The notes beneath the pieces are model-generated. The model was not told the origin of the DNA. It was given only the letters and a program-made list of their open reading frames with translations, and made no database searches. Positions 1 to 64,000 of a stretch of DNA of 64,000 nucleotides are shown here, in pieces. How positions within the stretch are numbered: the stretch's first letter is position 1; each line of letters starts with the position of its first letter. The translations under genes were made by a program, and so were the position numbers. The DNA comes from Trichosphaerium sp. ATCC 40318 (taxonomy: Eukaryota; Protista; Tubulinea), in the NCBI GenBank assembly GCA_038496445.1, contig JALMLS010000231.1, forward strand, positions 1 through 64,000. The letters run 5' to 3'.

Positions 1-155
1 TTTTGCCCTAGCCCTAACCCTAGTGATGGAACATCGATTAGGGTTTGGCTTAGTTTTCATTAGGGCTTTGCCCTAATTCTGATTAGGGTTAGGGTTGGGT
101 TACATGAAATTCCTTTTTAATTTGACTATTTAACACATAAAACCCCTTTAGGGTT
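1..155. repeat. Degenerate telomere-like repeats (CCCTAA/CCCTAG and TTAGGG/CTAGGG, both orientations)
   Basis: gccctagccctaaccctag at 5-23; gattagggttagggttgggt at 81-100; interspersed with spacer DNA, not a clean array. Confidence 0.75.
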
Positions 156-363
156 TTATCCTTGTACTTTATGCTATTGTAAGTTTATATTTGACACTAT
201 TTTATCTACATTAGTATTTTTTAATATATTTATACTTTTTTACTCTTATATTACACAACCATTTATATTATATTATTGTATTTTTTATGCTTACACTATT
301 ATTGGTATTATTATATTACATATTTCAATATGTAGTTTCGCTACATAATCTTATCCACTATCA

Positions 364-662
364 TACCGCTTTGCTGAATAATGCATTCCACTTTAATAGT
401 TGCAATTTGTTTTGTTTCATTATAATATTTTGGATTTTCTCATTTTTCCACATAAAGTGCTTCGCTTCAGAATGTATTCCACTGTGAGGTTTGTATATGT
501 ACTGCTTCGCTAAATAATGCATTCCACTTTTAAATGTTACAATTTTTGTTTCATACAATATTTTGGATTTTCTCATTTTTTTGCATAAAGCGCTTCGCTT
601 CAAAATGCATTCCACTTTGAGGTTTATGCATGTACCGCTTCGCTAAAAAATGCGTTCACTTT
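364..662. repeat. Imperfect tandem repeat, ~135-bp unit, about 2.2 copies
   Basis: taccgct..gctgaataatgcattccacttt...atattttggattttctcattttt...cataaag.gcttcgcttca.aatg.attccact.tgaggttt recurs at ~364 and ~500, and the start recurs at ~633. Confidence 0.85.
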
Positions 663-810
663 CGGTAAATTTGTTGTTTTTCTAAAAATATCTTGGATTT
701 TAACAAATTTTTTTAAAAAAACCATCTAAAAGCTTCAAAACCCCCTTTATTACTTTAAAATAAAAATAAGGGGGTTTTAAAAAAAAAAAGAGTAAAAAAG
801 AGGTTAGTAC

Positions 811-919
811 CTAGTACTCTCTTCCTCCTGAGCCTGGGCTTACCATCAGCTTCTTTGGAGGGCTCATCCTCATCAGAAAACTCAATGTTTATGAGAGAGA
901 GGTCTTCATCTGAGCTCAT
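811..919 (-). CDS. Probable first exon of an unresolved gene (MSSDEDLSLINIEFSDEDEPSKEADGKPRLRRKRVL; acidic patch + NLS-like basic patch)
   Basis: ATG at 919, coding-like composition in an AT-rich flank, G|GTACTAAC donor at 810; downstream exons not identified. Confidence 0.35.
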
Positions 920-1224
920 CCTTGATTTATGAAAAGTCAAAAAAGTAAAATGAGGCTTTTTTTCCCCAAAAATCGCGTTGAGAAATAGACAGGAATATTT
1001 CGTGTTTCGAAATGTGCACCAGAAATTTCGCCTGTTTTAAAAAAGTAAGAAAAAAATGAGAATTTGACAGTTTGCAAGATTGTTGATGAGGTCTTGGGTT
1101 TGTAAAAAACCCTATCTTGCTGTAACCCTACAGGGAGATTGTATGTGCAAAAAACTATATGTAAAAAAATCGAAAAAATTTTACAACAGGGTAGTTTAGC
1201 AAAAAAATACGGTTGGTACATACT

Positions 1225-1475
1225 CCTAAACCCTAACCCTAATTGGCATCTAGGGTATAACCCTAATCGTTGTTTTAATGTATTAGGCTAGGGCTTTTGT
1301 TTGGTAATTGCCAATTGTTATTTAGGGCTAGGGTTAGGTTTGCAACCCTAACAAAAAAACAACAACTATTGGTTGTTAGGGCTAGGGTTATGTATGCAAC
1401 CCTAAGTTAAATTAGGGCTAGGGTTTTACCCTTAGGGTTTTGTTATATATTTTCAAACTGTAGTTATTAGGGTTT
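1225..1475. repeat. Second cluster of degenerate telomere-like repeats
   Basis: cctaaaccctaaccctaa, tttagggctagggttagg, ttagggctagggtta, attagggctagggtttt. Confidence 0.75.
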
Positions 1476-1589
1476 ATTGCAGCTTTACTTGTGGTTATCA
1501 AAACCAAGTATGTATGCTATGTATGATTTCTTGTAACATGGTATCAAACTATTTAATTAAAGTTTCACTTTTAAAGATTATTAGGGCTT

Positions 1590-4500
1590 TTACAATTTAT
1601 TGAAACATTGCTTGATATTTGTTGGATTTTACATGTACACTCTCAGTGTTTTCTTGGGTAGCAGCTTTTTTAACTGCTTTTATTAGCACAGTACCAGCAC
1701 CTAAAGTATGTTATTGTTTTACACAAAACCAAAACATGCCTTGTTTAAGAGCCAGTGTTTCTGCTGCCCGTAATAATGCACGCTGTATCTGTGCTCCATT
1801 AAAATCAAATTCTGTACATAACACTTTGACATCTGCATCGCTCAGTGTTATGGGCGCTTTCTCTGGAATAAGTTTTGTCCACAACACTGCTTGTAATGCT
1901 TTGGAAGGTCTAGCATGTATAAGCGCTTACTATGTCCCCAATAGTACCGTTTGTATTCTACAACAAAGCATCTGTGCTTGAAGTCTGTAAGATCAATGCT
2001 ATCTGCATTTGTGGTAGTAAATATAATCAAACCTATGTAATTTTAACACAGACACACTCACACCAATCGGCTATTCTACATACCACTGTGACGATTTAAT
2101 GTGGTAATGAAATTACGAATATCTGAGCGTCTTGGTCCTTGAAGCGCTGAGTGGCTGAGTAAGTATTCACAATGATCAAACACCTTATGAAACCATTAAC
2201 ATTTTGTGAACAAATACAAAACATACGAGAATAGCGCCACTACTCTTGGCATCCTTTAGCACCATATCTACAGCTACAAGGGCATAAACAACATAGGAAA
2301 ATGACAAGCAATGATTCATTACCTCTGCTGGACGGCCTTGTCAACACTTCAGCACAATCTACTTTTTTCAGGGAACGTCCTGTTTCATAACCTACAAGGC
2401 AAATTACACGCAGAGTCACATATCAGTAACTAACCTAGCACCTCAGCTGAAAGTCCCTTTCCAGTACCATGCTCACCATAAAACAATGCAAGCTAAGAAC
2501 CATTTTAATACCCAAAGTGACACTACTAATAAATCGTACTGTGCCTTGGAATATATTTTGATTAAATCCCCAATGCCCCAGTAATATTTTCTTGGATTTT
2601 TCATAATTTATAATCCGTTGAAGTCCATCTCTCACCTCATCAGATACTACTAAGTCTTTCATACCTTATAAGAGTTAACACATACTCAAATCTACTGGTA
2701 AGCAAATACTCACCACGAGTTGGTACCAAGCGCTTGTCAAACTCTGTCATTTGCAAGTGACCATGTAACTGCACTTTAGCAGCATCTTCCAGATCAGCTT
2801 GAGTTAATACTATGTCTTTACCATGTCGAGCAATGGCTTTAGATATAGCAGCCAACATTGCCTAGCACTGTAAAACAATTGCAAGCAACAAAAAAGTGTA
2901 GTACATTCTTAATAAATCCGCCTGTTAACTCATAACCCATTGCCAACAATGCCCAATCCATGTCTTTCTCAACGGCAACCTTAGAAGGAACGTGGTTCAT
3001 CCATATTTCTTTCCTTAGCGAAAAATCTGGTAGCTGAAGTTCCACAGATAAATTAATACGCCTGAGTAGCTTAGCAAAAAGGCACACGGTAGAGGGAAAT
3101 TTATTACCTGTACATGGCTTCATCTACATGGTTAACGTTAGTAAAAATAACAAGCAATTATGAGAAAGACGCACCAAGCACGTATGGCCTGTTAGTAGCC
3201 ATCACAATGAGTCCATCATACCTTAAACAAAGTGGTTGACATTTGTAATGTAGCAATTCAACGTACTGTTCTATTTCAGTCAATAGGGCAAAAATATCAT
3301 TCTTCAAGCTACCACGCATCTCTCGCGTTTCAAACAAGGCGTCACATTCATCAAAAAATACAACGGCATCGTGTATCTTAGCCTCGCGGAATATAAAACG
3401 TAACATATCCTTGGATAGCTGATTTTGTACAGCGGGCATATTAAAAAGTAGAATCTTTTGAGATAGATGATCAGCGATCGCATTTGCGGACTACAACGCC
3501 ATTAGATCACAACCAAAATACAAAAAATCCTTACCATCGTCTTACCAGTGCCACTAGGACCATGCAGTAATATACATACGCCTGTACCATAGGTCACGGT
3601 ATCTTGAATACCAGTTTCTTTGTAGTGCTTTTTGTACGCCTCGAAATTATCTACACAAATGTCACAAACGCAAGTCATTTACCAGTAAAATAAAGATGGT
3701 AGAGACAACATACCAATTGTGTCAATAATCAGTTTTTTTGTAACATCTGGAAGAATTACTTGATCAAATGACACCTTAGAGGTGTACAAATCAGACCCTT
3801 CAATTATCTCTGACAGCTCAGTATCCAAGCCAACAATGTAGTCAAGGAGTCGCCTGTCAATCTCAACAACACAATCGGAAAGATCACCGGCTTGTCTAAA
3901 TGGAGGATCTGCAACACGTATTATACCTTCTAAAAACATAGTTAGTATATTTGTAAAACAAGTTGCATCTACCTTGTATGAGTTTTGAGTTCTTGTAAAA
4001 ATACATTCTAGTATTAAATGCGGTTAGCACCAATAATTCATACATACTACGTTTACCTGCACTTGATTTGCTCCTCTAAACTATCGGAGAACAATCCTAT
4101 CAATGAACCAACATCCATCGTTTTACCAAATACAGCATCGTCTCTTCGCATGCCAGCTTTTCGCACATTGTGAGATATCATGCCACCTTTTTGAAAAAAA
4201 TTCTTGTCAGTACTTGTAAATGCTTTGTGACACGCACCAATGAGCACCAACAAGACATTCTTCTCAAAGTCATCCAAATTTCGTAGTTTGACTAAACGTT
4301 CCAATCGAGGAAGCCAAGCTAAGGAAAGCATGTTACAACCAACAATTTGCGCTTGTTGACGTAGTAATAAAAAAAAGAGTTACCCCCTTGCTGGTATGTT
4401 AAGGCGAGCCTGTTCTCAACACGTGATACACGCGCTCTTAGTTTTGCCCTCAGTTCACGAAGAATTGCTTCTGGACGCCTTTGATCAGCACGAAGCTGTA

Positions 4501-6241
4501 GTTCAAGCTCATCTTGCGTTGAAACCTTGCGAATCTGCATTCTTGTCTCCATTACTTGAAACTGATCCTCCAAATATTGTAAATCATTTGTGTATGTCTC
4601 TATTTCAAACGATGGATCAACGTCATCAGTTGGAGACGATGTTGTTGATCGAATTTCAGTTACAACAGTTTTTGGTTCCTTCTTTGCGCCGTCAAGAATG
4701 TTTGTAATGTCTTCACCTTTTGCAACACCCTGTGGCACAGAAAACTCAGCACAAAGGAAAACATGCGTTGACAAATTACATACCGCTATAATCTTGTTTA
4801 TATCGTACCCTTCATCATCGAAGCTATCATCAGATAGCACTTCAATGTTATCTAAATCAACAGTCTAACAATAAGTAAACCAAAAAACTAGGAACAGGAG
4901 TGTACCTTCGCTGGTAAGTCCTTGAAATTTGGCTCTTCCATCAACACGTCAGCGATGGCTGTCTTGTCTATTTTGTAGAACTCCTCCGTAGACAAACTAG
5001 CTCCAGACAGTGCACGCATTACAGATACGCTCATTACTATCATGTTGCTTAGTACAAACTAGGAAGTTCCCACTAAACATAGAATCTAGTTCTTACCCAA
5101 AAACTGGCTATTCCAAGCAGTCGAGAACTCGCTGTCAACACTGAAAAGATTTTGTTTCATGTGCATCCTCGAAGGACGTAAAAACTCAAGCAACTCTACG
5201 CCGGACATTGAAGAGTATTGTGACATGTGATGCCCCTATGTTTTTTCTTTTAGTTTAACATACTCATTTAAACCAAAACATACCATGTTCCGCATGTCTA
5301 ATTCTGAATGTAAGTTGTTTGGTGGCGCAAAGTCTTTGCCAATGTTTGACAAGAAAATATATTGCAATGCAAGTAACTCTTTCTCAGTCAAACCCAACTT
5401 ATTAGCAACGCTACATCGGCAAAATCAGTCGAAGCTTGCACCCACATGAACGTGTTACATACCGAACAAATCGCGGTAAAAGATTACCTTCTGCTTCTTG
5501 AACTATGAGCTTGGCTTGGATACCTGCAGTGGGTAAATTTCTTGAAAAAGATAGAAAAAGAGGAAACTCATAAGCTCTGGCACCTGCGTACTTGCGTCTA
5601 ACTCATCGTGAAGGTACTGTAAACCGCGTTGAAGATTATGGATACTCTCAGCGGCTTTACTGTCACCATTAATCGCTTTAGTTTTTTTCCCCATTTGACA
5701 CGCATGCACGTGCTGCTTTAGTGAGAAAAGCGCCTCCACGTGGATTACATATTCTGGGTCGTCTTTAAACGCAACATCGCTTGTTAGAGCCTTCAATACA
5801 CTTGAGAACAAAACAGTTAATACAAAAACGTTTAAAAAAAAATCGAAACGGTGTTAAAACGCAAACATTTACCTTTTTATGGCTGTCGAAATTACGTATT
5901 CAACTTGAACCGATCTTTCAAGGGCTTTTTGAAGTATTTCATGATCAGGAGCTATCTGTAATGCTCTGTGCTTCTTTGTAAACCTACAAATTGTCGTTGA
6001 CAGTTAATAAAAGAGAACAAAGGGGCTAACCCATTCCTAAATTTTAAAGAGCCACATACGATTGCGCCTGTGCAGCTACACGCACAGCGTGGCCGTATTT
6101 ATCTATCTTTAACGTGTTCAGAGCAACGTCAAGTGTCAACGTCTCTAGGGCCTCAAAGTCCATCGCGTGTTGCGTGAAATTGTTCTGGTAAATGCCCAAA
6201 CCAGCTGTAGTAAGCCAGGAGGAAAAGGTTTCTTCTGCCAT
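1590..6241 (-). CDS. Multi-exon SAM-domain + winged-helix-like + tandem AAA+ ATPase (first AAA intact, second degenerate)
   Basis: N-terminal SAM-like exon (WLTTAGLGIYQNNFTQHAMDFEAL...LKIDKYGH); Walker A GPSGTGKT (~3540-3565), Walker B VVFFDECDALF, ATNRPYVLDEAMYRRI SRH; second module GEHGTGK with LVFDHCE; GT/GC-AG introns. Confidence 0.85.
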
Positions 6242-6398
6242 TTCGGTTCGTTTAACCTATAGCGCTAGAACTATAACTGCGCCTCTAATACTATTTACCC
6301 GGTGGTTTTTGCTGTTTTGTTTTTTTTGAACTGACTTAGTATTTTTGAACGGGTCTTATTGTTTCGCTGTAACTTCATCTTAACCTTGTTAAAATATC

Positions 6399-9300
6399 AT
6401 GGCGTTAAAGCAAGTTACGGCTGAATCCCTCAAAGAGTTTATTGGAGAATCTTCGCATGATTTAGATGAGATTATCATCGATTTCTTGGTTGGTGAGTCA
6501 TGATACTATTTTCCAAGCGTAGATATATAATATTTATGCGTTGCTCGCCTGTTAAAACGTGCTAGGGCTCATAAACGACTTCGAAGGTGATCTACCATCG
6601 CTCCAAAAGGACGTTTCAGGTTTCTTTCCACAGAGTGTTGGCGAGGAGGAGGCTAAACAAATTTGTTCAAGTATTTATGATTATTTGGGCTTAGCACATA
6701 AGGTACGCCTAAGTTTCGCGTGCGTGCAAAACTAGACGCTATCAATACGCGAAACAAAAGATAAATGTATTTTATTTTCGCCTCTAAAAAAGTTTTTAGC
6801 GAGTTGAGGACGAATTTGTGCAACTAGAAGAGCCTGTAAACGTCGGAGAATTGTCGAAGCGCATTGCAGCCGAAGTTCGCCGTGATATTGGCTGGATGGA
6901 CGAAAACAAGGTTATATACGTCGCTAGAGATGGAGAAGAGCTCGGTAACTTTACGCGAAAAGCAAGGAAGGACAAAAAGCGCGTTGACACCAAGCCACTC
7001 TACGCTCCACCGCCAAATACGTTCGTAAAGCGCCGTGGTACGACTTGCAATACAATAAAACAAAAAACAAAAGAAGCGGTGACATTTGACACGTATTGTA
7101 GGTACTGTAGAGAGTAACAAAAAGGATATCTTGATGAAGGGCGTAGATATTGGCATTGGCGGGCGTACGCTTATTGAGAATTCTGTTTTGAAGCTACCAT
7201 TTGGTTGCCGGTACGGGTTACGCTCCAACAACAAAAGAAAACGAAGGGAGAAAAAAAAACATTTTTTCACCAAACCAACAGCGCTTTGTACACGTATTCA
7301 CTAATAATTTAAATCCCTTGTTTTTCCGCAACAATTAGCAGATAAACCTAACTAATCGTTTGTTGCAAGATATGGTTTAGTAGGTAAAAATGGTATGGGT
7401 AAAACGACGTTGTTAAGAAACATGTCTGGTGGCGAATTACCTATTCCAACATCTGTTCAAATATTACACGTTGAACAAGAAGTAGTTGGTGACAATACTA
7501 CAGCACTGAATAGTGTTCTAGAGGTGGATTTTAATTTACTTTTTTTTCTTCAATTAATTTGTATGTAGGCTGATGTTGAGCGTGCAACTCTATTGAGAGA
7601 ACAAAAGCTACTCGAAAAGTTAGAGAATCCAACTGAAGAGCAAGAAGTGAGACTCGGAGAGGTTTATCAAATTCTTGCAGAGATTGGCGCAGATAACGCA
7701 CAATCTGCGTATGCAAATACATTTACGAATACTACAATATATTCACTGCATCACTTAGGGCTGCTTCTATCCTCAGCGGTCTTGGATTTACATCAGAAAT
7801 GCAGCAAAAAGCGACAAAGAAGTTTTCTGGAGGTTGGAGAATGTAAGCTATTTTTTTTTTGGTTTGTTGTCACAAGAATAATATTCACTTTCTTATCTAG
7901 GCGTATTGCTTTGGCAAGAGCGTTGTTTTGCGAACCTGATTTACTACTACTCGATGAACCAACTAACATGCTGGATATCAGAGTACTAAAATGGAATCAC
8001 CTTTGTTCTTTTTAACTGACATTCACGCAGGCTGTCACGTGGCTCGCCAATTATTTGACAGATGTGTGGAAGAATTCTTTGTTAATTGTTTCCCATGACA
8101 GGTAAATATTTATAATAGTAGTGAGTTTTTTCCTAGCTAAGCAATGTATTCTAGAGAATTTTTAAATCAAGTAGTAACAGATATAATACATCTTTCGAAC
8201 AAAGAGTTAAATTATTACCATGGTAACTATGATATATTTGAAAAATTACGAAATGAAAGGCTCAAGACTCTCAGAAAGGTAATTGGAATTTGATAAAGGA
8301 CAGAGATTTTTTTATATTTTTCAAACACTCACACATACGCGTAGGCAGCTGAAGCACAAACCAAACAACGCCAACATATTCAATCGTTCATCGATAGATT
8401 CAGATTTAACGCAAAACGTGCATCCATTGTTCAAAGTCGTATCAAAATGTTGGCCAAGATGGATGTTGTACATTCTGTTGTTGAAGACCCAACAATCACA
8501 TTTTCATTTGAAAACCCACCTCCTTTGGAAGTAAGTTTATTACTCCCAGCGCTAATCTCTGTGCTCTTCCCTTTTTTTTTGTACGCTAACAAGTTGTTAG
8601 GGTGTTTTAGTAGATTTTCAAGATGTTGGCTTTGGCTACGATCCAGAGAATATAATGTTTCCAAAGATCAACCTTACTTTGCGCCTAGACTCAAGAGTAG
8701 CTCTTGTGCGTTACAACACTTATAAAAAAAAACTTGGCAATTTGTTGATGGACCTCTTTTTTTTTTTTGGTTCAGTTAATCAGAATTCAAGAAAATGTGT
8801 CTCATTTTGACACTTTGTCAATAGGTCGGTGAAAATGGTCAAGGTAAAACAACAATTTTAAATCTAATAATGGGCGGTTTGCGAGAATCGAAAGGGTATA
8901 TTCAAAGACATCCGGTACGACTATAATTCAATAGCAGTTTTAAAGAAATGATTCACTTTCGCGGTTACCTATCCTAACTCTTCTATCCAAGAGATGTCGA
9001 ATGGCTAAGTTCAGTCAGCATCACGTAGACGGATTAGATGTTCACTCTACACCTTTAGAGTTTCTAGCCAAAGAATTTCCAGGACGCGATAACTTGGTAT
9101 GAATTACATTTTAAATTGCACAAAAGTCATGTGTATAGCCACAGTGCCATCAGAGAACAAAGTAGCCAATACTAAAAAAATTCGTAGGTTTATCGCAGCC
9201 ATCTTGGTAAGTACGGTATCACAGGAGACTTGGCGCTGCAACAGATTTTAACGCTATCTGGCGGTCAAAAGTCGCGTGTCGTTTTCGCTCATTTGGCCAT

Positions 9301-9778
9301 GAAGCAGCCTCACTTGCTTATACTTGATGAACCAACGAATCACTTGGATATTGAAACTGTAGATGTTCTGGCAATGGCACTAAACGATTTTACAGGTAAA
9401 CAGAAAGAACTGTCTGCCTTGTTTGGATTTTTTTCGCTATTTATTTTCAGGAAATACAAAAAAGGGTTTACCCAATTTGAGGGATATTTCTGCGTGTGTG
9501 GCTTGTGGCATGCTTGTTGCAAGCCCACATTGGTGGCAATTTATGGTTTTAAAGTTATAGAGTTTAGCGTGGAACAATAACAATGCATTCGAGTTTTGCG
9601 ATTTTTTTGTAATGTTTTCATAGGTGGTATTCTACTTGTCAGTCATGACAGAAGATTGATTAATTTGGTGTGTAACGAATTGTGGGAAGTCAAAAACGGA
9701 ACACTCAAGCCATTCAAAGGCGATTTTAACGATTACACGCGCAAATTGGAAAAAGAATTCGAACAGAGTCAACACTAA
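6399..9778 (+). CDS. ABCF3: ABC-F family ATPase (ABCF3/GCN20-like), multi-exon
   Basis: [38 protein letters not shown], second cassette [41 protein letters not shown]; no TM segments. Confidence 0.92.
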
Positions 9779-10344
9779 GCGTTTTTGTACAAAGAAAATA
9801 AAAAACCCACTCACCAAAAGTTACAGACATCTTCGTATTATATTACTGTTATTTCTCCACAAATTGCCCAACTTTAGTACACAAAGGAAACGGAAATAGC
9901 TAGAAAAGGTGTTGAACGCAAAAAGATATATATGTATGTTACAGAAAATAACTCATCATGGTGTAACAAAACTCCAACGAAGCAGTGACACGCTTGAAAG
10001 CGACATCAAAAACTTCACCGGAGTTTAACTATTGTACGAGCCGGTTTTTCTGATATTCTCCGCTGTACACACAGCAGTACATGCGTTTGTCACGCGTACG
10101 CCATTCTCATTTATGAGGTGTTAGTAAAAAAACCCAAAACGGAGTGTATTATTGGTGCCACCATCAAAACAACAAAAAGCAATGCATACCTTCAGTTGGT
10201 TTTTGGGGGTACACAAGCCATCGCGGGTATACACATATTACATATAACCCATCGGGCGGACCATATAAATCTCCGACTTTATTTTTTTATTTCGTTATTT
10301 TTTTCACTCAACACACGCCACACCTAAACCAAAAGTAGTAAAAA

Positions 10345-11340
10345 ATGAACTCTACCACAAACTCAACCATGATAATGGATGACGACGATGATGAAGAGTT
10401 TAAAGATTACTGGGCAATAATCGGCGCTGTAGGGCTCTCAATATCTCTAATGGCGTCTCTTGCTACTATAATAGCGTGGTTAGTACAATCACGTAAAGTA
10501 AAAATAAATGCGGCATTTTTGATTATTGCCATTGTCGACTTTCTATCAGCCATTATATGGTTAACAGACTATTTGACAATCGAAAGCAAGTCCGATGAAC
10601 TCTGTAGTGCATTTTCTGGTATGAAACAATTTCTGGTAACCTCTCAGATGGTCTGGATTGTTTATTTGGCAATTCTCAAGTACGTGATATTCTCCAGAAC
10701 TAACGCGCGATGGCACACACTCAGCAAAACTCTAAACAACATTTACATTGGTTTTCACGTACTCGCTTGGTCTCTTGGCTTCGTCGCGGCGCTCATTGCG
10801 GGTTTGGCGAGTGATGCGGAAGTAACTGAGCTTGGCTGTTGGATTTCTGAAGAAAGTGACGTTGGATTATCGCTAAGAATCATATTGTTGCTTGTTCCCT
10901 TCGTATTACTCGTTATTTTACAAATAACGATGTCGTTGGCGACGTACATCAAGTTTTCCAATTTGGGAAGTGCCCAAAGCCAATCACGTTTGTCCAGGCT
11001 GATTCTATCATCAAACGTTCACCTCATATTTTATTTCGTGCTATGGATATGGTTTTGCATTGATATTTTCGTAGACTTCTTTCTACAAGAAGAAAGCGAT
11101 GTTGTCGCTATTTTGGCGATAGGATTTACTACGCTCTTTGGTTTACCAAACTTTTTTGCCTTTTTGCTCCTTTTTAGACACAAATTTAAAAATTTGTCAT
11201 TCACAAGCAAAGCGTCTTCTATGGTTAAATCCGGCAGAGGAAGCGGATCTGTTGAAATTAACATTACACCAGACAACTCTGAAGCTGAATCATCAACGGA
11301 CGAAGACGCTGTTGCTGGTAAAGTGGAATCGCAGATGTAG
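10345..11340 (+). CDS. Intronless 7-TM GPCR, cAMP-receptor-like/Git3-like
   Basis: Seven hydrophobic segments, TM3 Cys (ELCSAF), ECL2 GCWI motif, N-glycosylation sequons at the N-terminus, Ser/acidic C-tail. Confidence 0.8.
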   Translation: MNSTTNSTMIMDDDDDEEFKDYWAIIGAVGLSISLMASLATIIAWLVQSRKVKINAAFLIIAIVDFLSAIIWLTDYLTIESKSDELCSAFSGMKQFLVTSQMVWIVYLAILKYVIFSRTNARWHTLSKTLNNIYIGFHVLAWSLGFVAALIAGLASDAEVTELGCWISEESDVGLSLRIILLLVPFVLLVILQITMSLATYIKFSNLGSAQSQSRLSRLILSSNVHLIFYFVLWIWFCIDIFVDFFLQEESDVVAILAIGFTTLFGLPNFFAFLLLFRHKFKNLSFTSKASSMVKSGRGSGSVEINITPDNSEAESSTDEDAVAGKVESQM

Positions 11341-11433
11341 TGGGTTGTTACCAAAAACAATACAAAAAGAAAAGAAAAAAAAATTGCAAATAAATAAATT
11401 AATCACGTGTTGAGAAGTAACGCCTCTTATGAA

Positions 11434-13601
11434 TTATTTAAAATTATCTTTTTGATTTATATTTTTTACATTGGAATACGTTTGTACATGTAGAAAAAAT
11501 GATTGGGTCGATCCCATGCGTTTATAAGCACGCCAGAAGGATGCCAAATCTTCCACATTACTAATCGAACAAGCAGTGACTCTTGAAGTATCAAAATTTC
11601 CAAATGCAACGCCTATCAAAAAATATAAGCAAACTGAATGTCGTTCAACTACAACAACAAAAAAAACCATCGTACAGTTTTAAGATTTGGCAAGATATCT
11701 AGTCCATCGTAGGCAAGTTCATAAGAGTCACAGTGATAATAACGGGTTCTCTTTACTTGGAATTGTAGCCATTGACTTTCAGTACTTTTGTTATTTTTAC
11801 ACAATACATCAACGTTGTCGCCTAAACAAAAATCTGTCAACACGTGTTTTTTTCTCAAAGACTTTGAGACTAGATGTCAAAAAAAGATTCGTACCTGCTT
11901 CTGATCCAGTTGGTAGTCTAAAGCCACGTATATAGACAGAATGTGGCGTAGGTATTTGATTATCGTTTATATTAATAGTTAATAAGGATAGTTTATCTGT
12001 TTCATAAATACCACCAATTGTAAGTGGTTGTATTTGAACAAAGTTTAGTGGTTTTGTTGAAGCGTCAAAAAGTAGATGTCCATGTATAAACCACCGTATT
12101 CTACAAAATAAAGCGTTATTACTGAGATGGGCGAAATGCCAGCACTCTTGGCTTTAAAAAAGAAAGAAGGCCAAGTGATATTTTCTTCAAAAAAACGAAG
12201 AAAAAAACGTACTCTTCAGCTCTGTGTTCACGTTTGATTAATAGCACTGGGTCTTCCCACTTGTAAGTAAATTCTATTTTTGCGCTTCTATGTGATATTT
12301 CAAATCCATTGTTGCTGTAAGTATAATACTGTTAGATCAATAGTTTGAAAGCACGAAATAAATTAACATACGTTGGACCCATACCGACAATATGATCATT
12401 TCTAATAAACAAGCCATTCGCAAAATTTGATATACGCTATTAGAACCACTTAGAAACGCGAAAAAAATATGCAAATGTGACATGTGTCAAACAAAAAAAA
12501 AAATCAAAAATCCAATTAAAAACCAAAAAAACAATTTTTGCGAACATCTCTTTACCTTTTGGGTCTGTCGGTGCTGCGTTAGTGGTAATTGAATACAAAA
12601 ATACTCTGCTTCTCGTTGCACGCAGCTTGAATTGTATTAATAAGCATGTAATAATTATAAATGTACTAGGCATGCAAAAAAATGTCATTTCACAAATCGT
12701 GTAATTATTTTCTCTAGAGGTTAAATCGTACTCTGCAGATATACCTAACGGTATATGTAATTCTCCTGTGCGTAGATACTCCAAAATTGGTCTAAAATAT
12801 TGTCCTAAGAGCCAAGTAAGTCAACAAGTTGACACTCATTACAAAAAAGCGCAAAGCTTTAAAGTGTCTTATGTGTAAACAATTATTTGGCAGTTTGTAA
12901 ATATCTTGGATATAAAGGACATGCCATCTCTATCAATGAAATAGGCGCCAAACTCGTCTCGTGTTGCAGAGTATTGTCCTGATATTAGGGCAGAAAAAAA
13001 ACTATCACCTGTAACAAGTCACGTTAATTGCTAACCGCTTTTATTAAATTATATTTAAAATAGCTTACCCTGGCGTCGTAATGTGTCTGCTGTTGTTTGA
13101 TACCTTACAATTGTTAGTTGCGCAACGGATCTTGCGTATTTGGAAAAAAACTAGTACAACTACGGAGAGTTGTCGTTTAAACAGATATGGGCGATAGTAT
13201 GCGAAAAGGAAATGAAAACTGCTCAGTGAAGAAAAACAAAAAAGAGTAAAATGTAAACTCTAAAAAGCAACAATTTCCTACCTGACGCCTCCAATATTAA
13301 GTTTGATCAAGTTAGAGTTCGTTTTGGACCCTCGCTTGGATAATTCAACGTGTGGGTCGAATTTTTTGCGTGAATAGCTTGTGGCTCTATGTGCAGGCTT
13401 ATTTGAGTGTACTCCACCATGTCGCGGAGACTTTGATGAGTGGTTATTGCTTGAGCTATTCTCCTTGCTCCTGAACTTTGGTGAAAGCGGTTTCGAGTGT
13501 AATGGTGGTGATTTGTGCGATGTATTTGGTTCTTCGCCTGTGCGTTTGGTGTTTGCTTTATCACGGTATTTAGCCTTGTGATGGGCCTGATCCTCACTCA
13601 T
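11434..13601 (-). CDS. KCTD-like BTB/POZ (T1-type) domain protein, multi-exon
   Basis: IKLNIGG-YQTTADTL-FFSALISGQYSATRDEFGAYFIDRDGQYFRPILEYLRTGELHIP; low-complexity N-terminus; GC-AG intron 12805-12924. Confidence 0.85.
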
Positions 13602-14064
13602 TCAACACGGCCTTTTACGGTTAAAGCCCGTTTTAGGCTAACGGGCAACTCAGGTTTGAAAAAAAAGCACAACAATGAGAATTGGTTTGACATACATACA
13701 AACGCTTCAAATTGCAGCACTATAAATCGAAGATACCGTTGCATGTATAATAAAGCAACTAAAAGGTACCATATTTGGATAATGGTACAATGACTTCATG
13801 AACAAGAAGTATTTGCACGTGTGAAAAGGAGTACATTAACGTGTATAAAGCATAAGGTTTCCTTCAATTCACCAGTTTGGGATAGTTTTAAACGCTTGAT
13901 TGTAATTACAAGCATAAATATTTATTTTAGCGCAAGTGCGAGTGCTGTGCATTTTGAACAGCACCAATAACAGCACATCGCTACTGGCCAGCAGCAAAGT
14001 GCCAAGCACTTCAAAAATAGTACAAAAAAAGGTGGGGATGATTAAGAAGTCCCTCCTGTGGTAT

Positions 14065-15333
14065 CTAACTCCAAAAGTCGTACCAAGCCTTTTTAGGTTC
14101 CTCTTTCTTTTCTTCTTCAACCTTTTCTGGCTCTTGAACTTCATCTTCTGGTTTCTTTTCAACCGCAACAGCTTCAATCTCTGGTAGTTCATCAGTTGCT
14201 TTTTCTTTTTCGGCTTCTTCTGGAACTGTTTGATCCTCCTCTTCAGCTTTAGCGGCTTCTTGTAGTGCCTTAATAGCCTACAAACAATGTCAAAAACACA
14301 ACCAGTAACAACACGCCACCAAGAGACATTTGCTTTGTATGGTGACATGTAAAAAAGAGGTAAAAAAAATTAGTACTTTGACTTCAGCAGCATCCAGTTG
14401 AGCCTTCTCTTTTTCTTTCTTTTCTGCTCGTTTCTTGTAGAAAGCTTCTTGTCTAGTTTTGTAAGCCAAGTATTTTTCGTTTGTTAAATGTGAGCGTTGG
14501 CGTTTGTGCATTCTATCAAAAGGGTGAGCTTGTTATTTTGATAATTTTGACGGGTTTCTTTGTTTTACAAAACCCCTTTTGTGCTACGAGGTTAATTAAT
14601 AGCGTCCAACGTACGCTATCTTATTGGGCCACTCAGTCCTCCACGTTGCCACTTGGTTGTCCCACCTCTCTACGAAAATTTCGTCTAGTTTATCCCTAAG
14701 ATACTCTTGTTGATCTTCACCGTCCCTTTCGCCTTCAGCGGTTGTTTTACGCGTCTATTACGTAAGTGTGAGCGAAAGAAAGTAACACCAGAAAAGAAAA
14801 CAACCAATGAGAGTATTAATTAGCAGTTAACAGTGTAGATTGGCTTTAAGGAGCGATGATACACTTGTTTTTTGAGTTTGTGGCAAATAAACACGCACCA
14901 AACTACGCTTGTAATCCTTGGTGTAGGTCTTTTGAAAGAGATTTTGAGCGTCTTTAATCTGAAGTGCGGTAGCATTAAATCCTTCGCCGTCGTTGTAAAC
15001 CCATCTTCTGCGCTTTCTAGTCTTCATAAATCTGAATTGTTCGCGTCCATACGCTCGATCAAGAAATCGCTTCAATGTAGGCACTTGAGATCTCTTTAAC
15101 CACTGCCTTCGCTTACGGGCACTGACGCGCGCCGTCATATATGGCTCTGGGCGCCTATCCGGTATTTGCTTTTGTCTAATTTCAAGTGGCGCCTTGTTTG
15201 GTACATCTATGATAAATGGACGTTCTGAAACTGGTGGAAGCTTGTGCTTTTGTCGCGACACAACCAGTTGCTGTGTATTTTGCGTCGCTAGGCACGACGT
15301 TGTACAGCTGGCGAGCCGCGCGTTGGCCAACAT
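14065..15333 (-). CDS. Hypothetical basic protein with mitochondrial-presequence-like N-terminus and Glu/Lys-rich C-terminus, multi-exon
   Basis: MLANARLASCTTSCLATQ...VVSRQK start without acidic residues; Arg/Lys-rich core; exons link to MHKRQRSHL... and ...EEEPKKAWYDFWS*. Confidence 0.55.
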
Positions 15334-15418
15334 GTTTCGAGCGGTGGAAAGGAGAATCGCAGTGACTTTTTGCAAAACGCACCAAAAAATGCCAAAAACC
15401 AAAAAATTTTGATCAAGC

Positions 15419-16079
15419 ATGTCAGAGGAGACTACTAACAGCAATAACAATGAACAACCTGTTGCAGGCGTTGAAGCCAAGCTTGCTAAATCTCTTGACA
15501 TGCGCATCAAGGCGCAACAAAAGCGTGAAACCGAACTTGTAGCTGCCACTGAAGATATGTTTCAAAATCTCTCAGACTACCTAAAGGCCGAGTTATTGAG
15601 TACGTATAACGTCATTTTGTTTTAATTGTCCTTTAATCAGTACCACCGCTCACAAATTGTTTAGCAACAAGCACAGACTATAAACTGCTTGAAAATATGA
15701 ACAACGCCACAACAGAAAAGTACGAAGACATGACAAAGATGGCTGAAGGTCTAGGAGAGTATATGAAGGAGCTACAGAGTAAATGTACGCATGGTGTTGT
15801 GGTGTCAACTTCAACAGCGACTTTACACTTCCAAATGGACTAAATAGTATACTAGACAAAGAGTTTCAACCGTATCTCGAAAAGATAGACGAAATTGATG
15901 TTAGTGTAACAGAACTCGAAAAAACCGTTTCTTTACTTGACGACTATACAAAGCGCCTTGGTACGCCTACACGTAAACTGCAAGAACGCGCACTAACACG
16001 AAAAATAGAGGGTACTTTTACGCATTTAAAGAGTGTTGGTAGATTGCCATATCAACAACAGAAGGACGGACAATCATAA
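15419..16079 (+). CDS. BLOC1S2: BLOC-1 complex subunit 2
   Basis: MFQNLSDYLKAELL-ATSTDYKLLENMNNATTEKYEDM...FQPYLEKIDEIDVSVTELEKTVSLLDDYTKRLE. Confidence 0.88.
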
Positions 16080-16383
16080 ATGGCCAATGCAAAGGCTTTT
16101 TTTTCTCACCAGGATTTACTGGTTGTACATAGCGACAAGAACACAATATATTATGACTTTAACGTATTCTACGAGTTGTTCTATGCTTGAACATGGCTTG
16201 TTAGTAGCTAACAGCGTATAATCTAGTTTAGACGCATTGTTCAACGATGTTAACTGTATTGCTAGAACGGGAGCATGACTATCTAGGGTTCCAAGTGCTT
16301 GCAGAAGCCATCGGAGATTGTAAGTGAAATTGACAAGCAAATTGTTTCTGTACATTTTTTTATTTTAGTATTTGTTTAAGCAC

Positions 16384-19300
16384 TTAATTTGGTGCCCAGA
16401 AGTCTGTCTTAGAGTTTAGTACAGCCTTTACATATCCTTTGCGAATACAGAATTCTCCAAAGTGCTCCTTATCAGCACGTTCTGTTGAGAATTGGTGAAA
16501 CATTGGACCAAGAATATCTAAAATTTCTTGCTCGTTTACTGAATCTTTGTACAACTTGGCAACACGTTCTCCTGAAAATCCTCCACCTGCACGCAACGTA
16601 AGTTGGTATCGCACTTTATAATTATCTAGCGTACCCAAATAGAGGTTGTATATGCCCGGTGCACGTCCAACAAAAGCAATCTCAGCGACGTATGGTCTTG
16701 AGCATCCATTTGGACAACCAGACATTCTGATAGTGATTGCATCATTTCTCAATCCTGCTTCATTTATCTTCTCTTCTAGTTTTGTCACAAGCGTAGGCAA
16801 GTATCTTTCGCTCTCAGCAAGTGCTAATCCACATGTTGGTAGCGCTGTACAAGCCATTGAATTTAATCTCAATCCAGTCAACCTTTAAAAAAACTATTTA
16901 GCCACAAAGCAAGAAAAAACACGGAATAACTTACCTGTCGTTGCTTATTTTGTATTTGTGTAGCAACTCTTCAATTTGACCCTTTTGGGCAGGATTGATG
17001 TTACCCAGAATAACGTTTTGATTGGCAGTAAGGCGGATATCACCATCAAGCATCTTTGCAATTTCCAGCAGCCCAGTTTTTAGTTTGTAGTCAGGTTGGT
17101 CTAATGAAAATAGTAGTTAGTTTTTGCAGCTCTTAGGTTTTTTGTGGATACTCACCCTTAATGCGGCCATTCTGAACGAACATGCCATAGAACAACTTTC
17201 CATTGAATCCTTCTGTCCATCCATAGCGGTCTCCATTTGATGCGAATTTATAAGGGACGTAGTCTTGAATCTTCAAGCCAGTTCGCGACTCGACTTGTTT
17301 GCGGAACCAAGGCATACCGTGATCTTCTAGGGTATACTTCAAACGAGCATGTTTTCTAACGTAATCCGTCAATAAACCTTCGCAGGACGGAAAACGAGAA
17401 ACGGAACACTGGTTGTACATACCTGTTTACTCTGTCACCATAATCACGTTGAATGATCATAATTGTTTCAGCAATTTTGATAAGATTTGCCTCATCCCAA
17501 GGTACGTAGCCCAAGTACTAGAAATATACAGTTAGATACGAGTTAAGATATATTCCATATCAACACTTACCTCTGCTACTCTAGGATATGTCAATTCGTT
17601 ATTGTGTGTCATACCCATGCCACCACCTAATTTAACATTAGAAATGCGTTACAGCAAAAGAAGGTTGCTTACCGATACTGATATTGCATCCTTGGATTTT
17701 ACCGTCCTTAACCATAACAATAAACCCGAGGCAATGAGCTAATACATCAACATCATTTGTTGGTGGTATAGCAATGGCGACCTTGAACTTTCTAAAAAAT
17801 CAAAATAAACACAAAACTGTATCATAATTCGACTTTACCTTGGCAAATATGATGATCCGTAAAGCGGTTCATGATCCTTTACAGCATGACCTCTAAGAGA
17901 ACATTGAATAAAAAATTTTAAAGTACACGTGAACGTACTTTACAAGCTTCTTGTCAAGCCAAATCTCGTGGTACGCTGATGTTTTTGGCGTCAAGTGATC
18001 AGATAACTTTCTTGCGAATTGATCAACTTCATAGTGAACTTCGCTCTGAAAAGGATGTGGACAGCACATAACGTTACGATTAACGTCACCACAAGCAGCC
18101 AATGTATCCATTAAGCTTCTGTTAATGCCTTGAATGGCAGGTTTCAAGTTCTTCTTCAATACGCCATGTAATTGTACAGACTAAATGAAAACAAGTCAGA
18201 ACTTATAAATACAAATCTCAACAATAGTCTTACCTGTCGAGTTGTTAGCTTGAAAGTACCATTTCCACGTTCATCTGCAAGCGTATCCATCATTACCCAT
18301 TGTGCAGGAGTAATAACACCACCTGGTGCTCTGAAGTAGAGATTAGTATACTCAATCAAAATACAAAGGACGTACCTGATACGAATCATGAAGATGAAAG
18401 CTCGCTCCATGTTGAGTTTCCTTCGTTCTTCACGAAGATCTCTGTCATCTTGTTGATAAATACCATGAAACTTAGTCTACAAAACCAAATTAGTATCACG
18501 TGATACACTAATAGCAAAAGGCAAACAAGAAAAGGTAAAAATCTCGTACCAACTTTGTGTCCTCAGGAGCAAGTGCACCGGTTGAAGCGTCATCTAATCC
18601 TGAAAGAATTGTTCCACGCAAAAAGTTTGAAGATCCTTTAATAATCTCATCAGGACGTAGTCCTGGTGCAACCTCTGTTTCTTCACCAGAACCACCCACA
18701 CCTAGAGATTCCCATAAAGCAGGTTCCCATTTTTGGTAGGCAGTTTCATAAGAGTCATCATCTTGATCATCACCAAGACCAATTTCACTCAAACGTTGAC
18801 CACCAAGGGCATCAACTCTATTATCAATATCAACACCAGCCTTGCAAAAGTATTCAATATCGTTAGGCCAGTAGTTACGATCTCCCATGGCGAACACACT
18901 GTACCTAAGTAGAGTGTTAGTTTTAATCACTTTAACTACCTAATAAGAAGCCTTACTTGACATTTGAAAGGTCAAGTTCATCGCAGTCTGTAGATGCAAG
19001 TGTCTTCCAGAAGTCTCTGGCATTTCCTGGGAATTCGCCTTGACCCGCTGTTGATACAACAAATACTACGAGATCTTGTGTCTATAACTCAAAAGGTTAA
19101 GATTTGTCCACTGAACAAAAAACTAAACATTCATTCAACGGTACCTTTAAATCTTCCGGTTCCAAGTCATTCATTGCTGTTGACTTCGTGGCAAATCCAC
19201 GTTTCGCCCCTTCAAGCTTCAATCTTGTGGCTACTCCTTCAGCATTACCGCCATCAGATCCGTATAGTATAAGCATTGGAGGAAGAGCAAGACCAGATAG

Positions 19301-22123
19301 GAGACTTGCAAAGGATGACGCATTCTAACATTTGTAAGCGAGATGAACATTTAATTTCACGAAATAGCTATGACTACCTTATTGACTCTTTCTTTGTGCT
19401 TTGCCTTCATATCAGCCTGTACAGATGCCGTGATTTCAGGGTTGTATTCAGGTTCTGCGTTCACAAGCAATGACAAGTGATTTTCTCTGTAACAGTGTTA
19501 ATAAGGTGAAGGGTTTTGGTTCTTTATACCTTTTCAAGAAATCTTCAATTTCTTTCTTTGTTTTTTCTGAGTCGAGTATGAATGGGTCTTTACCTTCGTC
19601 AGCAAGACTAGGATTCCATCTATACAGTGGCCAAAATCCACTGTCTACTGCATCTTTTGTTTCTTTAAGCATTGCAGTATGTGATCCGCCTACAAATAAA
19701 ACCATTAATAAAGCTGTTTGTCATCATTGTACAAAACAAACGTACCTTCTACTTTTGGCGCGTATGCAACAATTACAGAAGGTCCATCGAATGCATCAGC
19801 TTCAGCAAATGCATGTAGTGCTTGAGAATACGAAGAATAGAAAGCGATAGAAGCAACATATCTAGAGTACATTTTTAGCAAGCCACATTCCAAAAGCTAT
19901 AACAGCGTACACATTTCCGTAGTTCATTGCATATAAACCGATATCCTTCTTGACACTGTGATCATACATTAGAATCTTGAGCTCAATATAAGAAGTTTGG
20001 AAATGACATACGATTTTTGATCTTTGCGCTCTGAGTATGGTACTGTATCGAACACAAGTAAGTTTACATTTTCTCCTGAAGAAATCACGTGATGAACACC
20101 TGAGTATCCAATATCAACAGCCCAATCATCACTACCAAAAAGCCAATGCGACTTTACATTGAACTACGAAAAGCATTAACAAAGTACGAGTGGTAATCAT
20201 TCATGCCTGATCACGTTGTTTGTATATCTCTGATAACAACGGATGATCCTTGTGAGTGTTCTCAAGTTCGGCTTTTGCAGAATTTCCGAATTTTTCGCAT
20301 TGTTTGCTGTCATTCTTATTTTCTAATCACGTGTTATTGTTGTTTTTTCAAATGATAATGGTATTAAAACTTACCTGACCACTGCTGGAGAGCAGTACGG
20401 AGTTGTTGGGAGGCTGGTACTCCAGGAGAATTTACAACTTTAGAAATTTTTTGTGCAAAAACTTCACGTTTCTGTAATGCAGCTAGTAATCTTCCAAATC
20501 CGAACTCTGGGTTTCCTACAACCGAAGTAAGTTTACACGTAACTAAATATATGATTAATCAACCTACCTTTGTATTCCTTCTCCCAGAACCTTATCTTTT
20601 CTTTCGATACATTAGGTCCCCAGATGTTTTGACTTTCTACTTCATTCACAACACTTGCTCGATCTCCAAAAGCTTGTTGCATCAAAGAGTTATATGGTTC
20701 AATATGAGCATTGTTTGGGGTCTTTTTCTGTAGTGATACATCAGAGTGATCTCCTACAACATCAACGGTGATGTAAGTGATAGTTTTTGGTATGTTATTT
20801 ACTAACCTGATGAGATGCCAAGTGTGTAATCAGGTTTGCAATCAGATTTAAGAACAGTTGCGATATTGTCTTCATCGAAATCGAGGCTGAGTAGCTTTAC
20901 AAAGCGTACTTTTGGTGCCTTCTTATCACCCCATTGTTTTGTGTGGATTGTAGATGTGACATCAAGAAGCAACGCGCTGATAAAAGTTAGTAACCGTTCA
21001 ATCAGCGCGCGAGAAATAACTTACTTTGAATTAGATACAACTATGATATCCTTTGTTCCCTCTGGTAGCTCTTTTAAGAATGATTCGCTATCCCATGGGC
21101 GGTAAACGCGCACACTAAGTACGCCAACGTCTTTTTGTGATATTTTAGTGGCAAGAGCACGTGCAGCTATCACCCAGTTAGTACGAAATATATTTTTACC
21201 GAATAGAAAAGTATTGTTGTACCTTCATTTACGGCTACAAGGGTGGTTGTTGAGCTACTTGATCCCGAAATGAGATCAAAAAATTTATAAGATGGTTTGA
21301 AAGATCCTAGTATATCTTGTAGTTGTTCTGCGTGCTTTGAGGTGGCTTGGTTTATGCTGAAAACAAGAGATTCTATCAAACAATTTAGACAAGTTTGATT
21401 AAAAATCGTTACCTTTCTGTTGTGAGCTTAGCTCATGGATGCTCTTGACACTGGCAGCATCTACGCGTTTGCTTAGATCCGCTGCAGATAGTGGGATAAT
21501 CTAAAAAGCAGTCAGAGGGCTGGGTAACAATAAAAAACTAAAACTAAAAAAAGTACTTGTGATGAAGAAGCGAGGGCGCTCTTTGAAATCACGTGTAATA
21601 CTGGTAAGTTACCGTTAACAGATAAAGCGTGTCCAGCAACAAGTAGATCATAAGCTTCTTGAGGTTGTGAAGAAAATAAGATTGCAATGCCTACAAAGTG
21701 TCAACTTGTCGTTTTTTCAATTTTCTTTAAGTTTTCTGCTTACCTGATTCGTTTACTGCGCGTATGAATTCGCCTACATTATCACCCCGTGATTTTATAA
21801 CGTTGTGTAAAAATGATAATTGTTGAGACGCATATTGAAACAAGTTTGGAGCAAAGTCGATGAGTTGGCTTGTAGAGCTGTATAGAGCTGTTATTTTACC
21901 GTCTTGTGCTGTTGAAGATGACGGCGTGGCTAAAACCACAATCTCAAGATAGTGTGAGAAAGAATAAAAAAATAATAATTGCCCGCTATTTCCGCCGCGG
22001 ATTTACCTTTTCTTTCGCGCTGTCGTTATACTGTTGCTTGGATAAGTCCAGATCTTTACTTATATACACGAAGTCTGCTAGTTGGGCACTAGCTTCGATA
22101 AACTTGACGCCTTGTTCAGCCAT
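16384..22123 (-). CDS. MET5: Sulfite reductase beta/hemoprotein subunit, Met5/Sir1-type (PFOR-like domains + flavodoxin + siroheme/[4Fe-4S] NIR_SIR), multi-exon
   Basis: PFOR-like [28 protein letters not shown]; flavodoxin [26 protein letters not shown]; [46 protein letters not shown]. Confidence 0.93.
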
Positions 22124-22336
22124 TTTTTTGTAAATGTAAAAGAGGTTACTTTGTTATGTAATGAACAAATGCGCTCTTGGTCGTCTCTGGGTAATATAAT
22201 GGTAACAGGCATCACAGTTGAGAGCCCAAAAAGGAAAAAATTGTACCACGCTGTACATCCTGCGTAATAATTCTTGAAAACTTATGCCTTAATTAGGCAT
22301 GCTTCTGCTCCACGCTCTAGTTAATTATTTAGTACT
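22124..22336. promoter_or_regulatory. Short divergent (bidirectional) promoter region between sulfite reductase and siroheme synthase
   Basis: Head-to-head ATGs at 22123 (-) and 22337 (+), 213 bp apart. Confidence 0.6.
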
Positions 22337-24718
22337 ATGATGAAGCAAAAAACTGAGCGTAGAAATGAGGGGAGTAACACAAGGAGTATCAACCGAAGGT
22401 ATTGTAAAAAATAACATTAAAAGAAGAACGTCAAACTAACAGCATTTTGTTTAGAGAAAAAAGTTAAAGATCCTGAACCAGGAGCATCTTTAATCGTTGC
22501 CTACAGATTGGGCGGAAAGAATATTCTTGTTGTAGGTGGTGGGCAAGGTAATAAGAGAAATTAGCCGATTTCTTTTTTACTAACGCTTCTCAAGTTGCGT
22601 CAGAGCGCGTATTCGCTGCACTAGAAGCAGACGCAATAGTAACATTAGTGGCGCCTAATAATAAGCAGCTTCACGAGGACTTGCGCTATCGCATTGGTGC
22701 GTTGAAAAAAAAATCAAAACAGCAAAAAAGGGAAAATTCCTAAGTACTATTTTTCCGTTGTTGTACCCTCTTGTTTATTAAAATGACTATCTAATTTGTA
22801 TCTAGAAAAATCTCAAGTCATCTACCATGATCGATTATTCAAGGAGAGCGACTTGGACGGCAAATGTACGAGAGAAAACTTTTTTTTTCTTTTTGATACA
22901 ACATATTTTGTGTATTATTTCATAACAATGTAATGACACACGAAACATGTTAACAACATTGACGCGTTGTTACCATATTTTATCACGTGCACAAATTTTG
23001 TTGCAACGCCCAAACTCTCAAAAACAATAATTTCATATTTTTCTCAGTTTTCTTGTTTATTTTCATCCTAGTCATGGTTCTATCTTGTGTCGACGACCCA
23101 AAAGTATCACACATGATTGGCACTCTATGCAGACAACGACGTATAATAGCAAACGTTGCAGATGTACCAGAATTTTGTGATTTCTACTTCATGAGTCGAA
23201 TGAGAGATGGACCTCTTCAAATTGGTGTCTCGACAAACGGAAACGGGCCAAAACTATCTAGGTATGTTATAATAAGTATAAACCACATATTGTTTCTCAT
23301 TAGCGAGTAGTATTATCCGAAAAAACATTGAAAGACATTTGCCAAAAAATGCAGGTCCAGCAATTAAAAAAGTAGGTAAAATCCGAGCAAGAGTCAAGTA
23401 CGTCATACTCCCAGAGTGCCTTTACGTTGTGATCAATGTCTTATTTACATTACAGGGTTATAGAAAGCTCTCATGAGTCCTCGAGAAAAAGAATGCGTTG
23501 GGTATCTAGACTATGTGAAGGCGCTTCTTTTGACAGATTGTCACAATTGACAGATGACCAAATTGAGACTCTTCTTGAACAGTTTAAGATAGATGCTACA
23601 CCTGATATATTTAAATCTCTTCCTGTATGTGAAACGTGGAGCATTAAGAACGAAGTACTAAGTAATCTTTAGGAGCAAAAAGGAGAATTATTTTTAGTTG
23701 GAGCTGGTCCAGGTAAAGATTCAACACAAAACTGTTCAATGTCTTACTTTCATAGGCGATCCAGAGCTTCTTACTTTAAAGGCGCACAAAGCCATCAATA
23801 GTTCAGATGTTGTTGTTGCAGATTATTTAGTTTCAAAGCCAATTATAGCCATGATTCCAAAGCATGTTGAAGTGATAGTGAGGCGAAGGGGAAAAGGAGC
23901 CCAAGCAGAGTCTGATGCTATAGTACTCAAACACTTGGAACTAGTACGTCTATCACACTAATGTATCATCTTCTTAACATATCCTCAGGGCAAACGCGTT
24001 GTCAGACTGAAATGTGGTGACCCGTACTTGTATGGACGAGGCATTGAAGAGGAACAGTATTTTGAAGAAAGAGGATACAAAGTAAACGTAATCCCAGGGA
24101 TATCAAGCGCATACTCAGCTCCAGCAGCAGCTCGCATTCCTTTAACTCACAGAGGTGTCGCTGATCAAGCGATCATCACCACAGCATATGGAACTGGTAC
24201 GATACTTCTACACCTTTCCTGTATCTGACAATTTGAAAAAAGGTGGCAGATTCCCTGACATGCCTGCATATTCCAAGACTAGAACACTAATTGTATTGAT
24301 GGCAATCAGTCGTATAGAAATGGTAGTAGATCATTTGAAAACGTAAGCATTAAATCACGTGTTCAATCATACAAACATACTAAACATTATTTGCAGAAAA
24401 GGATACCCGTCAAACCTTCCAGCAGCCGTTATACAAGATGCTTCAAAGCCAAACGAAAGAAAATTCACTGCTTCATTGGGCACAATTGCAAACGTGATAA
24501 AGACCAACAATGTCAAAGCACCATCTGTTGTTATATTTGGAAATGTAGTTAACTTCAGCACAACAGTACAACAAAAAGTAGAATCTCTGATATATGCACC
24601 AGAAAAAATCAAGCTTGCTTCATGGCGCTCAACACATAGTTGTTTAAGATGCGATCCGTTGATTAATACCAGAGTAAATATTAGGCGAGTACTTGCACCT
24701 TATACGCATGGCATTTAA
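22337..24718 (+). CDS. cysG: Siroheme synthase (CysG-type fusion: precorrin-2 dehydrogenase/ferrochelatase + uroporphyrinogen-III C-methyltransferase), multi-exon
   Basis: ILVVGGGQVA, NVADVPEFCDFYF, LQIGVSTNGNGPKL; LVGAGPGDPELLTLKA, VVRLKCGDPYLYGRGIEE, VIPGISSA, IPLTHRGVA, VKAPSVVIFGNVV. Confidence 0.93.
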
Positions 24719-24724
24719 AAGACT

Positions 24725-24995
24725 TATAATACAATAAACATGTACATACAGGCAACATTGTCAACATATGGCAGTGTAAGGATTTGCCACCGTTTTCTTT
24801 TAAGTTAGAATGTTAGAAATACTGCATCAATTCTGTAAGGTGATGATTGTTGATTGCAACACGTCCTTGAGTAAATGGAATACAAACTGCTGGAGTTGAG
24901 TATGCACTCGATATCCCTGCAATACTGTTCCTCTTCAATGCCTCGTCCATACAAGTACGGATCCCTATTTCACTTGACAATCATTTTACCCGAGC
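24725..24995 (-). pseudogene. Inverted, degenerate partial copy of the siroheme synthase SUMT exon/intron region (~23985-24300)
   Basis: Reverse complement contains ccgtacttgtatggacgaggcattgaagaggaacagtatt (identical to ~24022-24061), then cagggatatcgagtgcatactcaactccagcag, caatcatcacc, aaaacggtggcaaatcc; internal deletion and indels. Confidence 0.85.
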
Positions 24996-25189
24996 TGTGC
25001 AGTTGATGGGATTGCGTTACAAGTAAGCACATGAAATAAACGTTTAGTAAATAAATTATCTTTATTAATTGATGTAAACGCTATTGGAAACGTGTATGGT
25101 ACGGGATATTTCGGTACTTGCTTTGTTGTTTGAAAGTCAACGAATCACGTGATCAAAATCTGTTGTTGTAACTAGTCTTTAGTAGTCTT

Positions 25190-26071
25190 ATTTTCTGTTA
25201 TTACTGCAGTCCGTCGGAGTCTCTTTACTTGCAAGCGCATCAGTCGTTCTCAAGAGTAGTTTACGTACAAAGGTAGTGCTACATTCTTTCCAGCGATGAG
25301 GTTGATGCCTTGTAAAGTAAGCCTTTAGTTTATATAATTTGGGTTTAAAGTAGTGTCAGCCTGAATTATAGGGGTGCACTTGACTCGCCAATCCAAAACG
25401 CATGCAGGTAATGTTTGTTCCAATTGGGCGGCGTCAGCTGAGAGTTGGCTAAATAGTAGGTTAAACGGTAAGTGAAACGAAAAATAAGTCCAAAATAGAA
25501 GAAACGATTTCAGATAAACGAAGTGAAATTGTAGATGAGGTTACGAAAATGCTAGTAGACGCGTACCTGTTGTGTAGGGATTCACTGGAAGTGAAGAAAC
25601 TTGATTTTTTGGAAGGTTCTGCTACAACAACCATAGGCGAGTTAATAAAGTCTATAATGTAAACAGGTTGGTTGTTTCGGGTTCCAAAAAGCACTTTGCG
25701 ATCCATGAGGGTCCTAGAGTTAAAATTACAAATTAAAGTATACAAAACAATACAAGCTCAGTCTGAGCTTTGGTATGTAGTACGTACGTTGAAAAGATGT
25801 TATGCCACTTTTGTAAACCAAATTTCACTCGGGCAGCCTCCATCCAACGCATTGCTGCCTCCTTAGGCGTCTTGCCATCTGCTTGTATCATTGTAAAAGG
25901 GCAGAAAGCCACAACAGCGGATGGCTGGTTTAAATCTTGTTTAGGTAAGAAAAACAATTGGCAATAGCGTGGTGTAGCGCCTAACGGCATTTCGCTTATT
26001 TGATCCAAAGCAAGGCGTAATTTTTGTTGAACGTTGTAAGTGCTCTTTCTAATGTCGGCAATAGTTGTCAT
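25190..26071 (-). CDS. Hypothetical protein, at least 3 exons; 3' end uncertain
   Basis: ATG 26071; GTACG donors at 25787 and ~25566 splice in frame to TLMDRKVLFG... and SQLSADAAQLEQ...; no family recognised. Confidence 0.45.
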
Positions 26072-26293
26072 AATATGCGAGGAGTTGTCTGTGTTGTATG
26101 TAAATAGAGTAGAAAGAAATTTAAGCGAAAACAGTGAGTCTTTCGATCACAGAAAATACCGTCACAGGGCTCCCTAAATCATGAATGCGGCTTTCGTTCA
26201 TGAAAATTCAACACTATTTTCATACCATTTTTAACAATAACCCAACCCTCAACAACGCTTTAAAACTTCCTCCTTCCTTCCTCATACACCCAG

Positions 26294-27589
26294 ATGTCTC
26301 AAATACGCTTATCAAAATACAGTCAGCAATTCCACCTAAACCGAATGCTTCAAGCAAACTCGCTCGCTTCTTTATCGCCCTTACAGTGCTATCCGAGAAG
26401 TTTACCGTGTAGTTTACCGCAAAGCCCGCAGCAACAGCCCCAAAGCCCGCAACAGCGATCCCCGCAACGCCAAACGAGTGAACAATCGCCGCAACAGCAG
26501 CCCGAACAAAGTCTCCAACTCCAAAGATGTCTTCAATCACCGCACTCCCAGTCCCTGCAATCCTCGACGCCCTCTCAGGCCCAGCAGTCCTTGCGAAAGC
26601 CTATGCGACGCATTCGTAGCCCCGGACAATCACCGCTCGAACACAAGTGCGAACCAACGTCTCTCTCCCATTTCTCTCGCATGCCCTACTATAATAACCC
26701 CGATAAACGAGAAAATTATAAGCCAGAGAAGCAGTGGGGGTTTGGTAGCTCCTGTTTTGTCGCAGGATCCTCACCGCAAGTTGTTGTCGCCCCAGCGATC
26801 ATCACAAGAAAAGCAGCAACCACAGCGTGAACGTTTCTCGTACTACATAAGCGACGACTGTGAAATCAAATCACCTTTCAAGAATACATTCACTTTCGAC
26901 TCGTGGCTTGATGGCACTCGTCAGAATGGTTTGATCATTGACACCTTCACTGCACGTGTACCAATGGGTCAGATGCACCTCAGTGACGGTGGAGTTAGAC
27001 TATTAACAGTCCCTAACGTACGTTACAGCATTTTCCACAACTCGCTTTTTTTTTTCACGAAATCAAACTATTTTTGGAAATTCCTGAGATTTGGTTTTTT
27101 TTCGTCTCTGCTTGTACATGAACAAATATTAATGTTGTATTTTAGGCTGGTGGTACATCTGTTTACTCAGAGGCAATGTCATTTGAAGTTTTAAAGGCTC
27201 TCTACCAAGCTGAATTAGACCAAACTGAAATGGAAATTGAGTATTGCTGCCAATCTAAGATTACGGATTACTCAATAACCATTGGTGAACAGAAAATCGG
27301 GGTTTCTGTCACTCGTGCTATGCACTACGGTGAAGGCCGTTTCGACGAAGAGGAGGCTCGTAGGCTTCTCAAGAAAAAGTTGTACGGTATCATCGAGTCA
27401 ACTGAAAATGTCCTAAAAAAGGATAAATGGGAAAAGCAGATTTTGCACATCTGGGCTGAGGATATGTACATGGCTAAGATATGCCAGGATATATGGAATG
27501 AAATTGATGAAGAGCTTAAAAGCGATTCATTAGTTTACATTACCGTTGCTAAGAATGCTAGCTGGATCTTCTATGAACATGAGCTGTAA
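26294..27589 (+). CDS. AAC4-like protein (low-complexity N-terminus + conserved C-terminal domain)
   Basis: PN|AGGTSVYSEAMSFEVL...TEMEIEY...SKITDYSITIGEQKIGVSVTRAM...KKKLYGI...QILHIW resembles the Dictyostelium AAC4 family; first intron (26322-26412) inferred. Confidence 0.7.
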
Positions 27590-28733
27590 ATCAAAAACAA
27601 TAAATCACAAGCCCATTTTCCCAACTCTCTTTTTTGTTTTACTCCGTCACTGATAATTTAATGGAGCTCGTTATCAAATATTACATTGTCGTAAGGACAT
27701 AGACTATATTGGGCTTATATGTGTAGAAATACCGGACATTTTGTGGGAGTAAAAGCCGTAATAAAGTACTTTTCGAGAGAAAAGTTAGAAGTTAATTTCA
27801 ATTATTGTAAATTATCTTTAGGGCTATCAAGACTATTGTAGCGACTACTGAACATAAGTAAGTTGACGCGTGTACATGTGTGTTGATTAGGTTGTCGGGT
27901 AAACCAAGTACTGAACTTATTTTATTTTACGCAGAGAAAGATATTCTGAGCGCTAAATACCTAGATATCGCAATACTTGAATAATTCACAAGTATCTATC
28001 AGAACGTCTCTACGTTTGCTGGGTAACGTAAGTGAAGTATGAGAACTCTAAGAAACCATATATAGAGTTTGTATTGGAGCTTTGACTAAAACAAATATGG
28101 TATTCTCTATTTTAGTCCTTAAACTCTGAAGTACAGTAAGAAAGTTGCCACATCATCTGTAAGTGTGCTACAACAAATTCTGAAAACCGAATACGGGTTA
28201 ACCAACGACAGCAAATATAGTAAATCAAACAATGCTAATATGGAAACTTTGCGCACACTATTGAAAGCGAGCAAACAACACTAAAAAATCCCCAACCATC
28301 TTTGTACTGTAAACATAAAACAGTATGAAGTTAGAAGTTTTTCGTGTTTTTTTGACTTCTGATATTTTATACTGACGGGAAGTTTAACTTTAACCATTTT
28401 GAATATGGGTAATAGGAACAACAAAAATGAGTTGTATTCTATTTGTTTTTCGGTGGCTTTGCGTTTTTTTCCTTTCTACAACGTATTTTTGAAGTATGAC
28501 TTGTAAGTAAGTAAAACCAAAATACAATTTTCTGAACATACTAAAACTTGCTCCATACTGCGTCTTGTGTGTAACTGTGTCCGAAAAACAAATAAGTAAT
28601 ACTTCGTACAATAGGCAACAGTAGCCAGATTTTTAAGTAAACAAACTGCACCGCAGTAATTTTTATTTTTGACTATCAAACTCTACTTCCTAAAAAGCTA
28701 TCTAATTTCCTATTCAATACACATCAACAAGCA

Positions 28734-29273
28734 ATGCAACTCCTCCTCTCAACACTTCTCGCACTCTGCGTAATCGCAGTAGTAGCTCAGAGCCCATCAA
28801 ACGGGTACAAAACTGCAATCTACGAGCAAAACTGCATGTTGCAAGTCGATACTGTACCAGTTACCCTTGGCGTTGAAGGAACCAGCCTTTTCGATCTCGA
28901 AGACTCCTTTTACGTAATCAACCAACCAGATACCGGTCGTATTGCTTACTCTAGCAACCTTGTCGGTGCATTCAGCCCTCTCCCTCCATCAAACTTGATT
29001 GCTTACTCTTCAACCGCTACACAAACCTTCGTCGATAGTACCGGCATGGGAGAACCTGATATCACCGTAGACGTCAAATACAACGTCATCGCTGCTCCTG
29101 GAAACAACGCTTTCACCACTCAAGTAAACACAATCAACTCTGATACCTGTGTTGCGTGCTGGAACAAGCAACTCAGAGGAAGAAAGTGCAGAAACGCTTA
29201 TGATGCTATTGCAGCCATTGTTGCTTCTACTTCTTCTCCAGTCACCTTGCGCCCAAGACACGTATACTGTTAA
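28734..29273 (+). CDS. Intronless secreted protein, 179 aa, unknown family
   Basis: Signal peptide MQLLLSTLLALCVIAVVA|Q; strongly C/T-ending codon usage; AATAAA just after the stop. Confidence 0.85.
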   Translation: MQLLLSTLLALCVIAVVAQSPSNGYKTAIYEQNCMLQVDTVPVTLGVEGTSLFDLEDSFYVINQPDTGRIAYSSNLVGAFSPLPPSNLIAYSSTATQTFVDSTGMGEPDITVDVKYNVIAAPGNNAFTTQVNTINSDTCVACWNKQLRGRKCRNAYDAIAAIVASTSSPVTLRPRHVYC

Positions 29274-29903
29274 CTGGATTACTCTAATAAATCGCGCACA
29301 GCGCTAATTTATAGTCATTTGCATAACCTTTTTTTGGTCTACTTCCGCTTTTGGCTTTTTACGCTTCTATGAGGAGCACACGTCATAGCTGGCTCCACCA
29401 TTATTGCCTCAATGTTGACAGTTGTAATTTTTTTTTAAAGTCACTCATACCTAGTAAGGATCTTCGGTAGACTTTCTTGTTCGTAGTCGCTTTGGTTGTC
29501 GTCAAGATTCTGATTTTTAAAAACAACTTGTCTTTTGTTTTAAAAAGCGAGCAATAAAATACAAACATTTAAACTGGATACTATCCTATTGGTGTATGGG
29601 TGCGAAAGATCGGTTTCGTTCGAAAGGCGCACACGTGGGAACTTTGCGTCAACAGAACAAATTACGTAAACTGCCTCTTCACAATATGATGAGTCATTTG
29701 CCCAAACTCGCCTCTTGTACAGTATTTTTCAGATGATAACCGCGAATCAATGAAGATTCTAAATAACCCGTTCAGATGAGTGTTACGCAAGGAAATTCTA
29801 AAACTGTTCACTGAAATTTACTATTTTCTGCTTGCCTTCAGAAGATTTATTGTACCATAATACCTCAATAAACAACAACAACACAACACCTCATAATCAC
29901 ACA

Positions 29904-30185
29904 ATGCGCATCACTGGTAAAAGATACGGCGTACGCACTAATGGCACTGTTAAATTCTGTCATCAATGCAAGGATGCTGAGAAAGACGGAAGGCATGGAC
30001 AAAGGGGTGGCGCAGGTTGTTGTATTGATCATCATAGCCGTACTACAAAATACTGTTGTCGTATGGCTTCTCATGGACGTTGTGGACTGTGCAGCCTTTC
30101 TAAAAAGAAAAAATCTAGTAAAAAACTTAAAGGAAATAAACGTGCTCAAACACGTGATTTTCAGGCAATTATGAAAGGATATTAG
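29904..30185 (+). CDS. Small basic Cys/His-rich protein (93 aa), possible Zn-binding
   Basis: ATG 29904 after ACA-rich leader; CHQC, CCIDHH, YCC...HGRCGLC, Lys-rich tail; A-rich 3' flank. Confidence 0.55.
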   Translation: MRITGKRYGVRTNGTVKFCHQCKDAEKDGRHGQRGGAGCCIDHHSRTTKYCCRMASHGRCGLCSLSKKKKSSKKLKGNKRAQTRDFQAIMKGY

Positions 30186-30596
30186 GGAAGAAAATACATG
30201 TACAACAAAAAAGAAAACTGTAACAACAAAAAATAAATAAAAAAAATGTAAGAATTAGTTAAAACACAGACTTGTTGCATTATAGATTCTTCAAAGACAA
30301 TCTTATTTAGCTCCTAAACACGATCTTCTAGGATAGCGCTGGCTATGTAACCTTAAAACTTAACAGCAATTGTCTAGCGTCTTGTGAACGGTCACCGGTT
30401 GGGTTTTTGCAAATGGCTTGATGCTTGACTAGTACGCCTTAGGTTAGCGCTTTCAGCTATAATCAAACAAATGCTTCGGAGTTTCGATGGATATGCTACG
30501 GTATTGGACACTAAGCGTATCTTCAATTCGCATATGGGCTTGCATTATATAAAACATGGCAATGTAAGGTTTCTGAAGTTTATTTTGAATGGGAAA

Positions 30597-33500
30597 TTAC
30601 AACAATAAGCCTACCAAAGCTAATAGAAGGGCTAATCCAACAACTATTACATTACTAGAGCTTTGTCCATTAGTTGTCTGTGAAGAACCTGTTTGAGAGA
30701 CTCCAGATCCAGTTGTTTGTACCTATCGACGATAGTCAGAAAGCTGAAAAAAGAAAGAAAAGAGCAAAAGATGCAACTTACTCCTTGTACTTCTGCACCA
30801 ACAGCGTCGGCCAAAGAAGGATCAGAAAGACCGTCATCAATGGCAGCAACATCAGTATCAGTGACTTTATCACCAGCAACGCTAATTTCAGCACTTGTTG
30901 TGTCTTGTCTCTTTGTAGTTGCTTGCACTAGAAAGTTGGTTTGTTAGGTTTATTGCTTGGAGCATAAAAGGCAAGGGGTTTTTGATCTTACGTATTTTAA
31001 TGATAATATCTTCGAGGTCAATGTTAGGGAACTTCAATTTGAACCAAACCTTGATCTTGTTGATGAGATCAGCATCTGCCAAAACACCCTTGAAGATAAT
31101 CTTCCATTTTGGTGCTAAAGAAAAAAAGTGTTAATCTCATGTCACGCCCTTCTGATGCTCCTGTGATTGGAGTCATATTATAGCCTTACCTGGACATAAT
31201 CTTGTAGTATCGATATCTACGCATCTATCGCAAATACACCAGCGAGGTTTCTTGGTCAATTCGAACTCAACTCTATTAAACAACGCTTGTAAGTTTGGAG
31301 CTCATAGCATTTAATTGGATAGCAAAAAAGTATGATGTACCTGAAGAAACAAGCAGGGTATTGTCTTGAACGTCCACTTTCGAAGATACTTGGGAGGTTT
31401 GAGTTATCCTGGAAGAGAGAAAGTGAGTAAAACAAAGATGTGTTTTTTAACAAAAACTCTGTTTTCGTACAATCATGGCATCCACGAGAGTGTTATGGGC
31501 TGAGTTTACTGCCAATTCTACTCTTTCGTTTGGAGTATCAGAACCAAGACAAGCAACGCCAATCTTAGTATTCAACTAAACGACCAAAAAGTGAGTAGGA
31601 AGTGCGAAATGTTAAATCAAAAAGAAGAAAAAAGTATGAGCATTTCTTACCTTTCTCACACATTCAACGATTGGTATAGGTGAATCAGCTGGGTCTGGGC
31701 ATACATCTGGTTTATCACATGTATCCCCTGGAATACATCCTACGTTAGGACAGAAACTCCAAGTTCTAGGAAAACATGAGTATTGGTGGCTTCAATGAAC
31801 TTAAAAAAACATGCCTTGATGAAAAGCAAGTTTTGCATTCGTCTTCTTCCAAATTTCTTGAACAAGCAACGCCTTGTCCTGGGTCACATTGAGTACCGCG
31901 AACACATTGTCCCTTGTCAGAGTTTGCGTCGTCTTGGCACCAACTGCAAGCACCTCTGATGAGACCATCTCCGATGCTTTCGCAAATTCTTTGGTTCTCA
32001 ATCTTTTCGCAATCTAAAATACAGGTTAACACTTTTTTTTTTTAAAATTTTCTCGGTTACGTACAGCAATATTTAGGTTTGCGTGATTCAGCGTAACATC
32101 TACCATCAGTTTCACAAATGGAGCATTCTCCTGTACATTGATCACCAGATAGTTCTGAGCAAGGTGTATCCAAGCACTTTTCTGCAATGTCTTTTTTGAG
32201 GACGCACTTCAAGAAAATTAGTATTCTAAACAAGTCTTGATAAGATAAAGCGTACTGTGTCTTTACACCAATGACATCCATCAAGCTCACCACATACTCC
32301 TTCATCATCAGTTCCGCAATCTATTATGTAAATCATTGGTGACGAAAGTAACGCGGGAGCGCTATGGTCTTACCACAGAATTTTGGAATGTCATTTTCTG
32401 GGGTGTCTGCTGGAATACAGACTCCTTCACGAGCACAGTATTTGCAGGAAACATCGTTAGCGGCGCCTTTAATCTCACAAGCTTCTCCAAAGAAGTTTGT
32501 AGAAGCAAGACAGGTTGGTGGGTCAATGTTAACTAGTATACAAAGTTAGATCAAAGTAACTTTTTAAAACAGGAAAAACGTACTGAAACATCTCTCTTTT
32601 GGGAAGTCGTCTTTTGATAGACAAGTCTTTCCTTGAGGACACCATTCGCATGCTCCGAGTGCATCACATTTTTCTTCAGTAGTAGCCAAGCCAAAGCAAC
32701 CTACCAAAGATAAGTCCAACAAACAAATTGAACGTGGAAAAAAACCATGAAACGTACTGCACCCGGCAACTACATTTGGGTTGACATTGTCAAATGATTT
32801 GCAAAATGCTTCAGTTTCACACCAGAAACATCTTGATGCTCTACAATCATCTTTCTTTTCAATTTTGCCACAATCAATTGTTTGTTCTAGGACTAACTGT
32901 GAGAAATACAGATTTGTAGCAAGGTAAAAAAAAAGAAAACGTACCACATTGTCCAATATTTTCTTTGTCGAGGCATATCTTTTTGTCTGCGCACCACTCA
33001 CATCCTTTTTCTGATAATTCAGAACATTTTTCGCGTGTTGCACCTGCTACCAAGCAGTTGAATGCTATAACATACCCAGTCAGCACTCAATCAAAGAACA
33101 ATTGATTTCGCAATAAAACATGAATTAGAAAAAAGATCATACCTTCACAACCAGTTGCTGTTAATTCTTTGCATTTACCGTCGCAGAATTGACATTTCTC
33201 GTTGAGTTTACAGTCTTCTTCTGTATCAGAATCTCCACAGCAAGGACCATCGTGAACCTTCTTTAAGTCTCCAGCACCGAGAATCTTGCAGTCGCGTTTC
33301 TTTTCTAACTCGCAAATGTTGTTGTAAGTGTTACCATCAGATCCACAAACAGGTTGTATAACAGCAAGACACACTGCGTCACAAGTCTATAAAAAGGTAA
33401 GAAAAGATTGACTTTTTTTTTTTTCGAACACGTGAAAATCACGTGATAATTTTTTTAAAGATGCGTTTGCGTACATCATCTGGCTTTTCGCAATCAGCGT

Positions 33501-34446
33501 GACCCTATACCAATTGATCAGATATGAATGCATTGGGAAAAAATAAGTACCTGATTATCATTAGTGAAGCAAGCTTGTTTGTCCTCACAGTACAAGCAGT
33601 CTTGAGATTCTTTACATTCTACGTCAGTCTTTTTTGAACATACATCTGGTTGAACTTCGCACTCGGCAAGGATCTATGGTTTCTTTAGATAATAACTTTG
33701 GATGAAGGTTACGTACAGGGTCGCTGCTATCCACGCATTGTTGTTTGCTTTCACAGAATGAACACTCACGAGATTCTTTACAAGCATCCAAATCTTTCGC
33801 ACAACAAACGCTTGATGTCAAAGGGTTGTGGCAGTTGCCGTCGCACCACTTGCAGTTAGCTTGGGCTGGTTTTGTTCCAGGTTGTATTGGTGTAAGGTTT
33901 CTCTCACAAACCTTTTCGTCTGTGTGGCACTCTAAAAAGACCAGTCAATCAAACAGTTGGAACGCGAGAAAAAAACCGAAAAAACAAAAGGACAACTCCC
34001 ATAAAATGTGTGAATCACAACCCGCAATTTAGTGGCCGCAACTATCGGCTAACATCCAAGAGTTGCCAAAATAAGCATTTCAGGAAATAAAAAGGAGGTT
34101 TGGTAGTTAGTTTAGTAAGCAATAAACCGAAGAAACTAACGAACAACATACCACAGTTTCCATTCCATGTTGCCGTTACACCTGAGTTATCATCAGTTAC
34201 GCAAGTATCACCTCCTTCGCAACTCACACAACCGGATTCTTGGTTGCTACGTGTACAAAAGCCGCATTCACCGATATTTGCGAAACATTGCTCTTCGTTA
34301 AACTCGGAGCAACGGTCGGCTGAGTTTTGTTGTCCTAAATGGCCGTTATTTAATTACAAAGGTAATGACAAACTCCAACATGCTATTTTAGGCGTACCAT
34401 ATGCCACAAGACATAGGGCTAATACTAATAGAGCTACTTTTAGCAT
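30597..34446 (-). CDS. Large Cys-rich, probably GPI-anchored surface protein with many CxWC/CxFC (PSI-like) repeats and one Kazal domain, multi-exon
   Basis: Signal peptide MLKVALLVLALCLVAY; Kazal CLAVIQPVCGSDGNTYNNICEL...HDGPC; Ser/Thr spacer and hydrophobic C-terminus SNVIVVGLALLLALVGLLL*. Confidence 0.85.
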
Positions 34447-35085
34447 GTGTTGCTTTCTGTGTCGCCCAGTTTTGTTCTAACATTTTCAGAAAGGGGGAAA
34501 AAAAAAATTCACGTGATTGGAGAAATAAGGAGGTTTTGAAAAGTCCAGAACCATTTTATTCAATCTTTTTTGAACAGAAGTTATTACGACACGTCATTAG
34601 CGCTATTATGACTTTTTTTTGATGAAGCGCGCGAAGCGAACTATTCGGAGGCTTCCGGTTTACCGTGTATTTAAGTGCCACTTGCGTCAAGACGTTTTTA
34701 AGCTTGAATGGCTTTTAGGCTTCAGCGGGGTATTTTTTTCTTCGTGTTTCCTCTACCCGAGACATTCAGTGCATGTCTTGCTCATTGTATTGTGTGTACT
34801 AACGCCTAAAGGATAAAAAAGGATTACGCTCTCTATAAACCTAAAATACTTCAATAGCGATATATGGAGACAACACGTAAACGTCAATCGGTGACTAAAC
34901 ATCAAAGTACAAAAAACTCCCAATTTTATTTTAGACAATGAAATCAATATCTTCAGTGTCTTCATGAGATGTATTTTCCTAAACACAATTTTAAACAATC
35001 CAATCTTAAATTGGCTAAACTAAAGCACACGTGATTCACTATTTTTTTGAAACGGCAACACGTCCAGGATTGATAAAAACAAAAG

Positions 35086-38000
35086 TTAACGCACGTTTAT
35101 ACTTGTTGTTTCTAACGGAACTATCGCTTCTTCCCTTGTGTTGTCGTCATCTTTGCTTTCTTCAAAATCACTACCGTGGTTACCTTCTGATCCTAGCTCT
35201 ACATCGTTCGATTCACCACCAGCTATGATCGTTGTGAGATATAAAGTGAGACAGCGAGATAAACATACATAAAATCTCTGACTTTAGTTTGAAAGACGCG
35301 AGATCACTTTGATACGGCACTTGACCGTTTCCTTGGTCTTGAGGGTTTATGTGTGCTTTAGGAGCCTTCAATAGAGGATCAAGAAGAGAGTTTTCTAACT
35401 CTACTCCACCATCCTCAGGTGAAGGAGGCGGTCTTGTAGGCAAGTCAACCTGAACAAAAGGTTAATACAAGTTTGGAGAAAAAAGCGCTTTTGAGCTTGT
35501 CATTGTGAATAGAGCGTACCAATGTTCCGTAAGTTTGAATAGAGCTGTAAAGGTAGAACATATATATTACAAAAGCAACTGTGAGTACAAGTGTAGTAGT
35601 AACAATAGCACCATAAGGAAACTACAAGAAGTGAGTACTTTTGATCGGTGAAACTGTTTTTTTGTTTTTGCTCGAGATGCTCTAAAGCGTACGCTGTAAG
35701 ATGCGAATACACCAATCGACATGAGTTGGTATAGTATGAGGCCAGCATTTACACTTATGAAAATAGATGTAAAGAAATTACCACCACCTGGACAATGGTA
35801 AAATTTCAGCACGTGTTTTTTTTTTGAAGTACCTTCGTAAGGATTTCTGTCTGCCCAGATTATATTGTACTTGTGAGAGACGAACGTAAGGCAAAAGTAT
35901 AACAACGCAAATGGTAAAATGAATGGTGCAAGGGTAGCATAAATTTGGACAATGAGTAGAATTAGTGTGGTGCTCGCATAGCTAAAGGTAAAGCAGTCAA
36001 AAGCTAGAAGAAAAAAACACTCGAAAAGTTTTCAAACAACAATACGTACAAGACAGCATATTCGAAAGGTTGCGATTGCCATACTATCCTCTTGGCTCTT
36101 TTGGTCTTTGCTAAGAACTTTTCCATTACTAGAGCAATAACAAGAGGTACAGGACGCCATAATTGCATCATTGTTCCTGATAGACCAGTTGTTATAATAT
36201 AGTTGATGAAGAAAGAAGCTTGTTTTGGTAAGGATGCTGCAAGGAGGCCTACGATTGATTGAGGTTCTTCTAGAACATCATTCAGCACTATCATTATTGC
36301 TCCTGCTATCGTTGATACCAGGAGGACATTGAACACAAGGAAGCAAAGGTACTTGACTGAAGTTGATCTGAAAAGAGAGTTACGTTTTCAACCGTCTTCA
36401 TTGGAAGTGAGGTTACCTCTCAAGTTCACTTTGAGTTGGGGGTTGCTGTAGAGATGACAAGAATCTCAAAACAGGAACGAGTATTGCCATGAATATAATC
36501 AAAAGGATAACAGGTATGTAACCTTGTAAAAACGTAAACAAGTTGAAAGATAAAAAGATTGTATTTTTCTGAGGTTGACTTAACCAAAGCAAAAAAAAGC
36601 CTTCCAAGCTAATTTCAGCAGGTACCTGTAATAAAACCTTGTATAGCAGGGTTGAGAGCTTTGTCTAAAAATTTCCTACAGTGTATTATTAGATTTGAGG
36701 GTTGCAATATAAGATAAAGGGAAGACGTGCAATCCAGGTAATTTAGCAAGATTTTGTATGGTTGCAACACCTTGAATTGCAACAATAGGTATTGTATAGA
36801 AGAATATAATAGCAAATACAATAGCTAGTACAGCTAGTGTACGGAAGAATTTACTCTTGCTAGAGGCAACAAGATTTTCCCAAATGATATCTCTATTGGC
36901 GTAAAGAAAGTTAGTAACAATCAAGAGATGTACATAGAATCAGATAATTACCTCAATTCAGGTGCTTTTCCTACTAACCATGTTTTATTTATCTTTGTTT
37001 GCGCCATTTTAGATGCTTCAGATATTGTCTGTATGAGGAAAAAGAGTGAACATCAATAAAGACACGTGGGCATAAAAAAAAGTTTGCGTTTTCATTTTTT
37101 TTACCTCAAAAGTCACAAATGCAGTGCCTGTTGGACTGGAATGGTTATCTATATCTTTTAGTATATCTTTCAATGCTTCATCTTTCTTCTTTAGCTGTGA
37201 AGTAAAGTAATCTAACAAAGTCTGGTGAGCAACCAAAACATAAACTTGTTACTATATTTTTTGTTATTTGTTGTACCAATAGAATCTATTGCATCTCCAA
37301 GAACCAGTTTAGGTTTATGAGTTGGTCGTTCACCTTTGTCAGTCCATTCAGCCAAGGCCTATACGTATACTTAGTTTAAAGCGACTTAGCAGTGAAAACT
37401 AGATTACCGTTTCTAACTTGTTTACAAGTTCTTCACGTTCATGGTGAAGTTTTTTAACTTTAGGGATTATTTGAACTCTGTGTACTTCCTTGACTTGATT
37501 ATTAAAAGCAGGATTAAGATAAGCCTTGATTTTAGCGTCGTTGAACTCTTCCACATCACCATCTAGTAATTACATTAAACACGTGAAGCCCAAAATAACT
37601 TGTTTACCTTCAAGCAAGTTTGGAATATGTGAAAGTTCACTTGTTTTCTAACAGCAAAGTAAGAAGTTTTGTTGATGTTTTATTATGCGTACCTTCGCCA
37701 CAGCTTTAATTCCAGCATTTGTATACTTTGTCACAGCTCCGATACCAGGTATTATACCAGTCAATGCTTCTAAGGCATCAATAGGTATCTCTGTAATCAT
37801 AGCTGAGTAATTTTCTGCAAAGTTTGGGTTTCCAATGTACTCTAAGCGTTTAACGAGATACTGTTTGACGTGAGTTTGAATAATTGAAAGGCTGTATGCT
37901 ATTACGTACTTGATCGTAGAAGCGCTTCATTAAATACATAGTAGCAACAGTATTAAAAACAACACCTACCATCTACACGAGTAACAAAGGTAAACAAAAC

Positions 38001-40270
38001 GATTTAACAAAAACTGACCGTACATGACACCAGAGATAACTTGATCCACGAGAAATATTAGCCATTGATAAAATTTCAATACCAGTAACATATTTTACAC
38101 TATCTTTAGGCAAACTCTTGTTTGTCCCAGCAACAACTAAGAAGAAAGAGAAGATCAGACCCAAGTTTAAGTAATGAAAGAAAAAAAGGAATGTTGGTTC
38201 GTTTCTTGATATCGTACTGTTGATAATGAGTATCACACATATACCGTATATACCATATATAGATACTAGGAGTAGGCAATACTTGAGGAATTTTAAGTAA
38301 ACCCAAGCGTCTAAGCCATGAGAGTGAAAGATTTCGTCTTCGCTGTACATAATAATTCTTTTTAATAGTTTAAATGGATTGCCTGGTGGTGGTTGTGGTG
38401 CTGTTCCTCCCCTAGAAATGCGTCATCATTCGTTAAAATAGTATGCTTAATGAACCAATATCTATAATGTCAAAAAAGTACACGTACCTCCATGGATCCT
38501 CCTCAAAAGGCATGCAATTTGATTCATAGAATTTCTTGAACCTTCCAATTCTTCTACATACAAGAAATCCAACGAAAAAGACAAGGGCTATTAATACATT
38601 GATACCGAGTGTAGTAAGAACACCAGCTAGATCAGTTGTTGCTACATAAAGGATTTAATAAAGTAACAGTCAATAAGTATGAAGGAAGTTTTTCTTCAAA
38701 GAACTAAGTTAAAGACAACGTACTTTGTGTCAACTCCGGCTCAGAGTTTACTATTTGTATTCGCGAGTTACCAGCATCTACAACGACTGTATAATTACTG
38801 ACAGGGTCGTCAGCTAAACCCAAGGGACCACTGAATTCCTACAGCTGTTTGTCAATCGCTGAAAGAACTTTGTGACGTTTCAAAAAAAGTAATTTAATGA
38901 CTGATCACACGTGCAGATAATTCTTTTACGAAAAACCACGTACAGCTTTTCCTGAGCCTGCCTTTCTTCCGTATTGTGCGTAAAAATCACCTTTGGGAAG
39001 TAAGAAAATATGTATTGTTGTTGTAACGAAAAAACATACCAAATCTATCGAAAACCTTGACGGCACTGGCACCAAAATCTGTCACCCAAAAGTAATTGTT
39101 TCTTGAAGATGTTGTAACATATGTAGGGTCTTCAAACTCTTCACTTACAACAGACTGAAACGTAGCTAAAGAGAGAAATATAAGTGAGACTATGTTCAGA
39201 AGGAATAACAATCTTTTTAATACCTGCAGTACTGTTTACTTTCCATATCTTGACTAGCTTGTTTCCCCTATCTACAACGATCACTTGCCTAATAGAATAA
39301 GTCTAAATACAGAATGAGGTTACGCACTCAAAGTTTTCCATATAAGCAACACCAGTAGGGTCTCTTAGTTGGTCTTTAATTACGTTAAAAAAACTGCAAA
39401 ACCACTCAGTAGTACATACTCTTCTCGATTCCAAATGATCCAAATGTGTAAAGTACATTGAATGAAGTAGCGTTTAACGCTTGTATACGATGGTTACCAC
39501 TATCTGATACGAACAAAATACCATATTTTTTACTCACAGCAACACCCTACGCAAGAACAAAAAAATTAACAAAACAGGATCTTTTTTTCAAAAAAATCAC
39601 GTGTACTTTTGGAGATATGAACTGCCCAAGTGATGCACCCAATGAACCAACATGTGCTGTTAAATTCTCTAGGTAAACGTGTTAATACAATAAAGCACAT
39701 TCTGAGTAATTGTCGGTTTTTTCGCGTACCTCTAGCGTAAGCGATTTGAATTCTGTGGTTTTGAGTGTCAGAAACGAAAATGGTGTAGGTGACGTTATCA
39801 TATAGAGCAGCTATGCCTTGAGGAAACGCAAGGGAGCCTGTCCCATTGCCTGGTGTACCAAATTCGCGTATGTATGCGCCTGGGAGTAATTGTTAAGCGT
39901 TTTAAAGCTTTCCGAAAAAAACACGCTAAATTACGTTTACAACGTACCGTATAAATCTAGTACTTGTACTCTGTTGTTCAGAGTATCAGCTACAGCGATT
40001 CTAGAGCGTAAGACGTTACGAAAGTTTTGTGCGACACATGAAATACGTACCGGTTTGTAGTTACGTTCGTTGTACTGTCAAATACACTAAAATACGTGAC
40101 ATCATGCGGGAGGTTAAACTGTCCTTTTCCGTCCCCTCTGTTGCCAAAATGCCTGTCAAAATTATACGTCTGAGCGCCTTGAGCGTATTAGCGCATAGGG
40201 AATACCGAAAGAACATACTTATAAGTGAAATACAGAGAAAGGCACTAATCGCCAGTAATATGTATCTCAT
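35086..40270 (-). CDS. NHL-repeat beta-propeller fused to an OSCA/TMEM63/CSC1 mechanosensitive channel, multi-exon
   Basis: Signal peptide; NHL repeats (FPQGIA, VSDTQNHRIQ, VSDSGNHRIQ, FSGPLGLA, VDAGNSRIQ); in-frame intron 38642-38723 into TM0; CSC1 motifs HGLDAWVYLKFLK, LSMANI, TAFVTF, DIIWENL, LPKQASFFINYI, YNIIW. Confidence 0.85.
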
Positions 40271-40555
40271 AGTGCCGAAGTGCTTATCAGTACATTAAAG
40301 AACTCCGAATAAACCAGAATGCAATTCCCAGGTTTTTGCCTTGAAAATTCTTAATGAGTTTTTCTTTGTCCTCTCGATTTTCTTTGCAACTATTTTTTGG
40401 CTCTTGTAATATCTTTAGGGAGAAAGCAAATAGCATCAAATACGTACCTTCTCTTTTTGTTTTTTGTCCAAAGTTGATGTCACGTGACTCACTTCAAACT
40501 CGTCAAACTAGTTCATTTTTTTTTAATTTGTTTTTCGAAAAAAAACTAAGGCGAA

Positions 40556-41952
40556 ATGACCTACAGACACGTTGTTTTAATAGCAACGATACTGTACTTG
40601 GTGATTCATACTAAAGCTATCGGTTATTTTTTTGGAGAGAACGGTAAAGATGTTGAAGGGTGTGGTAGATCCTTTCTTGAACCGTGCAAGACTACAGAGT
40701 CGCTAAGAGATCAGTATTGGGACGGACGCCTCGTAAAAGTAGCAGCAAAGGTTAGAGGGTGTTATTGTACCCAATGTAGTGACGATAGAGTTAGGTAGTA
40801 CGGATAAACGAGCTATTGGAGCCAGAAGAACAGCTTCTTGTTGACAAGATAATCGAGCTACAAAAGGAGATTACAAGACGCGAAACGAAGCTTCGGAGCT
40901 TGGATAAAGAACACAAAGATTGTAGGTTTTGTTTGAGACACATGTGACCAAAGAATTATCTCACCGCTAGCTGTTTAGACTTAGAGCGACATGATGCTAC
41001 TCAAAAGCAACTTCAGGAGCAAAGAGAAAAACTAACGCGCGAAAATGCTGAACAGACAAAGAGTTTGGGTGACGAGGGTAAGAAGTACCTCAAAGAGCTT
41101 AAACAGCAAGGAGACGCGTATTTTAGGGAGAAAAAAGACCAAGCGGACGCATACTATGCTGTATGTAAATAATTAATCTTGTCCTTTGTGACGGTTCTAG
41201 GCACGTGCTAAAGAAGCAGATGGTTTAAACGCAAAAAGACGAGCTGAAGTTGAAGAATACGCTCAAACGCTGAAACAAAGAGCTGAATCGCTTAAAGAAG
41301 ATAGTAGAAAAGAGGTAGAAATATTAATGGCAGACGCAAGACGGGTATGAAAGGAGTAAGAGGTCTAAACATATTTTTCTTATTTCTTTTTAAATAGCAA
41401 GCCGATAAGTACAAAGATGATCGTATTGTGGAAGGTGACACTTACTACAAGACCAAAAAACGTGATGGAGATATCATATACCGTGATACAAAGAAGACTG
41501 CCGATGAGTATTCCACCAAGGTTAAAAGTGAAGCAGATGCTGTTGCCAAAAAGAACAAAGCTGCAGGTACTTTTTTTTTGTACTCAAAGAACCTATTCTT
41601 GTATCTTCCACAGCGTCTCTAACGCTTTGACTAAGCGGCTACTGTTCTGAACGACAGGAAGAAAGAGGCTGAGGCGTACTACAACGACATAAAGGCAAAA
41701 GCGGATGCGTACTCAAGGAAAGTATTCAAAGAGGCAGATGACTACTATGCTAGTAAATTAAAGGACGCAGATGGCTATTACAAGCGTATCACTATTAGTG
41801 CTAACGAGATTATTGAAGCTAAGATCTCTGTTTACAAATGGTCAATGCTCGCTGTAATAGCAATATCTGTTATCGCTATTATAATCGTCATTATGTATTC
41901 TATTGGCGCGCAAAGTCAGAACCTCGGAAACTTCCACAAAAAGGAGGAGTAA
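40556..41952 (+). CDS. Type I membrane protein with long coiled-coil stalk containing 11-residue A(D/E)xYY repeats, multi-exon
   Basis: Signal peptide; GKDVEGCGRSFLEPCKT motif; KDQADAYY, KKEAEAYY, KAKADAYS, FKEADDYY, LKDADGYY; TM WSMLAVIAISVIAIIIVIMY; short tail. Confidence 0.75.
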
Positions 41953-42203
41953 GTCTTTTTTTTTGTTTAAATCGCGTACATGTAGCAATAAACAATATTT
42001 TTTGAAGTCAGACGCGTATTACGAGGTTGGCGGGATAAATTGCACTGAATTCCATGCTGACTTAAAGCTCCATAGTTACATTCCACAATAAACAGTGGAA
42101 ATACACTAATTGCGCATTATAAAATACAAATAGGCGTATTTGACATCTTTTCGGAAGAATATTATTCAGAAGCGCTTAAAGTTGTAATCAGTGTATTATC
42201 GGT

Positions 42204-44130
42204 ATGAGTACTAGCGGCAGAGCAAAGACAGCAAAGGTTAAAGCAGAAAACGTTAAAATCAAAAAAGAAAAGGTATACGACGCCGGGGTAACTAAAAGGA
42301 GATCCACACTACGATCAGCATCACGTAAACGAGTAGAAATTGCTTATGAAGTAAAAAAGGAAGTAAAAGACGTCAAAAAACGTACGATATTCATCAATTA
42401 AACACCTTGAGGCTAACAAACGACTAAATAGTGAAAAAAAACTTTCAAAAAGTTTGGGATGGTATAGCGCAGATGAGAAGTGAGATTGAAGCCCCAGTTG
42501 TACGTAGTAATGATAAAAACTTCTGAAAACCGCGACAAGGGTTATTAATGGTTTCCAAAAATCATAATAACGAAAATGATGAAAAAACTTTGCGCGCTTT
42601 CTCGTTTTATTCTTTCTTTTGTTGGCGATACTCTGTGAGGGTTACTTTCACTTTTTTTTTGCTGTCTTATCTTTACACGTATACTCGGACCTTCCATGCG
42701 GTTATCACGTTACTTTGAGTAATTACAGGCGTTGCTTGTTTTTGTTTTACCTTAAACTCCAACCAACGGTTCTTTTAGGATTCTATGGGTTGCGCTATGT
42801 GGGGTAACGATAAAAATATTGCTCCAAAGACAAATAGATATCATGTACTCATATCATTAATGTTATCTTCACAGACTAAAGATGAAGTCACTTTTGCTAC
42901 AATGAGAAAGGTAAGCACAAAACAAAATCATTTGGTTTATTTTTTTGTAACAATTTCCATACAGCTTTGTTCTTTGTTTACTTCGTTTGTTGATTCATCT
43001 TTTTGTTAGCTACTTGATCATGGATTGACACCAGAAAATATTGTAAATACATCAGATGAAGACCTAGACGCTCTTATTTATTCAGCCGGATTTCATCGCA
43101 AAAAAGTGCAGTACATCAAGGTAAAAACCAAACTCCTAAAAAATTATACTTTTCCAAACTAAAACAGTTGAACTCCGAGATTCTGGGCCCTTATCCTATC
43201 GTGTACCACTAAATTATCTTTAAAGTGAGTTTGGGTGTACTAGTTCCAGATAAAGGATCTTTATTTGTCTGTAGGATTTGATGTCTTTGAGGTTTCTTGT
43301 TATTTTAGCCTGCTCCTTTGATTTTTTTTCGCTTTTTTCTCACTTAACTTTAGAAGACAAGCCAAACTCTTATTGATGAGTATGACAGCGATATACCTAG
43401 CACACTTACAGGCCTTGTTGCTTTAAATGGCGTTGGTCCTAAGATGGCTCACTTAACACTTCTGTTTGCATGGAATAAGTATGTTAAAAAAAAAACTATT
43501 AAAAAACACAAGTTTTTGGTTTAACACTGCCATAGAGCGTTGGGTATTGGTGTTGATGTTCATGTACACAGAATATCTAATAGGCTTGGTTGGGTAGATA
43601 ACACAAAAAATCCTGAACAAACACGGAAAGCACTTGAAGAGTGGTTACCAAAGGTGCATAAGAAAACAAACATTTTTCTTTTTCTTTTGATTTTTGTGAT
43701 TCTTGGAAAGCAACATCGCCTTAAGTGATTTCTATGATACTTAATATTCTTGCGCTTATATGTCATCAAAAAAACAAGAAAACCAAAACGCAGGAGATGG
43801 CCGTTTTTACTTTTTTTCAAAAACTTTGACCAAAAATGTGTTACTAGTTTTTTTCACTTTGTCTCACTTGCCTTCACTTGTCGATATCCATCTACCGATA
43901 TTGATATATGGACCTCTCTTTGTATAAACAATAACACGTGCTGATATTTATTTCAGAAATTTTGGGGCAAGAATGGGATAAATGGACTTTTGGTTGGTTT
44001 TGGACAAACAGTATGTAAACCTAGAAGACCTCTTTGTGAAGATTGTATAGTAAGTAGTATGTGTCCTTCTGCATTTAAAGAAGAAGAAAAAACAAAGAAA
44101 AAGAAGCCAAAGAAACGTAAAACAAAGTAA
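42204..44130 (+). CDS. NTH1: Endonuclease III homolog (HhH-GPD DNA glycosylase/AP lyase with [4Fe-4S] motif), multi-exon
   Basis: [70 protein letters not shown]. Confidence 0.95.
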
Positions 44131-44506
44131 ATAAAAAAAAAAATCATTTCAAAAAAAAGTTTTACTGAACTGTCACTGCTACTAAGACCAAGATAACTGG
44201 AAGCAAAAAATGACGTAAATATTGGTATATTGTTAGCTGGCAACTGAAAGAATCTTCATCCTGCAGGCAATCGAAGAAAATCCGTACCATTGATTTTCCT
44301 GTCTCGCCTTTTTTTAGTTTGCTTTACAGTTTATTGTTTTGCCTTATTGGTGCAGCCAAACATTCCCTTCGCTATTAAGCTTAGCAGCGGGCATAATTAG
44401 GAGGAATTCTACAATACCAAGTACTCTAGTGCAAAACGAACTTTTAAGTGAATCCGGACAGTTGTTTATCGTTAAATTATACTCATATTTATTTGTTACC
44501 CTTTTC

Positions 44507-47500
44507 TTACAAGCTGTACTCAGCGTCTTTGTTTGCCTTTTTCTCTTTTCTATTTTTCTTGGCTTCATTTGCGTTTGTAATATCTTCATAGTGTGTTGTT
44601 GTAGTTTGCTTATTTTCTGGAATGTTCTTGTAGTCCAACTGTTCGTTTTCTTTATTAAGCATTTTATACCTATCTTCTTTTTCAGTTTCTGAACCATCTA
44701 CATTAATTGGTGTGTAGATATCTACTTCACTTGAGATTTCACTATCATCAACTTTAAGTCCAAACTGGATCATAACTTCAGTTGCTGTTGGTCTAGCATT
44801 AGGATCTAGAACGAAAATTAATGGATTTTCATATTTTTTTGGTGGATGTTTTTGTTTCGGATTTCTTCTGGAGTTGCGAAGTCAAGGATATGTATTAAAA
44901 ACAATTTAGTGTATTGAAGGAAATTCATTGGTTTCTATCAATAGAATGCCATAATCATAAAAATTAAACTTGAGCTAAAACAAGGAGCTTGTTTTTTTTT
45001 GTTTACCTTTCGCCCAGCAGGTTGTTAGCAAGCTTATCCATTTTTCTGGACAATCAAGAGAAAGAGCAGGTGCATATCCTGTTTCTCTAATCTTAATAGC
45101 TAACCCAGCCAAATCAGAAGCATGGTCTTGATGAGGTGTTTGTCTATACAGCAACTCATGAAGAACAATTCCGTAACTCCTAAAAAAGGGAAAACATCAG
45201 TTTTTGCACTTATTACGTTAAAGGTGAAGAAGGGCTATGTCTATATTATGATCAATAAAACGCACCACATGTCGCTTGCATATGAGTACTTCTTTGTAAA
45301 ATTTTCAGGGGCCATAAATTGAACAGGACCAGCTGTTTCTAGGCTGATATTCTCTGGCTGAAATCCAAAATCTGTAAAATGCCATTTAGGGTACGTCCTC
45401 ACAAACAACACAAGGTTCAATAAAACGTATGTACTTACCAGCAATCTTGGGGATACCGTTTTCTAATAGAATATTTCTACAAGCCAAATCCCTACGCAAA
45501 GAGTCAAATAGATTAGTTTTTCTTTCAAAAAAAACAAGGAACAGCGGGGAACTTTGTTGGTGAGAGCACATTGCAAGTTTGAGGGTTTTTAAATTATTGC
45601 CACTTTTGGTAATAGTGGCTTCGTACTTGTGCACAATTTTTGATTTATGTATATGCGCTACTCCTGTTATAATGTGCCTTGCAAAAAATTTGAGCTCTTT
45701 TGGTAGGAATGGGTTTTCTTTTGATTTGTAGTGTTGTTCTAGAGTATTGCCGGATACTAATTCCATAACTAACTTGGGATGTCCCTTATCGAGCGATAAT
45801 CCTATCAACGAAATAACATTCGGGTGGGAAGGTATAGAGCTAGCAACATGTTACCACAAATAAAAACTGCAAAAAAAAAAAAAAGGGAGTGAAACGTTTT
45901 TGTCTTTTGGTTTTCTTACTTCATGACTTCTGCTTCTGCTATTAAAGCGGCTGCAACATCACTTGATCGTACATTAGGTACTTTTATAGCTACAGCTCTA
46001 CCATTGCAAACTCCCTTGTGTACAGTGCAAGCACTTCCGTAGCCTAAACAAAACAAAGTTAACTTTGACTTTATAGTCGTTTAACAACTTGTTCTATAGC
46101 AGTACCTATAAGTTCACCAACTGTTATTTGGGTGTGCTTGAAGTATAATAATTCATCATTTCTTGGAGTTACTATAGCACCAGTATTTGGAGAAATTTCA
46201 TTGTCTCTTTTTCTTACAAAAAAGACGACAACAATAATCGCAACAATAATGATCAATAAGATACACAAACCAACGACACCCAAAGTAATATATAAGGTAC
46301 TGCTTGAGCTTGGTTCGTTATCGATAACAGATTGATCAACTGTACCAGAATCTGTTGGTGCAACAGTTGGCGGTACAATGAAAGGAAGTACAATTATAGT
46401 ACTTTCAAAGCTGAAAGGTTCTGTTGGACCGCCATCAAAACCGCTGTGCTTCAAAGTAAATGATATACTTACATCAACAAGTTGTTGATTGGTTTGTCTT
46501 TTTACTTGTGAAGAAGCATTAAGAACGAATTTATTCTCTTCAAAAGGGATCTTTAAACACAAAGAATCTAGATTCAAAAGTTAATCAGGTTGTGTTTTTT
46601 TTCTCATCGATGGATGTATTACGCGCCTACAACGCAAGTTTCGCTTTCTTCAATTACTACAGGTTTCCCATTTGAAATAGAAGTGATGTTGGTCACTTCA
46701 AAATCAGATATGGATGAATCAGAGGTAGTGTTTACACCTAATTGTAGTGAGGGAAAAAAGTTTTGTCACGTGTTTGGGTTTGATGTCATTTTCTTACTTA
46801 TTATTATGTATACGTCATCTCCTACTACAACATCTTTGATACTAGTAGCATTTGAAGATATCACAGGGTCAGAGACTTCAGGAAAGTCCTCTAAGAAATC
46901 AAAATCAAGTTGAGCAATAAATGCTGCTTTGGTGCTTGAGGCTTCAAACTGTTGTGATCCTATAGTGGCAACGCCATTGAAAGTTCCTGCAATAATAGCA
47001 ACCTCACGTGATATTGTTACTACATCTCTGATATTTAAAGTACTCAATCCTCCTGCGAAGCAAGTATTAGTTGTTTATGTGCAACAAGAAATAAAATATG
47101 GTTTTAAAAAAAAGAACACTCTTTGGTTTCACCTGAATAGTGGAGTGTTTCACTATTTTGAAGTTTAAATAATTATGAACACCATGTGCAAAGTGACGTC
47201 GATTGTATGAACAATCAGTACAAAAAGTCATTTCCGTGGAAGAGGAAAGTGGAGTGGAACGGAGAGTTTTTTTTATGAAGTAATACTAACCTGCTCCCAT
47301 AGCGATACTAATCTGACCGCCTAATGCTATACGCATTAGAAACCCAGATCTCTGACTTCCTATTGTAGGTATAGTAACTTGACTAGAAAACTCTTTTTCT
47401 TCGGCTCCAATACTTCCTACAAGCCATAGTTCACTAGTTGAAGCAGTATCTATGGCATAAAAATCCTAATAAACTTACTAAGCACGTGACATACTTAAAG

Positions 47501-49506
47501 ACAGTATAGCGCTTAAACGTCAAATACATTAACTTGAAAAGACATTACTATTGCTGTCGGTAGTCAAGAGTACAAAAAACAACGTGGATTTCAACAAATA
47601 GAACAACTCCGACAAAGATTTTTCTTATTCTTTTCGTCGTATAACAAAAAACACGTACGTAAGTTCTAGGAGAGGGACTATTAATCTTCCTCCTAACATC
47701 AAGAGTATCCGCTACAAACCACATTGCACTTATATCACTCACAGGTGTTTGAACAGGCACAAGACGGTTAACAGGTCCTTCATATATTGTTGTGATAAAC
47801 GCAGTGTCATTTCCAACCTGTTTGACATCACCTTAACTACAATCAAAAAACACAAAACCCAAATAAAAAAGCAAGTCAAAACGCTTAACCAACTTGCAGG
47901 AGAAGAAAGAAAAACGCCAACGTACGAAGTACACCAGATAATTTTGTTTCGATATTCCCAGTGTTAAATCCTATACTTGGAAATGCAATTCTTCCATTTA
48001 CTTGTACAGTAATTCCTTTTGAAATAGAGTGATACCCAATAAATGGTTTTACACCTAACGCAGGTCTTGTCCCATCAGGGTCAGGAAAATCATCATGAGG
48101 AGTCAAAAAGGTTCCACCTTCAGTAGTGGATGGGTGTGCCATACAACCAGAAGTCTCGAATTCTCCACCCAATACTAACTTATCGCCAGCCATTTCAATG
48201 CTCTTTAAGGATATACCATACTCAAGTCTATCTCCTTGGGTTTGATTATCAACAGCATAGTATATATGCATGAATGCTAATTGAGGTGTAGCTGCATTGT
48301 TTGTGAGCCTAAAAAATACGCCCATTCTACTGGATACAACTGAAGTTAAGAAAAAATGTCAGTTACAAAGTATTGTCATAAAAACTAGTTGGTGTTTAAG
48401 CCACTCAATACGCACTGCTTGGACTACAACATTGACTACCGCCTCTCGTTACAGTTGCACAAGAAGATCTATTCTTTCCAGAAGAGCGTTCCTTAGTTAT
48501 ACTAACAGAGCCAGGACCAGAGGATAGTGTAAAAGAGTCAACCCTTCAGAGAAATTTTAGTACATGTTATGTAAAACAAACAAGTACGGTTTTGTTTCTC
48601 CAGCGAAAACTAGATCTGAAGTAGCCGGATCTACTTTAACGTCATGTACTAACGTCTTCTCAAATGTGGCATGCTATAGGAAGGTTATCAGCAATGTTTG
48701 TAGTCAACAACGAAGGAAAAACAGACAAGAACTTACAGTTGATAAGGTGTTAGAGTTGACATTATATTTCAACAACAGGGTAGTGGTTTGGTTGTCTTGA
48801 TGTTGTACTGCTATTTCTACATCAGATTGTCCCTGTACCTTTGCGTAGCACGCATCAGAGGCTAGCCAAGTAACGTCAGAATTATTTCGGAAAATTTTTT
48901 CGTTTGTCGTACTCGGTTCAACTTGAAATAGTACAAAAATGTCATTAGACACGTCGGTCATTCTTCCAAGACGTGCAAATGTCTTTGAAACATTTTGAGT
49001 GTTGGAAACGTTACAATAGGCGACGATAATCGCTTTTAGAGCACCAACACTGTCTAACACAACAAGAACAGACCCACTAGCGTTTACCTACAAAAAAAAA
49101 CCGCTTAAACTCTGAATTGCGATTTTGGTTTTTATCGTACTGGTAGGGTTATCTCTGTTCCGTAAATGTCGAGCGATGACTCTTGTTCAAATACTTGCTT
49201 TTCGGCCTGCACTTTACAAACAACTCGTTAGATGGACCATTTACGCGCTTTCAACACGTATTAAATACGTACGAACAATGTACACATCTTCAGTTTCTGA
49301 TTTTATGGAGCTAGCGACTTCATACTCAACATTAGCGCCATCCAACGTTAAACCCCATGAAGTTTGTACTGGAGGGTTAACTGTGTAGAATTGCGATTTA
49401 GTTCATCACTTCGCGTTTATTTTAACACTAGCGTACCTACACGCGATAGCGTTTGTCCTGATACGAGCGCTAGTAGTACACCTAGTATACAAACCAGTTT
49501 TAGCAT
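44507..49506 (-). CDS. Receptor-type tyrosine kinase(-like): signal peptide, large beta-rich ectodomain, single TM, kinase, Tyr-rich tail; multi-exon
   Basis: MLKLVCILGVLLALVSG; TM ITLGVVGLCILLIIIVAIIVVVFFV-RKR; VAIK, HPNV, IVH|RDLACRNILL, DFG, PVQFMAPE, SDMWSYG, CW...RP. Confidence 0.88.
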
Positions 49507-50209
49507 GAGAAGCTGTGTTTTTGAAAGAGCGAAGTACGTATTTCCTAATTTGGAATATCGTTTTATCTATTTTTCGTTGTACAATAACAACACCTTTGAA
49601 GCCATTTAAAGGAATACCACGTGTCATTTTAGTCCACTTTGATGTAACAAACGACGTCTTGTGAACTAGCTGGCATTCATATGTGTTTAAACAGCTGTAA
49701 AAAACTCACGGAAGTTTATCTTTTAGGCTGTTCAAACATCACTGGCTCATGCAAGAACAATCTTCCAGTTGCTTATATTGTCATTAGCAAAAATGGTTTG
49801 CTGTCTATGCTTTGAAAGACCAAACTATAAATCCAATATGAATAGTATTGTTTGTATTGCGAAAATAAACAGTTACATTCAGCAAGTTGTTTTTTTGCCT
49901 TGGTTTTTAACAAGTCGAAGGCCTCGACAGTAATCATTCGTTTTGCAATAATAGAATATAGGTGGTAAAACTTAATCAACACTGTACCCTCCTATGTGTG
50001 GTGATGTCAGTTTCTAGTGCGTCCAAAAGGCAAAGTGGAAAAAGTTCTATGGATCTATCAACAAACGCTTAGTCTTTACTGTATTACATTGTACAACAAT
50101 GTATTTGTCAAAGTCTTTGTCAATCGTTTTTTGAAAACACAGAGGACTTGTAATGTATGCTGTTTACATACGGTCAGTATCGTTGGGTATGTGCATCCTT
50201 CTTTACTTT

Positions 50210-51454
50210 TTAATAGTACTTCAAAGTTCCGTCTATGTTCCACTCGTACGCCTGTTCTTGAGAATCATTTACATAAACACAGCACTTCTTTATATGGCCA
50301 TTACGGTACCACTCCTTATATCCGCCATGTTGTTTACCATCAACCCAGATACACTGGCTCTTAAGTTGCCCATAAACATTGTCATGCCATATTGTACACT
50401 CTCCATTCTTTACACCGTTAATATAGTTGACACATTTCTCTATTCGACCACTTTGATACCAACCCTTGAGCTCTCCGTCCATCTTACCATTAACAATACG
50501 AACTTGATATTTCAATTGAGCATTAGAATACCACTCTTTCTCTTCACCATTTTTTTTATCATCGTACATCTTTAAATTGTTACCGCTGTAGCACCACTCT
50601 TTGAATTCTATTTTAATACCTTCACTATACATAATTTCCTTTATTATTTTGCCATCCTCACGCCATTCTTTAAACTCACCATCTTTCTTACCATTGACAG
50701 CATGCCATACAGCTTTTAATTGACCATTAATGTGCCATACCTTTAATTCACCATCTTGTTTTCCTTTAACATAATTATACTTCTCCCACACTTCACCATT
50801 ACTGAACCATCTAAAGTACTTTCCTTCTTTTTCGTCATTAGTATAATAACACCTCTCGTATACTAGCTCCTTGTTGTACTTGATATACTCTCCTTCTTTC
50901 TTTCCGTTTAGATAAAAGTAGTGTTCTTGTAAATAACCAGCTCTACGCCAAGTCTTACATTCACCTTCTCGTTTACCATCAATGTAATAGCAAGCTTCTT
51001 TCAACTGGCCGTTGCTGTACCATTCCTTGAATTCGCCGCTTAGAAGGCCGTTAGAGTAACTACGATGCTCCCGCAATTGACCATTGGCCAACCATAGCTT
51101 GTAATCTCCGTCGTTCACGCCGTCTACAAAAGTACTCTGACTGAGTATTTGCCCGTCTTCAGCGTACTCTTTGTGTTCTCCTTGCCTCAACCCGTTTTTC
51201 CACCTTCCGTGACGTTTAACTTTGGAATTCGCCAAATACGTTTCCTTCCACAAACCGTGTTTCTTCATCTTGTAGTCGAACCTTGAAGTTGTTGCTGTGT
51301 GTTTGGACAGAAGAGGCCATATTCTGTACACTTCTACGTCCATATCAGCGATATCTAGATGCAACTCAACTGGAAGGTCAAACAGGTGGCAACGATCTAG
51401 TGTTGGAATCATTTTCGGTTTTGTGGGCACTTTACGTATTATGTAGTTTGCCAT
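50210..51454 (-). CDS. Intronless MORN-variant (YwqK-like) repeat protein with N-terminal F-box-like motif
   Basis: LFDLPVELHLDIA; about 12 repeats of G.(K/R)(E/D)GE.KEWY.NGQL; single 414-aa ORF. Confidence 0.88.
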   Translation of the reverse strand: MANYIIRKVPTKPKMIPTLDRCHLFDLPVELHLDIADMDVEVYRIWPLLSKHTATTSRFDYKMKKHGLWKETYLANSKVKRHGRWKNGLRQGEHKEYAEDGQILSQSTFVDGVNDGDYKLWLANGQLREHRSYSNGLLSGEFKEWYSNGQLKEACYYIDGKREGECKTWRRAGYLQEHYFYLNGKKEGEYIKYNKELVYERCYYTNDEKEGKYFRWFSNGEVWEKYNYVKGKQDGELKVWHINGQLKAVWHAVNGKKDGEFKEWREDGKIIKEIMYSEGIKIEFKEWCYSGNNLKMYDDKKNGEEKEWYSNAQLKYQVRIVNGKMDGELKGWYQSGRIEKCVNYINGVKNGECTIWHDNVYGQLKSQCIWVDGKQHGGYKEWYRNGHIKKCCVYVNDSQEQAYEWNIDGTLKYY

Positions 51455-52022
51455 TTGTACTCTTTGGGCAAATTGATAAAGTCAGGCTAATTTCTGTCGC
51501 GATGCCCTTCAGTGAAAAACACCTTTTAGTGATCAAAGTTGTATCTGTTTGTACAAAGGTGTAGTACCTAACCATCAACTGTACATGTCTACTAATTAGC
51601 TATAACAGTGGAAGGTACGATACGTAACGACATTTATTGACTGCTATTAAGGTACAAGCTAGTAGGGCTCACATTACTAACTCAGCCTTTTAAACTAAAA
51701 AAGATCAAGACTAAAAAGGAAGCGAAAAAAGTCAGAAGCTTTCTAGATCTTTGTTAATGAACAAATACTATGAACATATCAGTCGCTTTTGTACCTCATA
51801 TATAAATTGTATGAACACCAACCAAAGCTATGGTAATTGTAGTGATATTATTATTGCAGCGTGTTTGACGTTTGGTAGCACATTACCATTTATTTGATTA
51901 ATGCTTGTATTGCTTTAACAAACTTCTAACACCAATACAAAGAAACGAAAAGTGTTTTATCTAACAATTATTTTTTATTGGTTAAAGGCTAATGGCACGT
52001 GCCATTTGGCCATTTCTTTTTC

Positions 52023-53995
52023 TTACTTTAGTTTCCTCTTTTTAGAAGATTTAGTGCTTTGAATATCAGTATCAGCAGGTCTCTTATCACCAACATTCTT
52101 ACTCATGAGTAGTTTCTCAAGAACAGCGATTCTCTTTCTATTTTCAACAACGATTCTTTTCAATGCGTTTGTATCATTAAGATCATCAATATCCATCATA
52201 TCTTCATTGTCATCATCATCTTCATCAACAACATCTTTCTCTTCTTTTACTTCAGCCATAGCCTCATCTTCTTCAATCTCAGGTGCAACTCTTTTAACTT
52301 TTCTTGATTTACTTGTTTTATCATTACACTAAGAAAAACAGTGAGTATTCAGTCACATACTTCTCACTTCTCAAAAATCATTCCGAGAAAATGATCTAAC
52401 AACGTACTTGTTTCATTGACGTAAAGTCAACAGTATATCCGTGTTTAGATAAAGCGAGTTTAACACTAGTTTCTCCTGCTTGATACGCCGTTTCTAGAGA
52501 ATAGCATACATGTGCATCGTATCGTATCCATTTTGAACCACCTTGCCACATCCAAGCAACAGATGTTGTTTTAAGATGTGCTTCATCTTCTTCCTCATCT
52601 CCTTCATCACTCATAGCATCACTCTCTGTAATCTGCTTCTCTCCCTTCTAAAACAACAGAAAGTAAGCTCAAGAACCGATACCCATAATAGAAATTCTCC
52701 GATAAGGAGAAGAAGACGAAGACTTACATCATTCCTGGAAGGAACAACTGAAAACAAAATAGAATGTTCTTTTTTAAGTTCTGGTTGTTTCTTCTCTGCG
52801 ATAATATCTGATTGTGGTTTCTTCGTCTTAGCATTCTTTAAAACATCCTTCCAAGTCATATCAGTACGTGGTCTCAAATAAACTGGAAATCTAGGAGAAC
52901 CACTCTTACTCAGTTCCTGGAACTTGAAAGTGACTACTGATCCAATTTTTGGAGGCTTAGCACGCTGTGCATCCGAAAAACCGGTACCAATCTTGAATTC
53001 TGTGCCATTATGTCTAGAAAAAAACAAAATAAGAAAAAACTTTCTACAGCTTAAAGATTCCAAAAGCGACTTACAATACCACTCTCAAGGCGCCCATAAC
53101 ACCTTGAAGTCTTCCTTTACCTTTTTCGTAACCGATTACTTTCGCTTCTTCGTCGTAGAATTTCTTGACTTTCAATAGAGTTGAAGATCTCTTGTTTTCG
53201 TAGTGTGAACCTACAAAGTACGATTAAGAGGCGTTTTCTTGGCAGTTTTCAAAAAATCACAATTGTGACACGCGACATTTGCGTTGGGGTGTTTGTTATA
53301 GCGCGTACCTGGTTGACGGAGCATAATACCCTCTCCTCCCATTTTTAAGACAGTATTCATCGTTTTATTCAGTTGATCGACGCTTTTGCATTTTTTAATG
53401 CCTACCAACGCTACGTAGCTTGATTGGTCGCTTGAATCAAGAATAGACTGGAGATATTTAATTCTCTTCTCGTATGGTGCTAAAAGAGCGTCAACTATAA
53501 CATTAATGCCTTCACACGCGTGTGGCGTGTTCTACGGACAAAATTTAACTTACCATTCATTCTTGGAGCATCGAATACTAAGTATGTCACATAGGTCCAT
53601 TCCTCATCTATTGGCTTCTTTTTGCGTACGAATGAAACGCATTTTTGAAACTGTTGTCTCCCACACCTTTTGAAAATGAGTATATAGTTTGCCTGGCGCG
53701 TAACTTACCATAATTCGCCATCTAGAGGTACATTGGGCATAGCTTTTTTGAAAAAATCAGGTGCAACATAGCGCATGCCGGAACGACTATAAAAGTTGCT
53801 ACCATCCCAGTACGCCCTCACACCGTCTAATTTCTCACTCATCCACCAACCCGTTGGGTCGATGTCTTCTGTCCATTTTTCAGCTAGTAATAGGCTTGAT
53901 CCTGCGAACTGTGCCATTTGTTGTTGTTCTTGTGTTAGTTTGATGCTTTTGTTAATTTCGAGTCCTTTATTCAACGAACAATCTTCACTTAACAT
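52023..53995 (-). CDS. Minimal ATP-dependent DNA ligase (adenylation + OB domains) fused to a WWE domain, multi-exon
   Basis: Motif I SEKLDGVRAYWDG, PLDGELW, YLVFDAP, GGEGIMLR, LLKVKKFYDEEA, FKIGTGFSD...KFQELSKSGSPRFPVY; WWE-like VAWMWQGGSKWIRYD...LETAYQ...YTVDFTSMKQ. Confidence 0.9.
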
Positions 53996-54402
53996 TTTGT
54001 GTGTTTAAGGCGATTCCTCGAAATGTTCGGGTCATTGACTTTGGCACTTGTGACATTCTTTGAAGTAGTACTTTCCTTGCGGATAGAAATAAGTGAAAGG
54101 TTGTACATGATACTATTCGTATATGCCAAGGTTACAAGCCACAGCACAGACTCAACACACAAAGTCGACTACCCTCTAGAAAAAAATCTACAAATGAAAA
54201 AAGCGAAAAAAAAAACACATTTCGAGTAGCCTAAAAGATGAGATGTTGTAGTAATGACGAACTCATCACTACTTCAAACGTTATATGTTGGTTGATAGCT
54301 ACTTTAAGGCTAACAACTCTTCAAACATTGACATCACATCAACAAAGTAAATATTTCTTTTTATTACAGAGGATTTTTAACGGCTGTATTACTCGTTTAC
54401 AT

Positions 54403-57400
54403 TTAGTCGTATACACAATCTGTCAATGTGTATGTAATATCTCTATCAGGTGCACTCCAGTTACACCCGAAAATCATAATTTCTCCAGTTTGTCCCCAGA
54501 ATTTAAGCTGAAAGAAATAGCATGTTAGTAAAGTAACACCAAACCAAAAAAAAAGTAAAGAGACAAGCTCTTTTCGTTGTTATCACAAATAAAGTAGTCT
54601 TTGCACAATAAAATGTAATTTCAAGGCAATAAAAAGCATCAGTAGCACTCTGTCAACACGGAGAATTATGCTAGAGGGTTAAATTTTCATCATTGCTTTT
54701 TTTTTTTTGAATTTTGCCGTAAAAAATCTAATGCTTGTTTGTCTTGTTTGTACCTCACGTGTCATGCCAGTTTGGCTTCCTTGTTTTCCACCCCAACAAT
54801 GACCTTTTGGTGTAACACCTCTTGGTGATGTCATTGTGAGTGTAGCTTGTCTGATCTTTCCGCTAACTGTAGCTTTTACTACTTGGTTCATACCAGCCCA
54901 TGAGTAGTACTCTAGTTTTCCGTTGGCTCCCTTTTTCTCACCCCAAACTAAAAAACCGCGTGAATACAAAGCAAGTAGTGAAAAAAACCCCAACGAAATA
55001 AAAAATCAGATAGAATGCGTACGGTTTGGACTTTGGACGTCAACTTGAGGGCAAGCGCCAGGTGGATTGTTAGGCTTTTGTGTTGGCCTTTGTGTTGGTC
55101 TCTGTGTTGGCCTTTGTGTTGGTCTTTGCGTTGGCTTTTGCGTTGGCTTTTGTGTTGGTCTTTGAGTTGGTCTTTGGGTTGGTCTTTGAGTTGGCTTTTG
55201 AGTTGGCTTTTGTGTTGGCTTTTGCGTTGGCCTTTGAGTTGGTGTTGGTGTTGGCTTTTGAGTTGGCTTTTGGGTTGGTCTTTGAGTTGGTCTTTGCGTT
55301 GGCCCTTTTGGAGGAAGTGGTGTAGCGTCAACAGTGATGACTGGTATTCCACATTCTTCACATTTATCAATGAACGACCAAGTTGGAGAAATAGATGACG
55401 ATTCAAAACGCCTTCTATCACTACAACTGATACACTTACCGTAAAATACGGAAGGTACAGGTTCGCTGATCGTTTCAGGCTTGACGTCAAATGATTTAGG
55501 TTCATTCTTGATGAAGCAAGTTGACAAGAAGACAGGATCTTCAGGATCAAATGTGTATACGAATTTTGATAATGTCGTCTTTGGTTCTCTTGCTCTGATT
55601 CCGTAGCATATTTGGGTCTTTGGGTTGTTTTGATTGTTTCTTATCATATAATCGCATCTACCAGCTAGTTTGACATCGTTCTGGAAAGCGCCCTTGTAGT
55701 TCGTTGGAACAACAATAACAGCTTCACACCAATCACGTCTTTTGCACTCATCGAGGCATATTGAAGGATCGTTTGTACTAATAAGTCTGCAACCTTCGCT
55801 ACGTCTTGGTTCTGGTGCAAAGCAGTGATCTACTTTACTAAAGAGAGAAAGTAAGACACAAGAAAAAAGTTGGAAGAACAAGAAGAAAAAACAAGTTTTT
55901 TTGAACAACAAAAAAAGTAACGTACGTGAAAGCGTCTGATGAAGAAGTTGAAGAACCGTATGTGTTTGTGACACGACGAGATACAGAGTCAACATCAATA
56001 CAATCATAGTAACCCTTCCAAGAGTACTGAACAACAAACTGACCAGTACCAGCGGATGCAGGTATCTTAAAATCAGAGAAATCAACATCAGCTGTTCTAT
56101 CAATACCAAGGGCGAGTTTGAACTTGTACATTGCTAGAATGTAGTTCAACTTATCGTCTCTGTTTGTATACTCGGCAGCAGTACGACCAACAGTCTTGTG
56201 TGCTTGGTATGAGCGAAGCTCATAGATGTCGTTAAGCTTAGTAAATCTTCTTGTACCCCAAGCTGGAGGAGCAGGTCTTGCTCTGTACATTGAATCACCA
56301 GGGAAGATTCGTTTGTCGTATACGTTGGCACCATCATCTAATCCTTCTCTTATTGGGTACCCACCCTTCTTTAAAGAACGATGGAGTTGAATAGGGTCAA
56401 AGGTAGCACTTGTAGGTGCTTCTGATAAGTACTTTTCGCGTAACTCGTCTGTGAGTGCAGAAAGTTTTGTTTCGTCTTTGAAAGCAACTACAGTGAAATA
56501 GACATAAGGTGTTTTTCCTTGCCTGTCACTGTAGAAGTTTCCTGGATGTCCTTGTGTCCACTCGATCTCAAAAGTCTGTCCAGGACCGACTTGAACGTGA
56601 GGTTGAGAGTCTACTTTTGGTGGACATGGAGCGTCTTGTTGTCCTTCATTTGTTGCACGACTGTTTGTTTGAACCCAGTTGTGTGCTTTTACACCAGAAA
56701 ACATGGTGGACAGGCATACGACAACGATAAGGAATAAGGCGAAAGATCCTGTTAATGATCTACCAGAACCTCCTTTGACAGATACAAGCAAGCACATTGC
56801 GAGTACAACAAAGAGAAGACCAAAACTAAACAAAAAACAATAAGTAAAGTAGAAGAATAAAAAAAATCGGTAAAAGAAAAAAAAAGAAAACACATGATCA
56901 TACCTTCCAGTCTTTGATGCAGAGTTACTGATCTTTGTTTCTTCTACAACTACGGTATCAATGCTACGTTTTTTCATAGCAACACATGGACATAATCTTG
57001 TGTTCTTCTGGTTCTTAGCTGAGCAAGAAGCTTGTGTGTTGCACATATCATCAGAGTAGAAACAAAAGCTTCCTTTCTTGTATACACCAAGTCTGTTACA
57101 GCTTGTAATAAACTGTGGTCTACACAACAAGTTGTTCTCGCTAACTACAGCAGATAACTCTGATAAAGAGTTTGTTTGACGCATAGTAGAGCTATCACAG
57201 TCAAGACCTTCAGAAGAGCAAGCTTCATCGCAAGAGTCGCCGAGTTTTGACTCAAACCATGTTGGATTAGGCAAGCGTTGAGAAGACTCTCTTAAGCTTA
57301 CGTCTCCGCTAAGATTAGGCCAGAAGAAAGCGCCTACATTGGCGTCTCCTTCTTTAATCAAACAACGGAATGTAATCTTTCCGGTGCCGGCTTTAGGAGC

Positions 57401-58184
57401 AACAAACTTGAACGTTGAAGTTATAGGCTTCATAGCAGCGCTTGAGTGGGTTACAGTGCTGGTACACATATGATCAGTGCCGTGAGACCAAGGTGTATGG
57501 AAGAAAGCTATTATTGCGTTAGTTTAGAGCGTAAGAACGTAAGACTAGCAGAGAACGTACGAGTGCCAGCCGGAATCTTTGGTAAAATGGCCCATGTACC
57601 GACACGCTTACCAGAATCGGTTTCAGCGTACATTAGTAGCCCGCGATACTATTTGCCGTATTTAGAACGCTAACCTTAGAAAAGACGAAATTCGCCTAAA
57701 ATGGTACACGTACTCTTAACTTGTAGTCTACTACTTTAACAACGACATCTAGGACTTCTTCAGCCTTATAACTTGTTTTTGGGGAGTTCATATCATCTCC
57801 AACATAAAGACGCAATCCGTTCGTTCTTACGGTCCTATCAGACCATCCCATTACGGCGTCTTTGTCTTTACAGTCTTTGCGGTTTGGTTTACCGTCTTTT
57901 CTGCCCCACTAGAACAAAATCTTTAGAGTTTTATAGCATGCTTCAAAACAACGCGTACATCGCTAGGGCGGCATCCGAACTTGTTGTAAGTTGCATCACA
58001 GATACCAACACGTCCGTGTGAGGCAGAGAGTGAAGTGGTGACGAATAAAACTAGAGCTAAACCTAGTAATAGTGCCTACAAGCAACATTAGTTGATGAGG
58101 AATTACAACTCGCACACAATTTTTTTGCTTTAAATTCGGGTGATGTGATTTACAAGTAGGTTTTTTACGTACTAGGTTACTCAT
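54403..58184 (-). CDS. Secreted polyprotein: Reeler domain - Cys-rich - anchor - internal signal peptide - His-brace LPMO-like domain - Cys-rich - PT linker - CBM49/CBM2-like module
   Basis: Spliced N-terminus MSNL|[18 protein letters not shown]; Reeler YRGLLMYA...VGTW...VTHSS...[14 protein letters not shown]; SGVKA|HNWV; EWTQGH; [10 protein letters not shown]; (PTQK/R)n; C-terminal Trp/Cys module. Confidence 0.8.
55073..55303. repeat. Coding 12-bp tandem repeat (PTQK/PTQR x ~19), O-glycosylated linker-like
   Basis: ttggcttttgtg / ttggtctttgag units on the + strand; encodes [12 protein letters not shown]... on the - strand. Confidence 0.95.
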
Positions 58185-58874
58185 ATTGTTATTGCGTATT
58201 AGTGAAAGGTTGTTTGTGGCAGGTGGTGCAGATATTTGTGTATTTTCAATAATTGGCAAATTTTCCGACAAATATGGTCACATACGTCCCGATTTGCTCA
58301 TACACAAATTCGGTGTTATTATACAACGTGTACCAAGGTTTATATAAGCAGATTATGTTGACGTGATTTTTACGGCGCTATTGTTTTCTAGAATTGTAAA
58401 AAGCGCGAACGAAAAAAAATTACTGGAAAACTGTCGCCTTTTGCTGTTTTGTTTAACAAAATAATATCTTGCCTGTGATTTATTGACGCGCTTACTGTAT
58501 GGTAAGATAAGTACTTCCACTCGTGATATAGTACTTCTTCAACGGAGTTTGATTTCGGAAAAACTTTGCAAAAAAAAGCAATATTAAATGTAACTAAACT
58601 CTTTTCTGTTCATACCTCTTACCATCATGCCTGTTACGTAAGTTTTGACATAAACCTGAACATGAAATCTAGTCGAATCGCGGTATTGGACTGAAATTAT
58701 TGGTCTTCTATACTACTGCGTGTCCTCACCTCAGAATGGTAATAAAAAAAATCAAAGTTGTACTTTAAGTTTCTTACGATTGCGATACAGTATCGCACCA
58801 AATCGTAGTTTCTTGAGCCTTAATAAAGTACTAGAAGTATATTGCTAATATATACTACTAATGGGTATATTTTT

Positions 58875-61800
58875 TTATTGCTGTTGGGCTTGTGTTGGGT
58901 ACAAGTTTTCCCAGAAAGCTGTAATATGATTACCTTTACGCTTAGTTGAAGATAACTTTATAAACCTCTGAAGTATAAACGGCGGTATTTTGATTGATTT
59001 CATATCTTCTATACTAAGAGATAAACATTAGCATTAGTACATAACAGATTAAAAAGGAGAACTACATTAGGACTTCTAGCAGCGCCAAAAACTAGAAACT
59101 TTTTGAGGTTTTTTTTCAAACAAAAAAAAGTTGTCAACAAACAAGACATGACATTCAATTGAATGCAAGCCATAATTGTCCAGTTAATAAAAAATAGAAA
59201 CTTTGTCATTGGTACAAATAAAAAAATACTTTTGAGGCACGTGTTCGAAATTAAATGAGAAAATGGAACAAAAACTAATCCAAAAAAAAAAGAATTAAGA
59301 CGTACGCTAAAAAGTGAACCGCATCTGAATCTAAACATGTAGAAACATTCTCAATGAGAAGAGGTTCATCGATATTATACGCATTGTCAACAACAATCGC
59401 AGTGATAACTTGAGCTAAAGAGGAAACAAAGTAAGTACGTAGTCTTTGATTGTTTGGATTTTTCTGACAGGAAAAAAAGAAGAAAAAACAATACGTACTC
59501 GGTACAGGTTCATCATACTCATCACAATTGAGGTTAAACATCGAGCAAATTTGCTTGATCTGTAGTAAAGTTAAACTAGGACATAGTTTAGCTCTACCAC
59601 TCTTATCAGCAAGAGTCTTTTTGTTATTCGATATCAAAAGATTAATAAGATCCTTCGTCTTTGCAAAATGTATTGAGAAGTCACCAACCCACATTGATCC
59701 ACTACCCTGCTTTATAGCCTTTTCTAACCTCTCAAGAGAACTCTTAAGAGAATAGGCATTACTAGTCGAACAAAACTCTTTCCTCAATATAATAAGATTG
59801 AAGAGAGTAGCATTCATATGTTTAAATAGTTGAGCAAAGAATTGATTGGCCAGAGAAAAGTAAACAAAGCTCGTCTTAAATAGAGAAATAAAAGACTCTA
59901 CTGCTTGTCTTATACTCTCCAATGCTTTCTTACTAGCCTCCTTTGATGTATCAGATAGTAGTGATTTAACACATGGTGTTACAGCAACATAAGCGTTGTG
60001 TAACAAGATACCATAAAAAGTTGCCATTAAACCTTGAATTTGATCTCGGAATCTTCTTTGTGGTGAAGAAGAAGAAGTTTTAAATTTTTGCTTTCTTTCT
60101 ATCTGCATTTTATCAATGCGTTTATGGAAAGCAGATACATAAATATCTGACGATTTTGGTTTTCCCACTTTCTCTTTTGTTAAGTGATACATAGCTGCCA
60201 CAGTACTTAACCAAAAAGAAAGCTGTTGGTTATCATTGACTATACGCTAGAAGGAAAAAGGTTAGCTTTATATATGCAATAACAAAAGGGGTGTTCGTGT
60301 GGTATGGGGCAGAAAAAACTTCACGCAAGGGCAATAGCTTAATGAAAATGAAAAAAGAAAATGCTCATAACAGGGATTAGCTGCTTACTTTTGTAAGCTT
60401 GGATATAGATCTCGGTACGAGCGTAAGTAGTTTGGATACATAAGAAGCCTTGTTACCCTTTTCTAAAGCAGACCAATGGAGTAGTTGCCTAATTTTTTGT
60501 CAAACAAGCGAATCATCAATGTCAAAACAATTCAACATTTTGTCCATAAACTTTAAGTTTCTTTCATACCTGAAGAGTATAAACGCTGGCATTGGTACAC
60601 CACTAATAAATGCAAGCTACGATTACTATTAATCAAACATATTCCATAACTTCGTTTGTGGAAACAGGGTATAGACGTACCTCAAATTCTCCTTCTGAGA
60701 AATCTTTCGCAAGCAATAGTTCAATAAGTAATTTTTGTCCAGCTGGAAGAGATCCAGCCATGAATTTCAAACTTCAAAGCGTGAGTCCACTTAATATGAA
60801 TAATAAATCGTACCTGCTTGTAATAAGCTCTTCTTCAACACAGACTGTATGTAACTCTGGTGGTGAACCTAAATTAATCTACAAGAAGAGAACTTTAGTT
60901 GATGACATAATGGTGAGCGTTGATACTTACAGATATAGGGCGTTCCTTGTAAGGACTAGCACGAGTTTCAAATGCTATAGCAGGAGATCTTGATCTCCTT
61001 CGAGGTCTCTGAAACTGTGGTGGTACAGTCATAGTCTTTGCACGTTCCTAACACAATATTTAGAAAGCGCTGTACTTCATAAACCAAACTACAACTAAGT
61101 ACCCTTCTGGCTGGAGTATCATTTTTTAACTGCTCCATCTTGACGCTCTTGAGTTCAGCTGCAAGTTTAGCCATCTCTTTTTCTGCTCTGAGACGTTGGA
61201 ATCGCTCCTTAAGGCAAAAGTTAAGAATTAAAGCAGTAAATCAACAGCGAGACGCAAGATGACCTAACGATTTCGTACTTGTTTCAGTTGTTCTCGTATG
61301 TTATGATTCTCCATTTCTTGGAGTTCATCAGCTTCTACGGTTTCATCTTGGTTATTATTTTGTGTTGCTAGTTTCAGGTCTCCTGTTAATTGAACAATCT
61401 TGGCTTCCTTATTTTCTAATTCTTCGGCTTTTCTTTCCAAGTCTTTCACCAGTTTATCGTTCTCCCTTGCGAACCGATCTTTAATTTCTTTAATATCACC
61501 AAGCTCTATCTGGTAGGCTTCAATATCGTCTTCAATATCATCCCTAGAGCAAACATCATGAAGATGCCAAACAGAAAAAAGAAGAAAAACCCAAAAGCTT
61601 ACCTATCATCAAGTTCTTCTTTCAACTTTTGGTTTTCTTCTTGAGCTAATTTCAGGATAGATATCTGCTTCTGAAGGGCTATATTCTCTTCTTCACGTTT
61701 CTTAAAATTTATGAGGATGTCTTTTACTTCCCGGTCGAGTTCACCATCAACACCAGAACTAGACAACTGAAGCTTCATTTCTGAGTTTTGAAGTTTCAAG

Positions 61801-64000
61801 TCAGACATTTGTTGTCTAAGTTCAGCCATCTCACGAGAACTTTCTTCAGTCTCTTTGAGCTAAAAAACCACCATCAGTTAACTTACTTACAATAATATCC
61901 TCAACAGCAAAAATAACATACCAGCCTGACTTGTAGTTCATCATCTTTCTTCCTAAGAAGCTCTTCAACATCTTTTTTATCTCCTTGTAACTTAGCAATC
62001 ATAGAAGATTTTTCTTTCAAAGCGCCATCAAGCTTCTCATCGAAAGCGCGCTACAGAAAAAACATATCAACACTAACATAAACCAAAAAAGTGTTCGGCT
62101 ATTTTGTCGTACCTTTTGATCTTCAAGTACTGCTTCTTGACCTGCTTTTAACTTACTAATATCAGAACTACTTGGACGTGTTACAACTGTGTAATCCATT
62201 GAATCCAACGCTTTTTGTAACTCGGCATTTTTGCTTCGCAATTGATTGACTAAAAATAGAATAAGTTCAATGACAAACACGTGGTTCAAAAAATCTAAAA
62301 AAAAAGTGCAACAAAACCGTACCTTCTTCTGTTAGCTCGCTGTTTTCAACAACAGTAGTGTTAGATACTTCACCACTTGAATGCTCAATATTAATTACAG
62401 GAACATCAATTTCTTCAGCTGGTGGTGATGGTAACGAGCGAGAAGATGGTCGAGAGCTTGAACGAGGTGGAAGAGCTAACTTATTATAGTTTTCTCTCTT
62501 TGCTTGTAAAGCTTTCTTCAAAACATCTACCTGATCTCGCAACTCGGTAACACGTGTTTCATCCATAGTAAATGATCCTCTAGGTGAAGGAACACGAGAG
62601 GATGGTCTAGACCTTTGCAGCTTGACTTTAATTTCGTTATTTTTCCAAGTCAATACTCCTTTCTCTTTTTGTAAAGCATTGACACGCTCTTGAAGTTCTT
62701 CAATAATCTTTGACTCTTCACCGCGTTCAACCTTATCCTTATTCTCCTCAAGAATACGCTGACATTCCTTCTGAGCTTCTTCAACCTTTGTATTGGCTTC
62801 TTCAATGGTGACAAGGTGTTTTTCAATTGTAGCTTTAGCTTCATCAAGTTTTTCTTCTAGTGACTTTTGTTGATCTTCAAAGTTTGCTTGAGCGACTCGT
62901 AACTGCTCTATAACATTCTGCTTCTCCTCAAGATCTTTCTTAAGTTCATTGGTTGTTCCTTGCCCTTCAGCTTCAAGAGTTTTTATACGTTTTCTAAGCT
63001 CTTCAACAACGTCGCCATCTTTACCTTTAGAACGCTCTAGCTTTTCTTTCTCCTTTTGAACTGCAGAAAACTTCCACTGTAACTGTTGAAGTTTATCTTC
63101 AAGCTCCTGAGACATTTATCGTTAGTGCTTGCGACTTGCGAAGAGTATTTTTGCACAGATTTTTCAACAAAAAATCGCTACACCTTGTGGAAGTAATGAA
63201 CTTAAAATGCATATCCACGGGTGATAAACAGCAAAAATTTACATTGCGTGGCTTCTTGCTACGTACTTTTTTCTGTTGTTTTATATTACCAAGATCACGA
63301 CTCTCAATCTTGAGCTGTTTCAACATACGTCTAGTTTAAAAAAAGCAAATAAGTCAAACAAATCAAACAATAATAGATGTTTCAAATATCATTTTGCAAT
63401 GAATCCGTACCTTGCTTTAATACCTCTCCAAAGTGTCTGGGCCCATACAGTACCAGTACACAATTTTTTAAAATATGTACAATGTATCCAAGATCGAACA
63501 GAGCTTTGTAAAACAGTAGCATAATGATCTTTTTTCATTTTCCAAAACTTTCGCTTTGCAATCTCAGAACGCATAACTAAAGAGTTCTAATTTAGTATCA
63601 ATTTAAAAAACAAAATGTAGATAGCGTTATAATCGAAACATACTTGTTTGTACTTGTAGAACACGATAGGAATCAGTCAAATACTGACATCTACAATTCC
63701 ATGTTCTAACCAGTGATTGCAAACGTAGAGATGCATTTGCAGATCTGATACCAACGGCTTCTTTCTTTGCTTTAATCATGCGCCAGACTAAGACGAAAAT
63801 ATTAGATCATCTAATCGTATAGAAAAACACATATCTAAAAGAGTGGCTCATAGAAATAAAACAAGAAATTGTTGCAATAAAAAAAAGAATAAAATAGGAA
63901 ACGTACAAGATTGTATCTTAACAATAGCATTCCCTGTTTTCGTATACGCCTTCACTGCAATCATACGCTTAACATGCTTTTGTATAATAGTAGCACTCTC
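58875..64000 (-). CDS. Class V/XI-like (MyoJ-like) myosin, 3' portion: IQ motifs, coiled coil, DIL cargo domain; continues beyond the window
   Basis: IQ motifs IQKHVKR, LQSSVRSW, AQTLWRGIKAR; long coiled coil; FWLSTV; QFFAQLFKHMNATLFNLIILRKEFCS...KLCPSLTLLQIKQI. Confidence 0.9.

Follow-up and report, generated by a model that had tools for sequence, protein, structure and literature searches.

In the 64,000-nucleotide stretch of Trichosphaerium sp. ATCC 40318 DNA analyzed here (the window; contig JALMLS010000231.1), we identified a minus-strand gene, spanning 40270 to 35086, whose product starts with a hydrophobic signal sequence and six NHL blades and continues, after a short linker, as a complete OSCA/CSC1 channel with the RSN1_TM domain, a putative PHM7_cyt domain and the RSN1_7TM domain, in that order. 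The junction that splices the NHL part to the channel is transcribed, and the architecture is conserved in four deeply diverged paralogues of the same genome. On balance, it seems probable that this single gene makes a single membrane protein of 1149 residues, in which an outer NHL propeller sits at the pore mouth and biases how the channel is gated, accessed or placed.

Gene structure and the propeller-channel junction

The gene model consists of 29 exons (3450 nt), which a scripted frame check read as one open frame of 1149 codons with no internal stops, and all its introns are of the GT-AG type save one GC-AG intron with its donor at 36730. Exon 1 (40065..40270, minus strand, as are all the features below) was delineated by its frame and GT donor, and contains the start codon, the signal sequence of about 25 residues and the start of NHL blade 1. 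Given that the RNA in exon 1 reaches only its last 41 nt (40065-40105), we infer the start codon to be the in-frame ATG that comes first after a TAA lying eight codons upstream. Exons 2-10 (38724..40000) complete the predicted six-bladed β-propeller (residues about 30-332, with exon 1), as supported by the Pfam NHL profile, a blade profile and RNA depth. Exon 11 (38488..38641) encodes the linker and TM0, the first channel helix, with positions 2-36 of the RSN1_TM profile matching exon residues 7-43. The remainder of RSN1_TM, namely TM1 and TM2, is found in exons 12-14 (37910..38411; PF13967 and RNA joints), followed by the putative cytosolic PHM7_cyt domain in exons 15-20 (36952..37860; collinear PF14703 matches) and the RSN1_7TM pore domain in exons 21-27 (35520..36892; PF02714 in collinear exons and RNA joints). 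Exons 28-29 (35086..35449; RNA contigs and frame check) encode an acidic cytosolic C-terminal tail, terminating in a TAA stop (35086-35088). An optional exon 30 (34931..34978), reached through a donor GTGCGT at 35094 and checked for frame, provides an alternative C-terminal end of 15 acidic residues. The overall extent of 35086-40270 proposed in the first-pass annotation was retained, but that annotation had missed this optional exon as well as the introns 37029-37104 and 36523-36625, both of which were located by contig arithmetic.

The junction intron (38642..38723) is an 82-nt phase-1 GT..AG intron separating the last NHL exon from the TM0 exon. Its donor reads A/GTACGT, with the upstream exon ending at 38724, and its acceptor TAG/C, with the next exon starting from 38641, so that the protein reads ELTQ-T-TTDLAG across the junction. 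The in-frame splicing of a signal peptide and about six NHL repeats onto TM0, as described in the first-pass annotation, agrees with our model in coordinates, strand and junction. Likewise, its statement that the channel part has no start codon of its own is borne out by the lack of any in-frame ATG upstream of TM0 in the TM0 exon and by an in-frame TAA 15 nt upstream of the acceptor. Retention of the junction intron would lead to a TAG after eight codons. In the encoded protein about 337 residues precede TM0.

Domain composition of the encoded protein

When scored exon by exon, the NHL repeats matched the Pfam NHL profile (PF01436) with 19.5, 21.8, 13.2 and 12.6 bits, of which only the 21.8-bit match lies above the cut-off. 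A one-blade profile built from the four paralogues matched all six blades of TRIM-NHL structures in the PDB, with E=2e-54, and on the encoded protein it recovered five blades and a correctly spaced 45-residue gap holding a weak fifth blade. The predicted ectodomain has six NHL repeats in tandem, each some 45 residues long. It contains six N-x-S/T sequons and, outside the signal sequence, no cysteines. Among the 49 PDB matches of the blade profile up to E=1, there was no peptidyl-alpha-hydroxyglycine amidating lyase chain.

In the channel part, RSN1_TM (PF13967) was matched with 56.2 and 64.6 bits against a cut-off of 27, and RSN1_7TM (PF02714) with 87.9 and 97.3 bits against a cut-off of 28.7. 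The latter matches comprise profile segments 1-40, 56-89, 101-198 and 198-246 in collinear exons, with an overall cover from 1 to 274. The exon-wise matches to PHM7_cyt (PF14703), at profile positions 15-61 (21.2 bits) and 98-130 (13.9 bits), are collinear, though each lies below the cut-off of 27. Going by its relatives, the channel part is presumably a cation pore that is gated by membrane tension.

Transcript evidence

The evidence from RNA consists of spliced transcript contigs from three runs (X1, X2 and X3), with the junction being supported by two independent public runs, X1 and X3. In both of these the depth in the bin 38590-38766 equals the contig depth multiplied by 95/177 (8.44 to 4.53 in X1 and 8.25 to 4.43 in X3), which means that coverage is limited to the 52+43 exonic bases of this bin. 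The joint 38641 to 38724 is derived from this arithmetic and from an X3 contig piece (38487-38641) that ends exactly at the junction acceptor. The arithmetic leaves no room for a contig retaining 38642-38723, and none was seen among the transcript contigs. Furthermore, a 1038-nt X3 contig equals the summed lengths of the model exons from 38360 to 40105, that is, from exon 1 into exon 12, the second channel exon, and thereby joins the two halves; each exon length in 38724..40000 also agrees with the X3 depth bins. The X1 and X3 contigs skip exactly 38642-38723, the interval across which the first-pass annotation had proposed to follow transcripts. We also rejected trans-splicing of a spliced leader onto the TM0 acceptor, since in the contigs this exon is cis-spliced to the NHL exon. 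At the other end of the gene, an X1 contig extends to 35080, past the stop, and X3 and X2 contigs have loose ends at 35094, which map to 34948-34977, within optional exon 30.

The depth over the NHL and channel halves is even in X3 (4.8-9.1). In X1, the channel contig, whose end coincides with the 5' edge of exon 12, has a depth of 37.9 versus 8.44 for the contig with TM0 and the NHL repeats; this step may reflect 3' bias or a more abundant isoform lacking the propeller.

Conservation among paralogues and search for similar architectures

The genome contains four OSCA loci on four contigs, and all four have collinear NHL exons upstream of the channel. The phase-1 junction intron occurs at the same position in three of them (the present locus and the paralogues C63 and C188) and is absent from the fourth (C85), where a single exon holds both the last NHL strand and TM0. 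The first exons of the paralogues are similarly hydrophobic, and in the four loci 20, 20, 20 and 18 residues separate the last NHL strand from the 'IN' motif of TM0. In a tree computed from a reduced sequence set (MAFFT/FastTree), the four copies form one clade with a support of 0.968, and they are 42-58% identical to each other versus 26-35% to amoebozoan and other outside relatives, so the fusion has persisted across three duplications. A further contig (C212) carries a 1.5-kb duplicate of the NHL part only, with its breakpoint inside the counterpart of the junction intron; as it has no start codon and contains an in-frame TAG, it is a dead fragment.

To our knowledge, no member of the OSCA/TMEM63 family has a folded outer domain. 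In known members and the nearest relatives, including those from Cavostelium, Balamuthia and Capsaspora, the N-terminus before TM0 spans 3-35 residues and begins with its own Met, in line with the short N-terminus that the first-pass annotation had ascribed to ordinary family members and in contrast to the about 337 residues seen here. No NHL repeats were found in the nearest outside relatives, from these three genera and others, in which only 3-19 residues precede TM0. That annotation had also not recognized the architecture from elsewhere, and within the reach of our searches of the literature, metagenome scans and protein libraries we encountered no other combination of NHL repeats with an OSCA channel. 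The metagenome scans with the exon-12 and blade-6 alignments returned no matches, and an Atlas search recovered plain RSN1_7TM clusters only. Starting from the pore domain of the Balamuthia protein, a word search gave 6 matches, none with NHL repeats, but was too insensitive to show absence. Among the library proteins, the best fragment, P0001, lies on a 1-kb contig that offers no context, P0045 is an internally duplicated model, and P0052 combines WD40 with a truncated RSN1_TM, indicating that merged gene models do occur.

Alternative explanations

Contigs by themselves cannot prove a single molecule, and P0052 is an example of a merged gene model. Nevertheless, the notion that two neighboring genes were joined by read-through, or that the open frame is due to chance, is extremely improbable and already contradicted by the recurrence of the same layout four times on four contigs, the precise in-frame splicing in RNA from two studies, the missing start of the channel part and the location of the C85 junction inside one exon. 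It is also improbable, if less extremely so, that separate products predominate, with the fused mRNA being minor. Here, retention of 38642-38723 would give a secreted NHL protein, and an internal start, such as the Met of exon 12, a propeller-less channel with a 10-helix TMEM16-like core. The depth step in X1 and the sharp edge of its channel contig at exon 12 would fit such a scenario, as would an X2 contig that keeps another intron (39166-39223) and the breakpoint of the C212 duplicate, which marks the NHL module as separable. However, the even depth in X3 and its contig joining both halves, the lack of contigs retaining the junction intron, the conserved phase-1 junction and its intron-less form in C85 all argue against it, and the separable copy on C212 is itself a dead fragment.

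A different objection accepts one fused protein but holds that the propeller serves folding, export, oligomerization, coat anchoring or protection, with gating being purely by tension. The propeller could indeed be inert for gating, and this account, while rather unlikely, is consistent with several observations. OSCA/TMEM63 channels are regarded as sensors of force transmitted by the lipid bilayer, with an eLife study of 2018 reportedly establishing lipid force as what gates the family. The blades are similar to those of general interaction propellers, including TRIM-NHL proteins and NHLRC2, and the absence of the amidating lyase among the PDB matches gives no sign of an enzyme-type NHL domain. 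On the other hand, the conserved linker to TM0 and the upkeep of the propeller in every OSCA copy, despite their divergence, suggest a role that depends on geometry, and the N-terminal end of TM0 adjoins the pore mouth.

Functional implications

In the favored explanation, that of one fused protein with a propeller acting at the pore, the signal sequence, either cleaved or serving as an anchor, would send the N-terminus into the ER lumen, which would place the propeller on the extracellular (or luminal) face. About 20 residues further on, the chain would then enter the membrane as TM0 of an OSCA/TMEM63/CSC1-type channel. In the structure of OSCA1.2, the extra first helix adjoins the conduction pore, and its amino-terminus contacts the pore helices at the extracellular entrance (PMC6265326). 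Being tied by a linker of conserved length to the end of TM0 at this entrance, the propeller would probably lie at the outer pore mouth. There it might bind a partner such as the cell coat, the substratum, a prey surface or a soluble ligand, which in turn would bias channel gating, access or placement. The proposal of the first-pass annotation that the propeller may act as a sensor of ligand, substrate or tether is based on this topology and on where the published structure places the first helix, next to the pore mouth. Yeast CSC1 and lysosomal TMEM63 reside in internal membranes, and the present protein may do so as well.

We tentatively raise the further, rather doubtful, proposal that these proteins make up a class of OSCA/TMEM63 channels specific to their lineage, whose built-in extracellular propeller at the pore mouth would make a channel gated purely by lipid force tunable or gateable from outside, by a ligand or by a pull from coat, substratum or prey. 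If true, this would be a naturally 'tethered' representative of the TMEM16/TMC/OSCA fold group within one polypeptide. The 300-residue propeller, kept in all four copies, lies some eight to ten residues away from a helix that touches the pore entrance with its outer end. As the layout is common to all four channel genes and absent from the nearest database relatives, it could be used to test influence from outside the membrane, with the versions with and without the propeller being a ready-made pair of constructs for asking whether this channel class is modulated or gated externally. It could also reveal what the amoeba senses through such a channel, be it the substratum, its own coat or prey.

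Relationship to known systems

The protein shares with typical OSCA/TMEM63/CSC1 channels, for example AtOSCA1.2, the family domains RSN1_TM and RSN1_7TM in the same order, with TM0 first and the putative PHM7_cyt domain between them, and differs from them in the signal sequence and the 300-residue NHL propeller that precede TM0. TMC falls, as does OSCA, within the TMEM16-like fold group. For the idea of a channel with an attached force or ligand sensor, TMC1/2 with the protocadherin-15 tip link and NOMPC with its ankyrin spring serve as conceptual models. Their tethers are separate proteins or cytosolic, whereas the present channel polypeptide itself contains a folded extracellular domain, for which tethering would be a purely hypothetical role. 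The nearest blade sequences are those of the TRIM-NHL proteins (Thin/TRIM32, TRIM71/LIN-41 and Brat; six blades matched, E=2e-54 to 3e-14), which, unlike the present protein, are E3 ligases of the cytosol that bind RNA and protein and have neither a signal sequence nor a membrane part. Mycobacterium tuberculosis PknD resembles it in combining an outer six-bladed NHL propeller, a short linker, a membrane helix and a signaling module, although PknD is bacterial, its output is a Ser/Thr kinase rather than a channel and its propeller follows the helix on the C-terminal side. The blade profile matches the PknD propeller (PDB 1RWI) with E=0.002.

Gene structure and the NHL-channel junction

The gene under study (on contig C100) runs along the minus strand from an ATG at 40270 to a TAA at 35086-35088 and, from reading of the sequence and a script check, consists of 29 exons separated by many short introns. 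The script check gave 3450 nt of coding sequence, or 1149 codons, uninterrupted by stops; the introns comprise 27 of the GT-AG type and a single GC-AG intron with its donor at 36730. This structure fits the mean intron (75 nt) and mean exon (154 nt) of the published Trichosphaerium sp. draft of 70.87 Mb and 37.69% GC (PMC10521059). Transcript contigs support both a very short intron of 39 nt (39289-39327) and the GC-AG intron (36676-36730).

The first-pass annotation had placed the splice between the NHL part and TM0, the first channel helix, at 38642-38723, and this proved exact: the 82-nt intron, on the minus strand, is in phase 1, with exon 10 ending at 38724 (donor A/GTACGT) and exon 11, the TM0 exon, starting at 38641 (acceptor TAG/C). 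It had also held that the channel part lacks a start of its own here, and indeed no in-frame ATG precedes TM0 in this exon and a TAA in the same frame stands 15 nt before the acceptor, so that the channel part cannot start there alone.

Transcript evidence

Three public sequencing runs from three studies (X1, X2 and X3) all yielded spliced contigs over 35050-40350, with CT..AC joints on the plus strand. A contig piece from X3 (38487-38641), corresponding to positions 52-206 of a 1038-nt contig, stops exactly at the TM0 exon acceptor. The mean depth of the bin 38590-38766 is 4.53 in X1 and 4.43 in X3, equal to the contig depths of 8.44 and 8.25 multiplied by 95/177, which means that only 52+43 exonic bases of this bin are covered. 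Every other bin up to 40182 matches the exon lengths within one base (72, 128, 109/110, 102/101, 117, 116, 104 and 41 nt), and the exon lengths summed from 38360 to 40105 give exactly 1038 nt, the length of the X3 contig. Thus the piece ending at the acceptor, the bin depths and the fit of exon lengths indicate one X3 contig that starts within exon 1, carries all NHL exons and TM0 and extends into exon 12. It follows from the contig pieces and the depth arithmetic that the 38641 to 38724 joint is present in X1 and X3 RNA, bearing out the in-frame splicing of the NHL part onto TM0 that had been claimed from the DNA. The depth of X3 is even over the NHL and channel halves (4.8-9.1). RNA coverage sets in 165 nt into exon 1, which leaves the ATG uncovered; hence we infer the start codon and the signal sequence.

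Domain architecture

Pfam scans were run exon by exon, and the scores are accordingly per exon. They recovered NHL in exons 3, 5, 8 and 10 (19.5, 21.8, 13.2 and 12.6 bits; cut-off 20), RSN1_TM in exons 11-13 (profile positions 2-36 in the TM0 exon, 56.2 bits downstream), candidate matches to PHM7_cyt in exons 17 and 19 (21.2 and 13.9 bits, each below the cut-off of 27), and RSN1_7TM in exons 21, 23, 24 and 25 (profile positions 1-40, 56-89, 101-198 and 198-246; highest score 87.9 bits). The whole set is collinear. A profile of one NHL blade (A5), built from the four paralogues described below, matched every one of the six blades in TRIM-NHL propellers of solved structure (Thin, 2e-54; TRIM71). 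NHLRC2 was matched too, as was, weakly, the NHL sensor that the kinase PknD bears extracellularly; the solved structures matched included no amidating lyase. On the protein itself A5 detects five blades and a 45-residue gap holding a weak fifth blade, in keeping with the roughly six repeats originally counted. Six N-x-S/T sequons occur in the ectodomain, whose cysteines are confined to the signal sequence.

Paralogous loci and the NHL-only copy

Searches of the 70.3 Mb assembly (642 contigs, locus counts being lower bounds) detected at least four OSCA loci, on contigs C100, C63, C188 and C85, and within this scope no plain OSCA gene devoid of NHL exons was found. Paralogue models are tblastn chains with the C100 exons as queries, the C85 model being incomplete. 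In C63, C188 and C85, NHL-type exons immediately precede the channel exons, on the strand that carries these, and are collinear with C100 exon by exon. C63 and C188 share with C100 the phase-1 intron at the same junction codon. In C85 (3917-4090 of the C85 stretch L003, minus strand) this intron is absent, and the last NHL strand, linker and TM0 form one exon. The difference stems either from loss of the intron in C85 or from its gain before C100, C63 and C188 diverged. The span from the last NHL strand to the 'IN' motif of TM0 is 20, 20, 20 and 18 residues in the four copies.

In a tree that set the channel parts among 44 relatives from databases (FastTree, LG+gamma) the four copies form one clade with a support of 0.968 and the topology ((C100,C63) 1.0, C188) 0.976, C85, in which C85 is the most divergent paralogue. 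The other three copies are 58, 48 and 42% identical to C100 in the channel, and outsiders 26-35%. The simplest reading of these sequences is that the fusion arose once and was then duplicated three times while selection continued. A further contig, C212, holds a 1.5-kb duplicate of the NHL exons only (5879-7399 of the C212 stretch L005, minus strand), with 93.7% DNA identity to 38662-40194. It has neither start codon nor channel, and its version of exon 10 is interrupted by an in-frame TAG; judged by these features it is a dead pseudogene fragment. As its breakpoint lies inside the NHL-TM0 junction intron, the NHL module is seen moved at that intron. New in this analysis are the view across all four copies, with their single clade and the intron-less C85 junction, and this dead fragment.

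Relatives outside the genome

When the 105-aa pore exon was searched exhaustively with HMMER against 1.84 billion representatives, 890 matches were obtained, the best at 49-57% identity. In an NHL-fused protein this exon would be expected near residue 820-930; among the matches listed none had it beyond residue 810. The ten matches that were longest or had the exon most shifted contained the three OSCA domains only, apart from P0052, which combines WD40 repeats with a truncated RSN1_TM lacking TM0 and is probably a merged, faulty gene model. Another database protein, P0045, has one pore segment with its tail in two copies and likewise looks like a faulty gene model, not a real architecture. 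The closest named relatives of the channel are amoebozoans and Capsaspora. Where their N-termini are complete (Cavostelium, Balamuthia, Capsaspora and several others), RSN1_TM begins at residue 3-19 after their own Met, which agrees with the short N-terminus first ascribed to ordinary family members; this plain architecture of the nearest outside relatives is also new in this analysis. Neither two metagenome scans nor the word and Atlas searches turned up an NHL-OSCA architecture, NHL was unmentioned in the best-ranked literature matches on the channel family, and neither NHL nor mechanosensitive channels appear in the Trichosphaerium sp. genome paper (PMC10521059). The earlier impression of an unfamiliar architecture thus held among the pore-exon matches listed, the metagenome scans and the best-ranked literature; outside this genome it is best described as not found rather than shown absent, the comparison having reached relatives at up to 35% identity.

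Interpretation of the fusion

The NHL-OSCA fusion is real, transcribed and conserved, a variant within a known channel family, and with the joint present in RNA and four collinear loci an artefact is practically excluded. The locus may instead give mainly separate products, in favor of which the X1 channel contig (depth 37.9) stops exactly where exon 12 begins (38410/38411), as against a depth of 8.44 for the contig with TM0 and NHL. This step could be 3' bias, or an isoform starting at the exon 12 Met without propeller and TM0, which would leave a topologically viable ten-helix core; X3, with its even depth, carries both halves. One mRNA with one open frame has the order signal sequence, propeller, TM0 and channel, and we regard this architecture as very probable.

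OSCA proteins have eleven helices, the extra first helix beginning outside. Whether the predicted signal sequence is cleaved or kept as an anchor, the propeller would lie on the outer or luminal face, and because the span of 18-20 residues to the TM0 motif is conserved we would place it at the outer pore mouth. The structure paper on OSCA1.2 puts the extra first helix 'right beside the conduction pore'; the amino-terminus of this helix is described as touching helices of the pore and constricting its entrance on the extracellular side (PMC6265326). The propeller most likely binds a partner, and such binding, or a pull, might alter the gating, access or placement of the channel. It may instead be a passive ectodomain, and a real gating or modulatory role appears possible rather than probable.

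Additional transcript features

An X2 contig (39038-39253) retains the 58-nt intron 39166-39223, which would bring an in-frame stop; the source of this contig in X2 is pre-mRNA or DNA. X3 and X2 contigs also reveal an alternative 3' end (34931-35094, minus strand), in which a donor GTGCGT at 35094 joins, over a 116-nt intron, to an exon starting at 34978, swapping the last two residues for a 15-residue acidic tail. In X1 the contig is unspliced at this end and uses the TAA at 35086.

What the first reader, a model, noticed from the sequence alone, without database searches (positions are those of the whole stretch)
54403..58184. Polyprotein with an internal signal peptide that would expose an N-terminal His: Reeler + LPMO-like copper His-brace enzyme + carbohydrate-binding module
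Seen: one continuous reading frame (the 78-nt intron 56826-56903 is in frame) runs signal peptide - Reeler domain - Cys-rich segment - AMKKR/S dibasic site - hydrophobic segment 1 ([16 protein letters not shown]) - short linker KGGSGRS - hydrophobic segment 2 ending in a V-K-A signal-peptidase-type site - HNWVQ (His codon 56681-56683). A second His is residue 46 of the predicted product (EWTQGH, 56546-56548), and [10 protein letters not shown] lies at ~55991-56020. Then come a Cys-rich domain, ~19 PTQ(K/R) repeats and a ~95-aa Cys-flanked, Trp-containing module (...CWG...[17 protein letters not shown]). Established: lytic polysaccharide monooxygenases need His1 with a free alpha-amine, a second His and an axial aromatic, seen as FYxCxDV in AA10; catalytic domain + P/T linker + CBM is the classic glycan-active layout. 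Inference: a TM hairpin with an internal signal peptide lets one mRNA give a membrane-tethered (sheddable at KKR) Reeler protein plus a free His1 LPMO-like enzyme, solving the His1 problem for an internal domain. This may be an unclassified LPMO-like family acting on cellulose (cyst wall or prey), co-produced with a Reeler partner.
Basis: partly seen in the sequence, partly recalled or inferred. Interest (0 to 1): 0.88.

Follow-up and report, generated by a model that had tools for sequence, protein, structure and literature searches.

The report
Internal signal peptide exposing conserved histidine
One protist gene encodes a Reeler-domain protein fused, through a membrane segment and a second, internal signal peptide, to an unannotated secreted domain that always begins with histidine. 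More than 80 distant relatives share this layout, which suggests a new way of unmasking the N-terminal histidine that copper "histidine-brace" enzymes need.

Summary
A 9-exon minus-strand gene (58184-54403, 1009 aa) reads without a stop through: signal peptide, Reeler-like module, Cys-rich module, hydrophobic segment 1, a 7-aa basic loop, hydrophobic segment 2 ending V-K-A, then HNWVQ.

The ~240-aa domain after that His has no Pfam model. It defines a large family: 258 representatives at 50% identity, with H1, R9, H46 and G214 invariant in an 83-sequence alignment. In 45 members His1 follows an ordinary N-terminal signal peptide. In 87 it is internal, and position -1 is always A/G/S and -3 always A/V/T/S/G/C. 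In 69 of the 87, two hydrophobic segments were resolved upstream of it. Complete single transcripts from two amoebozoans and a second genomic contig show the same fusion. It is therefore one conserved precursor, very probably cut by signal peptidase before His1.

The copper histidine-brace reading fits H1, H46, the near-invariant WxGYYDCxDV motif and a confident beta-rich model. Membership in a known LPMO family is not shown: no Pfam hit, Foldseek E of 1e-3 or worse, and hhalign against AA10 matches only the last hairpin (E 0.036). I could not measure the H1-H46 distance.

Not supported: KKR shedding (not conserved), a carbohydrate-binding C-terminal module, and cellulose as substrate.

The parts
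54403..58184 (-). Whole gene: 9 exons, 1009 codons plus stop. Exons: 58184-58173, 58075-57959, 57908-57714, 57648-57561, 57507-56904, 56825-55926, 55837-55023, 54947-54754, 54507-54403.
   Evidence: splice model; GT..AG at every junction, six donors GTACG-type; total length a multiple of 3. (end-to-end alignment with homologs).
58019..58184 (-). N-terminal signal peptide, aa 1-23 (spans intron 1).
   Evidence: Sequence read. Homologs carry the same hydrophobic N-terminus followed by the CD(A/V)....GC.P..W motif. 41 of 59 full-length homologs have a hydrophobic N-terminus.
57275..58018 (-). Divergent Reeler-like module, aa ~24-215 (spans introns 2-4).
   Evidence: Aligned with homolog N-terminal modules. 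17 of 43 of those hit Pfam PF02014 Reeler. The consensus YRGLLLYAVD..VG.W matches the window's [19 protein letters not shown].
56984..57244 (-). Cys-rich module, aa 226-312, ending C-x-C.
   Evidence: Conserved cysteines in alignment A3. Recurrent weak, sub-threshold similarity to the C-terminal ~85 residues of Pfam Glyco_transf_18.
56826..56903 (-). 78-nt in-frame intron, GTATGA...TTTAG, T-rich.
   Evidence: Splicing gives a 16-aa hydrophobic segment 1, comparable to the homolog median of 18.
56777..56824 (-). Hydrophobic segment 1, [16 protein letters not shown] (aa 340-355). Either a stop-transfer membrane segment or the hydrophobic tail of a GPI-type signal. Preceded by the small-residue stretch SNSASKTGS.
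56756..56776 (-). Short basic loop KGGSGRS (aa 356-362), predicted cytosolic.
   Evidence: Family loops average 1.2 K/R against 0.17 D/E.
56684..56755 (-). Hydrophobic segment 2, the internal signal peptide [24 protein letters not shown] (aa 363-386). V at -3, A at -1.
   Evidence: Position -1 is A/G/S in 87 of 87 internal members; -3 is A/V/T/S/G/C in 87 of 87. The uncharged stretch is bounded by R/K in 76 of 87.
55967..56683 (-). HNW domain, aa 387-625. Includes invariant His1 (56683-56681), invariant His46 (56548-56546) and [10 protein letters not shown] (56020-55991).
   Evidence: 258 representatives. (invariant and near-invariant columns). (AlphaFold2 pLDDT 85.5, pTM 0.88, beta-rich). (no Pfam family).
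55309..55927 (-). Conserved Cys-containing domain that accompanies the HNW domain in nearly all members, aa 639-815 (spans intron 6). The first half is possibly PAN/apple-like.
   Evidence: conserved DHC.F, C.GV.VVP, VCYG, DP.DP.FYSTC. (pLDDT 86). (top Foldseek hits are PAN/apple modules, but E is 0.25 or worse). (no Pfam family).
55066..55308 (-). PTQ(K/R) repeat linker, 18 units.
   Evidence: Pfam PT repeat, E 3.9e-7.
54406..55053 (-). C-terminal ~109-aa module bounded by cysteines, aa 901-1009 (spans introns 7 and 8). Nature unknown.
   Evidence: No Pfam or PDB sequence hit. Not found in the listed homologs.

Best explanation
A single mRNA encodes a precursor that the ER processes into two extracytoplasmic products.

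Proposed sequence of events:
1. The N-terminal signal peptide takes the Reeler-like and Cys-rich half into the ER lumen.
2. Hydrophobic segment 1 stops translocation, or acts as a GPI-type signal.
3. A short basic loop stays on the cytosolic side.
4. Hydrophobic segment 2 re-initiates translocation as an internal signal peptide.
5. Signal peptidase cuts after V-K-A.

This leaves a membrane-tethered Reeler protein and a free secreted protein. The secreted protein begins with His1 of a previously unannotated ~240-aa beta-rich "HNW" domain. After that come a PAN-like Cys domain, a PTQ mucin-like linker and a C-terminal module.

The free alpha-amine of His1 and His46 most probably form a copper histidine brace, with Tyr225/226 of the GYYDC strand as the candidate axial aromatic. 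The two halves are made in 1:1 ratio at the same membrane. The Reeler half, which carries a DOMON-like insert in some relatives, may be a functional or redox partner.

Shown: gene continuity, conservation of the layout, invariance of H1 and H46, and signal-peptidase-type site statistics.
Inferred: the cleavage itself, copper binding, any oxidative activity, and the partner role.
For: - Continuous frame and splice model.
- 258 family representatives.
- In 87 internal and 45 N-terminal members the domain starts H-N-W right after a small-x-small site: -1 is A/G/S in 87 of 87 and -3 is A/V/T/S/G/C in 87 of 87.
- The uncharged stretch before His1 has median 19 residues in internal members against 17 in true N-terminal signal peptides. 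It is bounded by R/K in 76 of 87.
- Loops are basic, and Met occurs in the loop in only 5 of 69, so there is no conserved internal start codon.
- The two architectures interleave on the domain tree (15 changes, at least 9 forced by well-supported branches). Evolution therefore treats segment 2 and an N-terminal signal peptide as interchangeable.
- H1, R9, H46 and G214 are invariant; N2, W3, W222, G224, Y225, D227 and D230 are at least 90% conserved.
- The whole architecture is conserved end to end.
- Complete single Trinity transcripts exist in Flabellula baltica and Cavostelium apophysatum, along with many ~3-kb metatranscriptome contigs.
- An independent genomic contig has a Reeler ORF directly upstream of the Cys-rich-TM-SP-HNY ORF.
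- The AlphaFold2 model is confident and beta-rich.
- hhalign places Y225 on the conserved Phe of the AA10 FY..IDV strand. That this Phe is the axial residue near copper in AA10 rests on my own knowledge.
- Literature: a histidine brace can bind copper only after the signal peptide is removed, and all known examples use N-terminal signal peptides (PMC10952591).
Against: - No cleavage, copper-binding or activity data exist.
- No Pfam LPMO model hits any member.
- Foldseek finds no PDB or viral structure better than E 1e-3. AA10 3uam scores E 0.017 and AA11 9hdg scores E 0.047 with TM 0.30/0.37, both in the noise among generic beta-sandwiches.
- hhalign against AA10 gives only a local C-terminal match (E 0.036, probability 1.4%), and the global alignment is meaningless.
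- The tools did not return model coordinates, so I could not measure whether H1 and H46 are adjacent.
- A subclade (P0004, P0027, P0046) shows only one hydrophobic segment before His1. The simple stop-transfer/re-insertion topology does not explain this.
- The window's segment 2 has a rather long uncharged stretch of 25 residues.
Confidence: 0.6

Rival explanations
1. The same precursor and cleavage occur, but the HNW domain is a copper-binding or copper-handling histidine-brace protein rather than a polysaccharide-cleaving LPMO. It would resemble the fungal X325/Bim1-type or bacterial CopC-type proteins. The Reeler (and sometimes DOMON) half would serve metal reduction or uptake at the cell surface.
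For: - No relation to any CAZy LPMO family is detectable.
- The fusion partner is Reeler, with weak DOMON hits in P0009 and P0015. From my own knowledge, these domains occur together in ferric-chelate reductase-type proteins.
- No carbohydrate-binding module was identified.
- Some relatives end in a membrane segment (P0025, P0066).
Against: - The near-invariant aromatic in the last strand and the PAN-like, linker-rich secreted architecture also fit a glycan-active enzyme.
- The DOMON hits are below Pfam's threshold.
Confidence: 0.3
2. Segment 2 is not cleaved. Segments 1 and 2 form a permanent transmembrane hairpin, and the product is one membrane protein with both the Reeler and HNW halves outside the cell.
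For: - The window's segment 2 uncharged stretch is 25 residues, long for a signal peptide.
- No experimental evidence for cleavage exists.
Against: - 45 relatives have the same domain directly behind a true N-terminal signal peptide, with His as the first mature residue.
- The internal class obeys the -3/-1 rule in 87 of 87 cases.
- His1 is invariant. That is hard to explain if its alpha-amine were locked in a peptide bond.
Confidence: 0.1
3. His1 and His46 are conserved for a reason other than a metal brace, for example structure or ligand recognition in an adhesion or lectin-type beta-sandwich. The N-terminal position of His would be incidental to signal-peptidase preferences.
For: - Foldseek's best, non-significant matches are generic beta-sandwich adhesin, GH-accessory and Ig-like domains.
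- No homology to any histidine-brace family was demonstrated.
Against: - Signal peptidase does not require His at +1.
- Absolute invariance of the +1 residue over 130 sequences at ~30% identity, combined with a second invariant His, is the known signature of histidine-brace proteins (PMC10952591).
Confidence: 0.15
4. The feature is an artefact: two adjacent genes (a Reeler gene and a gene with its own signal peptide) wrongly read as one, or an assembly chimera.
For: - A Met (M350) lies 37 residues before His1 and could in principle start a product with its own signal peptide.
- The bacterial-code gene calls on contig L074 split its Reeler part into a separate upstream ORF.
Against: - No stop codon separates the halves, whether or not the 78-nt intron is spliced.
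- 87 independent representatives carry the fusion in one ORF, including complete Trinity transcripts from cultured amoebozoans.
- Met is present in the loop in only 5 of 69.
Confidence: 0.02

Closest known systems
Lytic polysaccharide monooxygenases, especially AA10 (Pfam LPMO_10), and other copper histidine-brace proteins
   Same: - A secreted domain whose first mature residue is an invariant His directly after a signal-peptidase site.
- A second invariant His at the end of a beta-strand (FEIEWTQGH).
- A near-invariant aromatic in the last strand: GYYDCIDV compared with NAFYQAIDV in tool-derived AA10 sequences.
- An N-terminal HNW(I/V)xxPSR that resembles AA10's HGYVESPASR.
- A beta-rich predicted fold.
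   Different: - No statistically supported sequence or fold relationship.
- The second His is at position 46, against position 87 in the CBP21-type AA10 alignment.
- A ~110-residue insert with helices follows it.
- In two thirds of members His1 is generated from the middle of a precursor. All known histidine-brace proteins are described as using N-terminal signal peptides (PMC10952591).
Polyproteins of enveloped viruses (flavivirus, pestivirus, bunyavirus glycoprotein precursors) processed by host signal peptidase at internal signal peptides
   Same: A membrane segment, a short cytosolic loop, then an internal signal sequence with a -3/-1 site, yielding two lumenal products from one translation product (reviews found).
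   Different: This is a cellular eukaryotic gene family with introns, not a virus. There are two products only, and the cut serves to create a specific N-terminal residue.
Engineered DAF-hGH fusion with an internally placed GPI signal (Caras 1991, PMC2288913)
   Same: A lumenal protein, a small-residue site, a hydrophobic stretch, then a second secretory protein. In that experiment the internal signal still directed GPI anchoring of the upstream protein. The stretch before segment 1 here is enriched in small residues and Ser, as at a GPI attachment site.
   Different: That was an artificial construct. Here there are two hydrophobic segments separated by a basic loop. No GPI predictor or experiment was available to me.
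Reeler-domain proteins (Pfam PF02014), including Reeler-DOMON-cytochrome b561 ferric-chelate reductases
   Same: The N-terminal module is a divergent Reeler domain. Some relatives add a DOMON-like segment.
   Different: No cytochrome b561 is present. Here Reeler is followed by a Cys-rich module with weak similarity to the GT18 C-terminus, and it is fused to the HNW protein.

Membership tests
LPMO / copper histidine-brace proteins | His is the first residue of the mature protein, exposed by signal-peptide cleavage. | tested here: met
   In silico only. His is invariant and always directly preceded by a signal-peptidase-type site (-1 A/G/S, -3 small or aliphatic) in 45 N-terminal and 87 internal members. 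The cleavage itself was not observed.
LPMO / copper histidine-brace proteins | A second conserved His that completes the brace. | tested here: met
   H46 is invariant in 83 sequences at ~30% identity. Its spatial proximity to H1 was not measurable because no coordinates were returned.
LPMO / copper histidine-brace proteins | An axial Tyr/Phe on a late beta-strand near the copper. | tested here: inconclusive
   Y225 is at least 90% conserved and lies in the last strand. hhalign puts it on the conserved Phe of AA10's FY..IDV, but at E 0.036 and probability 1.4%.
LPMO / copper histidine-brace proteins | An immunoglobulin/FnIII-like beta-sandwich fold resembling solved LPMOs. | tested here: inconclusive
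   The AlphaFold2 model is confident and beta-rich. Foldseek against PDB gives nothing better than E 1e-3; AA10 3uam scores E 0.017 and AA11 9hdg scores E 0.047 with TM 0.30/0.37. BFVD fusolin scores E 0.074.
LPMO / copper histidine-brace proteins | Sequence membership in a described family (Pfam AA9, LPMO_10 and others). | tested here: not met
   No Pfam family passes for the window domain or any of 83 members; AA9 appears twice at E ~0.09. There are no PDB sequence hits. hhalign against a Pfam-verified AA10 alignment is not significant.
LPMO / copper histidine-brace proteins | Copper binding and oxidative cleavage of a polysaccharide. | not testable with these tools
   Needs protein expression, EPR/ITC and product analysis.
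Reeler domain (PF02014) | A match to the Reeler profile. | tested here: met
   The match is transitive. The window's exons are too short to score individually. The N-terminal half aligns with homologs, of which 17 of 43 hit PF02014, best E 3.3e-11. P0004, P0009, P0013, P0025 and P0033 score above the gathering threshold.
Signal-peptidase-processed precursor with an internal signal peptide | An upstream membrane segment, a basic cytosolic loop, a hydrophobic core of signal-peptide length, and a -3/-1 small-residue site. | tested here: met
   two segments in 69 of 87 members; loop K/R 1.2 against D/E 0.17; uncharged stretch median 19; bounded by R/K in 76 of 87; -1/-3 rule met in 87 of 87. Exception: the P0004/P0027/P0046 subclade has one segment.
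GPI-anchored protein (for the Reeler half) | A small-residue attachment site, a spacer, and a hydrophobic tail at or near the C-terminus. | tested here: inconclusive
   Small residues make up 0.52-0.70 of positions -11 to -3 before segment 1, against a background of 0.39. Ser makes up 0.2-0.3 against 0.077. The tail is not C-terminal in the precursor. There is a precedent for internal signals (PMC2288913). No GPI predictor was available.
PAN/apple domain (for aa 639-~725) | A PAN fold with its characteristic disulfide pattern. | tested here: inconclusive
   The top Foldseek hits are all PAN/apple modules (HGF NK1/NK2, SML-2 lectin, plasminogen, kallikrein), but E is 0.25 or worse and TM at most 0.28 on the query, up to 0.44 on the small targets. 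There is no Pfam PAN hit in 59 members.
Carbohydrate-binding module (for aa 901-1009) | A match to a known CBM family. | tested here: not met
   There are no Pfam hits for either exon piece and no PDB sequence hit. The module is absent from the listed homologs. The spliced module as a whole was not scanned, because that would have required typing the sequence.

The most novel reading that the evidence does not exclude
This is a widespread, so far unannotated protist family of copper histidine-brace (LPMO-like) proteins. It occurs in Amoebozoa and in marine and soil metatranscriptomes. In about two thirds of members the essential His1 is created from the middle of a precursor by a second, internal signal peptide. 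The same translation product also yields, in 1:1 ratio and at the same membrane, a tethered Reeler (sometimes DOMON-bearing) protein that acts as its partner or electron donor. It would be the first natural exception to the rule that histidine-brace proteins need an N-terminal signal peptide.
Probability: 0.45. Interest if true: 0.9.

Novelty: new variant of a known kind. Interest (0 to 1): 0.78.

Why it matters
Histidine-brace copper enzymes depend on a free N-terminal His. The literature states that all known ones obtain it from an N-terminal signal peptide (PMC10952591). For that reason, internal LPMO-like domains are usually dismissed as non-functional or misannotated.

A conserved natural design that makes His1 from the middle of a polypeptide would change how such domains are searched for and annotated. 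It would add a large protist family without a Pfam model to the candidate list. It would also give a rare cellular example of polyprotein processing by signal peptidase, known so far mainly from viruses.

The obligatory co-production with a Reeler module also offers a handle on the still unknown function of Reeler domains. It points to a possible built-in partner for a copper centre.

The hypothesis is directly testable with standard expression and N-terminal sequencing experiments.

Tried and rejected
**Searches that returned nothing useful**
- Pfam on individual exons of the gene: only the PT repeat and noise.
- PDB sequence searches with the domain, the family profile, the downstream-domain profile and the C-terminal exon: nothing.
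- Foldseek of the HNW model against PDB and BFVD: no match better than E 1e-3.
- Word-indexed homolog search with the 526-aa piece: one hit, P0001, which was informative. With the family profile: four short hits.

**AA10 comparison**
- I obtained bona fide AA10 sequences by scanning bacterial genomes for a back-translated HGYVESPASR pattern and verified them with Pfam.
- hhalign in local, global and alternative modes gave only the last-hairpin match.
- The pattern fixes the AA10 N-terminal motif by construction. The N-terminal resemblance is therefore a lead, not a test.
- Widening the AA10 profile returned only close relatives at 48% identity or more, so I did not use it.

**Literature**
- Searches for an internal signal peptide with LPMO, histidine brace with Reeler, LPMO with Amoebozoa, and Reeler with amoebae found no description of this family.

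**Ideas rejected**
- Two separate genes or an artefact: no stop codon, and the fusion is conserved on single transcripts.
- An independent start at M350: Met is not conserved in the loop, 5 of 69.
- KKR as a conserved shedding site: 19 of 69.

**Not done**
- I did not identify the window's organism.
- I did not scan the spliced Reeler or C-terminal modules as whole sequences, because that would have required typing long sequences.


Full report
**1. What is in the sequence**

The region lies in a eukaryotic window of ~38% G+C. Reading the minus strand and joining exons at GT..AG junctions gives a 9-exon gene from 58184 (ATG) to 54403 (TAA). It has 3030 coding bases and encodes 1009 aa. The introns are 50-246 nt; six donors start GTACG, the other two GTATGA and GTACAA.

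- The 78-nt intron 56903-56826 is in frame.
- His codon is 56683-56681.
- Second His is 56548-56546.
- [10 protein letters not shown] is 56020-55991.

No stop codon separates the two halves, whether or not the 78-nt intron is removed.

The order of parts is as follows:

| Residues | Part |
|---|---|
| 1-23 | Signal peptide |
| ~24-215 | Reeler-like module |
| 226-312 | Cys-rich module ending C-P-C |
| 313-339 | Linker containing KKR and the small-residue stretch SNSASKTGS |
| 340-355 | Hydrophobic segment 1 |
| 356-362 | Loop KGGSGRS |
| 363-386 | Hydrophobic segment 2, ending V-K-A |
| 387-625 | Domain starting HNWVQ |
| 639-815 | Conserved Cys-containing domain |
| 816-896 | PTQ linker |
| 901-1009 | Cys-bounded C-terminal module |

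**2. The domain after the His is a large, unannotated family**

The 252-aa piece has no Pfam hit and no PDB sequence hit. An exhaustive HMMER search of 1.84 billion cluster representatives found 258 proteins at E of 1e-3 or better, and 95 at 1e-10 or better.

I anchored each hit on the query's first residue. Essentially every one begins the domain with H-N-W-(I/L/V/M).

An 83-sequence alignment at ~30% identity shows:
- H1, R9, H46 and G214 invariant.
- N2, W3, P19, Y85, D167, Y172, P180, W222, G224, Y225, D227 and D230 at least 90% conserved.

None of the 83 members hits any Pfam family.

**3. The internal signal peptide is a conserved family feature**

The family splits into two architectures:
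- In 45 members the His sits at position 6-49, directly behind an ordinary N-terminal signal peptide.
- In 87 it sits at position 88-921.

In the internal class:
- Position -1 is A (73), G (10) or S (4).
- Position -3 is A/V/T/S/G/C in all 87, the same rule as in the N-terminal class.
- Two hydrophobic segments are resolved in the last 75 residues in 69 of 87. In most of the rest they merge.
- The loop between them is short and basic, with K/R averaging 1.2 against D/E 0.17.
- The uncharged stretch before the His has median 19 residues (IQR 17-21), against 17 (14-19) for the true N-terminal signal peptides.
- That stretch is bounded by R or K in 76 of 87.
- Met occurs in the loop in only 5 of 69, so there is no conserved internal start.

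On a tree of the domain the two architectures interleave (15 changes, at least 9 forced by well-supported branches). Segment 2 and an N-terminal signal peptide have therefore replaced each other repeatedly. That is what one expects if they do the same job.

**4. It is one gene and one transcript**

- The full-length protein aligns end to end with many homologs, for example P0002 over residues 10-784 at E 4e-123.
- P0016 and P0010 are complete ORFs on single Trinity transcripts of the amoebozoans Flabellula baltica and Cavostelium apophysatum.
- P0013 is a complete ORF on an MMETSP transcript. Many others fill ~3-kb metatranscriptome contigs.
- A GC-rich genomic contig (L074) from an unrelated organism has a Reeler-positive ORF immediately upstream of P0001. 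P0001 itself reads Cys-rich, hydrophobic 1, SSNSVAGSPTRS, hydrophobic 2 ...AAA|HNYIKSQHR ... EIEWSNGH.

An artefact or two-gene reading is therefore very unlikely.

**5. The upstream half**

- Of 43 homolog N-terminal modules, 17 hit Pfam Reeler, best E 3.3e-11.
- The family consensus YRGLLLYAVD..VG.W matches the window.
- The Cys-rich module gives a recurrent, sub-threshold match to the last ~85 residues of Pfam Glyco_transf_18.
- Longer relatives insert other modules before the hydrophobic pair: weak DOMON in P0009 and P0015, and TSP1 in P0033.
- The KKR site is not conserved; a dibasic site is present in 19 of 69.
- Positions -11 to -3 before segment 1 are enriched in small residues (0.52-0.70 against a background of 0.39) and Ser (0.2-0.3 against 0.077).

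That last pattern is also what a GPI attachment region looks like. Caras (1991, PMC2288913) showed that an internally placed GPI signal followed by a secretory protein still directs anchoring. The Reeler half may therefore be GPI-anchored rather than held by a hairpin. I could not test this.

**6. Is the domain an LPMO-like histidine brace?**

For:
- The first mature residue is an invariant His, and there is a second invariant His at the end of a strand (FEIEWTQGH).
- A near-invariant WxGYYDCxDV lies in the last two strands.
- The AlphaFold2 model is confident and beta-rich (pLDDT 85.5, pTM 0.88).
- Walton et al. (PMC10952591) state that the brace can bind copper only once the signal peptide is removed.

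To test the AA10 resemblance, I retrieved real AA10 genes by scanning bacterial genomes for a back-translated HGYVESPASR pattern. I then extracted and de-replicated the mature domains and confirmed them as Pfam LPMO_10 at E 1e-41 to 1e-49.

hhalign of the two family profiles aligns only the C-terminal hairpin...PG.YIv.Y.W..GYYDCvDV against ...G.hvilAvW..NaFYn.IDV. This puts Y225 on AA10's conserved Phe, with E 0.036 and probability 1.4%. Global and alternative modes add nothing.

Foldseek gives no hit better than E 1e-3. The top matches are generic beta-sandwiches. AA10 (3uam, E 0.017) and AA11 (9hdg, E 0.047, TM 0.30/0.37) lie in the noise. The viral library likewise gives nothing.

The tools returned no coordinates, so I could not measure the H1-H46 distance.

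Conclusion: the histidine-brace reading is the best explanation of the conservation pattern. Membership in any described LPMO family was tested and not met, and catalytic activity remains open.

**7. Downstream parts**

- The domain at aa 639-815 accompanies the HNW domain in nearly all members, including those with only an N-terminal signal peptide.
- It has no Pfam family.
- Its model is confident (pLDDT 86).
- Its best Foldseek matches are all PAN/apple modules (HGF NK1/NK2, the Sarcocystis SML-2 lectin, plasminogen, kallikrein), but at E 0.25 or worse. This is a hint only.
- The PTQ linker hits Pfam PT.
- The C-terminal module has no hit and is not shared by the listed homologs.
- Many of those homologs instead end in a different Cys motif...R.C..(Y/F)(G/A)PPC...

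Calling the C-terminal module a carbohydrate-binding module, or naming cellulose as substrate, has no support here.

**8. Mechanism proposed**

Steps that are shown:
- One ORF, conserved in order.
- An invariant His at the +1 position of a signal-peptidase-type site.
- Equivalence with members that have an N-terminal signal peptide.

Steps that are inferred:
- Signal peptide 1 translocates the Reeler half.
- Segment 1 halts translocation, or is a GPI signal.
- The basic loop stays cytosolic.
- Segment 2 re-inserts with N-in/C-out orientation.
- Signal peptidase cuts after V-K-A.
- The HNW protein is released with a free His1 and binds copper with His46.
- The tethered Reeler protein is produced in equal amount and may work with it.

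One thing remains unexplained. The P0004/P0027/P0046 subclade has an N-terminal signal peptide but only one hydrophobic segment before His1. The simple topology model does not accommodate this.

**9. Novelty**

I found no paper describing this family or an internal signal peptide for a histidine-brace protein. A 2023 review says all known histidine-brace proteins have N-terminal signal peptides.

Both ingredients are known kinds: histidine-brace-type secreted domains, and signal-peptidase-processed precursors (the latter chiefly viral). Their combination in a conserved cellular gene family appears new.

**10. Verdict**

| Claim | My confidence |
|---|---|
| Observation | Confirmed |
| Single conserved precursor | ~0.95 |
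| Cleavage before His1 | ~0.8 |
| Copper histidine brace | ~0.6 |
| Polysaccharide-oxidising LPMO | ~0.3 |
| KKR shedding, CBM and cellulose claims | Unsupported |

Interest is high, because the central idea is directly testable.

Noticed in passing
Homologs P0004, P0027, P0046 (no window coordinates): This subclade has an N-terminal signal peptide and Reeler domain but only one hydrophobic segment directly before His1. An example is ...YSPIQWLLIVIACIFLTLNSIEPVHG|HNW. The stop-transfer plus re-insertion topology does not explain how its HNW half would reach the lumen.
   Followed up: partly
Homologs such as P0003, P0006, P0007, P0016, P0017, P0061 (C-termini): Many family members end in a shared Cys-rich C-terminal motif...CCS..C....C......R.C..(Y/F)(G/A)PPC.., that the window protein lacks. 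A few (P0025, P0066) end in a membrane segment plus a tail. The window's C-terminal module appears lineage-specific.
   Followed up: no
window:56984-57244 (-) and the same module in P0003, P0007, P0009, P0033: The Cys-rich module between Reeler and the hydrophobic pair gives a recurrent sub-threshold match (E 3e-5 to 1e-3) to the last ~85 residues of Pfam Glyco_transf_18, the GnT-V C-terminal region.
   Followed up: no
Homologs P0009 (339-436), P0015 (512-558), P0033 (403-458): Longer relatives carry extra modules between the Reeler/Cys-rich part and the hydrophobic pair. These are weak DOMON matches below Pfam's threshold, and thrombospondin type 1 repeats in P0033.
   Followed up: no
window:58019-58027 (-), aa 21-25: The first signal peptide's likely cut (S-A-S|H-G) would also leave a His at the N-terminus of the Reeler half in this organism. 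Homologs do not conserve a His there, so it is probably coincidence.
   Followed up: partly
window:53705-53995 (-): The neighbouring ORF fragment contains SEKLDGVRAYWDG, which recalls the KxDGxR adenylation motif of ATP-dependent ligases (from my own knowledge). Pfam gave no hit for this 95-aa piece.
   Followed up: no
window:50210-51454 (-) and window:59275-60201 (-): The flanking genes are a MORN-repeat protein (E 1e-22) and an exon encoding a DIL domain of the myosin-V cargo-binding type (E 1e-18). Both are ordinary eukaryotic genes.
   Followed up: no
window:54403-58184 (-), intron donors: Six of the eight introns start GTACG (four GTACGT, two GTACGC); the other two start GTATGA and GTACAA. 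Seven introns are only 50-97 nt and the eighth is 246 nt. This strong donor consensus may help gene modelling in this genome.
   Followed up: no
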